Positions 1 to 64,000 of a DNA stretch of 64,000 nucleotides are shown here, one piece after another. Where the stretch lies: assembly GCA_965603825.1 (NCBI GenBank), contig CBFDEM010000014.1:124001-188000 (forward strand), given 5' to 3'. Each line of letters starts with the position of its first letter. Within the stretch, counting starts at the first letter, position 1. The notes beneath the pieces were generated by a model that was not told the DNA's origin, did not search any database, and was given only the letters and a program-made list of their open reading frames with translations. The position numbers and the translations under genes were made by a program. Origin of the DNA: Blepharisma stoltei ATCC 30299 (taxonomy: Eukaryota > Protista > Ciliophora).

Positions 1-2163
1 AGGCTAGCTCTTTATAATAGAATGCTTGCTAATAAAGCTTCAGAAAATTATACAAAAGCCCATGAAGAAATGAACACTTCTTGGGAATTTTTTGATGCAG
101 AAATGCCAGAGGTGATGGAATTTATTCAACAAAATGAAGAAAGCCGCATTCATTTTTTGAAATATACGTTTGATAAATATATCAGGCATTATAAATCTTA
201 TTTTACAGTAATTGATGAGGCTTTAGATGATTTCAGCGCAGTTTCAAGTAAAATTAATAGTTCAATTGACGTCAAAATTTTTGTGGAAAATTTAAAAACG
301 GAGCCACAAAAACGTGAAGAGATGGTGTCATATGAGCGCTGAAAAGAAATCCAGAAAGAAAAAAGCAAGCAAGAAGAAACCCAAAAAGAGCCAGAAATAA
401 CGACAGAACTCCTAATAAAAATCCTTAATTTCTTGACAAATAATGACAGTAGCCCAGAAGATTGAATTGAGGTGGCATCAAAAGATTCTTCTAAGCCAGA
501 AGACCTAGACCCTGTCTATTTTGGAAGAATTTCTAATGTTTTCCACACCCCAGAAGGTCGAACACTATTTTGTGATTCTCTAGAAAGCTTAAAACATAAA
601 AGCTCACTAACTCCGACAAAAATTTTACAGTTGGCAGCAATAATTACGTCTCTTTTAACTGTTATTATGATGGAGGAAGACCACGACACAATTGTTTTCT
701 GTAAACTTGTTGTACTTTCACACATATTTTATACAGAAGATGAACAAGGGAAACGAGTTTATTTATCTGAGTATATATCGTCTCATAATATATGGCATGA
801 TAAAGAGAGGTGGGTCGAAGCCATTGAGTGTGGTATTTCTGCAAAAATTTCAGCTGACAAAGATAATTTGCAAAAATATCATTCTTTAAAGAAAAAAGGG
901 AATAATTTATTTGGAATTTTAAAAGGAATAAAAAATAAGTTTCCACAGAAAATTGCAGAAAATGAGCATATAATAAAATCTGCTGCAGTAATGATTATTA
1001 GCCAGTTCAGCTTCCACATGATTCATTTAGGAATTCCTTTTGAGACTGCTAATGCAGTCATTTTAAAATGCTGCCAGAAAGTAAATCTTGATACTGATAG
1101 AACATGTGTTTTATTAGCTGAGCTGCAAGCGAATCAAAGGATGAATTTGCAAGTTGAAGATGAATGAAAAAGATCATTAAGAAACCGTGAAAAAGAAAGG
1201 GAAATCTGGAACGGTCTCCTACCTATTGGGCTAGCCTTAGATTATTTAAATCACTCTGAAAGCTTTATATTACTACAAGTATGCAAAAAATGAAATAAAA
1301 AATTCTATGTCCCAATCCTAAAAAAGTGACTGTCAGAAGCTGAAGAATCTGCCCAAAAAATTCGAAGCAAAGCCTGAATTGAGCTATTGAGAGACCATAT
1401 GCCACCCATTGAATATCAAGCATTTGTTCAAAGAATTACGTCAGAGCCAAGCATGATTAGCGAATTAGAAGAAATTATCAACATGGATGTATTGAGAAGT
1501 TATAAAGATTCTCTTGTCAACCCAAATTCCCTTAAAAATCTGCTAAAAACATATGCATTTTATAACCCAGAAGTAGGGTATTGCCAAGGGATGAACTATA
1601 TAGCAGGTACTTTACTTATTCAGCTTCAAGATGAAGAAATGAGCTTTAAATGTTTTGCAGCACTTATTAAGAGGTTTAACATGACAAATATTTTTATAGA
1701 TGATTTACCAAAACTAAGGCAATTTTTCTATATGTTAGATCGATTAACAGGACTTTTATTACCAGAAGTCTACGAATTTTTCATGGAAGCTGGGATCACT
1801 TCAGCCCATTTCAGCTCTCCTTGGTTTATTACATTATACGCCAACATTTTGCAGCACAAATCACACATTTTAATCAAGCTTTGGGACTTGTTTTTCCAAA
1901 AAGGCTGGAAAATCATTTTTAAAGCTGCAATAGCCATTTTAAGCAGAATGTCCAGGGAATTAATAGGAACTCGGTACGAAAACGTTATGTCTGTGCTGAC
2001 CAGTATAAGTATGCCAAATAGTCATTCAGATATTTTTGATGAAAGTTTTATTAACAGACTAAAACAAATAAAAATCTCAAATGCTCTGCTAAAAGATTTA
2101 GAGGTGGAGTATGAAAATTTGAAGTTTAGAGCAGAAAATTTAAAACTAAGTGAAGTATTTTAA
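1..2163 (+). CDS. TBC-domain RabGAP (5'-truncated) with F-BAR-like N-terminus, SBF2-like middle region and F-box-like motif
   Basis: ORFs 22..342, 472..1167 and 1387..2163 are one frame joined through TGA=Trp at 340, 1165, 1291, 1327 and 1375. TBC motifs IRSKAW(TGA), IINMDVLRS and YCQGMNY are present. Ends in TAA; the frame is open from base 1. Confidence 0.9.
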
Positions 2164-2253
2164 TTAATTTATGGAAAATTAAAATTTTTTATGATAGAAA
2201 TTATCATGAAAATATATAATTCAAAAATTGATATATGCAAATCATATAATTAG

Positions 2254-3333
2254 TTAACAAATAACGCACCTGCAAATACCTCTACTTTCAGAGTCTGGCC
2301 CATTTATAACTCCCTGCTTGGTCAACTGGTTATTAAGTGCTTGAATTTCATGTTGTTGCCTCATAATCTTCTCTTGCAGCTCCCTTACTGACGTTTCACT
2401 TTCTTCTTCAGGCTCTGGATTTCCAGTCGATTTCATTTCAATAGTTTTTTCTAGCACCCCCGCCTCTGCTTTTTTTTCATTAAGTTCTTCTCTTATTTCA
2501 TCCATCCTGTTTTTCATTTCATCAATTTCCTGCTTCAATGCATCCGTCTGTTCTTTTATAGAGTCCAAAGTCTGTTTTAATGGTTTTTCACTAAAAGATG
2601 AGCTATCGTCTATACTGTCTATTGATCTTGACCTTTCTACACGTGTTTCTTCTAATTTTTCTTTTAAATGGTCATTTTCCACTTCTTGGTCTTTTATTAA
2701 CTTATGTAACTCTTTTACACGCTCTCTGTCAGCTGTGGTATCTTTTTTTAGTTCTTGGATTTTTTCGCGGGTTGCGATGATTCTGATATCTTTTTTCCGC
2801 ATTTCTTTGCCGGAGTCTTCTATAAGTCTCCGGAGACCATTTTCTTCAAGCTCGATTTTTCCTTTTTCTTCATTGATTTTTGAGATTTCGGCTTCCAGCT
2901 CAGCTTTTTTAGCAGAAAATTCTTCTTCAAGTTTTTTTGTTAATTCTTCATATTTTTTTTCTTCAGCTGACTCATTAGCTTCATCTTCAATTACCTCAGG
3001 GGTGGATTCAACTGCCTTTTGTGATGTTTTTTGGCTTTCAAGAGCTTTGTTGTAACAATTATCACAAATTCTATACCTGCCCTGCAGCTCAGGCTGGTAG
3101 CCTTTATTTGTTGAGCATTTCCTACAAACTCCTCTGAAGCAAAATTTACAATGATGTTTCTTATTACTCCCTAAAAGCGAAAATTTACTAGAACAGACTA
3201 TGCAAATTTTATCAAGTCGGTATGCTTTTCTGTTTGCTTGTGGATTGAAAACGTTACTCATTATTATGAAGTAATCTTGTGGGCCTGGAGAACATTTTTC
3301 TCCTTCAGAACTGCTATCCTCATCACTCGACAT
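2254..3333 (-). CDS. FYVE zinc finger plus coiled-coil protein with C-terminal CaaX-like motif
   Basis: CIVC...KKHHCKFC...VCRKCS...RICDNCY FYVE pattern, long E/K-rich coiled coil, ends CRCVIC-stop. Confidence 0.85.
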   Translation of the reverse strand: MSSDEDSSSEGEKCSPGPQDYFIIMSNVFNPQANRKAYRLDKICIVCSSKFSLLGSNKKHHCKFCFRGVCRKCSTNKGYQPELQGRYRICDNCYNKALESQKTSQKAVESTPEVIEDEANESAEEKKYEELTKKLEEEFSAKKAELEAEISKINEEKGKIELEENGLRRLIEDSGKEMRKKDIRIIATREKIQELKKDTTADRERVKELHKLIKDQEVENDHLKEKLEETRVERSRSIDSIDDSSSFSEKPLKQTLDSIKEQTDALKQEIDEMKNRMDEIREELNEKKAEAGVLEKTIEMKSTGNPEPEEESETSVRELQEKIMRQQHEIQALNNQLTKQGVINGPDSESRGICRCVIC

Positions 3334-3566
3334 ATTCTTGTCAACAAAAATATGTATAATAAATAGTTATTTTCGAAATAAAAGAAAAAACTGTAAATTT
3401 TGAAGTATTTTTGGTTAGTTTTATTCAAAATATCATTACTATTTATTTATAAGATTATAAATCAAAGTGCAGGATCTAATTAATAATATTAATGTGTTGA
3501 TATGTTTTTCTTAGATATAGCGCATTAAAAATAGCTTGTGAATTTTAAATTATTTTTAATGCAATA

Positions 3567-4274
3567 ATGTTGACCCTGCAATTTCCAAATATGGACAAAT
3601 CCTTCACTGTTAAAGAAAAGCACAATTTCTTGCCTGCATTCCCTATAAGATCTCTAATGAAAGAATATGGGCACAAAAAATCGAAATCCCATCTATGCGA
3701 TTCCAAAAAAACGACATCTAGGTTTAATGAAAGCAGGCATAGCTATTTTGAAGATTTGAATAACTCTGAAAGGAAAAATGTTGCACGATCAATTAATACA
3801 GACAGTCCTGAGCTTCCAAATTTAACCCCGTCTTCCCCTAACTACAAAGGTATTAAACAAGTTTATTTAAATCTTGACAACTTAACTCCCCGAAAACCAA
3901 CCCCAAAACCAATTATTACCAAAATAATAAAATCACCAGATTCTGACAGCAGCAAAAAATCAATAACTCCTCGTATACACATTACCAAAAATTCTATTAT
4001 TTCGAATTTCCAATTTTCCAACGTTTTTATTGACAATACCAAAAATTCCCGGCACAAAAGATATAATTCAATTAATAAAAAGAAAGCAACGACCCCAGAT
4101 ATTGCTCAATACTCAGGAAGGCAATTTAAAACTTTTGATAATAGTATGAATAGCGTAAATAAAGTCACTTTGGAAAGTAAAAGACATAAAGTAAGGAACT
4201 TGAGCCATATCTTGGAAAAATTGAAAACCCAGACTTTGAAGCCGAAAGTATTTAAATTCACTATCGCTGTATAA
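3567..4274 (+). CDS. Hypothetical basic low-complexity protein
   Basis: 235-aa ATG-to-TAA ORF between AT-rich spacers; no recognisable domain. Confidence 0.65.
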   Translation: MLTLQFPNMDKSFTVKEKHNFLPAFPIRSLMKEYGHKKSKSHLCDSKKTTSRFNESRHSYFEDLNNSERKNVARSINTDSPELPNLTPSSPNYKGIKQVYLNLDNLTPRKPTPKPIITKIIKSPDSDSSKKSITPRIHITKNSIISNFQFSNVFIDNTKNSRHKRYNSINKKKATTPDIAQYSGRQFKTFDNSMNSVNKVTLESKRHKVRNLSHILEKLKTQTLKPKVFKFTIAV

Positions 4275-4315
4275 AATTATATATTTATTAACCCGTTTAA
4301 ATATCAAAGATAATA

Positions 4316-5530
4316 TTAGTTACTTAGCTCCAATTCCATTGCATTTTGTAGCAGCTCCTTCGGCACTTTCTGGAATCTTGCTGCCTCAGGGTTAAAGTCA
4401 GGTGTTTCCACAAACTGAAGGAATAAATTCGCCAGCCTCTTTCTGAGCCCTTCCAAACTTCCTTCGCTCCTCCCTCTATTAAGCATATCTGCTTCTCTAT
4501 CAATTAAATCTACAATTTCTCTTGTTAAATTACAGTCAAACTCTTTTACAGTCCATTTTGTGTGTAAAAGTACGTCCAGTCTTTCATCAATTGACAAATG
4601 TTTCATTTTAAGCCCATTATAAAGCTCCATAAGTTCTTTAGCTCTGGTCGTCCAAGGGGTATGGGCGTCAGTGAATCTTCCGTCACTTAATCTCCATTTC
4701 TTAGGGTCTGACATTGCTTTTAAGAATTTCGCGATTTTTTCTTCTTTATTTTGGTAGCCTGCTGTAATTTTAAGTCTGTCTATTGTTTGTAGCAGCTTGG
4801 TTTCCTTATGCAGCAGCTGCTCTAGCGCTTTCTTTTTTTCTTCTTCTAACAACAAATTGCTAGTTTTAATCCTTTCTGTCTCTTTAAGCCTCCACATTTC
4901 CAGCTCCTTATACAATATTTCAAAATCATCAGTTGACTTAGGATGCATTCTCCTCTCAATTTCGGTCTTATGTTTCGCTTCTTCTTCCCTCCTCAATTCT
5001 TCTTGTTTTTCTATAATTTTCCTATCATTAGAATCCCTAATCCTCTTCAGTTCTCTTCTCCTTTTATATGCAAACCATCTTCTAGTGCAGCATTGTATAT
5101 AAAGTGCAGCTTTTTCTCTGACTTCTTCCCACATTTCACTTGTAAAATACTCGCCTGGCTCAACTTCGACGTCTCTTCTTGGGTCTATAGAGACAAGTCC
5201 TGGTTTTTCCATTTGAGTCCCGAATTCTTTTTTCATGATGGTTGAGCGAGTTCGGTATTGGAAAACTTGGACTTCTCGATGGAATTTTTCTTTGTATTCG
5301 CGCCGTGGCTGGTCAGTGTTGGTGGCGGAATGGTAATAATTTAGACGGGTCGTGCTGTTGCGATAACCGCCTAGGTAAGGTTTTTGGCCTGATGCTTTAA
5401 TAACTTCGACAGTGACTACTTTGATGGCTCCTTCGGAGGTTGTAACTTCGACTTCTAGCACGTCTGGCATGGGGCGTTGCTCAATTTGGATTGATTCGAA
5501 GTACTCGTGCTCGTTTGAAGGCTCTTCCAT
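4316..5530 (-). CDS. IQUB: IQ and ubiquitin-like domain-containing protein homolog (ciliary radial spoke, short form)
   Basis: KPYLGGYRN, GTQMEKPG, IQ motif IQCCTRRW, TTRAKEL...ERLDVLLHTKWTVKEFDCNLTREIVDLIDREAD and FNPEAA match the IQUB/FAP253 family. Confidence 0.85.
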   Translation of the reverse strand: MEEPSNEHEYFESIQIEQRPMPDVLEVEVTTSEGAIKVVTVEVIKASGQKPYLGGYRNSTTRLNYYHSATNTDQPRREYKEKFHREVQVFQYRTRSTIMKKEFGTQMEKPGLVSIDPRRDVEVEPGEYFTSEMWEEVREKAALYIQCCTRRWFAYKRRRELKRIRDSNDRKIIEKQEELRREEEAKHKTEIERRMHPKSTDDFEILYKELEMWRLKETERIKTSNLLLEEEKKKALEQLLHKETKLLQTIDRLKITAGYQNKEEKIAKFLKAMSDPKKWRLSDGRFTDAHTPWTTRAKELMELYNGLKMKHLSIDERLDVLLHTKWTVKEFDCNLTREIVDLIDREADMLNRGRSEGSLEGLRKRLANLFLQFVETPDFNPEAARFQKVPKELLQNAMELELSN

Positions 5531-6058
5531 GATTATTAGAGATCTTATATTGGAATTTTGATTTGAATTAGAAAAAGGAAGCGAGTTAATCTATGATACC
5601 ATTTATCATTAATAAATAATAAAGATTGATTGTTACAGGAAATAGCTCTACGGTTTTGGTTAATTATGTAGTTATTTGATATTTGTCACTTGTATAACTG
5701 ATTTATAAGGATTTAAGAGTTTGGAAAGAATTAATGAAATCTTTATAGGGCTAACAAAAGATATATTTTTACGGAAAATTTATCAAATAGCATATGCTTA
5801 TACCAAACTAACAAAAATTATTAATCTTAGAAAATATATCAAACTGAAGATTTATAATTTCTGACCAAAAATAAATTTTATACAACCTGTTTTCTTCTCA
5901 AATTATTTTTAATTTTTTAAAAAATCATCCAAAACCTAAACTGCAAATCAAAACTTCCTTTAACCTTTAAATTTAAGTTGAACTAATTTAACTGTTTTTT
6001 ATTATCTATTTTGCTGCAATTTTTTAGGCTTTCTTTTCCATTTACAATCAGAAATAAA

Positions 6059-7729
6059 ATGGCTGAATCATTTGGGCAATTATATGTTGGTGATTTAAGC
6101 CATGACATTACAGAGACAGAGCTTTACTCCTTTTTCAATTCCTTCGGAAAAATCGTTAAAATTGCCATAATCCGCAAAGAAGACGGTCTAGTCCCATCTT
6201 CAGCTTACGCTTTCATTACATTTGACAACATGACAAGTGCCCAATTGGCGCGATCTGAAGCAAACGGCAAAAAACTAAAGAACAGGAATATTTTTGTAAT
6301 GCTTTATAGCAAAGATATACACAAAAATGAACAAGCCAACATTTTTGTTAAAAATCTCCCTTCACATCTTACAGTATCTGAATTCGAAAAACTTTTCCAG
6401 TCATTCGGAAATGTTATAAGCTCAAAAATCAGCTTTGATATAAATGGAGAATCCCGGGGCTATGGATTTGTGCAGTTCGCGACGCCTGATCAAGCAGATA
6501 GAGCTGTGGAAGCTTCAGGAAGACTTGTGATAGGGGACCATAAGCTTACAATAGATAAGTTTACACCAAAATCCCAAAGGACAAGAAACTCAGTAAATAA
6601 TGTTTATGTAAGAGGATTTTCTGATAATTTCAGAGAAGAAGATTTACAGCACTCATTTGAAATTTTTGGAAAAATCACATCAAAAATAATTATGAGGGAC
6701 GCACAAGGGAATTCAAGATTATTTGGATTTGTTTGCTTTGAAGATCCAGAAACCGCTGCAAACGCAGTTAGAGAAATGAATGGAAAAGAGAATGCTCAGT
6801 TCGGATTTACATGGTTTGTCAGCCAATTTATGAATAAAAATGAAAGGCTTTATTTGAATAAGAAAAAATACGCAGAGCTACAAGAACAATGGAAAAAAAG
6901 AAATTTAATTGTCAGTGGTCTCCCAAGCCATTTAAATGAAGATCAGCTAAAAAAGCTATTCTCAGAATACGGTCCTGTAGAATCTCTAAAAATTGTGACT
7001 GCTGACAATTTCAGAATTGCTGACACCTTAGTCCTCGAAAAAAAATCAACTGGAAAAGCCTTTGTTTGTTTCCAACATGAAGCAGATGCTGATAATGCTT
7101 TGGCCAAGCTCCAACATATGAAAGTAAACGACTCAGAAATTAAAGTGAAAAGGTGGATGCCAAAAAATGAGATATTAAAGATAATAAATAGAAACAAATT
7201 CTTTGTGCCGCCTCCTATGATGATGCCACCACCACCTCCTTATATGAAGCCACAAGGACAAATGATGGGAAGAGGAAGAGGATACCCAGGGCAGTTCGGG
7301 CAAAATAGATTCCCACAGAATAATCAAATGTATCCGCCTAGACAACAGTTTCAAGGACAGAGACCAAATTATCAGCCAAGACAGACTAATCAAATGTCAG
7401 GGCAAGAACAAAAGCCCAGATATCAGCCAAGAGATCAAGCTTTAAGACAGCCTGTGCAAGTTAAACAAGAAGCTCCAATAATTCAGCCTGTTTTGTTTAA
7501 TTATGAACTTTATAAGGCAGCTGATCCAGTTCATAAAAAACAGATGATAGGAGAAGCTATATATACTGAGCTAAACCCTATATTTGGGCAATTTACAGGA
7601 AAAATCACTGGAATGCTGATAGAAATTGGAGAGCCAGAAATATTACAAATTCTTGGTGACAAGTCAAAACTTAAGGCAAAAGCAAATGAAGCTTTAGAAG
7701 TTTTAAAGCAACATCTCGGTATTAATTAA
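6059..7729 (+). CDS. PABP: Polyadenylate-binding protein (4 RRM, P/Q linker, MLLE domain)
   Basis: Four RRMs (LYVGDL, IFVKNL..RGYGFVQF, VYVRGF..FGFVCF, LIVSGL..KAFVCF) and MLLE (KQMIGEAIY..GKITGMLIE). ATG at 6059 is preferred to the track's TTG at 6011. Confidence 0.9.
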   Translation: MAESFGQLYVGDLSHDITETELYSFFNSFGKIVKIAIIRKEDGLVPSSAYAFITFDNMTSAQLARSEANGKKLKNRNIFVMLYSKDIHKNEQANIFVKNLPSHLTVSEFEKLFQSFGNVISSKISFDINGESRGYGFVQFATPDQADRAVEASGRLVIGDHKLTIDKFTPKSQRTRNSVNNVYVRGFSDNFREEDLQHSFEIFGKITSKIIMRDAQGNSRLFGFVCFEDPETAANAVREMNGKENAQFGFTWFVSQFMNKNERLYLNKKKYAELQEQWKKRNLIVSGLPSHLNEDQLKKLFSEYGPVESLKIVTADNFRIADTLVLEKKSTGKAFVCFQHEADADNALAKLQHMKVNDSEIKVKRWMPKNEILKIINRNKFFVPPPMMMPPPPPYMKPQGQMMGRGRGYPGQFGQNRFPQNNQMYPPRQQFQGQRPNYQPRQTNQMSGQEQKPRYQPRDQALRQPVQVKQEAPIIQPVLFNYELYKAADPVHKKQMIGEAIYTELNPIFGQFTGKITGMLIEIGEPEILQILGDKSKLKAKANEALEVLKQHLGIN

Positions 7730-8104
7730 TTGACTTTGAGGGAAAAATAATTTATTTTTCATAATATTTAGTTTATTTTCTTAATAAATTTATAGCGCAG
7801 TCTTTAGTATCAAATTATTGATGTCCATATGTACAAATATAATAAATAAAAATTTGTCATAAAACGGTAACAAGGCACTATGCAAATGAGTTTTAGACTT
7901 CGAGATTTAAATTTTTGATCAGAGTTCTGTTGTTATACAAATTAGAAGGATCGAGCTTGCCTGAGGTCATTATAATACTGCTCAGCTACTTCAGGACTTG
8001 CCGCATGATTCAAAAAAGGTTCTCTTCTCGTTTTTTGCCAGTTATACTGGACGTCCTGTGTTTCTATATTACGCAGCTTGGGACTTGCTCACTTCTTGCT
8101 TCAT

Positions 8105-8460
8105 CTAAACATAGAGCTGGTAGTTTATTTGGCTAATACCCAAGCTGACAGCAGTAATCGTACAACTTGATGCGTCTGCAACACAAGAGCTCAGAGTCCA
8201 AGCTGATGTATCTACTATTGATCCACTTCCTAGTGTAACTGCAATGCTGTTTTATGTCAAAGTTGATACAGCAGGATTGGAAAAATCAATTTCAATGTTA
8301 GGAGCAGAAAAGCTAAGCTGATATCCGGTAGAGTTAACTCTACAAGTAGACACATCTTGAGCAATTGAACTAAACACTTGAAGCAACTAGAATTCGTCGT
8401 GCACAAATTGCATGAGTCAGTATAGCTTGATAAAATTATACAAGCACGATACTAGATCAG
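8105..8460 (-). pseudogene. Possible decayed fragment of a Cys/Ser/Thr-rich surface protein gene
   Basis: Minus strand reads SYTDSCNLCTTNSSCFKC, then after a frameshift FSSIAQDVSTCRVNSTGYQLSFSAPNIEIDFSNPAVSTLT-stop(8252)-NSIAVTLGSGSIVDTSAWTLSSC. GC is coding-like; no intact start. Confidence 0.4.
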
Positions 8461-8911
8461 CGCTATTGTACAGAAATTTAGCCTGAATTGCATTAAGAGC
8501 AAGTTGTACTTGCTGAACATTAAGTGTAAAGAGAAGAGCAGCCTAACTTCCCAAGCTATTTTTATATATAATTTTTTTTACCCTCATTATATAAGGATGG
8601 CTGGGGACTTTAGAGAAGCGAAGTGGAATCTTAATAAGAAGCTGTAGAGCAGATAAAAGGAGCAGAAGTAAAAGCTTTGAGAAAAATTTATAAGAATCAT
8701 AAGAAAATGCAAGAATCTAAAATAAAAATTCTTAGAGATATTTTTTTTAAAAAGCAAAAAATACGATTTTTAAATGAGTGCTATTTCGAGCTCGATTTAT
8801 TCAAAAGATCACTATAAAATGCCAGCTAAAGTTTTCTCAAGTTCATCATAATCTTCTCAAGCCATCATCCGAATAAAACTATGCTAAAGCATTATTTAAT
8901 TATAAAAATTG

Positions 8912-11900
8912 ATGTTTTTATTATTTTGTTTATCAGTTTTTTTATGTGACTCTTTTGAAGTCTCAAGAATTCCTCCCACAAGCACACCACCTCCCAAAAG
9001 GCAATTTTCAGCTATGGATTATGATAAATCAAGTAATTCTCTACTTATTTTTGGAGGAAATCAAGGAGCATCATCAACCTTTAACGACGTTTGAAAATTT
9101 TCACTCAATGATTCATTATGAACAAATTTAGTATCTACAACAAACACTATACCAAGTAACAATTAGCCAGGCTCCCGGTATACGTCTGCTGGGTTTATCA
9201 ATCCAAATACAAGTATTTTTTATATTTTTGGAGGGATGTCAAAAAATGGTCCTTTAAATGAACTCTGAGCATTTGACTTAGAAAATTTGCAATGAAACCA
9301 AATAAACCAATACGGAGATGTCCCTCCTTGTAGATATAGATTTGCCTATAAAAAGTTTATAGACCAAAGTGGGAGCTTAAAATTTGCTGTTTTTGGAGGG
9401 AGTCTTGGCAATGGGCTGGATAATAATTTATTTATGTAATGGAGATTTAGATTGAATGTAGCAAATTTTACGTGGCAAAAACAAAAAAATAATGGGGCAG
9501 ACATAAAGAAGTATAGAGGAGCGACAATGGAGTATTATAATGGATGCTTATATGTAGCTGGAGGAGATGTAAATAATGTTCTTTATAGTGAAACCAGCTA
9601 TCCAAACTTATTTTGGAAATATGATTTATCGTTACAAAAATGATATAACCTTACGAATACTATTTCTTGATACCAAAATCGATATTTATCCGGAAGTGCC
9701 ATATATAATGATTTTTATTATTTATTTTATGGGTGATCTGATCAAATAGATGGAGATGTAAATACAGTTGATAGGGTTGATTTATCAGATCCTAGCTATA
9801 AATGGACAAAAGCTAGCATAAATGAACTTAAAAATTATTATTTAATACCGCGAGATTCATTTGGCTTCACCTCTAATGATAACAAATTTTATATATTTGG
9901 AGGTTATAACGATTATATTTCAATAGGAAACAGTTTAATTGAGCTTGATTTATCTATCTCCCCAATCACTTATCAAACTTTAAGTATAGAAAGGCTTGAC
10001 CCTATCCCAAGAATGCACCATTCCCTCGTTTTAATTAGCACAAACCTCTACCTCTTCGGAGGCGTCAATAAAAATACCTATTTAAATGACCTATGATTAT
10101 ACGACTCAATTTCAGACAGCTGATCCATTGTGACCGCAAAAGGAGCAGCACCCTCCGCAAGAGCCAGCCACGCAGCTGCCTCACAAGGAAAAGTATTCCT
10201 TATATGAGGAGGCGAAACAATTGATGGCTATGTTAACGATATGTACAAGTTTGAGCCCTCCTCAAAAGTCTGGACTGAAATTATTCCAGATTCATCCTCA
10301 TTTCCTAGCAAAAGAAAAGGGGCTTGCATGGTTGTCGATATTCCTTATGTTTATATTTTCGGAGGACTTACTGACACAGGAGCATCTAATGAATTGTGAT
10401 CGTTTGATATAGGAAAAAATGAATGGGAATTAATTGATTATAATGGAAAAGTCCCTTCTGCAGCTTATCCTACATGTGAGGTAATAACACAAAATAATAC
10501 AAAATTTATTTATGCTATGTATGGATATACAGATGGGTCTGCACCTTTAGGGTCTATATATGCATTTTCTGTTGAGAGTAAAACTTGGATTAAAATATAT
10601 GATCCTGCTCCTGATATTCCTTATTCAAATCGAGCTGGGGCTGCTATAAAGTATTTGAATAATAAGGTGCTGGTTATTGGGGGAGAAGAATGATCAACTG
10701 ATCCTCGTAAAGATGTGTACTTTTTTGATCTTTCTAAGCAGAAAACTTTACAAATTGGGGCACTTCCAGAGTTTTATTACAACGGAGCCTCTGTTTATTT
10801 TAAAAATCATGTATATATGCATGCAGGAGGATCTGTAATAGGATCCACAATGAGAAATGCGATAGCCAAAAATAGTTTTTTTTTCCTTGACATAAGTTGT
10901 TCATATGGGAAAATCTGTGGATCTGTCTGCAGTATTGGGACTTATGCAAGCAATAATGATTGTCTTTTATGTCCAGAAGGAACTTATAACGACGCTATTG
11001 GGCAGTCTTCATGCATAAAATGCCCAGAAGGAACTTATAATCCAACCAAAGCAGCCAGTGATGTAAGGCAATGCTTACCATGTGCGAATGGATGATTTAG
11101 TGATATTGAAGGCGCTGTATATTGTAAGGAATGCCCTTCTGGATCGTATTGTCTTACAGGAAGTTCTTATCCAAGCAGCAGTAAATTAGAACTAATATCA
11201 GAATCTCAACAGCCAGACTTATATAAAGCTGATATTGATAAACTAAACCTTGGTGTAGAAATTGGTCTTTCTATTTTAATTATATCTGTGTGCTTTTCTC
11301 TTATCTTTTTAATTTTCTTACGAAAACACAGAAACCACATGACAGCTTGAGATTTATATGATGATATGCACAATCGAAAAATCGGCCAAAATATCATTCT
11401 GCATAAAAACGGCTTTGGAGGAATTTTCAGCTTGATTTTTATTTTTATATCGCTTTTTATAATATATGACTCAATTTTGGAATATTCTCTCAATAATATT
11501 ATAGAAACAAAAGCTTTGGTTCCTATAGTATCTGTTCAATACGAAATATCAGAATTCACCGCTAATATAGAAATTACAGCAAAATTCCATCAATACGGTG
11601 GAAGCTGCTCAGAAATCGCCAATAAATGCAGTTCATCAATTTCCATTATTACTTCAGATCTTACTTATTATTCCATCAAATTTAAATGTTCTAAATCTGA
11701 AGACAATTCCTGCATTATCACTACAAATTGCTATAATTGTGTTATTAATACAGGAGCTTATATTTACTACAATCTCCACGAAATCCAAAGTTTTGCTTCA
11801 GCAATCAGCTTAAATGTGACCTCAGAAAGCTCAATTCCTAACGAAATGAGCTCTGTGTACCAAAATCTTCTCCCCAGCAATGGTACCATTTTTCGGGGGT

Positions 11901-12463
11901 ACCACGAAAGCAATTTTTCTTTAAATATGATTCCATCAGTATTTCAGTCCTACACCTTAGAATGGCCTAGAAAAATAACAGGCTATCATATTTCTATAGA
12001 TAATCCTCCATTGCCAGGCTCTCAATGTTCAATTGTTGAGTAATTTATAAATAGTTTACCATTCACAGCTGGACTTAAGCTCAAGGTGATTTTAGATAAA
12101 AGTGAGTCTAGTTTGTATACAACAAGGGATATAAGTAAAACTTTTATGATACTGGTTAGCAGTTTACTTGGATCGGTATTTGGAGTTATGGAAGTTGTAG
12201 GAGGAGTTATGAAATTTTTTGAAGAAATTGAGAGTGAGATGCTGGAAAAAATAAAAAATAGAAATAATTGGAAGGATGTGAAGGATAATAGGAAACATTT
12301 AGGGATTGAATTAAATAAGCAGGAATGTGTTGAGGAAGAAAATGAAGAAGGGGGAGAGATGGAGAAGCTGAAGGGATTGGGGCCAGTTAATACAAGGCAT
12401 AATTCTTTAGTAGAAACGCCGAGGTTTATAGAGAAATTGTATGAGCTTAATAAAGATTTCTAA
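8912..12463 (+). CDS. Signal-peptide kelch-repeat plus Cys-rich (ephrin-receptor-like/GCC2-GCC3) multi-pass membrane protein
   Basis: One frame after removing three 15-nt introns (9156-9170, 9436-9450, 12040-12054) and reading 14 TGA as Trp (9092, 9119, 9266, 9293, 9641, 9668, 9734, 10094, 10121, 10205, 10397, 10691, 11093, 11348). Repeated FGG...NDLW kelch blades, CPEGTY repeats and three hydrophobic segments. Confidence 0.88.
9156..9170 (+). other. 15-nt spliceosomal intron
   Basis: GTAACAATTAGCCAG, A at position 10, holds an in-frame TAG; removal restores the kelch frame. Confidence 0.85.
9436..9450 (+). other. 15-nt spliceosomal intron
   Basis: GTAATGGAGATTTAG, A10, in-frame TAA. Confidence 0.88.
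12040..12054 (+). other. 15-nt spliceosomal intron
   Basis: GTAATTTATAAATAG, A10, in-frame TAA; joins ORF 11366..12043 to 12086..12463. Confidence 0.88.
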
Positions 12464-13258
12464 AATCTAATAATTTATATTAAAGCTATGTGAATTTTTG
12501 TAGACGGTCCATAAGTTTAGCTAAAAGCTGGATTATTTTATAGTGAATATTTTTCAAATTTATATATAGAAATTAAATCACTTAAATAATACTTGAATTC
12601 TTCTTTTGATTGAAATTTGCTTTTCCTTGTCTTTTCTATATTCTTAAGAGTGAGGGTTAGAGAGTTGGGAGTAGAAGGGGGTTTCAAGTTTTGATATTTA
12701 CTTGACCAGCTATTTTTTTTGACTCAGTTATTTGGGTATCAACTGGAGTTTTGCGAAAATTCTTGAAATAAAGCTAATAATTGATGTCATTTTTATTTTT
12801 AGGAGCACTTGCATAAAATAAGCATATTAAATGATCTAATTTTAAGAGACTAAAATATTTTAATATTTAAATAAATTGAATAAAATACTTGTGAGTAACT
12901 TATATATATCCACTTATTTTTTTTATGATTTTGAGAGGTATCAAGGTTTGGTTTAGACTTAAAGTGAGAAGCCCAGCGAAATATCCGCTAATTTGTGGAC
13001 TAGCTTGACTGGTCGTTTCACATCTTTTCGCTAGAATCACCTAAGCTCAAAGTTAATTTTAAGTTTTTAGAAAGAAAAATATAAAAAAAGGATACACAGA
13101 TTTCTTTCGTTATTAGATATTTGCCTATCCTTGATCGAACTTTGATAATTTTTACGCACTATGATGGGTATGAATTAGCAAAATCACCACAAATATAGTT
13201 ATTTTATACATAAATTTGTAATAATCTCACTTTGCCTATCTTTAGTTGAATAAATTAA

Positions 13259-13870
13259 ATGATGTCAGATAATTACGACGACTGCAAACACCGATTTAAG
13301 GTCGTTCTCATGGGTTCTCACGGTGTAGGCAAGACCAGTCTTCTCAGGAGACTATGCAGAGACACATTTTCTTTGACAGTCCCAGAAACTCGTGGTTTAT
13401 CTGATCAGCCCAAACGGTTAAGAGTTTTTGATAAAGATATTGTTCTTCATTTGTGGGACACTGCAGGGACTGAAAAATATCGCCCGATCAATGCACTTTA
13501 CATAAGACGAACGCCTGGAGCAATTATTGCTTTTGATGTTACGCGAAAAGAAACATTCAATGACTTAGGATACTGACTGAAAGAATTATTCACAAATTCA
13601 GATGATCCTCAATGCATACTTGTAGGCAACAAAATTGATTTAACGGAGCAGCGAGAGGTTCGCAAAGAAGACGCTGAAGAATTTGCGAGAAAAAATAAGC
13701 TTATATATGTGGAGACGTCAGCGAAGGATAATGTTTGTGTATCGCAAGCATTCGAAAGACTGGGAGAAATGATTTTGGAAAAGAATATGAAATCAACGCT
13801 TTCTGGGGATAACTCAAGAAGAAGGCTAAGTTCAGTGGCGAAGCCAGTAAAGAAGGGATGCTGTAATTAA
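13259..13870 (+). CDS. Divergent Rab-family small GTPase
   Basis: G1 GSHGVGKT, G3 WDTAGTE, G4 NKID, G5 ETSAK, C-terminal CCN. The TGA at 13574 sits at the conserved Trp (GYWLKEL). Confidence 0.92.
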
Positions 13871-14297
13871 GACTTGTTATAATTCAATTCAATTATCTGG
13901 CAATTTATGATTGGATTTATATTTAATAAGGATATTTAGATTATTTTAAAAGGAAAGGAAATGCTCAGATTTTACCTAAATTTAAAATAGAGGAAGTCAG
14001 ATTTTGAATAAAAAATTATTATTGATTTAATTAACAGAGCATGCTAACTCTAATAATAAATTTCATAAAATTCACTGCAAACATGCATTAATTTTATTTA
14101 ATATTGATTCAACATTAATTTAGACACAAAAATTGATAAAATGATCCATTTTAATCCACGTATCGTCACAAAAAATAAGGTGATAAATTTTATTATAAAA
14201 ATAATTCTTGCTATCTCTATTCACTTCTTTAATATATCTGCTGTTTCATCTTATCAATTTTAATGAAGCAGAATCAAAATGAGGCATCTTTATAATA

Positions 14298-15923
14298 ATG
14301 TTTATCAGTCCGACTGCTCCAGACACCCCTAAAAATCGATTTTGGCGCAAATGCGAGTTGTATTTCTCATTATCGCTAGGACTTTATGCTGCTTATGCAA
14401 TGATGATTGAATCTTATTATTTGTCACATAAGCTTGCTGATTCTAATAAAATAGTGGGTCTAAAACAAAGTACATTCCCATGAACCAGCTATATAGATCT
14501 GTATGACGGCCAGCTCAGTTCTTTTAGAGAAAGTCTCCCTCTTCTATCTCTATTTGCATTTGTGTTTATCGTCTTTAGAAAAATTCTACTTCGATTCAAG
14601 CCAGAATTAGAGACTCAACTTACCTATTATATTATCTTTGGACTAGGGTATGCAGGATACATACATGGTCCAGGGGTAATTTATTTAGTGTTAATGGTTG
14701 CTGTGAATTATTTTTTGGTTGAAAATTTTGCTGGGAAAAAATTCTTTGCAATTTCGATTTGGGTGCTAAATTTAGGCTTCCTTATAATAACTGAACTCTA
14801 TACTGGCTATAAATTTGCGTGGTGGTCATCAAGTCTAGCATTTTTAGACAGAGTTCCTCATGATTTACCATGGTGGAGAGTCACTAATCTCTGCATGCTA
14901 AAAGTAATCAGTTATGCAATGGACTATCATTGGAGTATCCTCAATCTCCCAACGCCTACCAAAGAAAAGCACAAGCTTATATGTTCAGAATGCACAGAAT
15001 CAATAGACTGCTTAGACTATAGGACAAAGTCTCACGCCTCTCACTATTCTTTCAAAGCCTTTATTTCATATTTCTTTTACCCACCTCTTTATTTAGCTGG
15101 GCCTACTATTTCATATAATGCCTGGATTTCCCATGTACAAGTCCCTCAGCAAACTTTTGACGCCAAAAGGCTTGGGATGTACATATTGAGGTTTTTTATG
15201 ATTTACTTTATATTGGAATGGTCTATCCACAATCTTTATTTTCCAGGAATTGCCTCCAATCCTAGAAATAAGAGATTATGGGAACAATTTAATGTCTGGG
15301 AGCTGATCGCGACTTCATATGTTATCCTCAATTGGATTTGGCTTAAGTTTACAGTGATTTGGAGATATTTCAGAATCTGGGCTTTGCTTGATGGAATTGA
15401 ATGTGTGGAAAACATGGTCCGCTGCATGTCGAATAGCTATTGTTTTGAGCAGTTCTGGAGAATGTGGCATCGATCTTTTAATCAGTGGCTAGTCCGCTAT
15501 CTTTTTGTGCCACTTGGAGGGAGGAAATATAAAATTTATAACATTTGGGTAGTTTTTGGATTTGTGGCACTTTGGCATGATTTAACCTTAAAACTGCTAG
15601 CTTGGGGCTGGGGGATGTGCATTTTCATCATGCCAGAAGTTCTCGCCAAAGCTTATTTCCAGCAGCCAAAGTTTGCTGAATTTAGAAAAACGCTTACCTA
15701 CAACTGGTTATGTGCTTTTGGCGGAGGATTTTATATCGTCCTTCTAATGATGGCAAACCTCATAGGATTTTCATTTGGAATTGAAGGGTTTTATATCGCA
15801 ATGAGAGAGTTTTCGACACCTGAAGGGAGTTGGATGCTGTTTAAGTTTACGATTTACCTTGGCTTTTGTGTTCACTTCATGTTCGCACAGAGAAAAGCTG
15901 AGGAGAAGTTTAAAGGATTTTAG
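14298..15923 (+). CDS. MBOAT O-acyltransferase, GUP1/HHAT-like
   Basis: ORFs 14298..14483 and 14562..15923 are in frame through TGA 14481. Motifs YPPLYLAGP, FWRMWHRSFNQWLVRYLFVPLGG and FVALWHD. Confidence 0.9.
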
Positions 15924-15951
15924 AGTAATAATTAATTTTCAAATTTTTATT

Positions 15952-17211
15952 CTATTTAAGATGCAAGAGCATCAATGAAGGATTTTCTAAAAGTTCTTTC
16001 CATCTTGCCACAAATCTTGCTACAGTCGCTCCGTCTAGCAATCTGTGATCAGCTGACCATGATGACCCTAGCACTTGTCTCTCCACAAATTCTCCTTTAT
16101 TTCTTTCTAGTCGTGGCCTAATTGCTCCGAGTCCTCCAATCAGAACTTGTGGAGTCATTATAATAGGTGCTGTGTAGGTCCCTCCAATAGTCCCAATATT
16201 AGACAAGCATATAGTCCCTCCTTCTAAATCTGCTTGGTTTATTTTGCCTTGTGAGCCTAGCTCTTGAAGCCTTGCCATTTCGACAGCGATTTCATAAATA
16301 GACAAATTTTGGCAATTTTTTATGTTAGGGACTATAAGTCCAGCTCTGCTGTCCATTGCAAAACTTACGTTATGGGATGATTTCATTACAAATTCTGTAT
16401 TGTTGTTGATAAAGCTAGAGTTTGCGATAGGGAAATCATAAAGAGCGAGAGACATAGCTTTAATAAAGAAAGGCATAAATGTGAGTTTTACGTCAGTTAA
16501 GGAGGTTTTTATCATTTTTCTAAGCTCTATTAAGGTGTCCATGTAGATATCTTCACAGTAAGTTAGATGAGGAATTGCTAAAGCTTCAGTCATAGCTTTG
16601 AACATGCCTTTCTGGATAGGAGAAAGCTTAACTACTTTGTCTTTGGCTTCAACGGAGGCTACAGTGGCAGGCCTTACGGGAGGTGTGACATGAGAGGGGC
16701 CTTCTAAATATCTTAATAAATCTTCTTTAAGAACTCGGCCATCTTTGCCTGTGGATGGGATTGTTGATATGTCAATTCCTTTCTGTTTCGCAAGGAAACG
16801 CACTGCTGGAGTAGCGAGGACTTTTGAGTGAGTTTTTGACGTAGATTCTTCTAGTTGCTCTTCTTTAGGAGTTTCTGTGTCTTCTTCTTTTTTAATATTT
16901 CCTTTGGGTGGGTATTTTTTATCATCAATTTCGATTTTAAATAAAGGAGCACCTATAGGAGCCATTTGGTTTGCATTGTAAAAATGTTCTGTGATTGTGC
17001 CATCATAAGGACTTTTGTACTCTATAAAGCCTTTGTCACTTCGAGCTTCACATAAGACTTGGAATTCTTTGACTGATTCTCCAGGTTTTATGAGCCAATG
17101 CTGAATTTCGACTTCGGCGATACCTTCACCGGGCTGAGGGATAATGAAGGTTTCAAGCCTATTAAGTAAAGACGATCTTCGGAAAAACCTGCGTCCTATA
17201 TTTAGTAGCAT
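15952..17211 (-). CDS. DBT: Branched-chain alpha-keto acid dehydrogenase E2 (dihydrolipoyl transacylase), mitochondrial
   Basis: Transit-like N-terminus, lipoyl domain (SDK), E3-binding LATPAVR..GKDGRVLKED, catalytic SWSADHRLLDG. Confidence 0.93.
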   Translation of the reverse strand: MLLNIGRRFFRRSSLLNRLETFIIPQPGEGIAEVEIQHWLIKPGESVKEFQVLCEARSDKGFIEYKSPYDGTITEHFYNANQMAPIGAPLFKIEIDDKKYPPKGNIKKEEDTETPKEEQLEESTSKTHSKVLATPAVRFLAKQKGIDISTIPSTGKDGRVLKEDLLRYLEGPSHVTPPVRPATVASVEAKDKVVKLSPIQKGMFKAMTEALAIPHLTYCEDIYMDTLIELRKMIKTSLTDVKLTFMPFFIKAMSLALYDFPIANSSFINNNTEFVMKSSHNVSFAMDSRAGLIVPNIKNCQNLSIYEIAVEMARLQELGSQGKINQADLEGGTICLSNIGTIGGTYTAPIIMTPQVLIGGLGAIRPRLERNKGEFVERQVLGSSWSADHRLLDGATVARFVARWKELLENPSLMLLHLK

Positions 17212-17453
17212 TTTTTATCCACATTAACTTAACAAGCACAATGATTAAGCACTGCCACTAACAATTTTAAAATATTTTAAATAAATTCATTTAATTGAGT
17301 TACTTAGCTAATTTTTAATAATTATTATCTTTTTAATTTTTAATAAAATATTGTTAGCGCAAGACATAAATAAAGTCAAAATATAAAATTTTTGCATTCG
17401 CCTTATTAAATTAATTAAATTTTAATTTAGGGGGCTAATAATTAAAATTATTT

Positions 17454-18473
17454 ATGATGAATAAAATTACCCGATATTTAAAGAAAATAGATGGCGATAT
17501 TAAACCAGCACCAAAAGTTGACAATAGATGCCTTGTCTGCTTAGAATCAATTGACGAGTGATCACGATGCACCCTAAACGACTGTGGTCACGATCAATTT
17601 TGCTACACTTGTATAAGTCGCTGATCAGAAATTACAAATAAATGTCCTCTTTGCAATAAAAGATTTTATTATTACTCAAGCGTTGGATCTTCAGAATTAG
17701 CATACATTGGCCAAGATAGAGACCAGCCAAATACCTTAGACGAAGAAATCTATCGGGATATTATCTGTCAGGTATGCCGCCTTTCTACAGGAGAAGAAAC
17801 TATGTTGCTTTGTGATGCATGCGATAATGGGTATCACACTGATTGTATAAATTTAAAGCATATTCCTATTTTAGAAGAATGGTTTTGTGAAAAATGCATT
17901 AAAAAGAAGTCCAAAGCTAAGCAAAAGAAGCAGCATGAAGAAATGCAAAAGGCAGCCAAAGATGGAATAAAATTTGAGGATTATTCTACTTGTAAAAAGA
18001 GAAAAGCACGCAAGAAAAAAGCAGGAAAGAAAAAAGTAAAAAAAGCAGAGGTTGTAAAAAACGACGATTTATTAAGCGAAGTTGCTTGCAGTATAATAAA
18101 GATAGCCCAGAAAAAAGAAATAAAAGTCGATGATGCAGAAAAAGATGGCGATTTATTAAAAGAAGCAATTCGCAGCAAGAAAAAGGTAGCTCAGAAAAAA
18201 GAAACAAAAGCAGATGCTGAAGAAAAAGATAGTGAGTTATTAAAAGAAGCCATTTGTAGCAAGAAAAAGGTTGCTAAGAAAAAAGAGGTAAAAACAGAAG
18301 ATACAGAAAAAAATGATGATTTATTAAAAGATGCAATATGTAAGAAGAGGAAGATAGGTAAGAGAAAAGAAATAAAAATAGAAGTGATGGTAGAAAAGTT
18401 CAAGAGATCTGCACGAGCTAAAAACAATGAGTCAGCACAAGCAGCTTGGAACGAACAGTACGTATTTTATTAA
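17454..18473 (+). CDS. RING plus PHD finger protein (PHRF1-like) with basic repeat tail
   Basis: From ATG 17454 with TGA=Trp at 17559 and 17622: RING CLVC..CGHDQFCYTCISRW..CPLC, then PHD CQVC..LLCDACDNGYHTDC..WFCEKC. Confidence 0.88.
18027..18380 (+). repeat. Four imperfect 84-nt (28-aa) coding tandem repeats
   Basis: D/E-L-L codons recur at 18066, 18150, 18234 and 18318; the unit resembles KDGDLLKEAIRSKKKVAQKKETKADAEE. Boundaries are approximate. Confidence 0.85.
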
Positions 18474-18557
18474 GTAATTAAATAGCAAAGACTATCCCCA
18501 GTATATAAACACTTATTATTAAAATAAAAATCAAGCCTAAATTAAGGGGGTAATAAA

Positions 18558-19730
18558 ATGGACTTTAGCAATAAAATTCAAGCTTACAAAGATACCGGAA
18601 TTCAAAAACCAAGACAACGTGGTATTGAAGAACCATGGGAGTGGGAAATTAAATCAGACACTTCCTTTAAGCTTCAAATACCAGATAAAAAATTCTCATA
18701 CCCACAAAACACTACTTTCTCTGTTCCTCATAAAAGTGTGTGTGTTACAGAAAGAAGCAAAATAAGCTACCAAATCAATAGTCCAGATACTGATTATCAA
18801 GTCAAGAAAGCCAATTATAAACAACGCGGAGCATATCCATATAAATATACTGCAGACGGAGATTGTATCTATAAAGCCGAAAATGCATTACCAAAAATTG
18901 AGCCTGTTCCTTTATATCATGACATAACGATCCAAACTTTTCCTCCGTATATCCAAGAGGTCTCTAGTAAAATACTTATTGATGATAATCGTGAAACACC
19001 ATACACTCAAAGAAAAATTCATACAATAGTCGATCCTTTTGAAATTAGCCTGTTTCCAGAAGAATCACATGCAAAAATTGAAGAAATAGCCTCAGATGAA
19101 GAGCAAAAAATAGCTATAAATGAAGAACAAAAAATAGCCACAAATGAACAAAGAAAGGCAGCCGATTTTGAAGGAAATTCTTATAAAATAGTCCAGCCAA
19201 AAAGAATCATAGAAAATGCTTCTAAAGGTTCAGATACACTGTTCAATATTACGACCTATAAGACCTCAAAATGTAGCTTAGGCTCAGACTGCACAGGAAG
19301 TTGCAATGATTATCATTTTGAAGGCGAAAGAAGGCGCGCTCCATCAGATTTTTTCTATATCCCTGAGCTCTGTGAAAATATCCCGAACTGTAAAAGTGGC
19401 AACTCTTGCACAAAATCACACAATGCTATTGAGATTATTTATCACCCTCAGATGTACTTGTCTCATTTCTGTCCATATTCATCCACGTCAATAAAATGTG
19501 TATTAGGGAAAGCTTGCAATTTCAAGCATCTTGAGAAAAAATTAAAATCAAAATGTCCTCAAGAATTCTTAGGCAAAATTTTTTCAGAATTTGATGAAGA
19601 GAATGAAAACTTAGAAAATATAAATCAGGATGCTAATGGAAACGCAGAAGGTGATTTGATAAAAGGCAAAACTAAGGAACATCCAATGGATGGGAAGAGG
19701 GCTTTTGAGGATGAGTGATATTCTGCATAA
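18558..19730 (+). CDS. Unkempt-like CCCH zinc finger protein
   Basis: YKTSKC..C..C..YH..ERRR, C..C..C..SHN..E.IYHP..Y...C..C..C..KH. The TGA at 19716 read as Trp extends the ORF to TAA 19728-19730. Confidence 0.78.
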
Positions 19731-19828
19731 AATGTTTCGGTTAATAAACTAAATACCTTCGGTAATTTAAATTCGTCTGAACCTAGCAAAATTTCATATT
19801 TTCCTTAGATAGCTGGAGAGATAATAAA

Positions 19829-21340
19829 ATGAAAGTATTGGTATTCCTCACCATACTCAGCCTCGCTTTAAGTGGGTCCACCTTCCGTTCAGTCCAATTT
19901 TCTCCAGTATCCGGCGCGACTAATGTAATTAGAGGTCTCCTCAAAGGAATTGGCTCAGAAATCACAACTGACGACATCAAGCCATGCCTAGCAGACATAG
20001 ACGATATGATCCCAGACCTTCAAGAAGCAATTAGCTATTATAATCAGCACACTTCTGAAAGCTACAGAAGCTGCCTATTACTTCTTGGCCTTGCCCTCAA
20101 AGATGTTCCATCTGCAATAGACACATGCAAAGGCGGTGCAACCCAAGCTGCAAGCATTATTTCTGATGCTTTAAAGACCTTTACAGACCCGTCAAGCTTC
20201 CCAGGCGACCTTACCAAAGCTTTGGTACTGGATGGAAAAGATATTAAAGTCAATTTCGCCCAAGCCGCAATTAAATGGAGCAAAAGTGACTATGAAGGAT
20301 TCGGGTTCAGCATTGGCCAAGCCATGTATAACGTATTTCAGACCCTTGAAGAATACAATCTCATGTCCTTACACATCAGTGCCTCAAGCCCTGTTGACAT
20401 CGTAAAAGGATTTTTTGAAGCTTTTAAAGAAGAAATTGTCACTGCAGATGTCAAGCCTTGTTTAAAAGAAGTCGATGATATGATCCCTGACCTAAAAGAA
20501 GCAATTGAAAGCTGCAAACAAGATACTGCTGAAGGTGTAAGAAATTGCTTAATTTACCTGACTCTGGCAGCTAAAGCTTTCCCAACTGCTTTGAGCACAT
20601 GTCAGACTGGAGCTTCCCAAGCTTTAAATATTGTGACTGATCTTGCGAAAACCATGCTCAAGCCGTCAACTTTTTCAAGCGACTTCGTAAAAGCTTATGT
20701 CTTGGATTCAAAAGACATTAAAAGCTCACTTGCCCAAGCAGCTTCAATGTGGAGTAAGAATGATATGGAAGGGTTTGGATACAGCCTTGGACAGACTTTA
20801 TATGAGATGTATAATGTACTGGAAGAGTTCAATGTGCTATTAGGATCAAGCCAGGATGCTTCTCTTGAGTTATTAGATGGGTTCTTGTTTGGAATTGCCT
20901 CAGATATGTATAATGACGAAATCAAAAGCTGTTTCGCAGATATTGAGACAGTCGAAAAAGACATTAAGGCATTTTTCACTGAAATTAAGACAGAAACCTT
21001 AGAAGGTATGGTCGAAGGCTTCAAAACTCTTGGAAACACCCTTGATCATATTAACAGTGCTATTGCTGAATGCAAGTCAAAAGCAACTGATGTCATTGCT
21101 ATAGTTTCTAAAGCGTCTAAGCAATTTATTTCTCCATACACCTTTGCTTATCATGTTGGCAGAGCAATCCTTGTCAATGAAAAGCAAATTTACAATGAAA
21201 TTACCACTGCTATGAGAGCTTGGAATAACGCAGAATATTTCAACTGTGGCTACAACATTGGAAAAGCAGTCGTAATTGTTGCTCAAGATAAAGCAATTGA
21301 GCCTGCTTATAATGGTGCATCAAGAAGAATAAAGCATTAA
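19829..21340 (+). CDS. Secreted protein with three ~158-aa helical Cys-containing repeats
   Basis: Signal peptide MKVLVFLTILSLALS; repeats DIKPCLADIDDMIPDL / DVKPCLKEVDDMIPDL / EIKSCFADIE, each ending W....GFG..IG-like. Confidence 0.85.
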   Translation: MKVLVFLTILSLALSGSTFRSVQFSPVSGATNVIRGLLKGIGSEITTDDIKPCLADIDDMIPDLQEAISYYNQHTSESYRSCLLLLGLALKDVPSAIDTCKGGATQAASIISDALKTFTDPSSFPGDLTKALVLDGKDIKVNFAQAAIKWSKSDYEGFGFSIGQAMYNVFQTLEEYNLMSLHISASSPVDIVKGFFEAFKEEIVTADVKPCLKEVDDMIPDLKEAIESCKQDTAEGVRNCLIYLTLAAKAFPTALSTCQTGASQALNIVTDLAKTMLKPSTFSSDFVKAYVLDSKDIKSSLAQAASMWSKNDMEGFGYSLGQTLYEMYNVLEEFNVLLGSSQDASLELLDGFLFGIASDMYNDEIKSCFADIETVEKDIKAFFTEIKTETLEGMVEGFKTLGNTLDHINSAIAECKSKATDVIAIVSKASKQFISPYTFAYHVGRAILVNEKQIYNEITTAMRAWNNAEYFNCGYNIGKAVVIVAQDKAIEPAYNGASRRIKH

Positions 21341-21471
21341 GCTTATTTGATTTGCATAAATAAGGATAAATTAATTATCATTCTTTTATCAATTTTTAAT
21401 CCTTCTCAAATTGATAAGGCATTTATTCGTATGTAAAAAAAAATCATATAGACTTAACTAGATTTAAATAA

Positions 21472-23946
21472 TTATCTTTGCCTACGAGCTGGAGTTGTAT
21501 TGTCTCCTGCCCAACCTTTCTCATAGCTTTTTCCATCGAAATTCCATGAATTTCTCATCATAAGCTCGAAATATCTATCATCATCAATAGATGCAGAAAC
21601 GTGAGCATAATACTCCATGAATTCTTCCAAAGTCACTCTGTGATCTCTTGTATTTTCTTTAAACGTCGCATGGTGAGTCTCAAAAGTGTCTAAAAATTCG
21701 CAAAGTATATCTTCTTCAGTCTTTTTGCCTGCCCTTACATCAGGATGGCTCCTGGCGTTATAAACACCTTTAATGTCATCGATTTCTACAATTCCATTTC
21801 CATTGCTATCAAGTTTATTAAAAGCTTGAGTTACCAGCTGCTTTCTTCCATTATTCATAGGCCCTCTCAATCTATGAATAAATTCTTCATAGTCAATAGT
21901 CCCACTATTATCAGCATCAAAATGATTAAACAGCTTCCTCAAGTCTTTTTCTTCAAAGTCAACCCTAAAATCTCTCATAGCTTTCAAAAATTCATTATAA
22001 TCTAAATTTCCTGAACCATCATCATCAATTATTTTGAAATTTCTAGCAATTCCGACAAAACCTCGAGCTCCTCTTGCAGCAAGTCTTGATCTTAAATTTT
22101 CTAAAATTTCATCAATTGTAGGGTTTGCTGAGCGTGGCTGAGACTCAGTGACGTCCACATCTCTTCTTGGTACTCCATAGGTTTCTGATGTCCCATATGG
22201 GGCAGTGCTGGCTACACTTTTGCCTAGCGCAGCACTTGGGTGGTTTGCTAATAAATAAGCACGTTTGCTGTCAGGTGAAAACCCTTTGGAAGATCCTGCA
22301 TATGCACCTCTTCCTGAATCTTGTTGAAGCTTCCATGCATTATTCATCATCAATTCAAAATATCTGTCATCATCAATGCTTGCAGATACATTATTATAAT
22401 ACTCTTCAAACTCTTCTCTTGTAATGTTCCTATCCCTCTTTGACAAATCACTAATATTATGATGAGTCTCAAAAGTTTCCAAAAATTCCCCAAGGACTTC
22501 ATTTTCTGTTTTTTTGCCAGCTCTTACATCAGGATGATTTTTCGCTGAATAAACCCCTTTTAAGTCTTCAATGTCAATAACCCCACTTTTATCCCTATCA
22601 AGCTTATTCCAAGCTTGTCCTACAACTCCTCTTCTAAATGAGTTCATAGGTCCTCTTATACCTCTGATAAGTTCATCATAATCAATAATCCCACTTCTAT
22701 CCCTGTCAAGTGCGTTGAATAATTTTTCTATATCTTCGTCTTCTATATCGATTCTGAAATCTCTGCATCCTTTTCTAAACTCTCCTAGACTAATAGTTCC
22801 TGAATTATCGTCGTCCATAATCTTAAATTGCCTAGCAATCCCTATAATTCCTCTTGCCCCTCTTGTAGCTAGTTTATTTCTGAATCTTTCAAGTAGCATT
22901 TCTACACTTCTCTGATTAAGAGGAGGAGCAGGAGGTAAAAGTCCAGGAGAATTCTTAGCTGGCTTTGAAAACCCTTTATTACCATCTTCATTAGCCCAAG
23001 CTTTATTTTTGGTATAGGCTGGAGCTTCATTAAGTTTCCAGGTATTTGACATCATCAATTCAAAGTACTGATCATTATCTACACTAGCTGAAATATTATT
23101 GTAATATTCCAAGAATTCTTCTCTTGTCACTTTTCTATCCCTGGTTCCACCAATATTATGATGCATTTCAAAAGTTTCTAAAAATTCGCCTAAAACGTCG
23201 TCTTCTGTTTTCCTGCCACTTCTTACATCAGGGTGGCCTCTTGCATTATAAAAGCCTTTAATATCTTCGATATCTAGGATCCCTGAATGGTCTGAGTCAA
23301 GCTTGTCAAAAGCTCTATTAACTAAAGCAATCCTAAAATCATTCATTGGCCCTCTGACTGCTCTTAAAAACTCATCATAGTCTATTTCTCCTGATCTATC
23401 TCTGTCTATCAAGTTAAAAACAGCCTGAAGCTCGTTTTCTCTTATATCAACTCTAAAATCCCTGATAGCTTTAGAAAACTCATAAAAATCAAGGTAGCCA
23501 GACCCATCGTCGTCCATGATTTTAAACTGCCGAGCTAAGCCCATGATGCCTCTTCCTCCTCTTGCAGCAAGTCTTTCTCTTATTTTTTCTATGCCAGCTT
23601 GGCCATCTTGTACAAGCTGATTCAGCGTTTTCTGAGAAGTTCCAGGTCTTCCAGTGATACTTTGGTTATTAAAAATCGCAGCTACGAATTCTTTATAGTC
23701 TAAAGCTCCAGAATGGTCTGTGTCATAGAATCTAAAAAGGTCTTCCAGCATCCTTTGGTTTGGGACGACAAGACCGATTTTCTCAATGGCTTTTGTCCAT
23801 TCGTCTAATGATACTGTTTCACTGTTATCAAGGTCAAAATATTTGAAGGCTCTGAGGAGGACTGTTTCTTCAGAGACGTGAGAGGTTGATTTTTGTTGGA
23901 GCTTGGCTCGGAGCTCGTTTTCAAATTGCTGACGATAGTTGTCCAT
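21472..23946 (-). CDS. Calcyphosin-like multi-EF-hand protein with three calcyphosin modules
   Basis: Three copies of RLAARG.RG..G.AR.FKI.DDD.SG...HPDVR.G.KTE...FL.TFE...YY...SAS.D.D.YFELMM.N.W plus an N-terminal EF-hand pair. Confidence 0.92.
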   Translation of the reverse strand: MDNYRQQFENELRAKLQQKSTSHVSEETVLLRAFKYFDLDNSETVSLDEWTKAIEKIGLVVPNQRMLEDLFRFYDTDHSGALDYKEFVAAIFNNQSITGRPGTSQKTLNQLVQDGQAGIEKIRERLAARGGRGIMGLARQFKIMDDDGSGYLDFYEFSKAIRDFRVDIRENELQAVFNLIDRDRSGEIDYDEFLRAVRGPMNDFRIALVNRAFDKLDSDHSGILDIEDIKGFYNARGHPDVRSGRKTEDDVLGEFLETFEMHHNIGGTRDRKVTREEFLEYYNNISASVDNDQYFELMMSNTWKLNEAPAYTKNKAWANEDGNKGFSKPAKNSPGLLPPAPPLNQRSVEMLLERFRNKLATRGARGIIGIARQFKIMDDDNSGTISLGEFRKGCRDFRIDIEDEDIEKLFNALDRDRSGIIDYDELIRGIRGPMNSFRRGVVGQAWNKLDRDKSGVIDIEDLKGVYSAKNHPDVRAGKKTENEVLGEFLETFETHHNISDLSKRDRNITREEFEEYYNNVSASIDDDRYFELMMNNAWKLQQDSGRGAYAGSSKGFSPDSKRAYLLANHPSAALGKSVASTAPYGTSETYGVPRRDVDVTESQPRSANPTIDEILENLRSRLAARGARGFVGIARNFKIIDDDGSGNLDYNEFLKAMRDFRVDFEEKDLRKLFNHFDADNSGTIDYEEFIHRLRGPMNNGRKQLVTQAFNKLDSNGNGIVEIDDIKGVYNARSHPDVRAGKKTEEDILCEFLDTFETHHATFKENTRDHRVTLEEFMEYYAHVSASIDDDRYFELMMRNSWNFDGKSYEKGWAGDNTTPARRQR

Positions 23947-24374
23947 TTAATTATTTGCATAATAAAATGATGGTTTAAGAAGTTTTTTATGAAGCCATTA
24001 CAAAGGATATTGTTGGGATTTTGGATTTAGGAGAGATTTGAGTGAAGAAAATGCTTAAGAGCCTTAAATAAGGACAAATAATTGGTAAATAAACTTATAA
24101 AGAAATTTAAGAAGTAATTAAATATATAAAGTTATATTGGATTTGTATAAAACTGTATTGTTTTATTGAAATTAAGTTGGATTACTCAATTTTAGAAGAT
24201 GCTATATAAATGCTTTAATTAGTAACCCAAAGTTAATTTTTTTGATAATTCTTTTTATATACATACAATTTTAAATATAAATTCAGCTTTCTTATTCTTT
24301 TTAACACAAATTAATTTAATCAGCAAAATCCCACTCTCCATTTACATTTTAAACTTAACGATATTTATTTAAAA

Positions 24375-24842
24375 TTAAGCAAAACTCACACCTCTAGTCC
24401 TTAGAGGTGAAAAAAACCCTTCAGGAACTATTACATTTTTCCTTAAATCTTCCATACAATCTAAAACCCTTTCCATTTTTTCCAGAGATTCATAAAATGA
24501 ATTCCGAACAGCTAATATTTGAAAGCTCAGCTTAGGCAAATTATTCGATGGAGAGCTGCTTAGAGCTCTTTTCGATCTATCCTTATTCAGCGGAAATGCT
24601 TCTTTTACTACATATTTCGCTGCGTGAGGATAGTTTTCTTTATTAGCACTTGAGGGTCTTTGTTTACAGTTTACAAGTCGCCATAAAATTTCTGATGTTT
24701 TTTTTGATTTTTGTTCAGCGTAAATTCCTTTTGTATTTTCTGTGACTTTTTCCATATCAAAAACTGGAGGTCCTGTATGCTCTTTGGCACTTACAATTCT
24801 AGGCCTGAGGAATAATGGAGGTCTGCTTCTTATACGACTCAT
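24375..24842 (-). CDS. Hypothetical basic protein
   Basis: 155-aa ATG-to-TAA ORF with coding-like GC between AT-rich spacers. Confidence 0.6.
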   Translation of the reverse strand: MSRIRSRPPLFLRPRIVSAKEHTGPPVFDMEKVTENTKGIYAEQKSKKTSEILWRLVNCKQRPSSANKENYPHAAKYVVKEAFPLNKDRSKRALSSSPSNNLPKLSFQILAVRNSFYESLEKMERVLDCMEDLRKNVIVPEGFFSPLRTRGVSFA

Positions 24843-25153
24843 TTTGAAAATTTATATTGTAGTAAATTTAAGTAGATTTCAAGATGTCAAAATCGTTAAA
24901 TTTTTGTAAGGGGTGAATTGTATTTATTTTTCCATAAAAACAGAATTTTGTGGTAAAAATCCACAATACAAGAATATTAAGCATTTTTGATAATTTCTTA
25001 ATAATTGCTCACAATTTCAATTCAATTAAGATTTAAAATCTTCGCATTTTAATATAAATAAATTTATTTATGAAGAATTAACTTTATAACTAATAAAAAG
25101 CTTGCATAAAAGTTCACAAATTTCCATAAATGACAGGCCTATAATAAAAAGGG

Positions 25154-27025
25154 ATGAACTATAACTTCAAGTCAATTCCTAGCGTGCCTAGCGCTAAAGA
25201 CCTGATTGATACAGTTCTCTCCAAAACTCAACGAAAAACACCAACTGAAATACATCCACAGGTTCAAATCGCCCGAATTCGAAAATTTTACATGAGAAAA
25301 GTCAAATTCACACAATCCACCATAGAAGAAAAGCTTGGAGAAATCCTTGAAAAATTCCCTAAGCTTGATGATATTCATCCCTTCTACGCTGATCTAATTA
25401 ATGTGCTTTACGATAAAGACCACTATAAATTAGCCCTGGGACACATTAACAAAGCTAAATCTTTAGTCGAAAGTGTGGCTAAAGACTATGTACGTATGCT
25501 TAAATATGCTGACAGTTTATATCGTGGCAAGACACTCAAAAAAGCAGCCCTAGGTCGTATGTGTACGATCTTAAAGAAGCTTAGCAACTCCCTGAACTAT
25601 TTGGACGAGGTCAGAAAGCATTTGGCAAGGCTGCCGTCTATAGACCCACACACAAGAAGTATTATCATAACAGGATATCCCAATGTAGGAAAATCCTCAT
25701 TTATGAACAATGTGACCCGTGCAAACGCTGAAGTCCAGCCATATGCATTTACAACTAAAAGCTTATTTGTTGGGCATACAGATTATGATTTTATCCCATG
25801 GCAAGTTATTGATACTCCTGGACTTCTTGACAGGCCAATAGAAGAGAGGAACATTGTAGAAATGCAAGCGATCACAGCTCTGGCACATATTAATGCGTGC
25901 ATACTTTTCTTTATTGATATTTCGGAAAAGTGTGGATATACAGTGCCTCAACAGATTCAGCTATTTGAAAGTGTTCAGCCGTTGTTTACAAATAAACCTC
26001 TTGGGATCATTATTACAAAAACTGATCTAAAAAGATGGGAAGACTTAAACCCAGAATACCAACAAAAAATCCAAGAAATTGTCCAAAAGCACAACGCCTT
26101 TATGTCTTTCATTTCTAATGAAAACAAAGAAGGAGTGATGGAATGCAGAAACCAAGCCTGCGAGCATCTCAAATCATTCAGAGAAAACGTGAAAACCAAA
26201 AAAGTTACCACCTATGGCCGCAGCATGCCTTATGTCAGTGTTCCCAGAGCTTTAAATCCATCAAGGCCTCCTCATATCCCAGATTCCGTCATTGTTGAAG
26301 CCCAAACTGGTATCAAAGCTAGAGAAGGCCCAACTCCTAAAGAAATGCAAGAACTTCAAGGCGGCGCAGGAGTCTTCGCTATTCCTCCTCAAGCTCACTT
26401 CGTAGAACTTCAAGATGATGACTGGAAATGGGACGTTATGCCAGAGGTCATGGACGGCAAAAACATTTTAGATTTCGTTGATCCTGATATTTTAGCTAAG
26501 CTAGAAGAGCTTGAAAAAGAAGAAGAAATCCAAGAAGACGCCCATGTTCCTTTAGACTATGATGAGTATAGAGACATTTACAAAGTTAAAAGAAAAATCC
26601 ATTTGAGGAGAAAAAGAATCCAGCAAGAAAGCATGATGGCTAAAGGCACATTTAAGCCAAAAAGAAAGAATTTAAGTGAGGTAGAAGAAGGGTTCAAGGA
26701 GCTTGGAATTGATCCAAGTGGATTAAAAGATGTAGTAGGGGTGAAAAGGAGAAGAAAGCCTTCACCAGAAATAGCGACAAATGTAGAAGACTTTATGGAC
26801 GTCGAAGAAGGTGACGGCGGAGAAGTGATAAAGAAAAAGCTGAAATTGAAAAATAAAGCTTTGGTCAAGGCGAGAAAACCTGGTGCAATTCAACCTAACC
26901 CAAGCAGAAAAGAGCTGAAAATCATTGGAGATGAGGCTACCAAAGCGTTTTATGACCAAAAACCTCAACATATCAAACATTTGTCAGTTGGGAAGAGAGG
27001 TATTGGAAAAACTGATAGAAGATAA
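25154..27025 (+). CDS. NOG1: Nucleolar GTP-binding protein 1
   Basis: YNFKSI..LSKTQRKTPT, GYPNVGKSS, YAFTTKSL, DTPGLLD, C-terminal GKRGIGKTDRR. Confidence 0.97.
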   Translation: MNYNFKSIPSVPSAKDLIDTVLSKTQRKTPTEIHPQVQIARIRKFYMRKVKFTQSTIEEKLGEILEKFPKLDDIHPFYADLINVLYDKDHYKLALGHINKAKSLVESVAKDYVRMLKYADSLYRGKTLKKAALGRMCTILKKLSNSLNYLDEVRKHLARLPSIDPHTRSIIITGYPNVGKSSFMNNVTRANAEVQPYAFTTKSLFVGHTDYDFIPWQVIDTPGLLDRPIEERNIVEMQAITALAHINACILFFIDISEKCGYTVPQQIQLFESVQPLFTNKPLGIIITKTDLKRWEDLNPEYQQKIQEIVQKHNAFMSFISNENKEGVMECRNQACEHLKSFRENVKTKKVTTYGRSMPYVSVPRALNPSRPPHIPDSVIVEAQTGIKAREGPTPKEMQELQGGAGVFAIPPQAHFVELQDDDWKWDVMPEVMDGKNILDFVDPDILAKLEELEKEEEIQEDAHVPLDYDEYRDIYKVKRKIHLRRKRIQQESMMAKGTFKPKRKNLSEVEEGFKELGIDPSGLKDVVGVKRRRKPSPEIATNVEDFMDVEEGDGGEVIKKKLKLKNKALVKARKPGAIQPNPSRKELKIIGDEATKAFYDQKPQHIKHLSVGKRGIGKTDRR

Positions 27026-27103
27026 ATGGCTTAAGTTTAAGTTCAAAATTTTACAAAATTCTGATTTTTCTTCTAAATTATATATTTAAGACCAATAATT
27101 AGC

Positions 27104-27946
27104 TTAATCTGAAATTAATTTTTTCTTTAATCGATTTACTTCTTCTTTGAGAAACTCCAATCTTTCCCTATCCAGCCCATATGACTTTGCTAGATAATTT
27201 TTTCTTTTATTTTTAATCACATCATACATAGACTCCATACTGAATTCCTGCCTTTTGACTGCATAAATGCTGACCCCTGTAATAAAGTTCGCTAAGGTTA
27301 TCAAGTAAGCTTGGGGCTCCATAATGTCCCATGAGTAAAAAACATAAGTGCCTGCACCTATATAAGCAAATTGCATACTGAGAATTCCAAATCCCATCCA
27401 AAAAACTCCATTAGTAAACCTTGCTGCTTTTTTATCAATTCTTTCGTCTAACTCTAGAAGCTTAATAAGCTCATTGTGATATTCATTTAAATTTTTTTGG
27501 ATTTCTAAAGGATTTTCAGTTTTTGCTCTGCCTACAGGTAAGAATTTGTTTAATGCGGCTGCTACAGAGCTTTTATCAGTTTCTTTTGAAGCTAAATTTA
27601 GATAGGAGGAGACTGAATGTACGTAGTTTTGAAGTAAATGACGGTCTTCTAAGCTTAAATTCAAGTTGTGGAAAAACTCGTTATAGTTCTCTGCTGAGTC
27701 CGCATGCAGCTCTGGGCTGATTTTAAATGAATGCCCATCCACTTCAATGAAATACGGTTCATGGAGAATTTCGCTAACTTTAGTAGTCGTGCTTATTTTC
27801 ACCCCATCAATTGATTTGAATGAAACTTGGTTAAAACCTTTCGCTGCAATGGTATCAGCTACAGTTTTGATGACCTCTGTACTAGGGAACTCAATTACTA
27901 TAGGATGGTTAGGAATTGCTAACTTAAAAACGACTTTTTTCAACAT
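27104..27946 (-). CDS. MCU: Mitochondrial calcium uniporter pore subunit
   Basis: Coiled coil followed by two TM helices flanking the selectivity filter YSWDIMEP. Confidence 0.92.
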   Translation of the reverse strand: MLKKVVFKLAIPNHPIVIEFPSTEVIKTVADTIAAKGFNQVSFKSIDGVKISTTTKVSEILHEPYFIEVDGHSFKISPELHADSAENYNEFFHNLNLSLEDRHLLQNYVHSVSSYLNLASKETDKSSVAAALNKFLPVGRAKTENPLEIQKNLNEYHNELIKLLELDERIDKKAARFTNGVFWMGFGILSMQFAYIGAGTYVFYSWDIMEPQAYLITLANFITGVSIYAVKRQEFSMESMYDVIKNKRKNYLAKSYGLDRERLEFLKEEVNRLKKKLISD

Positions 27947-28015
27947 TTGAGCTTTTTTTATTAAATATTTATTGAGTTTTATTTCTAATAAAATTCTAGC
28001 TAAAATTTGATTTTA

Positions 28016-29054
28016 TTAATAAGGTCTATAGTATCTTTCTTCTCTTGATGGACGTTTATCATTTGTTGATGAAGAGCTTTTAGACTCCACTTCTGCTTCA
28101 GCAACAGTTGCATTTCGGTCAATTCTCCATGAAATAATTGATGAATCCTCTGAGCCTGTCACTATTGTGCCGTCATATAGTGTGGCAGCTGCTCTAACTG
28201 CTTGTGTGTGGCCAACTCCTGGGTAGCATATTTTTGGGTTCCTTATGCTAGAAGCCCATAATCCTCCTCCTACTTGTATCTTACTCATGACTTCCAATCA
28301 AAATTGATTTGTCAGGGCCAAATCCTGCAGGGCCTATAAAAAAGTTGGGGTTAGGGTTGTCCATTTGAAAATCAGATATAGGGAGTTTTTGGACAACTTC
28401 AGGTGGAATCTCATTATTATCTGCATGTGGATTGTATTCCACATATCTGCTCATGGTCACACAATATACATTATTATCCACAAACCCTACCTTTAGTCCT
28501 GGCTCTTCTAAATTAAGCAATGTATAATCATCATCTTCTTCAGCTTCTATATTAATGATAGACATTAAGCTATCATCACTACAAGTGACCATAATATTAG
28601 AATAGTAAGGCGAAAGCTTTATAGAGGACACATCACTTTTGTCAGCATGAATATCTTGGTAATGCTTTTTTAATTGGAAATTCCTTATATCCCAGACTTT
28701 CATTCCTTGATTGCTACCACTGGCGAGATTGTATCCAGATGAATCAATGCAAAACCATTCGTCACGGGTTTGGATTTTATGGACTTCAGTTGAGTTTCTG
28801 ATGTCAATTATGCCTATTGCACCAGCCCGATCGCACCAAGTAATTGTATTTTCGTCAATTAAAGAAATTTCAGATAGAGTTTGTGTGGTGTTTGCGTGAA
28901 GGACTTGGAGAGTGTTGAGACCAGATGCATTGAAAATGTGAATTGTGTTTGAATGGCTGAAGCCTGCAGCAAGAAGACCGAAGTTGAGGCGAAGGTCAAC
29001 ACAGTAGTCTTCTCCTGATGCTGGCTTGATAAATCCTTGAAGTGTAAGAGCCAT
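28016..29054 (-). CDS. WD40-repeat protein, WDR89-like, with one atypical intron
   Basis: WD repeats VWDIR and HADKSDVSSI...VTCSDDS. The final blade GHTQAVR...IVTGSEDSSIISW lies in a different frame after the intron-like GTAAGATACAAGTAG(G) at 28284-28269. Confidence 0.8.
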
Positions 29055-29309
29055 TTATAATGATAAAACTCAATATATTGCCTTGATTAAAGTTTAATAA
29101 AACGTAATTAATTAAACACCTCTGATTTATAAGACAAATAACCTTATGTTTATATTATTGCTATCTATTTAACTAATATAAATTAATAAATTTAAGCATT
29201 TATTTAATTATTATTACCAAAACTTAGCCCATATAATTACAAATGCCTACCTTTTATAATCCTTTGTAAAAGAAATTAAAGCAAACTTAACAGCTTTTGA
29301 TTATTAAGT

Positions 29310-31160
29310 ATGGAAACAAATGTAAAAGTAGCGTTAAGAGTAAGACCTAAATCCCATGAAGAATATCTTCAAGGCGACGCAGTATATTGTGACGAAGATC
29401 GAGTAAGAGTCCATGATGGAGAAAAGTTCCATGAGTCTACTTATCATCATGTTTTTGATCAAAACTCAACCCAAGAAAACGTATATGAGTTCGTCGAAGA
29501 TATTATTGAAAGTGCAAAGCATGGCTATAGCTGCACAATTTTTACATATGGGCAAACTGGCTCAGGGAAAACATATACAATGTTTGGCCCTGGCTGGGAA
29601 ATTGGACTCATCCCAGATTACTCGCAATACGGTATAATCCCACGAAGTGTAAATACCATTTTCAGAGGTCAAGATTCTCAGTCCACAATTGTATGCAGCT
29701 TAATACAAATTTATAACGAAAAATTGTATGATTTACTCCAAGATGATAGGATGGAAAAACCATTGAGAATCCGAATGGATCAAACCTTTGGGGTTTATGT
29801 GGAAGGGCTAAGTGAATATGTAGTCCAAACAGTTGATGACTGTATTGCTATAATAAGAAAAGCAGAAACAAACCGTGCTGTAAGAAATACGAAAATGAAT
29901 GCAATGAGTAGCAGATCCCACATGATTTTTCAAATCGTGCTAGAAACTGACAAAGTGGACCGAGACGGCAAAATCAAGCGATCAAAAATCAATATGTGCG
30001 ATCTTGCAGGCTCAGAAAGAATTGACAAAATGAGAGGGACTAATAAATCACATCTCAGCGAATTGACAAATATCAATAAATCTCTTTCTGTGCTCGGCAT
30101 CATTATTTCAGAATTAGCTAAAGGGAAAACTAAAAGATCCTTTATTCCTTTCAGGAACTCCCAGCTTACATATCTGCTTAAAGATTCATTAGGCGGCCAC
30201 ACGAGAACTTGTCTTATAGCTACAGTTTCTCCAACCTATGATACAGTTCAAGACACTCTTCAAACCCTTAAATTCGCAAGCAAAGCCAAAGAAATCAGTG
30301 TAAACGCTAAAACCAATGAAATTTCAGCTACAGACGATAAACTGGTCCAAAGACTGCAAAGAGAAATAAAATATTTAAGGGACATTTTACATATAAAACA
30401 AACTGGAGGAGGGGTAAAAGAGCTTCATCAGAAATTAATGATACTCCAAGAGGAAAACGAAAAACTGAAAGAAATGACTCAGAATTTGACAATTCATGAT
30501 GTAGAAATTCTGAAGCAAGAAAATAAAACTATGAAATTACAGCTACAGCAGCTGACTGGGAATAATTTTTTTACTTTACCTCCTGAAGAGCCTGCGAAGC
30601 AGGCTCCTAATGATGAAATCGACAAGTTTACGGAACGCTACCATTCAGAGCACAGAGCCTCTAGTCATAACTCTTCTGCTTCTTTAAAAACTTCAAGAAC
30701 TCTTGGTACAACTCAGCTCACAAAAGAAATAGAAGTCCGTGTAAGAGGTAGAAACAGCTCAGTAGGAAAACGAGTCACAAATGTCCTCAAAACTTTTGAC
30801 GAAGAAGAAAAAGAAAAGCAGCAAAGACAAGAAAACGTCAAAAAAATGAGCCGAATGAAAACATTAGAACAAATTGAAAGTTTTAAGCTTGCCAAAGCAA
30901 AAGCTGCTATCCAAAAGCTTCAAGAAGAGAAATATAGAGTAAAATTGATTATGGGGAGAACCCAAGACCAAAGACAATGGTCAGAAATGAACGTAAAAAA
31001 TCTCTCTGATTTTGAAGAAGCTAGAAAACGAATAGAAAGAGCAGAATTGGAAAAGCAAAAAGCTCTGATGGAATTGCATAAAGTAAGGTCTAAAAGAACG
31101 CAAGCAGTGTCACTAAGTCCATTTAGAAATGATCAAGGAAACGGAGTCCTGAAAAAGTAA
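29310..31160 (+). CDS. Kinesin motor protein with coiled-coil tail
   Basis: VALRVRP, YGQTGSGKT, NAMSSRSH, DLAGSE, IPFRNSQLT. Confidence 0.95.
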   Translation: METNVKVALRVRPKSHEEYLQGDAVYCDEDRVRVHDGEKFHESTYHHVFDQNSTQENVYEFVEDIIESAKHGYSCTIFTYGQTGSGKTYTMFGPGWEIGLIPDYSQYGIIPRSVNTIFRGQDSQSTIVCSLIQIYNEKLYDLLQDDRMEKPLRIRMDQTFGVYVEGLSEYVVQTVDDCIAIIRKAETNRAVRNTKMNAMSSRSHMIFQIVLETDKVDRDGKIKRSKINMCDLAGSERIDKMRGTNKSHLSELTNINKSLSVLGIIISELAKGKTKRSFIPFRNSQLTYLLKDSLGGHTRTCLIATVSPTYDTVQDTLQTLKFASKAKEISVNAKTNEISATDDKLVQRLQREIKYLRDILHIKQTGGGVKELHQKLMILQEENEKLKEMTQNLTIHDVEILKQENKTMKLQLQQLTGNNFFTLPPEEPAKQAPNDEIDKFTERYHSEHRASSHNSSASLKTSRTLGTTQLTKEIEVRVRGRNSSVGKRVTNVLKTFDEEEKEKQQRQENVKKMSRMKTLEQIESFKLAKAKAAIQKLQEEKYRVKLIMGRTQDQRQWSEMNVKNLSDFEEARKRIERAELEKQKALMELHKVRSKRTQAVSLSPFRNDQGNGVLKK

Positions 31161-31245
31161 TTATATTGATAATGTAATAGTAGCTGCAGGAGGCTTAAAT
31201 TTTTTACATAATTAATTTTCAGAGAAATAGTGTGATATAAAGAAG

Positions 31246-32082
31246 TTAGTTAGTTGGGATATCCAAGTTATATTTTTGCACAATGTCTTTGAGCATCTTC
31301 GATTTGATAACAACAGGCTGGATTTCTTCTTCTGCTTTGCTTTCTTCTTTAAGTTTTCTATTCAATTTTCTATTTCTAAACAGCGCGCTTTCCATGCCTT
31401 TTATTTTGTTTTGTAAAGCATTTAGCCCATCTACAGTAATCAAAAGTTTTGGATTCAGCACAATGTCATTAAGTATGACTTCTTCAGTAGACAAAACTTT
31501 AAAGCCTTTAATATTCCTACTCGCAAACACAAAACCAGCAGGCAGCTCCGGCCCATGCAGCAATATAACTCTTTCTCCAAACAGCTTTGGATATGGAGCT
31601 ACCTCTTTAGTTTTTTCAGCCTCCTTCAAAATGTTATCCACAAATGTAATATTCCCTTCTGCCAACCTAGCTGATAAAAGGCACTTTAACGCTAAAAGCT
31701 TTACCTTACTGTTCATAACAAATGAATGATCTCTTGGAACTGGCCCATGAGATTTGGCACCACCTTGAAAAAGATTTGCCTGCAGTTTACCCACTCTAGC
31801 TCTACCAGACTTTTTTTGACCTCTGATTTTTGCCCCTGGCCCTGCCATTTCTCCAACTCTTCTTGATCTGTGTGTGGTCTGCCAATTCAAGCACCGATAA
31901 TAATGAAAAACATTATGAATGATATCTCTTCTTACAGGGACATTGAAAATTGTAGGGTCTAACGTGACTGTTTGCTTAGTCGGCTGAGCAGTCTTGAAAA
32001 ATACCACTGGGAACGTCAATGAAGCCTCTGTTCCTAAAGCTGGGAGCGCCCATGTTGAAAAGCACCTAAATCTTACCAACAT
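31246..32082 (-). CDS. MRPL4: Mitochondrial ribosomal protein uL4m
   Basis: IFNVPVRRDIIH, QKKSGRARVG, GGAKSHGPVPRD, KVKLLALKCLLS; transit-like N-terminus. Confidence 0.88.
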   Translation of the reverse strand: MLVRFRCFSTWALPALGTEASLTFPVVFFKTAQPTKQTVTLDPTIFNVPVRRDIIHNVFHYYRCLNWQTTHRSRRVGEMAGPGAKIRGQKKSGRARVGKLQANLFQGGAKSHGPVPRDHSFVMNSKVKLLALKCLLSARLAEGNITFVDNILKEAEKTKEVAPYPKLFGERVILLHGPELPAGFVFASRNIKGFKVLSTEEVILNDIVLNPKLLITVDGLNALQNKIKGMESALFRNRKLNRKLKEESKAEEEIQPVVIKSKMLKDIVQKYNLDIPTN

Positions 32083-32094
32083 TTATAAAGAATT

Positions 32095-32935
32095 ATGGGG
32101 ATTGAAGAGTCACAGGTGTTTTGGGTTTTTTTAATACTGCATATAGTAGGAATCCTGCTTGCTATATGAAGTACTACTAGAAGGACCAAAAGAGTAGGGG
32201 TTGATGGCCATGTGAAAAGAAGGACTATTAGGATGGACACTATAAATTTAGCGAAAATTTCAGGAAAAAGGAAAAAAAAGAAAGCCACTGTCCAAGAAAT
32301 TCATAGAAATTATTTTTACGTGTATTACCTTGCATTGAAAGTATATTATTAATTAGCAATGCCATGCGTTATTTGAAATATTTTTTAGAGAGCTAGAAGG
32401 CAAAGAAAGAGCTCATGTATGCATTGCCTATTTTATTAACTTGCTAGGGGTGCTAGGAATCTCAGGGGCGTTTATAAAGGCTGAACTTAATTATTTTATT
32501 GCAGGAGGAGTTTCAATGATTTTGGCAAGATTGATGCATGCGTTATACTTTAGTCTCCAGAAAAAAGAAAAGCCACTGAAAGTTAGATATAATACAGATG
32601 ATGAAATGGCGAAACAAATTGAAACAGTTGTAGTTCAGAGATTAATAAGGCATAGAGAAACTAAAGAAAAATTAGGCTATATGCTGATGATTCTTTATTA
32701 TGTGGGGAATTTTTATTATTGTATTGATTTTCTTGTAAGTCTGAATAGTGATCAGAAATGGACATGATTTTTGTGTGTTGTTATGGGGTTTGTTTTTGAC
32801 ACTTTTGTGATTGAATTTGTGAGGATTGGGGCGCAGCTGTGTGCACTGATTATTTTAAGCAGAGGTGATATGAGTAATTTAGAGCCTTTGTTGTTGTTTA
32901 TTTTGACTGAACAATTTATTAATTTATTCGAATAG
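32095..32935 (+). CDS. Hypothetical multi-pass membrane protein
   Basis: ATG 32095, TGA=Trp at 32167 and 32765, 16-nt intron 32341-32356 linking to the frame of ORF 32441..32767, TAG at 32933; about five hydrophobic segments. Confidence 0.72.
32341..32356 (+). other. 16-nt spliceosomal intron
   Basis: GTATATTATTAATTAG, A at position 11 (6 from the end), in-frame TAA; explains the frame change. Confidence 0.75.
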
Positions 32936-33010
32936 ATTATGGGAATCGTTATGCTATTTATTTTTCATAAAAATAGTTTATTTACATTTATGATAAAAAT
33001 TATAATTAAT

Positions 33011-35614
33011 TTACAAAAAATTTGTTAAATCATCAATAATAATTTCAATATTTGCATTATTATTTTCATACTCTTCTAGTAAATCAATTAAAAACCCAGA
33101 AACCATATCTAATATCCTTATAGCTATAAGCCCTTTATGCATATTTTCTGCTTCATTTATAGAATCTTTCATTCCTTCAATGCATCTGCTTACCTTTACA
33201 ATACTTTCTTTAGAAGCAGAAAAACTCATATGCATTTTTTTAGTGACATTAAAAATTTCTTTCATTATGTCAATATGTCGAGATGCTGCTAGCCTTTGGA
33301 TGCAGCCTAAAATCTGTGTAGAAAAAGCCATGATAGACCCATTTTCTAAAATTTGTTTCAAAATATTTAGTCTTTTTTCTTGGTCTTTCAAAGAAGGTGA
33401 TTTTTGAAGGATTTCTATAAGTGACAAATAAAAAGATTTATCTGGCAAATCTGCGTTGCGATATCACATTATGAATTGGTTAAAAATATTTTTTGCATCA
33501 TTTCCAATTAAAATTGATACAGCTTCTTTGCCTTGTATTACATTCATAATGTCTTCAACAAGTATTTTTACTTCACTTACTTCCATGCTTTTCCCTCGAC
33601 ACTTATGATGTGAATGCTTTTTTAATCGTCTTATTTTTGATTCTAATTTATAAATATAATCTTCTTTTTCCTGAAGAGTTTCTTTATCGCATAAATCTCT
33701 TGTATTGCTACTTTTGTATCTTCTGTCTGTAATACTATCAGCTGTCTGATATGATTTTAGAAGCCCTTCTCTGCTTCTAGTTAAAGACACAAACCCTCTT
33801 AATGTATCTGCAGTCATTGTTTTATACTGAGTTGAGTCTTGAGATTTATAAAGCAAATCTGACTGCGATGTATAATAATGGTTCATTTTTATTGTATCAT
33901 TGGCTTCTTTAAGTCCTTTTATTTCAATTTCCTTCGCTTTGATAAGCTGGATAACTCTAGTTTTTATATCAAGTACCCTTGTTGGAAGTGCTTCATTATG
34001 ATTAACAGTTAAAGAAATTTCTTCTTCCAGCAGAGAAACTGCAATCTCAATGGCTTCAAGCTCTTTTGCTTGCTCATTAAAAGCTTTTTCTGTCATTTGT
34101 ATTTTTTCATTACATTCCAGTTCTGATTTTAATGCAATTTCTAATTTTTTTTCAATTTCATAGAGATCGTCTTTAAGTTTTCTTTCTAAATTAGCTTTCT
34201 CTTTACTTGCCTGGATTTCTGTTTTATATCCTTTAATCATTTCGACAAATTCATCTTTCATAGCTTTTTGTAGGGAAAGGCTAGCTTGGAATTCTTCTAT
34301 TTTGGTAGACAATTTGTGCTGTAAATCTGAGTTGTTTTCTTTTAAATTTGTGGCTTCATATTGACTTTTTTCGAGCTCTCTTTCGAGGAGGTCGATTTTT
34401 GAGTTGATTTTTTCGTATTCTGTGAGAGATAGAAATAGTGTTTCATTGTTGTCTGTTTGGCCGTATGTGTCGAGGGTAATTGTGGTGTTGGCTTGCTTTA
34501 TACCTTTTATGAGGAAAGTTAGATGGGGGCTTGTAATTGCTAATGATCTCTTGTGCTGAATTTTTATCCTGGAAATTTCTACAAGCTGAAGATTTTCGCT
34601 TTTATTTAATTCTTTAAGTTGTAATTGTAAATCTGTATTTTGCTCAGCAGTTTCTTTAATAATATACATACTTTGCGATAATTCATTTTCTGATTTAATT
34701 ATTTGATCTCTCAGCCTATTCAGTTCTTCTCTCAGCTGATCTTCGTGCTGCGCATCTTTCAACAGCTGATTATTCAAATCATTTATCATTTTTTCAGCTT
34801 CTTTCATATACATATTATACTCTTCTTTTATTTCATAATTTTCTTTACTTTGCTTTTCTCCTTCAGCAATGAGCTGATTAATCATCAACTTAGCTTTATT
34901 CAAGCACAAATCTCTCTTCTCAATTTCTCCTAAACTGTCTTCATTTTCTCTTTCCCTCTCCTTCAGCATCTTTTCTTTTTCATTTAAAATTTTCTTAATT
35001 TCCTCATTTTCCTTTTCCAGCCTTGTCTTTTCTACCTCAATTACAGCGATAACCTGTTCATAATTCCTTGCATCAAATGAATGGTTTTCTTCAGTTTTAT
35101 TTCTTAAAGCGTTATATTTAGCTTCAAGCAAATTTTTATCCTCTTCTAAAATGCCTAATCCCTTCCTTAGCTCATTAATTTCAGCTTTACTTTCTTCAAT
35201 CATATTTAAATAATCAGTATCAATTTCTCTATCTTTTTCAATTTCAATTGATTTTTCATACAATTCTTTGTACTCTAAAAGATCATTATAATCTTCTTGT
35301 AGCGCCGAAAAATTATTCGTCAATTCCTCGATTTTTTCTCTTTCAAGCTCGATTTCTTTATTTAATTCTTCAGCTTTTTCATTATTTTCAATAACTTGGC
35401 TTAGCAAGTTTACAGCTTGTTTGGCAATTAAATTCAGGTTTTTGCAAATTTCGTTTGAAATTTCTGAATGAAATTGTTCTTCTTGATCTTTTTCAAAATG
35501 CTCAATACAGGAAAACTCTTCAAATGAGCCTTTTATTAGAGTAAGGATTTCATTTGATAGGACTGCTAGGTGGGATAAATCTGAAAGGATTCCTTGAGGA
35601 ATCTGGGAATTCAT
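33011..35614 (-). CDS. Long coiled-coil protein
   Basis: ORFs 33464..35614 and 33011..33448 are in frame through the TGA at 33464-33466; E/K/L heptad composition. Confidence 0.82.
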
Positions 35615-35642
35615 ATTTAAATGGTTTTTTAATAATCGCTAA

Positions 35643-37031
35643 TTAAATGGCTGCTTTATCTTTTATAGGTGACCATACTTTTCTGGGTGAATTTATTATT
35701 TCAGGGTGGATGCTTTCTCTGCCTTCTCTTAGTTCTATAGGTTGGACTGTTCTTTTTTGAGCTCCAATGTAAAGCTGTCTTGGTCTTCCGATTTTTTTGA
35801 CAGACTCAGACATCATCTCATGCCACTGTGACATCCAGCCGATGACTCTAGCTAAAGCAAAAATCACAGTAAACATGTCACGTGGGATTCCAATTGCTTC
35901 AAGGACAATCCCAGAATAAAAATCTACATTTGGAAATAGCTTTCTTTTAATAAAATAATCGTCACTTAAGGCTTTTTTCTCTAGCTCTATCGCTAAGTCA
36001 AAAATGTCTTGCTTGTTGCATTTTAAATGAGTTAAAACTTCATGAGCAATCTCTTGAATTATATGATTTCTTGGATCATGGTTTTTATAAACACGATGGC
36101 CAAAACCCATAAGTCTAAAACTGTCGTTAGGATTTTTAGCTTTTGCAATATAGGTATCGACGTTTTCAACACTTTTTACTTCATCAAGCATTGCGAGGAC
36201 AGCTTCATTTGCACCTCCATGCATAGGGCCCCATAAGCTAGCTATTCCAGCAGCTACACAGGCATATGGGTTTGCAAGAGAGCTTCCGGCAATTCTGACA
36301 GTTGATGTGGAGGCGTTTTGTTCGTGATCGGCGTGGAGGATAAATATTTTTTCAAGAGCATTAGCTACGACAGGATCGACTGTAAAATCATCAGACATCG
36401 GGTCTGAAAACATCATATACAAGAAGTTTTCAGTGTATCCGAACTTTTTCTTAGGAAAAACTATTGGCAGTCCATATGCAGTTCTATACGCAATTGCTGC
36501 CATCATAGGGAATTTCGCTAAAACTCTAATTGCAGCTGCTTCACGTTGTTCAGCTACCAAGACATCGATATCTTCATGCATGAACGCTGATAAAGCTCCT
36601 ACAACACCCACCATAATTGCCATTGGATGTGCACCTTGCTGGAAGCTGCTATAGAAGTCAATAAGTTTCATATGAATCAACATCTCATTTTTCACAGCAT
36701 TTTCAAATCTTTCTAGTTCAGCAGTATTGGGCAATTCTCCATATAATAGCAAATAGCAAACTTCAAGAAAGGTACAATTATTGGCCAGATCTTCGATTGC
36801 ATAGCCTCTGTACCATAGCTCTCCTTTTTCTCCATCAGTATATGTAATTGCAGAAAGACAGCTTGATGTTGAAGTGTAGCCTGGGTCAAGAGTGAGGCAG
36901 CCTAGCTGAGTAAATAGAGAACGAATATCGATAACTGGTGGTCCTTGAGTTCCTCGAATAAACGGAAGCTTTGCAGATGTTCCATCAGGAAGAGTTATTG
37001 TTGCTTCTCCTTCTATAATAGCTCCTTCCAT
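35643..37031 (-). CDS. gltA: Citrate synthase, proteobacterial type II (GltA-like)
   Basis: DPGYTSTSSC, AHPMA, LHADHEQNAST, LWGPMHGGANE, LMGFGHRVYKNHDPR, FPNVDFYSG, KIGRPRQLY. Confidence 0.95.
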   Translation of the reverse strand: MEGAIIEGEATITLPDGTSAKLPFIRGTQGPPVIDIRSLFTQLGCLTLDPGYTSTSSCLSAITYTDGEKGELWYRGYAIEDLANNCTFLEVCYLLLYGELPNTAELERFENAVKNEMLIHMKLIDFYSSFQQGAHPMAIMVGVVGALSAFMHEDIDVLVAEQREAAAIRVLAKFPMMAAIAYRTAYGLPIVFPKKKFGYTENFLYMMFSDPMSDDFTVDPVVANALEKIFILHADHEQNASTSTVRIAGSSLANPYACVAAGIASLWGPMHGGANEAVLAMLDEVKSVENVDTYIAKAKNPNDSFRLMGFGHRVYKNHDPRNHIIQEIAHEVLTHLKCNKQDIFDLAIELEKKALSDDYFIKRKLFPNVDFYSGIVLEAIGIPRDMFTVIFALARVIGWMSQWHEMMSESVKKIGRPRQLYIGAQKRTVQPIELREGRESIHPEIINSPRKVWSPIKDKAAI

Positions 37032-37971
37032 ATTTTATTCACGTCACAAGCTATTAAGAAAAGATATTATAATGATTGGAAAGACTTAGAGTCTAAAAAA
37101 TTAACTATAATTATGCCATCGTAAAAAATTAAATATTCTTACCGATAGAATAAAACTAATTAAATTATTTTTAGAAAATTTATTGAAATTATATTAAAGG
37201 TTAGGCTTGTAATATTGGAGACCAATTTATTACTAAGCTTATAAGTTATAGAAAAATTCGAATTTACTCAAATAAATAAGTTAAGTTATCAATAAAATAT
37301 TATAGCGAAAATAATAGCAAGAGATGCTCTCAGTTGAACTCTAAGTGCACAGTAAATTATCATTTAATCATTTTTATTTAATTAACTACGCAATTAATAA
37401 TGAATAGAAGTTTCTCTCATAGTTATCCATTATTTTTCTTTATATTACAATAAATAATAGATCTCTCCAAAAACCATAAATCTCTTTTCATTTAAATTAT
37501 ATAATTCTGTTAATTCATTTAAGCAAGTTTATTTTTTCAAGGTATATGCTATAGATGAAATAGAGAATCATATTGAGTCTTCAATCTTAAATTTTGAAGA
37601 TATATGCAATAAATTATTGCTCAAACTCTTTAGTTTATTTATTAATGCTATTTTAACAGTAGATTATTGAATTGGAAGGTCTTCAGGATAATTTTTTCTC
37701 TTTTGTAGTAAATTTCATTATACGAGGTACGTTTTAAGAATATAGAACTTTATTTTAATATTAGCATTAATATAGATTTTAGAAGCTTCATTTAGAGTCA
37801 AAGATCATTCAGCATCAAAGAAAACGCTTATAAAGGGCTAAATAAAAAACAAAGTTTCAAATTATTTGAATTTAATTGATCAATTCTTAAAATATATATA
37901 TTTTGGTAAAAATATAGATATATTATAGATCCAAATATATAAATAGCTTTATTGATATTAAATTTTAAGCA

Positions 37972-38044
37972 GGACCCATAGCACAACTGGTAGTGCAACG
38001 GACTCCAAATCCGCAGGTTGGGCGTTCAAGTCGCTCTGGGTTCA
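37972..38044 (+). tRNA. tRNA-Trp(CCA) with 4-bp anticodon stem
   Basis: Cloverleaf: acceptor GGACCCA/TGGGTTC, D stem GCAC/GTGC, anticodon arm ACGGA-CTCCAAA-TCCGC (CCA at 38005-38007, A27-C43 mismatch), T arm GGGCG-TTCAAGT-CGCTC, discriminator A, no intron. Confidence 0.96.
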
Positions 38045-38045
38045 C

Positions 38046-38051
38046 TTTTTT
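38046..38051 (+). terminator. RNA polymerase III oligo-T terminator of the tRNA gene
   Basis: T6 run beginning 2 nt after the discriminator base. Confidence 0.8.
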
Positions 38052-38852
38052 GTCCAGTTGAATTATGAACTATTATACCAATTTATCGCTTGTTTTAAGC
38101 AAATTCTAGCTTTTAAATATAATTTTATTTGTGCTTGCCCTTTTTATAGGGTATTATCAGAATTAAAGAATTCCTTAAAATTTTGACAGATTAGCTCATC
38201 TCTACAATAAAAATCAAAATTTCAATAGAAATTAATAAAGGAAATATAAATATATATAAAATAAAGATATAGATAGAATTATTTATAATTTAATATTGCT
38301 ATTATATAATATTTAATTGCAAATTTGTCTATTGCTTTATAAATCACATAGATGCTTAATTTAGAAAGTTTTTGCATATAAGAGTTTTATTTTATTTGAA
38401 AGGGCAAAAGAAAAATTTTCTACTCACTTTATTGTGCGATGATTGAATAGCAAATACGGTGAAAATTATTGTTGCCAAAGCTTATCATAAATATGAACTT
38501 ATTCTGTCAATCAATATTGCAATTTTTATTTCCTCTATTTTTCTATTACTTAAACAAAGATTTTGATTATTTATGCTTAAATAAAAAATGCCCATATGAG
38601 CCTGCTGCTTTGAATAATTAATCTCAAATTATCTTAAAGATCTAATGAATTTTCTATTGCAATAATTTGGCTTGTATTTATTCTATTATTTTTAGCTTTA
38701 AAAACAAATTGAAATCTTGCTATTGAACAAATATCTATTATATCTCTCTAGATGCAAAATTCAAACCTATATATATCTTCCATTTATCGAAATCAAATTC
38801 CCTAAAAGTAATTAATCAGCGTTATTCTGAATCATATGTTAAATATTAAATA

Positions 38853-39893
38853 ATGAAAAGAGGATCTTCAGAGCGAGATATAAAAAAAAGATCATATGAG
38901 CTAAGTAAAATAATTGAATCTACTTCTATAAGCCCATTTAACCAATACATCAGTCCACAAAACCAAAGGTCCTTTAGCAACCATTTTTCCAGAGTCAGCA
39001 GTAAAAACAATCACGAAGCTGGGTCTTTTGCTACTATCCGAGACTCCTGCAAAAATGAAAAAAAGTTCGACCTCCGAAAAGTAAGAGAAGCCAAAATCCA
39101 CCGTTTTAACACAAATTTAGATAAAAAATTCGAGTTTAAAGAAAAGATCCTAAAAATCGACATTGACGCTGACGCAATCCCTACACAAAGGCTCAGCCCC
39201 TGCAGAGCTTCATTATTTCCTAAAGATCCCCTTACAAAAGAACTATATGAGCATAAAATAATGCTGAGTGCATATCAAAAACTCAGTGAAACTCCACAAA
39301 AGAAAATTGATAACAAAAGGCCAACAACCACATCTCCTTCACATAAAAGAAGGTCAATTCTTGATCGAGAAGCATCAGGATTTCAATACAAAAAATTATT
39401 ATCCAGGCTTAGCCTTGATCGATCCAAGGAGAAAAACGAAATCGCTATAGAAGATGACGATTTCTTACGAAAAACGTTGAAAAAGCATGAAGAACAAGTC
39501 ATAAGATCAGAAAAAATAAAAAAAGAAATTGACTCAATACACGAAAGCTATAACGAATTAAGCCGATCAATGGAAAAACAAAAGGTGAGATCTTCGTCTC
39601 TGCAGAATTTATTTATTGAAAAAGATGAGCTTAAGTCGCCAAGGAATCTTACACTTGATCATAAAATCAAAAAAAAGTTCTTTGGGGAAGTAAAAAATAA
39701 AATTTCATCAAATAACGCCAGAGGGTCTCAAAAAATCATATTAATCCCAAGAATAAGGCATAGAAAGCCACGAAATGTTATTAGTTTTTTAGCTGATAGC
39801 TTAGCGATATCACCTGCAAGTTTATCCTCGAAACAGTCAAGATCAGCCTTATCAACTGCTCCAGCTGGAAAAAGATACGAAAATAAATTGTAA
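38853..39893 (+). CDS. Hypothetical basic S/K-rich protein
   Basis: 346-aa ATG-to-TAA ORF; no recognisable domain. Confidence 0.72.
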   Translation: MKRGSSERDIKKRSYELSKIIESTSISPFNQYISPQNQRSFSNHFSRVSSKNNHEAGSFATIRDSCKNEKKFDLRKVREAKIHRFNTNLDKKFEFKEKILKIDIDADAIPTQRLSPCRASLFPKDPLTKELYEHKIMLSAYQKLSETPQKKIDNKRPTTTSPSHKRRSILDREASGFQYKKLLSRLSLDRSKEKNEIAIEDDDFLRKTLKKHEEQVIRSEKIKKEIDSIHESYNELSRSMEKQKVRSSSLQNLFIEKDELKSPRNLTLDHKIKKKFFGEVKNKISSNNARGSQKIILIPRIRHRKPRNVISFLADSLAISPASLSSKQSRSALSTAPAGKRYENKL

Positions 39894-39923
39894 AATATCG
39901 AGCTCTGCTTATTTATTTTAAAA

Positions 39924-41348
39924 TTACTCTTCAATTATCCCTTCTTTTGTGTATTCCTGCATTTTTGTAATATTTAATGCTATTAATGTGCCAATAATTG
40001 AGGCGAGGATTGGCACAACTGTCATAGCGAATTTCATATAATTTACACTGTCTAAACTTCCAGCATTTAATAAGATACTTATTGCAATGCCAAGGGAAAA
40101 TTTGTCGACAAGACTAACAGCGCCTCATACAAAGGCTCCTGAAGAACCATATTCTCCTACAAAAAGGGCAACCATTCCAGTTGATGAATTTAGCTGTAAG
40201 GAAAATCCAATTCCTAAAAATAGTGCAATAATGAATACTAAATTCTGGTAATCTGGAGTTAGAAATACTAATGGAATTGTGGCTCCAACTATAAAAATCA
40301 TTCCTATTTGGAATTGCCTTTTTCTGCTTAATTTTTCACCTATTTTCTTAAGCAAAAACGAAGTCCCTACACTTCCAATGTAAAGCACCATAGGGACAGA
40401 TGCAAGCTGCAGTGGAGTTTTATTATAATTACCTTCAGCATCATCTTTTCCTCCCATCTCCAAAACTGTAGTTAAATAAAACGGCAATAATCCTGGCGGC
40501 ACATTATTTGAGACTCTTGCCAAAGTATAGACAGCTGCAATCAAATACAATTCTCTCTTGTTCAGCCATTCTTTTCACGTTAGTTCTGTCTTTTTATTAT
40601 TTCCTAATTCATCTTCATTTTGAATTTTCAGTTCTCTATACCCACTTTGTGTTTCTTCTGTCAACTTATTTTCTTTAATGTTTCAAATAAACAATAAATC
40701 CGTAATTGCACCAGCTGTCAAAATAAAAGCACACAATAAGCTAAACTGCAACTTAGGATTTTCAATAAAATTAAAAAAAATCAAAGCTGCTAGTAGAACA
40801 GCAAAATTCGAAATATAGGTAAAGCCACTTCTAAGGCCAATTAATTTTTCTTTTCTTTCTTTTAAAGGAGATAATGAAGGTATTAAAGCAATATGTGGGA
40901 TTTGTACTGCAGATCATGCAGCTCCAGATGCAAAAGAAAAAACTGAATATCAAAATCCTTGAGCTATGACTCTACTGCTTCCTTCAAGAAGATCACAAGG
41001 GTAACAATCCTGCCATGTAAAGAAAAAAGTAACGCTAGTTATAACAGTTCCATAAATAAACCAAATCATCCTTTTCCCAAACCTCGATGTGAATTTATCT
41101 GAGTAAAATCCTACAAGTGGGGTCGAAATACCATCAGAAATTTGAAGCATAAGAACTACAATTCTATATCAATGTTACCCTGCTGTGACCGTGGAAAGGT
41201 TTTGGACGTATATAATGTAGTACATCAAGAAATTCACCCAGCAAGCTGCACATAAGTCATTCATTACATGCCCAATCCCATACATTCATATAGTAAATTC
41301 TGTAAGTCCATCGTATTTTTTATCAACTAATCTTTCATTGTCATTCAT
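39924..41348 (-). CDS. MFS transporter, MFSD12-like
   Basis: YGIGHVMNDLCAACW, QISDGISTPLVGFYSDK..FGKR..W and SGAFVW(TGA)GAVSLVDK. One 15-nt intron (41164-41178) and six TGA=Trp (41286, 40950, 40914, 40683, 40575, 40125); ends in TAA. Confidence 0.9.
41164..41178 (-). other. 15-nt spliceosomal intron
   Basis: GTAACATTGATATAG, A10, in-frame TAA. Confidence 0.88.
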
Positions 41349-41419
41349 TTATTTATTTTTAACATAAATTAAAACCTTTACGACTAAACAGTCACATTAT
41401 CTAATTATGTTTATTTAAG

Positions 41420-42223
41420 TTAGTTTTGTGGCTCAGCAATTGCATCTTTTTTAAAGTAAGCTCCATAATCAACTGCTTCAAAACCATACCATATAAAATA
41501 GTACGCATTGGCTATCAGTTTTGGATAAGAAAACTGTGTAGAAAATAATGGGTTTAAAGACAAGGCTGATATTGCTTTTCCTTGATAAGGCATCACTGCT
41601 GCGAGAGCTATCAAAATGGCCCCAATCCCACTTTCAAATCTAGAAAAAAACTCTTTAAGTGTCAGAATTTTGGAATCTCTGGTCCAATAAAAGTTGTCTA
41701 AAAGATAAATTAATGGAGTTAGCATAACTTTTATAGTGCTTAATAGAATAATTGATGCTAAAATCAGCCAATTAAGATCTATTGGCTTATCTGAAGCACA
41801 GTCTGTAGCGGTACAATAATAATAGCTTATAAATGATGCAAGACTTGTCGATCTAATATAGCTGGCAATTAAGAAAAGCGTATACCTGAGATTTGTTCCC
41901 GCCAATGCTTTATAAACCTCTTTTACTTTTCTGAGGGAAATGATGATAAAAATTATGATAAATTCAGTCATCCATACACAAAATTTGAATAGGGTGATGC
42001 TACTTTGGAATAATAAAGCAGTAAAAGCAATGTCTGTGAAACATAGAGCCAAATTGATAAAAAGTTTTCTGGTATTTTGAGCTTTTGGGTAGCTTAGAGT
42101 AAAGGTAAACAAATGATAGCAAATTAAGCCGGGAAATATTGCTTCAAAAGTAATATACTCACTTATAAAAGGTAGAACAGCGGAGAGTATTGCTGTCAGC
42201 AACAATATTTCCTTTTTTCCCAT
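41420..42223 (-). CDS. Hypothetical multi-pass membrane protein
   Basis: 267-aa ORF with many hydrophobic segments. Confidence 0.72.
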   Translation of the reverse strand: MGKKEILLLTAILSAVLPFISEYITFEAIFPGLICYHLFTFTLSYPKAQNTRKLFINLALCFTDIAFTALLFQSSITLFKFCVWMTEFIIIFIIISLRKVKEVYKALAGTNLRYTLFLIASYIRSTSLASFISYYYCTATDCASDKPIDLNWLILASIILLSTIKVMLTPLIYLLDNFYWTRDSKILTLKEFFSRFESGIGAILIALAAVMPYQGKAISALSLNPLFSTQFSYPKLIANAYYFIWYGFEAVDYGAYFKKDAIAEPQN

Positions 42224-42763
42224 AGTTTTTTTACCATAAATTTAAAGCATATGCTATGAGCTATTGACTCATTGCGTAATATTAGAAGAACTAAAAAGTT
42301 TTAAATATAAATTCTTAATCTTGTAAATGCAAATCTAGATAAGAGTTTAAAAAAGTTTATCATCAAAGAATTTATTTTAATTAAGATTTTATATAATTTA
42401 TATTATTTTAGGTGCTAATTATAAAAATATAATTATTAATTATAGCTTTAATCATGTTTTATAATAGTTATCATCAATTAAATTAATTTTTTTATTTAAA
42501 CTCAAAGAATTCTTTTGCCTGAAATTCTTATACATTAAAATAAATTAAAGATACTCCTATTTCCACTATATTTAAATTCAATTATCTATCTTTAAAATCC
42601 TCATTATATTTTTCCATTCACCATTATATTTTTAAATATAATAAAGCTTTCTCCAATTCCAAAATGAAACGTTCTCTACAATTAACCTCCATCCCACCCC
42701 TGCAATCCTCAAATTAATAAAAAATACTCCAAATATTGCATTAAATCAGCAAAAATGCTTAAC

Positions 42764-43471
42764 TTAGTTAAAGTTTTCTAAACTATCTTTGGAGTTATGC
42801 TGGTTTTTGCAGCCTGAACACTGGCATATATCAGAACACGCATTTCCATTCTGATAACACTCACAGTACTTCTTCAAGCAGCCTGACTTGCTGCAATGGC
42901 AGCCTCTGTTGTGTATAGACCTCACTTCTCCTTCCACTGAAACAGCTTTAAACTTTGGTTTAAAAGCGTTGGGGTTTCGTTCTAATATTCCATTAATTGC
43001 CCGTCTCCTCGCGTTTTCTTGGCTTTCTGTGTTGTGGCATCCCACACAGCTGCATCCAGAGCAATACTCTCTTGCAGCAAAGCATTCACAATACAGCTTG
43101 AGGCATTTTGATTTGTGGCAATTACAACAAGTCTTCTTCCTACTTGTTTCTTCCCTAAATCTTTTTTTCGGTGTCGATTCAGCTAGATTTGCCAGTAAAA
43201 TCGCGTGGTTTTCTTCCTCGTCGGACGATTTTGTTTCGGGTTCGATTGAAATGGGCTTGAAAGATTTAAAAATTTCTAATTTTTGCATGAATCGAGACGC
43301 CAAGTCATACTCTTTTGCTGGCTTTGGGAAACTCCAGAGGTTTTTCATACTGCAGTTGAAGCTGGAATTGTGTGTGAATTTATCTACTTCAATGCTGTCG
43401 TCCTTATTCTTCAACAATTTCCCCCAGACAATCATATCAGTGTAAAAATTATTTAAAGAGCGTGAATTCAT
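42764..43471 (-). CDS. Tesmin/TSO1-like CXC (CRC) domain protein, LIN54 family
   Basis: CNCHKSKCLKLYCECFA...RNPNAFKPK...GCHCSKSGCLKKYCECY. Confidence 0.93.
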   Translation of the reverse strand: MNSRSLNNFYTDMIVWGKLLKNKDDSIEVDKFTHNSSFNCSMKNLWSFPKPAKEYDLASRFMQKLEIFKSFKPISIEPETKSSDEEENHAILLANLAESTPKKRFREETSRKKTCCNCHKSKCLKLYCECFAAREYCSGCSCVGCHNTESQENARRRAINGILERNPNAFKPKFKAVSVEGEVRSIHNRGCHCSKSGCLKKYCECYQNGNACSDICQCSGCKNQHNSKDSLENFN

Positions 43472-43844
43472 AAATTAAATGCTTAATTTAAATTTGGGAT
43501 AAAGATTACTTTGATTTGAAGCAATTTGGGTAGTAAAAAATTGACCAATTTTTTTACATATTTATGGGCTTGTTTAAATTAATTTAAAAATACAGGAAAA
43601 GTTCAAATTTTTGAGATTTTTTTAATTGATAAGATTTATATTCTATGGTGCGTTTCCAGATATTATGCAAAAGCTAAATACAAATAGCATAGGATGTATA
43701 AAACACATAAAAGATTTGCGGGTTTCCATTTATTAAAAGTCTAATCTTTTCTGAGATTCCATTCAAAATTATTTAATGGCGATTTTACACTTTAAGTTCA
43801 TAAACTAACCTAAATTTTTATGCTTTTCATAATTTATATTTAAA

Positions 43845-44435
43845 ATGTCAAATCATCTTCCAAGAGTATTTAAAAATCCAAAATCACTTCCAGCTCACCT
43901 AATGTGCACCATTTGCAATGAAATTTTCACAGACCCTACCCGAGTTTCCTGTGGGCATACTTTTTGTTCTCACTGCATTCTGCAATGGATTAAAAAGTCT
44001 TCAACCTGCCCCAACTGCAGAGCAAATATCGATAAAAAAGGAACAGGCAAAGATCTTATTGCAGCAGCAGATATAAATTTATTAACGGTAGTTTGCAGCA
44101 ACCAAGGATGCTCCTGATTTGGCGCTTTGGAAATTTTAGAGTCACATCATAAAGAGTGCCCTTTCCACCCTGAAAGGCTTGATCCTTGGTTTTTAGAGCA
44201 GCTGCAAAGAGATGGAGGAACTAAAAACGATAATGCGACTCCTACAGTACGATTAATATCTTGGCTTTATCAAAAAAATGCTGCTGCTCTTAAAGACATG
44301 TTTAGCAATGATGATAAAGAATATAGCAGTATCTTTGAAATCCAAGAAGAAAATACAAAGCAAAAGAAAAATGCGAAAAGGAAGCAAGAAATTAAAAACG
44401 AAAATTGTAAAAAATTCCTCAACAGTAAAAAATAG
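43845..44435 (+). CDS. RING finger plus TRAF-type zinc finger protein
   Basis: CTIC..CGHTFCSHCILQW..CPNC, then CSNQGCSW(TGA 44115)FG...H..ECPF; the two track ORFs are in frame. Confidence 0.88.
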
Positions 44436-44697
44436 GTTAAATTATTTTAATTAATGAAGCTCAACTGCACACAAAACTACTTTGTTTGTTTCCCTTTAAT
44501 CTTCCTTTCTAAATCAAGATTTTTATGTTTATTAATGCAAAGGCAATAGTTTAAGATTTATCAAAATATTATTATAAGGCAATGCAATAGAATAATATTC
44601 ATGAATTAAATTATTAAAAATCCAATGCCAATTTATATCAAAAAATTAGTTAATTGTTTAATTTATTATTAAATCATATAATTTTGATATATCATAT

Positions 44698-45420
44698 TTA
44701 AGTGCTTGGTCGGATCCTCATTATATATACTTTAAATCTTTTCCATTCTGTAACCCCCAAAAACACAAGCGCTATACAAAAGCTATATAAATCAAACAGC
44801 ACAAATGCATACGGTTTATCGTTCCTTAAAATTTCTATTTCAGAAATCAGCCCAATTAAAGACCCAACAATTATGCACAATGTCAATAGCAAAGTTAAAA
44901 CAGTAAAAATTTTGTAACGCTGGCTCCTTTTCTGCACATAAGTTATAATTTTAATTGACACAAGTCCAATTAAAACAGCTAAAATAATAACACTATAAAT
45001 TCCACTCAGCTCTAGTGATGATTCCAGGCTGAAAATATGACTGACCTTGCTGCAGTTGTCAAAGTCATATATAATTACTGTCAGTAGCACGCTTGACATG
45101 AAAGGAGCATACAAGGCTCCGACCTTAGGAAATACATTAGTCCTCGCTATAAATTTGTAAAGGTTAATAATTTTGGCTATTAATAGAATTGCGGTGAAAA
45201 TTAGCCTGATGATATAACCCAGAGTTGTGGCTGTTTCAATAGACATATTGCCTACATTTAAAGAACAAGATGTATGAAAGACTGTTTGATAATTCATTTG
45301 TGCATCTATTATGGAAGCGACGAAAAAACACATATCTGCTACCAGCAAAATGTGCCCAGCGGCGCTCTGTACGTCATAAAGCTTGGTATTTGTAGAGATA
45401 TCTCTTAATAGGTCATTCAT
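44698..45420 (-). CDS. Hypothetical multi-pass membrane protein
   Basis: About six hydrophobic segments. ATG 45420 (MNDLLRD) is preferred over 45531 because the upstream part is spacer-like AT-rich; the start is uncertain. Confidence 0.68.
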   Translation of the reverse strand: MNDLLRDISTNTKLYDVQSAAGHILLVADMCFFVASIIDAQMNYQTVFHTSCSLNVGNMSIETATTLGYIIRLIFTAILLIAKIINLYKFIARTNVFPKVGALYAPFMSSVLLTVIIYDFDNCSKVSHIFSLESSLELSGIYSVIILAVLIGLVSIKIITYVQKRSQRYKIFTVLTLLLTLCIIVGSLIGLISEIEILRNDKPYAFVLFDLYSFCIALVFLGVTEWKRFKVYIMRIRPST

Positions 45421-45719
45421 ATTTTTTTGTTTATAACTAATTGATGGAGATTTTGCATTATTTTTGAAGTGAAAATAAAAATATTTTAAAGATAAATTTT
45501 CCACATTTATATACTGAAGATCAAAAGGCATTAAAGACTTTAAAAAATTAATAGGGAAAACAGCAAGTAGGTCCTATTAAATTTGCTAAATAAGTTAAGC
45601 TAATAAATATAGATAAAGACGCATATATTATAATAGGTATATGACAGTTCTGTTTATTAGAAAATTAAATAGCATTTTTTACATTTAAAATGCGAATTGC
45701 AGTCAAAGTTGCATAATAA

Positions 45720-47012
45720 ATGTTCAAAGCAATAAAGTTAATCTCCAAAAATGCTCGCTCTTTCAGCAGCTTTGAAGTTAAGGAAGGCATTGTACCAGGC
45801 AGACCTGCATATCTAGATTTCCAAGCTACAACTCCACTAGACCCTAGAGTCTTGGATGATATGCTTCCATTCATGGTATCAGAATTCGGAAATCCTCATT
45901 CACGAACTCATCAATATGGGTGGAAAGCTGCAGACGCTGTAGAAAAAGCAAGGAGCGAAGTAGCCGACATCATAGGTGCCGATCCGAAAGAAATTGTATT
46001 TACATCCGGTGCAACAGAGTCCAACAATACCGCAATCAAAGGCATCGCAAAATTCTATGCTCAAAAAGGCAAAAACAAAATAGTCACAATACAGACAGAA
46101 CATAAATGTGTATTGGACACATGCCGTCATTTACAGGAAGAAGGCTTTCAAGTTGTCTACCTTCCAGTTGAAACAAATGGTTTAGTAAATTTATCATCTC
46201 TCGAGCAAGCGATTGATGACAAAACTAGTCTGGTTACCATCATGGCCGCAAATAACGAAATCGGCGTAATTCAGCCTGTAAAACAAATAGGAGAAATCTG
46301 TAGGAAAAAAGGAGCATTCTTTCACTCAGATTGCGCACAAGCTGTTGGGAAGATCCCAGTCAATGTAAATGAAATGAATATTGATTTAGCCTCTATATCA
46401 GGCCACAAAATTTATGGACCGAAAGGAATCGGTGCACTTTATGTAAGAAGAAAGCCAAGAGTAAGAATAGAGCCGCTTATAAATGGTGGAGGACAAGAAA
46501 GAGGCATGAGAAGCGGGACTTTGGCACCTGCACTAGTAGTTGGAATTGGATCTGCTTGCAGAATTGCGAAAGAAGAGCTGCCAAGAGAAGCTGCTTATGT
46601 AGGAAATTTAGCAAAAAAGTTCAAAGAGGAAGTAATGAAAAGTGTAAAAAATGTGATTTTGAATGGAGACCCTGTGCATAGACTTCCTGGAAACTTGAAT
46701 ATGTCCTTTGCTTATGTGGAAGGGGAAAGCTTAATAATGGGATTAAAAAACTTGGCGCTATCTTCTGGGTCAGCTTGTACATCAGCTTCACTTGAGCCTT
46801 CTTATGTGCTAAGAGCAATTGGAGTCCAAGAAGATTTAGCACATACATCACTTAGAATTGGGTTTGGGAGATTTACGACAGAAGCAGAAGTTGATTACGC
46901 AATTTCTCTTGTTGGAAAGCATGTTGAAAAATTAAGACAATTGTCTCCATTGTGGGAGATGGTGCAAGAAGGAATAGATCTCAAAACGATACAATGGACG
47001 CAACCCCATTAA
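45720..47012 (+). CDS. NFS1: Mitochondrial cysteine desulfurase
   Basis: [37 protein letters not shown] (PLP lysine), [17 protein letters not shown]. Confidence 0.97.
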
Positions 47013-47043
47013 TATAGAATTATGCTAAAGTGTTTAGGGAAAA

Positions 47044-48729
47044 TTAATTTTCTTTATTTTTACATAAAAATGCTTTTGGAAATATTTTTCGAAAAAATAG
47101 CTCTAATTCTAAAGAATTTCTAAGAGTGGCCGTGCATTTTCTGAGGTTTAGAGACTGCAAATCGGTAAGAAGTTTAAAGCTTTTTGACTCTGGAGATACA
47201 TCAACCACATCATTATCATACTTTGCTGTAAACTTAACGTGCTGAGATGAGCCAAAGCATTGGAGATTAAAAATAGAGTTTCCTAACTTTATCTCAAATG
47301 CATAAACTTCACTAAACATCAAAATATCGAACTCTTCCTTTAGATACTCAGCATTCATTAACAGAGAGCAAGCTTCTTTTTGGGAAAATATATATCCTTG
47401 ATCATCAGTCTCTTGCCAATAAAGGCCATTCATTTGCGGGATATAGCTTAAATACTTCTGAACCACTCTTTTTATTCAGTCAGAATTCTCAAGGAATAAA
47501 CTGCTTTTAGGGGTAATTATGCTAAGAGGGACTTCTAAAGCATCATCTATTGAGCTAACTTGGATATGAACTTGCTGGTCTCCACTTTCTGTGAGCTGAA
47601 CAGAGCAAAGACCAAACCCTCTGATTTCGCAAATAAGACTATAAAATGTGTGGCTATGCCTATAGTCATATTGCAATTTCAGTTCATTGTTGGAATAGAT
47701 GAAGTAAAGATGTGGAAGAATGCTCTTTTTTGTATATGAATATATTTGCTTTTTATCTTGATGGGAGTTGGAAATAGGCACCCTTACGTTTATATTAAAA
47801 GCATCTCCAAATGATGTTTCAACACTGATTTCTATGTACTCCAACCATTTATCGCTTCGAAAATTTATTATATGATGTTCTTGGATTTTGGATCTAATTG
47901 ACAGACTATAAGAAATTTCTACTGGATTATTTAGTTCTCCGAAATGCTTAATTAAGCACATTATACATGAAATAGAGGATATTTTAAATATCCCTTGGTA
48001 TACAGATTCAAACTTTCGCAGCTGGTAGCTGCTTTTAAGGTCAAAAATCTCATTTTCAATATTGCCTTCATTTTCTAGATGCTTAGTCTCAGCTCCCATT
48101 TTCAAAATCGAATCCAGCCCCTCATTTAATTTTTGAAGTATCGCTTTTTCTTCAACCTGATTTATTTCATTTTCTCCATAAATATCTGGGATTGATGTTG
48201 ATAGCATCCTCAATCTTCCTAAAGATATTGATAATTCTTTGGTCTTCGAAAAATCATTTTCATAAGTTGCAAGATCTCTAATAAGCTCTAATTTATCACT
48301 TAGAACTCTTTGGACTTCAAACATGCTTTCTTTTACCTTTTTTTCATTATTTTCAGCTTTACGAGTAGGTGCTGGGCATGCTGTAGATTGTTTAGAAAAT
48401 TCTCTAGTTCCTGGTTTTGATTTCAGTTGTTTAGACGATATACTTGTCATGTTTAATTTTTTTTCCTTTGTTATTCCAGGGAAAATCTCTGAATCTTGAT
48501 TTATCCTAGCTGTTGATTGGCCTTGAGGAGCTATTGGTATAGAAAATTTTTTACTGCTGTAAAGCCTTGTGTAAGTTTGCATACGAATATTGCTCAGTGA
48601 TTCAGCGTTTGACGACCTTGATAAAGTGAAAGAATTTTTCAATAATGAGTCGGCCTTTCTTTTTGTGGGGACTTCTAGTGCTAGAACGGCTGGGAATTTT
48701 ACCTCAAAATTATTCTCCTTTACGCTCAT
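47044..48729 (-). CDS. Hypothetical protein
   Basis: ORFs 47476..48729 and 47044..47466 are in frame through the TGA at 47476-47478; ends in TAA. Confidence 0.75.
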
Positions 48730-49794
48730 GACTAATATTTTGAAGTTTATAATGGATATATAACATATTTTAGTTGACCGAAAATTATTTTTTTATTCAC
48801 TCAAAATTTTCATTAAAATAAGCCCTATATTTGATTAAATTTATATAAATAATAATTTTCTGATATCAAAAACAAGTGCATAACGAATACAATTCATTGA
48901 TGAAAATTAAAAAGATTTCAGATATTTAGTATTTTATACGACTGACATTTATATAAAATGTTTGCTTAAGAAATGAAATTCAATTGATGAAACTTCAATA
49001 TTAATTTTCCATTATATATATCCTCTTCAACTTATCAAAAGTATGTGAGCTAATAGCACTTAAAAATTTTATACACCAAATTTTAAGCGTTTATGTATAT
49101 TTAGAAAGGATTAGAGACTTATTAAACCCATTGTTTTCTATTTTAATATTCATCATGGCCTAAATTATTAAAAGCATTTATTATCTCAGTTTATCCTATA
49201 ATATTTACAAAAGTCTAAAACATTCAATTTACCCTTAAAAATTGCCAGAGGGCAAATGCTCATCTAAAAGTTTGAATTTGAAAATTTGTTTAATTTAAAT
49301 TCGTTTATATATTCCTATTCGATATTTGTTGATATGTTTTGCTCTTCTATCGCTTCTAAAACCTCAGATTTTCTCAGTGATTTAATCAGAAAAGGCTTTA
49401 TAAAGATCTCATTCTTCGCAGTACTTTCAGATCTTGGTCTCTGAATACTGATTACCTTTATTGGTGATTGAGTGGTCATAAATTCACTATTTGCTTCATC
49501 TGATAGCTGATCAGTTGTACAGCAGTTAAAAGTTTTGAATAATTGAAGTCTAGGTGATACTTACAGTTGACTCATTAAAGTTCTGAAAATATTTATTGCT
49601 AATATTAACAGAAATGCCCTATTAAGAATTTGGATTTGAGAAGTTAGTGGTCTCTGAAAGCCATTTCCTGTTTTAAATTCAATAATATTTTTATGATTTT
49701 GGCTGTGATTGGAGAATTTTGGATTAATTAACTTTATATTAAGAATATTTTTATTGATGCTTAACTTTAATGTTCCAATTTTAGGAAATTCGTC

Positions 49795-50313
49795 TTATCT
49801 TGAGGTTTTGATGGTCTTCTGTGTTCGGATTCTATTTAAATATTTAAATCCTACGGGCCGTATAGTATATTTTTGTCTAAACATTATAGGAGATATTAGC
49901 ATTCTATCTAATTCCCTTTTGTCTAGAGTTCTTGCAGCTAGTCTTAAGCCTTTCTTTTCTGTTTGAGTAGTTGGCTTTAAAAATGGTATCCTTCTATCTG
50001 TAGCTAATCCCATTTTAAGGAGAGTTTTAACTTTATTTTTGTGATTTGATACATTTGATCTTGAAGTAAGCGATTTATAAACTTCAAATATAACAGAATC
50101 CTCAAAAGGCTCCTCATAGCCCTTTTGATCCGGCTCTATCCCCGAAAGCTGCAATAGATTATTTGAATAATTTTCTCTATTCCGTTGTAAGTTACACTTT
50201 TTGACACCTTTCCTCAAAAGCTGTATCTTATTTGTATTTAAATCCATCATTATTTTTTCTCTATTCCAGCCTGACCCAGGTCTCATTTTCAATGGAAATT
50301 GTATATTATTCAT
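49795..50313 (-). CDS. Hypothetical basic protein, possibly truncated by a premature stop
   Basis: 172-aa ORF; the same frame stays largely open downstream to about 49315. Confidence 0.5.
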   Translation of the reverse strand: MNNIQFPLKMRPGSGWNREKIMMDLNTNKIQLLRKGVKKCNLQRNRENYSNNLLQLSGIEPDQKGYEEPFEDSVIFEVYKSLTSRSNVSNHKNKVKTLLKMGLATDRRIPFLKPTTQTEKKGLRLAARTLDKRELDRMLISPIMFRQKYTIRPVGFKYLNRIRTQKTIKTSR

Positions 50314-50362
50314 CTATTTTTTAATAAAATCAGCTTCAGTATGAGACATCATTTTCTCAAGT

Positions 50363-51430
50363 ATGAAAAATCCATTTAAAAAACTAATGATTTCGAATGA
50401 TGAAACCATAATTGATAGATGCAAAGGTGCTATTATTGGAGCATGGCTTGGAGATGCAATAGGAGCTGTGCTTGAATTCCAAGGAGTCCCAAATGTGTCT
50501 TCTCTTAGAGCTGCTTTTGAACTAAGAGGGGGAGGGTTGCATCATGCAGGCCCAGGACAAACCACTGATGACAGTGAGCTTACTTGCTGTCTTTTGCGAG
50601 GACTGTCTAATAGTAGCAATCTAAATTTAAACTATATAGCTGAACAGTATGGAAACTGAATTACTTCAAGACCTTTTGATCTGGGAGGATCCCTCAGAAA
50701 CAGTCTACCAAAAGCTGCAAACCTAAAAAGCCACGTCGCAGAAATGGTAAGAAGAGGTGCAGCAAAAAACCAAGATTCCCAAAGCAATGGCTGCTTGATG
50801 AGAATTTCGCCATTAGCGGTGTGATGCCGAAATTTAAGTCCTGCAGATATAGTTAAAGCGGTTAAAGAAGAAGTCAGCCTTTCTCACCCAAATGTGACGG
50901 TTCAATTGGCATGTTGTTTTCATGTGATGGCGATTGGGATGCTAATTAATACTAGAGATAGAAGAAGCTCTTATATGAGGACTAAAGAAGAAATGGAACC
51001 TTATATGAATAATGAAATACGAGAATGGGTAGGCTTAATTGAAGCTGAGTCTATTGATTTGCCTGTGAATAAAGCATCTGGGTGGGCTAAAATAGCATTT
51101 GTGTATGGATTTAGAAGCCTTTTAGCGGGGGATAGATACTTGGAAGCAGTTGAAAAGATTTTATCAGGTGGTGGAGATACAGATACAAACGCTTGTATTA
51201 TTGGGTCATTAATTGCTTCTGCAGATGGACTTTCAGCTCTTCCAATAGAAAAGGTAAATCGAGTTTTAGCTTGGTCCCCAACTCTTGGAGGGATAAAAAG
51301 GCCAAAATGACTGAGACCTAGCTCTTGTATTAGCCTTATTGATAGCCTCATTGCCAATTCTCCTACACAATTAACTATAATTGGAGGAAAAGATGAATAT
51401 CCCGCAAAGAAAAAACCTGTAAAAAAATAG
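50363..51430 (+). CDS. ADP-ribosylglycohydrolase (ARH/DraG family)
   Basis: GDAIG, GQTTDDSE, SNGCLMRISP, SHP, GGDTDTNA; TGA=Trp at 50657, 50822 and 51308; TAG at 51428. Confidence 0.92.
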
Positions 51431-51476
51431 CTTAAAATAACAATTTATTGATCCTAATAAAATATAACTCTCGCCT

Positions 51477-52541
51477 TTAGAAATCTTCATCAATAGACGC
51501 ATCTCCCCTTATTCCACTTTTAATGGAAACTTCAAAAACAGTCCTTCCTATCTGCATCACAAATTCATCCTCTGCTTCCACTTTTTTCGGTTCCTGTAGC
51601 ATCACTAATGTTCCAAATTTGCTTGAATTGTCCTCCAAAATGAATTTCCCATTCACATACCTAATCATAGCATGCATCCTCGACACCGAAATATCAGAAA
51701 CCCTCAAATCAGAGTCATGACCTCTCCCCATTGTAATTGAGCATTTATTTTTAAAAGATACCAAATAAAGCATCCTATGGTTATTGCTGTCCCTAGACAT
51801 AGATTCTATCATACAATAAGGGGTTTGTATATCCCCAGATGTAAAAATTGCATAAACCCTTCTCCCCACCTGGACACTTGCTGGGTAAGGACTTTTACAA
51901 AGTTCACAGTCCATAGATTTTCAACAAAAAATCTCAGAATTCGGCCCAGTTTTGGTAGAAAATTTAGATGAGACCCATTTTTGGAGACATTGGACGTGTA
52001 TATGTTTCATTGTGCCTTTACAAATGCAAGGGCTGATAAGAGGATTTTCTTGGTCATTTGAATCGCAGAGGCATATTCTGCAGACGCTTTCTTCAGGTAA
52101 AAAATTTTCTGAGCTGCCCTGTATGAAGGTTAAAGGCTCGAAACTTGAGGTGTGGAGAGCACTGATTTTGAATTTAACACGGCCAAGTTTAATAATGGAC
52201 CCTTCATTGAGGTTGTAGCATTTCGAGTCTTCATTTGATTTCGTAACTCTTAAAGCGAGCCATAAAGGCTGATTTTCGTCAAATGGGGAGATGGAGTATT
52301 GTCCTTTGGCCAAAGAAATGTGGGCCAAATTTGAACGGTCGTCAACATGGTTTGTGTCGATTTTTTCGCTTAAAAATTGGACTTCATTGCTGATTCGGAT
52401 TAGCTTGCCTGAACAGTTGGCTCGGATGTTCTTTTTTTGGATGTTCTTGGACTCATAGTCGAAGAGACCATGAGAGTCTCTTGCCCATGTCATGGTCTTT
52501 AAGAGTACACTGTATAAACGTTACTATTGATCCTTTTTCAT
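51477..52541 (-). CDS. FHA plus RING-CH (RINGv) E3 ligase-like protein
   Basis: TWARDSHGLFDYE N-terminus, IKLGRVKF, CRIC..PCICKGT..HVQCLQKW..W(TGA 51921)KSMDCELCK, FHA GRGH..SVSRMH..DNSSKFGT; 15-nt intron 52510-52524 near the start. Confidence 0.9.
52510..52524 (-). other. 15-nt spliceosomal intron
   Basis: GTAACGTTTATACAG, A10; removes in-frame TAG TAA and links ATG 52541. Confidence 0.85.
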
Positions 52542-52604
52542 TTTTAAGTGATTATTTATATGAAATTACAAATAATTTTTATTGAATTTTAATTTTATTT
52601 ATAA

Positions 52605-54521
52605 TTAATCATGTGGAGATAGCTCAGCTCTAGAGAGTTTTTTGGACAATGTAATAGGTGTTGTGCTGCCTGAAGTTTTTAAGTCTGTAAAGCTGCGTGA
52701 TCTTCTTATGGATTTTATGACATCTGGGATAATTCTTGTGGGCAGCCCAGCTAGTACGCTTACCATGTCATTCTATATAATTCTTACAGTTTTGTCTTTT
52801 TTAGGTAGAGCATCTACTCTGATTTCTCCTGTGTTGCTAGTTTTATGATGCTTAGCAGGGCTATTTGATTGATGAAGTCTTGTCCTAATTATCACATTAT
52901 TTGGTTTTCCATTACTTTTAGTTTCTAATAAAACCTTTTTAACTTTCTTTTCTATGACTGCTGTTTGTGGCCTTGGAAAGCTGCTTGTTGGAGGCTTTCC
53001 TTTGATTATATTTTCACTTGTAGCTGGCCTTGGAGAATTTGAGCTGCTTTTGGAATTATTTGGATTTAATCTTGATCTTGATAGAGGAGGCAAGCCTAGC
53101 TTAATATTAGCTGTGTCGTCCATAATAGATTTACAATCATCAGCTGATTTCGGTGATGGCTCTGTATCTGGTGTGGCTAGTCGAGACAGCAAAGATTCAA
53201 AATTTCCAATTTTTTTCTCCTTTTCATTTACTATTTTTTCCCTTATTTTTAAGATTTCTTCATGGGCTTTGTTTTTAATTTCAGATAATTTAACAATAAC
53301 TTCTTTAGATTTCTGGATATCAACTCCTCCGTTGTAGGTTTCTATTAATTTTTGAAGCTCTAAGATGCTTAATTCGTCAAGATTTTCTTCATTTATGCTT
53401 CTATCAATATCAATTGTAATTGGAGGTTTTATTGTTCTTCGTTTTGAATTTTGGCCAAATTTATGAGTATTTCGGTCACTCCTGGGGATCTTTTCATTGT
53501 GCTGAGCTCTCTCAGGACTCTTATTATTAGATAATTGCTGGCTAGTTTTCTTATTATTTTGAGAAATTTGCAAATTATCAATATTTTGAACGATTTCCTG
53601 TGTCTTATCTGTTTTCATTAATTCATCAATTGAATTTACAAGCTCTACGTCCAAATCATGTTTTGAGAAGCAGCCTGATGTTCTTTCTGCATTTGAGCTA
53701 TCAGCTATTTCTTTCAAAGAGTTTTTAGCTGGATCATTTTCTAAAATAGTTGATTTGGGAACGGCTTGATTTTGATCCTTTTCAATAATTGCTATTCCTT
53801 CTTTTTGTAAATTTTTGGGTGGCCCTTCTTTATTTGCTGATTTAAAAATTTGATTACTCTTGTCTTCTTTTTCTTCTCTATGAAAAATTTTGGGCGATTC
53901 TGATTTTAAACTTGCAGACTTAAAAATAAATTGTTTTTGCCCCTCTTTATCTGTGTGTAAGCGTTTTATCAATGTTTTTGGTTTAGAAAAATCTAATTTC
54001 AAGTCCATATCATTTTCTTCTAATAATTCAAATGGATTAATAGTGGAATCTTCATGATTAGTATTTGATCGGTTTTCATATCTTCTATTTTTTATTCATG
54101 ATTCATTTAATTTAGGGCTGTTAAGGGTTTTAGTATCTGCAAAAATCAGCGGCTGTGTTGATGATTTATTTAGCTTTCGATTATTCAGATTCAGTATTTC
54201 GCTAATAGGACTCTCATCAGGGATTGGGTAATTACTTGGCGATTCATCATGCTTTCGAGCTTTTTCATCTGTATCCTCTATATCCGGACAATTAGATTTG
54301 TCATCGTTTATTATTTTAGTAGTTTCATAAATCGCATTATCTGAGAATTCCTTAACAAGAGTAGTTTTTTTTTGCTCAAGCTCTTCTTTGGTACATAATA
54401 AATATTCTTCAAAGCTGGGGTCATAATTATTTAAAGAAATCTCTTTCAGATGACTATCAATAATATCAATTTGATTTTGGATTTCTTTGAGAACATTCTC
54501 TAGTTTCTCACTAATACTCAT
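52605..54521 (-). CDS. Hypothetical low-complexity/coiled-coil protein
   Basis: ORFs 54096..54521 and 52773..54008 are joined through TGA 54096; the 15-nt intron 52773-52787 extends the frame to TAA 52605. Confidence 0.78.
52773..52787 (-). other. 15-nt spliceosomal intron
   Basis: GTAAGAATTATATAG, A10, in-frame TAG, followed by 55 open codons. Confidence 0.8.
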
Positions 54522-54679
54522 AATTTATATAATGGATTTAAGGCTAGTTATAGTAATTAACATATTTTTCGCATCTCTCTAAATAAAAAGACTATTTGAT
54601 TTGATAATTTATTAGAAAAAATATCACTTCATCATTAAAATAAAAAATTATATAAAAACTATTTATTAGTCATAATATA

Positions 54680-57037
54680 TTATGATCTAGGGTTAAATTC
54701 CTCTTCTTCATTGTTGCTATCCAAAGCATGTGCTGTTTGGTTATTTTCTCTTTCAGACAGCTCTTCATCCATTCCTTCTGGAGCCTTGCTAAGGTCACTG
54801 AAATATCCAACTTTGTCAAAAACTTCAAGTCCCTTAAATTCATTCCATTTCCTTATAAAGAACTCAGAAAACCTCACATATAGCAATCCAATAATTGCCA
54901 CAACCAATACTATGATTATAATAATTCCACTAGTCCCAATAGAATCAGCTGCACACTCAAATCTATATGGCTCCAAATCTACACTTACCCCACCCACACA
55001 AGTATCCCCAGCAACTCTTCTATATCCTCTAGACACTTCATAATAAATATCCTCATCTTGGCAATTTTCCTCTTCCACAACTCCTTCAACTTTCTTGCAA
55101 GGTCCATCATTTTCACTGAAATATCCCAAATCGCATTCATAATCCAGCTTGGTGCACTCACAGTTATATTTAAACGATCCCCTTTCGAACTCTTCACCGT
55201 TATAGCATTCGCTTTCTCTTTTCCTTCTTACATATTCCATTTTTCTACCTAAAAGACATTCATTTCCAGTCCTCCCATCATTTGGGCTCCACAGCTCATA
55301 GTCGCTGCCTTCTCCTGGCTTATCAGCTCCTTTGCATTTAGGCTCGTGAAGTGATGAAAAATCAATGGCGACGCTGACTCCTTTTCCTCCAACTTGGCCA
55401 TAAAGGACGAAATTTTGAGATGTGGCTTTTGGCTCAATGATGATGTTGTCAACTTCTATAGGAGTATCAGTGAATTTGATGGACTCCCAAGTAAGACCTT
55501 CATTCCATGAGAAATAGACGCGGTCTGTAGCCTTTTGGTCGTCAGCCATGACTATAATAGCGCCATGGTCTCCTATTTCATAGATATAGGACCCTTTTTT
55601 GATTTCACTCCATGTAAGACCACCATCCCTAGATAAATAAGTATTTACTTCATCAGGCTTGTTTGAGAGGTATTTTCCGACGTTGCCAACACCAATGATG
55701 ATCCCGACCGCGTTTTCTGATGAATAAGCGGTCCCAAATTTTTGAGAAGTAATTGAATGTAAATGCAATGAGCAATCTTCATCCTTGCACAAAATTCGTT
55801 TTCCATTTGAGTCTTTTTCAGGGGGAGTTATTGTTTTCCAGACTCCTCCTTTATCAAAAGTAATTGCTGTTTTCTTATATGTAATTTCTGCATCTTTTCC
55901 TTTTTTCTTTTTCGTGTCAGAAGCATCAAATTCTTCATTAGTTTTTTCTCTATCATAAACATTTGCAATATAAATCCCTTCTAGTCCATATACCTTATCA
56001 AAATCACAATAACCTTTAGGGTCTCTTACATTATGAAGGAGAGAAATTGAGAATCTTCTACCAGTCACGTCAGATTCATAAATATTTCCATATCTTGATC
56101 CTGGTCCATAATGATTTACCTGGACAAAAACTGACCCTTCTGAAGTGTCTAACAAAGTGTAGGAATGCTCTGGGATTCTTTTGATAGGTAAATCAGCTTT
56201 ATAGAATTTTTCAATGTTTTTGTCATTGGAAACCATCAGTTGGACATCTTGAGAATCCTGTTCTATGGACTGAGCAACTAATATATATCTGTCTGCAAGT
56301 AAAAATTTGTTGCCATGAGGTACAAGAATTGAAGAAGACTGGAAGAAATCATCACTTTTCACCATGTCAACATTGTAGCTCCATCCTGCTAACTTTTGGT
56401 CGCCTTCTTGAAGACTTCTGGTCACATAGATTCTTTCTTTTGGAATATTTCTTTTAATATATTTAGCAAGATTTTCATATGCCCACGAAAACTGGACTAC
56501 ATAGTCTATGAGTTTTGTCCATGTTTGCCCGAGATCTTGAGTTAAATATAAAGCTCTGTACTTTTTGCAAGGCTCATCAACAAAATCTGAACACTTCGTC
56601 CACGATGCAGCTAGTCCCCAGTCTCTCTCTGTAGGATGAAAATGATACTCTTCCATTGGTCTTCCATAATTTAAAGCTTTTATCGTTTTCCCACAGTCTT
56701 CTGAAAACCAGTTAAGCCCTGCACTCCCCAGCATCACTACAACTTGCTTATCAGCTGGATTTACTAATATTTGTGTAACTTTTCCAATTGTGGAGCCTGC
56801 TTTCTTGCCTTCTTTTTCTAGAATTGGAGATAGCGGCTTCCATGAAAAGCCTTTGTTTTCGGATCGATAAACAGAATTTTCAGTGGTGAGTAGAAGCATG
56901 ACATCATCTTGGGCACCACAAAACTTTATGTCAGTAGCTGGCGCGTTTAGCTCAATGTATTGATATTCTATTCTGTCTGGGTTTGGCTCTGCAATGACAA
57001 ATGAAACTAAGCAAAGTGACAGAAAAGGCAGGACCAT
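54680..57037 (-). CDS. Sortilin/VPS10-domain sorting receptor
   Basis: Signal peptide, Asp-box repeats (SENKGFSW, TQDLGQTW, TFDKGGVW, SRDGGLTW, SWNEGLTW), 10CC module (CLLGRK..CECT..DYECDLGY..GYRRVAGDTCVGG), TM helix, acidic tail. Confidence 0.95.
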   Translation of the reverse strand: MVLPFLSLCLVSFVIAEPNPDRIEYQYIELNAPATDIKFCGAQDDVMLLLTTENSVYRSENKGFSWKPLSPILEKEGKKAGSTIGKVTQILVNPADKQVVVMLGSAGLNWFSEDCGKTIKALNYGRPMEEYHFHPTERDWGLAASWTKCSDFVDEPCKKYRALYLTQDLGQTWTKLIDYVVQFSWAYENLAKYIKRNIPKERIYVTRSLQEGDQKLAGWSYNVDMVKSDDFFQSSSILVPHGNKFLLADRYILVAQSIEQDSQDVQLMVSNDKNIEKFYKADLPIKRIPEHSYTLLDTSEGSVFVQVNHYGPGSRYGNIYESDVTGRRFSISLLHNVRDPKGYCDFDKVYGLEGIYIANVYDREKTNEEFDASDTKKKKGKDAEITYKKTAITFDKGGVWKTITPPEKDSNGKRILCKDEDCSLHLHSITSQKFGTAYSSENAVGIIIGVGNVGKYLSNKPDEVNTYLSRDGGLTWSEIKKGSYIYEIGDHGAIIVMADDQKATDRVYFSWNEGLTWESIKFTDTPIEVDNIIIEPKATSQNFVLYGQVGGKGVSVAIDFSSLHEPKCKGADKPGEGSDYELWSPNDGRTGNECLLGRKMEYVRRKRESECYNGEEFERGSFKYNCECTKLDYECDLGYFSENDGPCKKVEGVVEEENCQDEDIYYEVSRGYRRVAGDTCVGGVSVDLEPYRFECAADSIGTSGIIIIIVLVVAIIGLLYVRFSEFFIRKWNEFKGLEVFDKVGYFSDLSKAPEGMDEELSERENNQTAHALDSNNEEEEFNPRS

Positions 57038-57235
57038 TTTTATTATGATATGCGTTGTCGCTATAAATTATTTTCTAATTAAATTTGTTTAAAAATAGCT
57101 AATTAAAAATTTATAAGGAAAAAATCATAATTTTAACATTGAAAAACTCCAAGTAAAAAATTAGTTATTAAATCTATAATTGACAACTTGTTTATGATTG
57201 CCAAATGAAATATTTTCTAATGAGAATTCATTATT

Positions 57236-57676
57236 ATGAAAATGATGATGGCTTTAAGGAGATTTGCCTCTGGTGGTAAATCCCCACACGAATTATTGCC
57301 ACCTTGGCAGAAGTCTATATGAAGAGATCCTTTTGACTACCCTCTCCGCACAATAGAACAAGTGAAAGAAGAAATCAAGAATAATCCCCCAAGCCAAAAA
57401 GTTGCAGCCCAAGTTGTTCATTACTATGGCAAAAACGCCACTGTGCCTAACAGAGTAGATTTACCAAGCCAAGTCGTGAAAATGTGGGTCGACATGCGTA
57501 ACTGGAATCTCACAAAACTACAAAAAGAAAGATTAATTTTCCTTTTGGGCACAAGATATAAGAATAGCCCTACATTCAAAGTGGTATGCAACCATTATGC
57601 AACTAGAGAAGAGAACTGGCAGAAGTGCATGGATATTTTGCATGAACTTTTCTATGAGTGCAAGAGAGCTCCGTAA
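57236..57676 (+). CDS. Mitochondrial ribosomal small subunit protein mS35 (MRP-S28/Rsm24 family)-like
   Basis: Transit-like MKMMMALRRFAS, TGA=Trp at 57320, core VKMWVDM..LTKLQKERLIFLLGTRY...EEN...ILHEL..E. The start could be 57242. Confidence 0.72.
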
Positions 57677-58019
57677 GTTAATTCTTTATTTATTGATATT
57701 ATTTCTAGTAAAAATATTATTATTCTCATTAAATATTTCTTGTATTTTATGATTGCAAATTCTCTTAAATATATCTTATATCAATATTCATAATATTTTA
57801 CAATTGTTTATATCCTAAAATATTTGAAAGGGCTGAAAGGGCCTCTTGCTTTACTTGAGAATCGAAACTAAGACCGTTTGAAGTGTTTCTCTTATGAAAA
57901 TTAAAAGATGTTCTAAATTGTTTCTCTCGAGGTGTCAGTGATGATCTCCCATTTGAATTAATAGGAGTCCCTTCATTTCTGTCAAACGTAAACACTTTTG
58001 GAGGCTTAGCAGAATCTGT

Positions 58020-59805
58020 CTAAAATTTACGATCTCTTAGTACAGTCCTTTTGGACTTTCAATCCCACTCACTTTTTCTAACCTGCATACTTGAATGATT
58101 TTTATTTTCCTTTTCAAGCTGCGCGATTTTTCACTCTAATTCTTTTTTTTCTTTTTGCAAGTTTTCTACCTCTTTTATCCCATTTGCCTGCTCCACTTGG
58201 TCTCTCAATATAGTTTCCAGCATTTCTGTTTTTTCTTTTAATTCTTGATTTTCAGATTGAATTTCAATAAATTCAGCTTCTATATTCTTTTTAGAAGACA
58301 AAAGCTCTGAATTTTGCTCTTTTAGTTTTTTATTAATTGCCATTAGTTCTCTTATCATTTTGACACTGTCGTATAATTTTTCACTTAAAACTTCTTGGGA
58401 TAAAGGGAAATCCTCAGTTTTACCTCGGGATTGAGAAGCAGCTGTATGAGGAACGGGAGTTGGCTCAAAGCTAGTAGATAATTCTAGCGATTTCCTTAAA
58501 TCACGTATACGTTTTATATGGACAGATTTTAATGGAAGTTTTTCCATTTCTTGCAGTCGTGATTTTTGAGTTTTTCTATCCAGTGATGCAATTTCACTGA
58601 GAAAATCCAGCTGACTGTTTGCTTGGTCAAGCTCTTTTTTCAGTCTTTTTATTTCTTTCTATATATATTTTACTTTTAACTCCCTGATGATTTTAGTTTT
58701 TGGGTCTATATTTTGCACAGGAATATTTGAAATACTTCCTGCTTGTATAGCATAGTTGAGAGTACTATGATTATCCTCAAAAAAAGTATCTATCGGAGAT
58801 ATACACGCTATCATTAAGCAATAGCTGTTTCCTCCAATGCTTTGCTTTAGCAGACTTGTAAGCTTCGAATTCCTATACGGCACAAAGGCTTCATTGTTTT
58901 CTGCTAACGTTGTAATAACCTGCCTTAATGTAAACAGCGCTTTATTGATTTCAATGCTTTCTTTTAGTGCTAAGCCTTCATTTCCAGTCATTGCTGTTTT
59001 CTCACTTCCAGCTAAGTCTACTAATTGAAGTCTGCTTGACACAATTCTGCCTTCTTCTTTATCTAAAGCTTCAAGATTCAATGAAAAAATTGAATGGGAC
59101 CTTGAAGAAGTACTGTTTATATTATGGGAAGCCATAATCTTGTTCCTTAATCCAGAATTAAAGTGGCTTAATGCTTCTTGATATGTAAAGCATGGGAAAA
59201 TACAAAGATTTTCTACATAGAATTCATCGCTTTTATTTCACCTCATCTTCAAGCCAGGGGAGTTTGGAGTAAGCTGGGCTGGATTTAATAAATCATATAT
59301 ATTTTCATTGTAGATCTGAATATATGTACAATTTACAGTATATTCAACTTGGCTTTCAGACTGCTTAATTTCGTCAAAAAGCGCTTTAACTGTTCTAGGG
59401 ACAAGACCAATATTTTCATTTTCCTAATTATGTAATACTTTTATGATGGGCTTTAAGCCTTTATCATATTCATACCCTTCCATTGTAAAAGTTTTCCCAG
59501 ATCCAGTAGGCCCATATGTAAAAACAGTTGCATTAAATCCTTCAACCACTTTTTTCACAAGTGAATTTAATTTTAATCTAGCGAATAATTCTTCTTGTGT
59601 AGAGCTTTCATCAAAAACGTCGTCAAATTTGAACCTTTTTTGCTGTTTTGATTCTGGGAATTTCACTCTAATTATTTTTTTACACAAGGGACTTCTTATC
59701 AGTCTCTGGCTGGATTCGTGAGTTTATTAGACCTTGTCTAGATTCCTCAGGAAGAATTGGTCTTACTCGAACAACAACTTCAATTCTTGTCCTATTTTCT
59801 TCCAT
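58020..59805 (-). CDS. Kinesin, KIF12-like; 3' end uncertain (may extend to 57798)
   Basis: VVVRVRP, YGPTGSGKT, LKMRW(TGA 59238)NKSDEFYVENL, NSTSSRSH, DLAGSE, VPYRNSKLT; introns 59668-59683, 59424-59438 and 58659-58673; TGA also at 58131 and 58059. Confidence 0.88.
58659..58673 (-). other. 15-nt spliceosomal intron
   Basis: GTAAAATATATATAG, A10, in-frame TAG. Confidence 0.88.
59424..59438 (-). other. 15-nt spliceosomal intron
   Basis: GTATTACATAATTAG, A10, in-frame TAG inside the motor domain. Confidence 0.92.
59668..59683 (-). other. 16-nt spliceosomal intron
   Basis: GTAAAAAAATAATTAG, A11; explains the frame change in the motor N-terminus. Confidence 0.88.
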
Positions 59806-59860
59806 TTAATTCAAGTTTATTAACAATGAATTTAAGTTCTGCATAATAACTAATCGTAAA

Positions 59861-62479
59861 TTATTTATATTCTGGGGGTCCTCTTGATTTAGTATCATCT
59901 ACAAGGATTTCAATATCGTCATATTCTTCACCAAATGAAGGATTTATAGGTTGAAAAGATCCCTTTGAATTAGGATTTCCTAAGTTTATTTCTCCATTTG
60001 GGCTAGGAGGAATACTAACTTGACTTAAAGAAGGGCCTTCTCCAGTAGAGCCTCTGAAAATGGGAACTGCAAAAGGAAGCTTTGCTTCTTCCACAATGTT
60101 TCCACCAAACCCTCCAGCTTTAGCTTGTGGGCTTCCAAAGTTTGGTCGTAAGTCTCCAGGATCAACCATTGGAGAAAAACCTTTTTTTTCTTGGTTTTTT
60201 GCTGAAAAATCTGTAGGAGATCCTGCAAATATTGGCAATTGAGGTGCATCGACTATTTCTAGTTTTGTTGAGGGATCATTTCCAAATGATGTTCCTTTCA
60301 TATGCGGTGGAACATTGATTTTCCCTCTTTGAGCAGAACCTGGATCTAATTCTGGCGGCAAAGGACCAAAGCCAGGAACATTTATATTTCCTTTTATTTC
60401 TGGCTCATTTTTAGAAATTAGCCCTGCTCTCATTGGAATACTCAGACCCTCTTGCCTGGCACTTCTGATTTCTGGATTATCTATATCATGCCTAATACCA
60501 GCTCTTGGCATCCCATATCCAATTCCTACAAAAGTTGAAGGGCTGTCTTCTCCTAAAGTAAATTCTCTAAATCTTCCTATATTTTCTCTTGATTTAGGTA
60601 GAGAATTCGGAATTGAAATTTTTCCTCTTTGGCTTGGGGATCCCTCTCCTGTATTAAGCTCAAGCTGAAATTTGTTAGGTTCTTGACCTATATTTTTGAT
60701 TTCAGATCCCATGGGTCTAAAGCCGTTTAAATTGTTTTCTGGCTTTGCGGATTCTTTTATCAAGGTGTGTTCGACAGTAGCATTTTTTGTATTTAGGCCT
60801 GCCATTGTCCCATGAGATTCAGTATTATGATTTCCATATATCTGCTCACTGTAAAATATTTTTGCAATTAAAACCCATACAGCAATCATAAAAATGCCTA
60901 TAAAAACGCATATAGCAGCAACTGCAGCAAGTTCATGGTGTTCACTTGACACTCTTATATAATAGAAAGCGCCATAATTTTCGGTATTTATAGCAGTTGA
61001 TGGCTGAGTTGCTTTCCCAACAACACTTGAGTCAGAAAACGATAAAGCTGAATAATTGGCTGTAAGTGAGCTTGTCAATTTTGCCTGATAATTAATTGTC
61101 ATTTCTTCACCATCATAAGTTAAATTTTTATAACTATAAAATGAAATAAAAATATTTGTGTTTGATAGTGCAGGTATAGAGCCAATATTTACTTCAAAAC
61201 TGATTTTTTGTGATGAGTCACTGATATTTGTATAACTTAAAGTTGCAGCACTGTTACCAACTATTATATTTGCAATTTCATATGAATATGTAGATCCATA
61301 TGTTGCTTTAAATATGAAATTTTCATCTGCATAAGAATCAGAAAGTCCTAAGTTCATAATTTTGAATCACAAAGTCACATAAGCATAAGCGTTCTCATTA
61401 ATCGTGCATGCTTCATTTTTCTTACAAATTTCTTCTGAAATACTGCCAAATTCCATTTTATTGAGCGGACCACTTGTTAATGCGATTTGTTTAAAAATTG
61501 CAGTATGATTTCTGCAATTGGGTAAAATATTAGCTTGTTGTTCTTGGTAAGCTCCGATAGTGATTCAAAATGAATAAATATTATTATCCATTCCATAGTC
61601 AATCAGTGCACCATTAACTAAGCTTTTCACTATTGAATAGGTAGTTCCATATGATGCATTCCATAATAAGTTTGCAGAGTATGGCAAATTTCGGAAATAA
61701 ATGTATGATGATATATTTTTAAACGCACCACTTGGATCAACATTGCTGAGATAACAATAAGGATAAAAGAAGTGGTTCCCATAACTACCATAATGTATTC
61801 ACATTTTGAAGCTTGTTGTGCTTATAAGTGTTTTAAGAGCTGATGTTTCTGGCTCTGAAAAAGCAGAGGCTCCTCTGTATACATTACTACATGGATCACT
61901 TGAAGATCCGGTATCATCTGCACCCCAATGTGAATCAAAGTTTCTATTAAGATTGACTCCAGAATATTCGACACTAAGTAAAATTTACTTTGAACTGCAG
62001 GTATTTTTTGTATTTTTGTCAAAATCTTTAAAAGTATTTGTAGTTATATAATATTTGCCTGCAGCTATATAAGAGTCAACATTTATAACTGGAATAAAAT
62101 AGATTTCAGAAGTTTGCACTAGATAAAGAGTATTAGGACTTGTATCGTTAGTCAAGAAATTCAATAAGTATAAAACTTGAGTCGTTGCTAAGAGTTGTTT
62201 AGTTGTGTGAGTTCCCGTGATCAAAATTTTTGTCCTTAAGTTAGAACTTATGCCGTCTATATAATAAATACCAGCCTTAAGAAGTTTAATTCCCTCAATA
62301 TTATTACCATCTACACTTTTTCCTAATGTTATAAGTGAAAGATCTGGAGAAGTAAAGCTGTTTAATTGAGCTGTAATTTCAGTCATGTTAAAATAGCCTC
62401 TTAAATAGCCATTTGCTAAATTTGAATCATCTCATGAGTAAGCGAAATAGGCAAGAAATAATATCAAAGGCAATACCAT
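59861..62479 (-). CDS. Type I membrane protein with degenerate M14 carboxypeptidase domain and Pro/Gly-rich tail (copy 1)
   Basis: Signal peptide, LGKSVDG, IPVINVD, GVNLNRNF..W, FSEPET, YPY; intron 61974-61988; TGA=Trp at 62432, 61799, 61565 and 61367; TM AAVAAICVFIGIFMIAVWVLIA. Confidence 0.85.
61974..61988 (-). other. 15-nt spliceosomal intron
   Basis: GTAAATTTTACTTAG, A10, in-frame TAA just before GVNLNRNF. Confidence 0.9.
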
Positions 62480-62633
62480 TTTCGATTTATAAATTTATGG
62501 AGAAAAATTGAGAAATTTAGAAATAAGTTATTATGTGGTCAAGCATAATACAATAAGTTGCATTAAATTTATTGATTCATAAATTAAAGCTATTAACAAT
62601 GAATTTAAGTTCTGCATAATAACTAATCGTAAA

Positions 62634-64000
62634 TTATTTATATTCTGGGGGTCCTATTGATTTACTATCATCTACAAGGATTTCAATATCGTCATATTCT
62701 TCACCAAATGAAGGATTTATATGTTGAAAAGATCCCTTTGAATTAGGATTTCCTAAGTTTGTTTCTCCACCTGGGCTAGAAGGAATACTAACTTGAAACC
62801 CTCCAGCTTTAGGTTGTGGACTCCCAAAGTTTGGTCGTAAGTCTCCAGGATCAACCATTGGAGAAAAACCTTTTTTTTCTTGGTTTTTTGCTGAAAAATC
62901 TGTAGGAGATCCTGCAAATATTGGCAATTGAGGTGCATCGACTATTTCTAGTTTTGTTGAGGGATCATTTCCAAATGATGTTCCTTTCATATGCGGTGGA
63001 ACATTGATTTTCCCTCTTTGAGCAGAACCTGGATCTAATTCTGGCGGCATAGGACCAAAGCCAGGAACATTTATATTTCCTTTTATTTCTGGCTCATTTT
63101 TAGAAATTAGCCCTACTCTCATTGGAATACTCAGACCCTCTTGCCTGGCACTTCTGATTTCTGGATTATCTATATCATGCCTAATACCAGCTCTTGGCAT
63201 CCCATATCCAATTCCTACAAAAGTTGAAGGGCTGCCTTCTCCTAAAGTAACTTCTCTAAATCCTCCTATATTTTCTCTTGATTTAGGCGGAGAATTCGGA
63301 ATTGAAATTTTTCCTCTTTGGCTTGGGGATCCCTCTCCTGTATTAAGCTCAAGCTGAAATTTGTTAGGCTCTTGACCTATATTTTTGATTTCAGATCCCA
63401 TGGGTCTAAAGCCGTTTAAATTGTGCTCAACAGTAGTATTTTTTGTATTTAGGCCTGCCATTGTCCCATGAGATTCAGTATTATGATTTCCATATATCTG
63501 CTCACTGTAAAATATTTTTGCAATTAAAACCCATACAGCAATCATAAAAATGCCTATAAAAACGCATATGGCAGCAACTGCAGCAAGTTCATGGTGTTCA
63601 CTTGACACTCTTATATAATAGAAAGCGCCATAATTTTCGGTATTTATAGCAGTTGATGGCTGAGTTGCTTTCCCAACAACACTTGAGTCAGAAAACGATA
63701 AAGCTGAATAATTGGCTGTAAGTGAGTTTGTCAATTTTGCCTGATAATTAATTGTCATTTCTTCACCATCATAAGTTAAATTTTTATAACTATAAAATGA
63801 AATAAAAATATTTGTGTTTGATAGTGCAGGTATAGAGCCAATATTTACTTCAAAACTGATTTTTTGTGTTGAATCACTGATATTTGTATAACTTAAAGTT
63901 GCAGCACTGTTACCAACGGTTATATTTGCAATCTCATAAGAATATGTAGATCCATATGTTGCTTTAAATATGAAATTTTCATCTGCATAAGAATCAGAAA
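62634..64000 (-). CDS. Tandem paralog (copy 2) of the M14-like membrane protein; 5' part lies outside the window
   Basis: Near-identical to 59861..61344 with two in-frame indels; the frame is open to the window edge. Confidence 0.85.
   Translation of the reverse strand, partial: SDSYADENFIFKATYGSTYSYEIANITVGNSAATLSYTNISDSTQKISFEVNIGSIPALSNTNIFISFYSYKNLTYDGEEMTINYQAKLTNSLTANYSALSFSDSSVVGKATQPSTAINTENYGAFYYIRVSSEHHELAAVAAICVFIGIFMIAVWVLIAKIFYSEQIYGNHNTESHGTMAGLNTKNTTVEHNLNGFRPMGSEIKNIGQEPNKFQLELNTGEGSPSQRGKISIPNSPPKSRENIGGFREVTLGEGSPSTFVGIGYGMPRAGIRHDIDNPEIRSARQEGLSIPMRVGLISKNEPEIKGNINVPGFGPMPPELDPGSAQRGKINVPPHMKGTSFGNDPSTKLEIVDAPQLPIFAGSPTDFSAKNQEKKGFSPMVDPGDLRPNFGSPQPKAGGFQVSIPSSPGGETNLGNPNSKGSFQHINPSFGEEYDDIEILVDDSKSIGPPEYK

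What the first reader, a model, noticed from the sequence alone, without database searches (positions are those of the whole stretch)
37972..38044. tRNA-Trp(CCA) with a shortened 4-bp anticodon stem: candidate decoder of the reassigned UGA codon
Seen: a perfect cloverleaf with anticodon CCA, but the top anticodon-stem pair is A37998-C38014 (27:43 mismatch), leaving 4 bp. It has its own T6 terminator and sits alone in a 1.8-kb spacer. Established: a CCA anticodon cannot normally read UGA, and 4-bp-stem tRNA-Trp(CCA) together with an altered eRF1 has been proposed as the UGA-to-Trp mechanism in Blastocrithidia and the heterotrich Condylostoma. Its sufficiency in ciliates is debated. Inference: this gene supplies UGA decoding for the ~48 UGA codons in the window without a UCA-anticodon tRNA. 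The mechanism has precedent, so novelty would lie in this organism or allele.
Basis: partly seen in the sequence, partly recalled or inferred. Interest (0 to 1): 0.9.

Follow-up and report, generated by a model that had tools for sequence, protein, structure and literature searches.

The report
Known Blepharisma short-stem tryptophan tRNA
This is a real tryptophan tRNA gene with a shortened anticodon stem that probably lets the ciliate Blepharisma stoltei read the stop codon UGA as tryptophan, but this exact gene and this explanation were already published in 2023.

Summary
Observation confirmed: tRNA-Trp(CCA) at 37972-38044, A27:C43 unpaired (37998/38014), 4-bp anticodon stem, T6 terminator, alone in a 1,821-bp spacer. 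The genome (41.46 Mb, 64 contigs) is the Blepharisma stoltei ATCC 30299 macronuclear assembly. The gene is one of six identical copies; my scans found no 5-bp Trp tRNA and no UCA tRNA except tRNA-Sec. UGA=Trp holds in the window: 43 in-frame TGA in 19 of 41 ORFs, falling on conserved Trp columns. The main eRF1 has Ala67. All of this is published: Swart et al. (bioRxiv 10.1101/2023.10.09.561518) list this very locus (Contig_21:161972-162044), show the identical sequence, about 173,000 tRNA-seq reads, no C34 editing (99.96% C) and the same stem in two other Blepharisma species. Most likely the short stem relaxes wobble-position proofreading so one tRNA reads both UGG and UGA, outcompeting a UGA-weak eRF1. 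This was shown for other 4-bp Trp tRNAs in yeast and E. coli; I found no assay of this allele. Residual rival: an expressed tRNA-like(UCA) RNA elsewhere in the genome, also published. The scan noted the other copies earlier (s1-673448, s1-646637, s1-646680). Verdict: already known, low interest.

The parts
37972..38044 (+). tRNA-Trp(CCA) gene, 73 nt, no intron; one of six identical genomic copies (= Contig_21:161972-162044 of B. stoltei ATCC 30299)
37998..38014 (+). Anticodon arm: unpaired A27 (37998) and C43 (38014), 4-bp stem 37999-38002/38010-38013 with C28:G42, 7-nt loop, anticodon CCA 38005-38007
37979..37990 (+). Internal Pol III A-box-like stretch (tRNA positions 8-19); A9 is wild type
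   Evidence: sequence; promoter role from general knowledge of tRNA genes
38024..38032 (+). Internal Pol III B-box-like stretch (T arm, positions 53-61)
   Evidence: sequence; promoter role from general knowledge
38046..38051 (+). T6 Pol III terminator; all six copies end in C plus T5-T6
37967..37971 (+). 5-nt leader AAGCA shared by all six copies whose flanks are otherwise unrelated
35643..37031 (-). Left neighbour, citrate synthase (0 TGA, 5 TGG); context only
39924..41150 (-). Nearby gene (MFS-transporter-like by my recollection of its motifs; family not scanned) with 5 in-frame TGA; codons 79 and 192 fall on conserved Trp columns. Example substrate of the decoder

Best explanation
This is one of six identical Pol III genes for the only cytosolic tRNA-Trp of Blepharisma stoltei. 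Its top anticodon-stem pair is open (A27:C43). The tRNA is made unedited, keeps CCA, and reads UGG by Watson-Crick pairing. It also reads UGA through a tolerated C34:A mismatch at the third codon position, because the unpinned stem relaxes ribosomal discrimination. At internal UGA codons it wins against an eRF1 that recognises UGA weakly (main paralog has Ala67), so UGA means Trp while UAA/UAG stop. Shown here: structure, copy number, absence of other candidate Trp tRNA genes, UGA=Trp, eRF1 residue. Shown in papers: expression and no editing for this sequence; higher UGA readthrough by 4-bp stems in other tRNA-Trp backbones. Inferred: that this allele itself does the UGA decoding, and the physical mechanism.
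For: Structure. Six identical copies and no other Trp tRNA: DNA search, CCA-loop pattern scan with ARAGORN on all hits, and the published tRNAscan table. No UCA tRNA but Sec: pattern scan at chance level (40 hits vs 50 control), 30 of 40 checked by ARAGORN, all negative; Sec tRNA found; same result published. UGA=Trp: in the 39924-41150 gene codon 79 faces W in 38/45 and codon 192 W in 43/86 BLAST alignments (12/12 in MAFFT); Ras and ADP-ribosylglycohydrolase Pfam domains continue across TGA; many full-length Ras domains genome-wide contain TGA; eRF1 paralogs have TGG or TGA at the same conserved Trp (23, 52); all 41 main ORFs were defined to end at TAA/TAG and run long that way. tRNA-seq: 172,863 C vs 41 T at position 34. 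The 4-bp stem tracks UGA=Trp across heterotrichs and karyorelicts. 4-bp stem raises UGA readthrough about 7-fold in yeast and about 2.5-fold in E. coli. UGA looks like a less favoured Trp codon: 25% of Trp codons, unevenly spread over genes (permutation p 5e-5), e.g. 0/13 and 1/25 in two Trp-rich genes.
Against: I found no readthrough or charging assay of the Blepharisma allele in the papers searched. A 4-bp stem alone is not sufficient: Paramecium biaurelia (UGA stop) has one, and 2,677 standard-code bacterial genomes have only 4-bp tRNA-Trp (41). An expressed tRNA-like RNA with a possible UCA anticodon and a second TrpRS exist and are untested. The uneven TGA use correlates with GC3 (rho -0.59), so base composition can explain part of it. 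Expression of this particular copy cannot be separated from its five twins.
Confidence: 0.85

Rival explanations
1. A non-canonical cognate decoder reads UGA: the published Contig_39 tRNA-like(UCA) RNA, perhaps charged by the second, N-terminally extended TrpRS; the CCA tRNA then reads mainly UGG.
For: That RNA is CCA-tailed, at 7,800x in YAMAT-seq, 93.8% conserved across Blepharisma, absent from Stentor, and Blepharisma has two cytosolic TrpRS (Swart SI). Missed by standard tRNA finders, so my scans would miss it too.
Against: It does not resemble tRNA-Trp, its paralogs are degenerate, TrpRS2 is expressed at 3.7 vs 98 RPKM. Condylostoma, Loxodes, Blastocrithidia and Amoebophrya read UGA as Trp with 4-bp CCA tRNAs and no UCA tRNA found. 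It would leave the 4-bp stem in every Trp tRNA unexplained.
Confidence: 0.07
2. The open 27:43 pair is incidental; UGA is read by ordinary near-cognate wobble of tRNA-Trp(CCA) simply because eRF1 has largely lost UGA recognition.
For: Normal 5-bp tRNA-Trp(CCA) is already a UGA readthrough tRNA in yeast. B. japonicum eRF1 recognises UGA most weakly. 4-bp stems occur in UGA-stop organisms.
Against: Independent UGA=Trp lineages share the 4-bp stem while Stentor and Fabrea, which also have Ala/Gly67, keep 5 bp and stop at UGA. Opening the pair raises readthrough in yeast and E. coli. This rival and the best explanation are partly additive.
Confidence: 0.06
3. C34-to-U editing, a C34 modification, or export of mitochondrial tRNA-Trp(UCA) provides a UGA-cognate anticodon.
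For: Editing precedent in Leishmania mitochondria; a mitochondrial tRNA-Trp(UCA) exists in B. stoltei.
Against: C34 is 99.96% C in 172,929 reads. Export of mitochondrial tRNA to the cytosol has no precedent known to me.
Confidence: 0.02

Closest known systems
Blepharisma stoltei tRNA-Trp-CCA-21 (Swart et al., bioRxiv 10.1101/2023.10.09.561518, Fig. 1 and source data)
   Same: The same gene: identical coordinates (161972-162044) and identical 73-nt sequence; same six copies; same proposed role.
   Different: Nothing found.
4-bp anticodon-stem tRNA-Trp(CCA) of Blastocrithidia nonstop and Condylostoma magnum (Kachale et al. 2023, known to me through papers citing it)
   Same: CCA anticodon, stem unpinned at the top, no editing, host reads UGA as Trp, eRF1 with Ala/Gly67.
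   Different: Blepharisma appears to use UGA only as Trp and keeps UAR as stops, while those hosts reassign all three stops. Their tRNAs were assayed; this allele was not, as far as I found.
Loxodes magnus 4-bp tRNA-Trp(CCA)
   Same: Published ARAGORN drawing shows the same open A27/C43 top pair in at least one variant.
   Different: Over 100 gene copies, several sequence variants, ambiguous UGA (Trp or stop).
Bacterial 'Blastocrithidia-like' tRNA-Trp(CCA), e.g. Ca. Zinderia insecticola; Hirsh (G24A) and A9C suppressors (PMC13092985)
   Same: UGA reading without an anticodon change.
   Different: Hirsh and A9C act through the D arm; this gene has G24 and A9 unchanged.

Membership tests
tRNA gene (RF00005), Trp isotype | Cloverleaf above the gathering score with anticodon CCA in a 7-nt loop | tested here: met
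   62 bits vs 29; ARAGORN Trp(cca)
tRNA gene (RF00005), Trp isotype | Transcribed, matured and CCA-tailed | tested here: inconclusive
   No tRNA-seq run could be laid (X14 gave no contig; the X9 piece came from another copy's flank). Published YAMAT-seq gives about 173,000 reads for the six identical genes together.
tRNA gene (RF00005), Trp isotype | Charged with tryptophan | not testable with these tools
   Inferred: it is the only CCA tRNA for UGG codons
Blastocrithidia-like 4-bp AS tRNA-Trp(CCA) (definition in PMC13092985) | Anticodon stem of 4 bp, unpinned at the top (27:43), with a 7-nt loop | tested here: met
   A27:C43, pairs 28-31 intact
Blastocrithidia-like 4-bp AS tRNA-Trp(CCA) (definition in PMC13092985) | No A9C and no G24A change | tested here: met
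   A9, G24
4-bp AS tRNA-Trp UGA-reassignment system | Host translates UGA as Trp | tested here: met
   published
4-bp AS tRNA-Trp UGA-reassignment system | No nuclear tRNA-Trp(UCA) and no 5-bp tRNA-Trp(CCA) | tested here: met
   Pattern scans plus ARAGORN (10 of 40 UCA-pattern hits not fetched); only tRNA-Sec has UCA; published genome-wide scans agree. Non-canonical tRNA-like RNAs are not covered.
4-bp AS tRNA-Trp UGA-reassignment system | No C34-to-U editing | not testable with these tools
   Published: 99.96% C
4-bp AS tRNA-Trp UGA-reassignment system | eRF1 Ser67 replaced by Ala/Gly (proposed by Kachale, disputed by Swart) | tested here: met
   MAC3627 (L043) Ala, MAC14978 (L044) Ala, MAC11380 (L045) Ser
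4-bp AS tRNA-Trp UGA-reassignment system | The open pair raises UGA readthrough over the paired variant | not testable with these tools
   Shown for yeast and E. coli tRNAs; no assay of this allele found

The most novel reading that the evidence does not exclude
Blepharisma does not rely on this tRNA alone: UGA (about 44,000 codons, apparently never a stop) is read partly or mainly by the non-canonical tRNA-like(UCA) RNA with its own TrpRS paralog, with the short-stem CCA tRNA as the older, transitional decoder. That would catch a codon reassignment moving from near-cognate to cognate decoding. The candidate RNA lies outside this window and was already flagged as an open question by Swart et al.
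Probability: 0.07. Interest if true: 0.7.

Novelty: already known. Interest (0 to 1): 0.1.

Why it matters
The mechanism matters for genetic-code evolution and suppressor-tRNA design: a change outside the anticodon can reassign a codon. But this gene, its structure, its expression, its lack of editing and the eRF1 context were all reported in 2023 and are cited as established in 2026 (PMC13092985). What remains open is a routine functional test of this allele and the charging state of the tRNA-like(UCA) RNA. The finding is a good positive control for the scan, not a discovery.

Tried and rejected
Sequencing or assembly error at 27:43: rejected (six loci, three species). Pseudogene: rejected (invariant copies, terminators, sole Trp tRNA, published reads). 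Bacterial or mitochondrial contaminant: rejected (nuclear contig among ciliate genes; copies on four contigs). Hidden 5-bp Trp tRNA: two tRNA-like hits with TCCA in an enlarged loop (L031, L034) are degenerate genes, 71% alike to each other and 55-59% to Trp versus 58-64% to Gly(UCC), published as low-score Phe and Undet; the other pattern hits were Gly(UCC) or chance. Alternative codes: reading UAR as sense was not needed; TAA/TAG end the long ORFs. An 8-mer genome search was too unspecific to use. The genome-wide RF00005 search scored only 63 candidates, so it was not used as a census. The PDB search with the Rab N-terminal piece stopped short of the TGA. I did not read Kachale et al. 2023 itself, and did not fetch the Contig_39 tRNA-like(UCA) locus.

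Full report
Observation. ARAGORN and Rfam find a single tRNA in the window, tRNA-Trp(CCA) at 37972-38044 on the + strand. Rfam marks one non-standard pair, 27:43. By standard numbering A27 is 37998 and C43 is 38014; pairs 28:42 to 31:39 are Watson-Crick, the loop has 7 nt, and A9 and G24 are unchanged. The predicted fold is the cloverleaf with a 4-bp anticodon stem. A T6 run follows at 38046-38051. The gene lies in a 1,821-bp, 23% GC spacer between citrate synthase and an ORF without Pfam hit.

Source. The genome has 41,464,486 bases in 64 contigs, matching the 41-Mbp, 64-sequence macronuclear assembly of Blepharisma stoltei ATCC 30299, a ciliate reported to read UGA as Trp (PMC9942806). The identification is exact: the window's gene is at C14:161972-162044, and the tRNAscan-SE table in the source data of Swart et al. 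(bioRxiv 10.1101/2023.10.09.561518) lists Contig_21 161972-162044 Trp CCA; the other five copies I found match its entries base for base. The paper's tRNA-Trp-CCA-21 sequence is identical to the window's.

Trp tRNA census. Six identical copies lie on four contigs with unrelated flanks apart from a 5-nt leader and the T run. A pattern scan for any CCA loop followed by a T arm gave 45 hits; ARAGORN called only the six Trp genes, four Gly(UCC) genes and two degenerate tRNA-like genes. A scan for UCA loops gave 40 hits against 50 in the control, and none of the 30 checked was a tRNA. The only UCA tRNA is tRNA-Sec. The published genome-wide scans agree.

Genetic code. The 41 main ORFs, taken to TAA or TAG, hold 43 TGA and 131 TGG codons. 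For the gene at 39924-41150, translated with X at TGA and aligned to 150 homologues, codon 79 faces Trp in 38 of 45 alignments and codon 192 in 43 of 86 (12 of 12 in MAFFT); codon 342 faces Trp in the three closest full-length homologues and other aromatics elsewhere; codon 67 faces mostly aromatics; codon 156 is a variable hydrophobic site. Pfam Ras and ADP-ribosylglycohydrolase domains continue in register across TGA. Many full-length Ras domains genome-wide contain TGA. The three eRF1 paralogs have TGG, TGA and TGA at the same conserved Trp. Contigs of a probable RNA run cover most of that gene without gaps or changed letters, so the TGAs seem neither spliced out nor edited (RNA status is a guess by the tool). 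TGA use is uneven among genes (permutation p 5e-5) and falls with GC3, which fits a less favoured codon but also base composition.

Release factor. The paralog published as the highly expressed one (MAC3627 = L043) has Ala at yeast position 67; MAC14978 also has Ala and MAC11380 has Ser. The paper's supplement says one Ala and two Ser; its own alignment gives two Ala and one Ser by my count. Swart et al. argue that Ala67 is neither needed nor enough, since Stentor and Fabrea have it and stop at UGA, and cite weak residual UGA recognition by B. japonicum eRF1.

Mechanism. Shown in the literature for this sequence: about 173,000 YAMAT-seq reads over the six genes and 99.96% C at position 34; the same stem in B. 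japonicum and B. undulans; only 5-bp stems in UGA-stop heterotrichs. Shown for other tRNA-Trp backbones: opening the top pair raises UGA readthrough about 7-fold in yeast, with altered dependence on ribosomal protein eS30 (10.1101/2023.06.19.543857), and about 2.5-fold in E. coli (PMC13092985). Inferred for this allele: it reads UGG and UGA, the latter through a tolerated C:A wobble mismatch, in competition with a UGA-weak eRF1 (confidence 0.85). Against sufficiency: 4-bp Trp tRNAs also occur in UGA-stop organisms. Rivals are an expressed tRNA-like(UCA) RNA with a second TrpRS (0.07), eRF1 weakening alone (0.06) and editing, modification or mitochondrial export (0.02).

Limits. Expression of this copy cannot be separated from its identical twins. 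I could lay only assembled contigs, none from tRNA-seq. I did not read Kachale et al. 2023 directly.

Verdict. Real, correctly read, very likely functional as proposed, and already published down to the coordinates; a 2026 paper cites Blepharisma as an established case. The scan's own notes list the other five copies with the same reading; they are repeats, not support. Novelty: already known. Interest 0.1.

Noticed in passing
window 37234 and 38675-38688: One DNA run (X5) has contigs with extra DNA relative to the window on both sides of the tRNA gene: about 410 bp at a TA at 37234-37235 and about 580-590 bp at 38675-38688. They look like germline IESs, which are well described in Blepharisma (PMC9942856, not read).
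   Followed up: no
L044:1453-2757 (+), L045:1453-2748 (+); G000 C37 and C28: Two of the three eRF1 paralogs have an in-frame UGA at codon 14 (conserved Trp) while the main one has UGG. Could be feedback by premature termination, but about a third of Trp codons are UGA anyway. Noted before by the scan.
   Followed up: partly
L043, L044, L045: Residue 67 of the eRF1 paralogs is Ala, Ala, Ser by my count and in the published alignment, whereas the supplement text says one Ala and two Ser.
   Followed up: yes
L031:1489-1560 (-) = C33:56559-56630; L034:1468-1541 (+) = C37:127654-127725: Two degenerate tRNA-like genes with good acceptor, D and T arms and enlarged anticodon loops containing TCCAA; 71% alike; published only as low-score Phe-AAA and Undet predictions.
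   Followed up: partly
window 18558-19730 (+) and 58020-58547 (-): TGA lies 4 and 13 codons before the TAA/TAG end, inside the zone where UGA is reported depleted; these could act as real or leaky stops.
   Followed up: no
window 14298-15923 (+), 54680-57037 (-) versus 9527-12043 (+), 39924-41150 (-): Strong gene-to-gene difference in UGA use: 1 of 25 and 0 of 13 Trp codons versus 10 of 16 and 5 of 8.
   Followed up: partly
window 37967-37971 and the five other copies: All six Trp tRNA genes share the leader AAGCA directly before position 1 although the flanks are otherwise unrelated; possibly a start or RNase P context.
   Followed up: no
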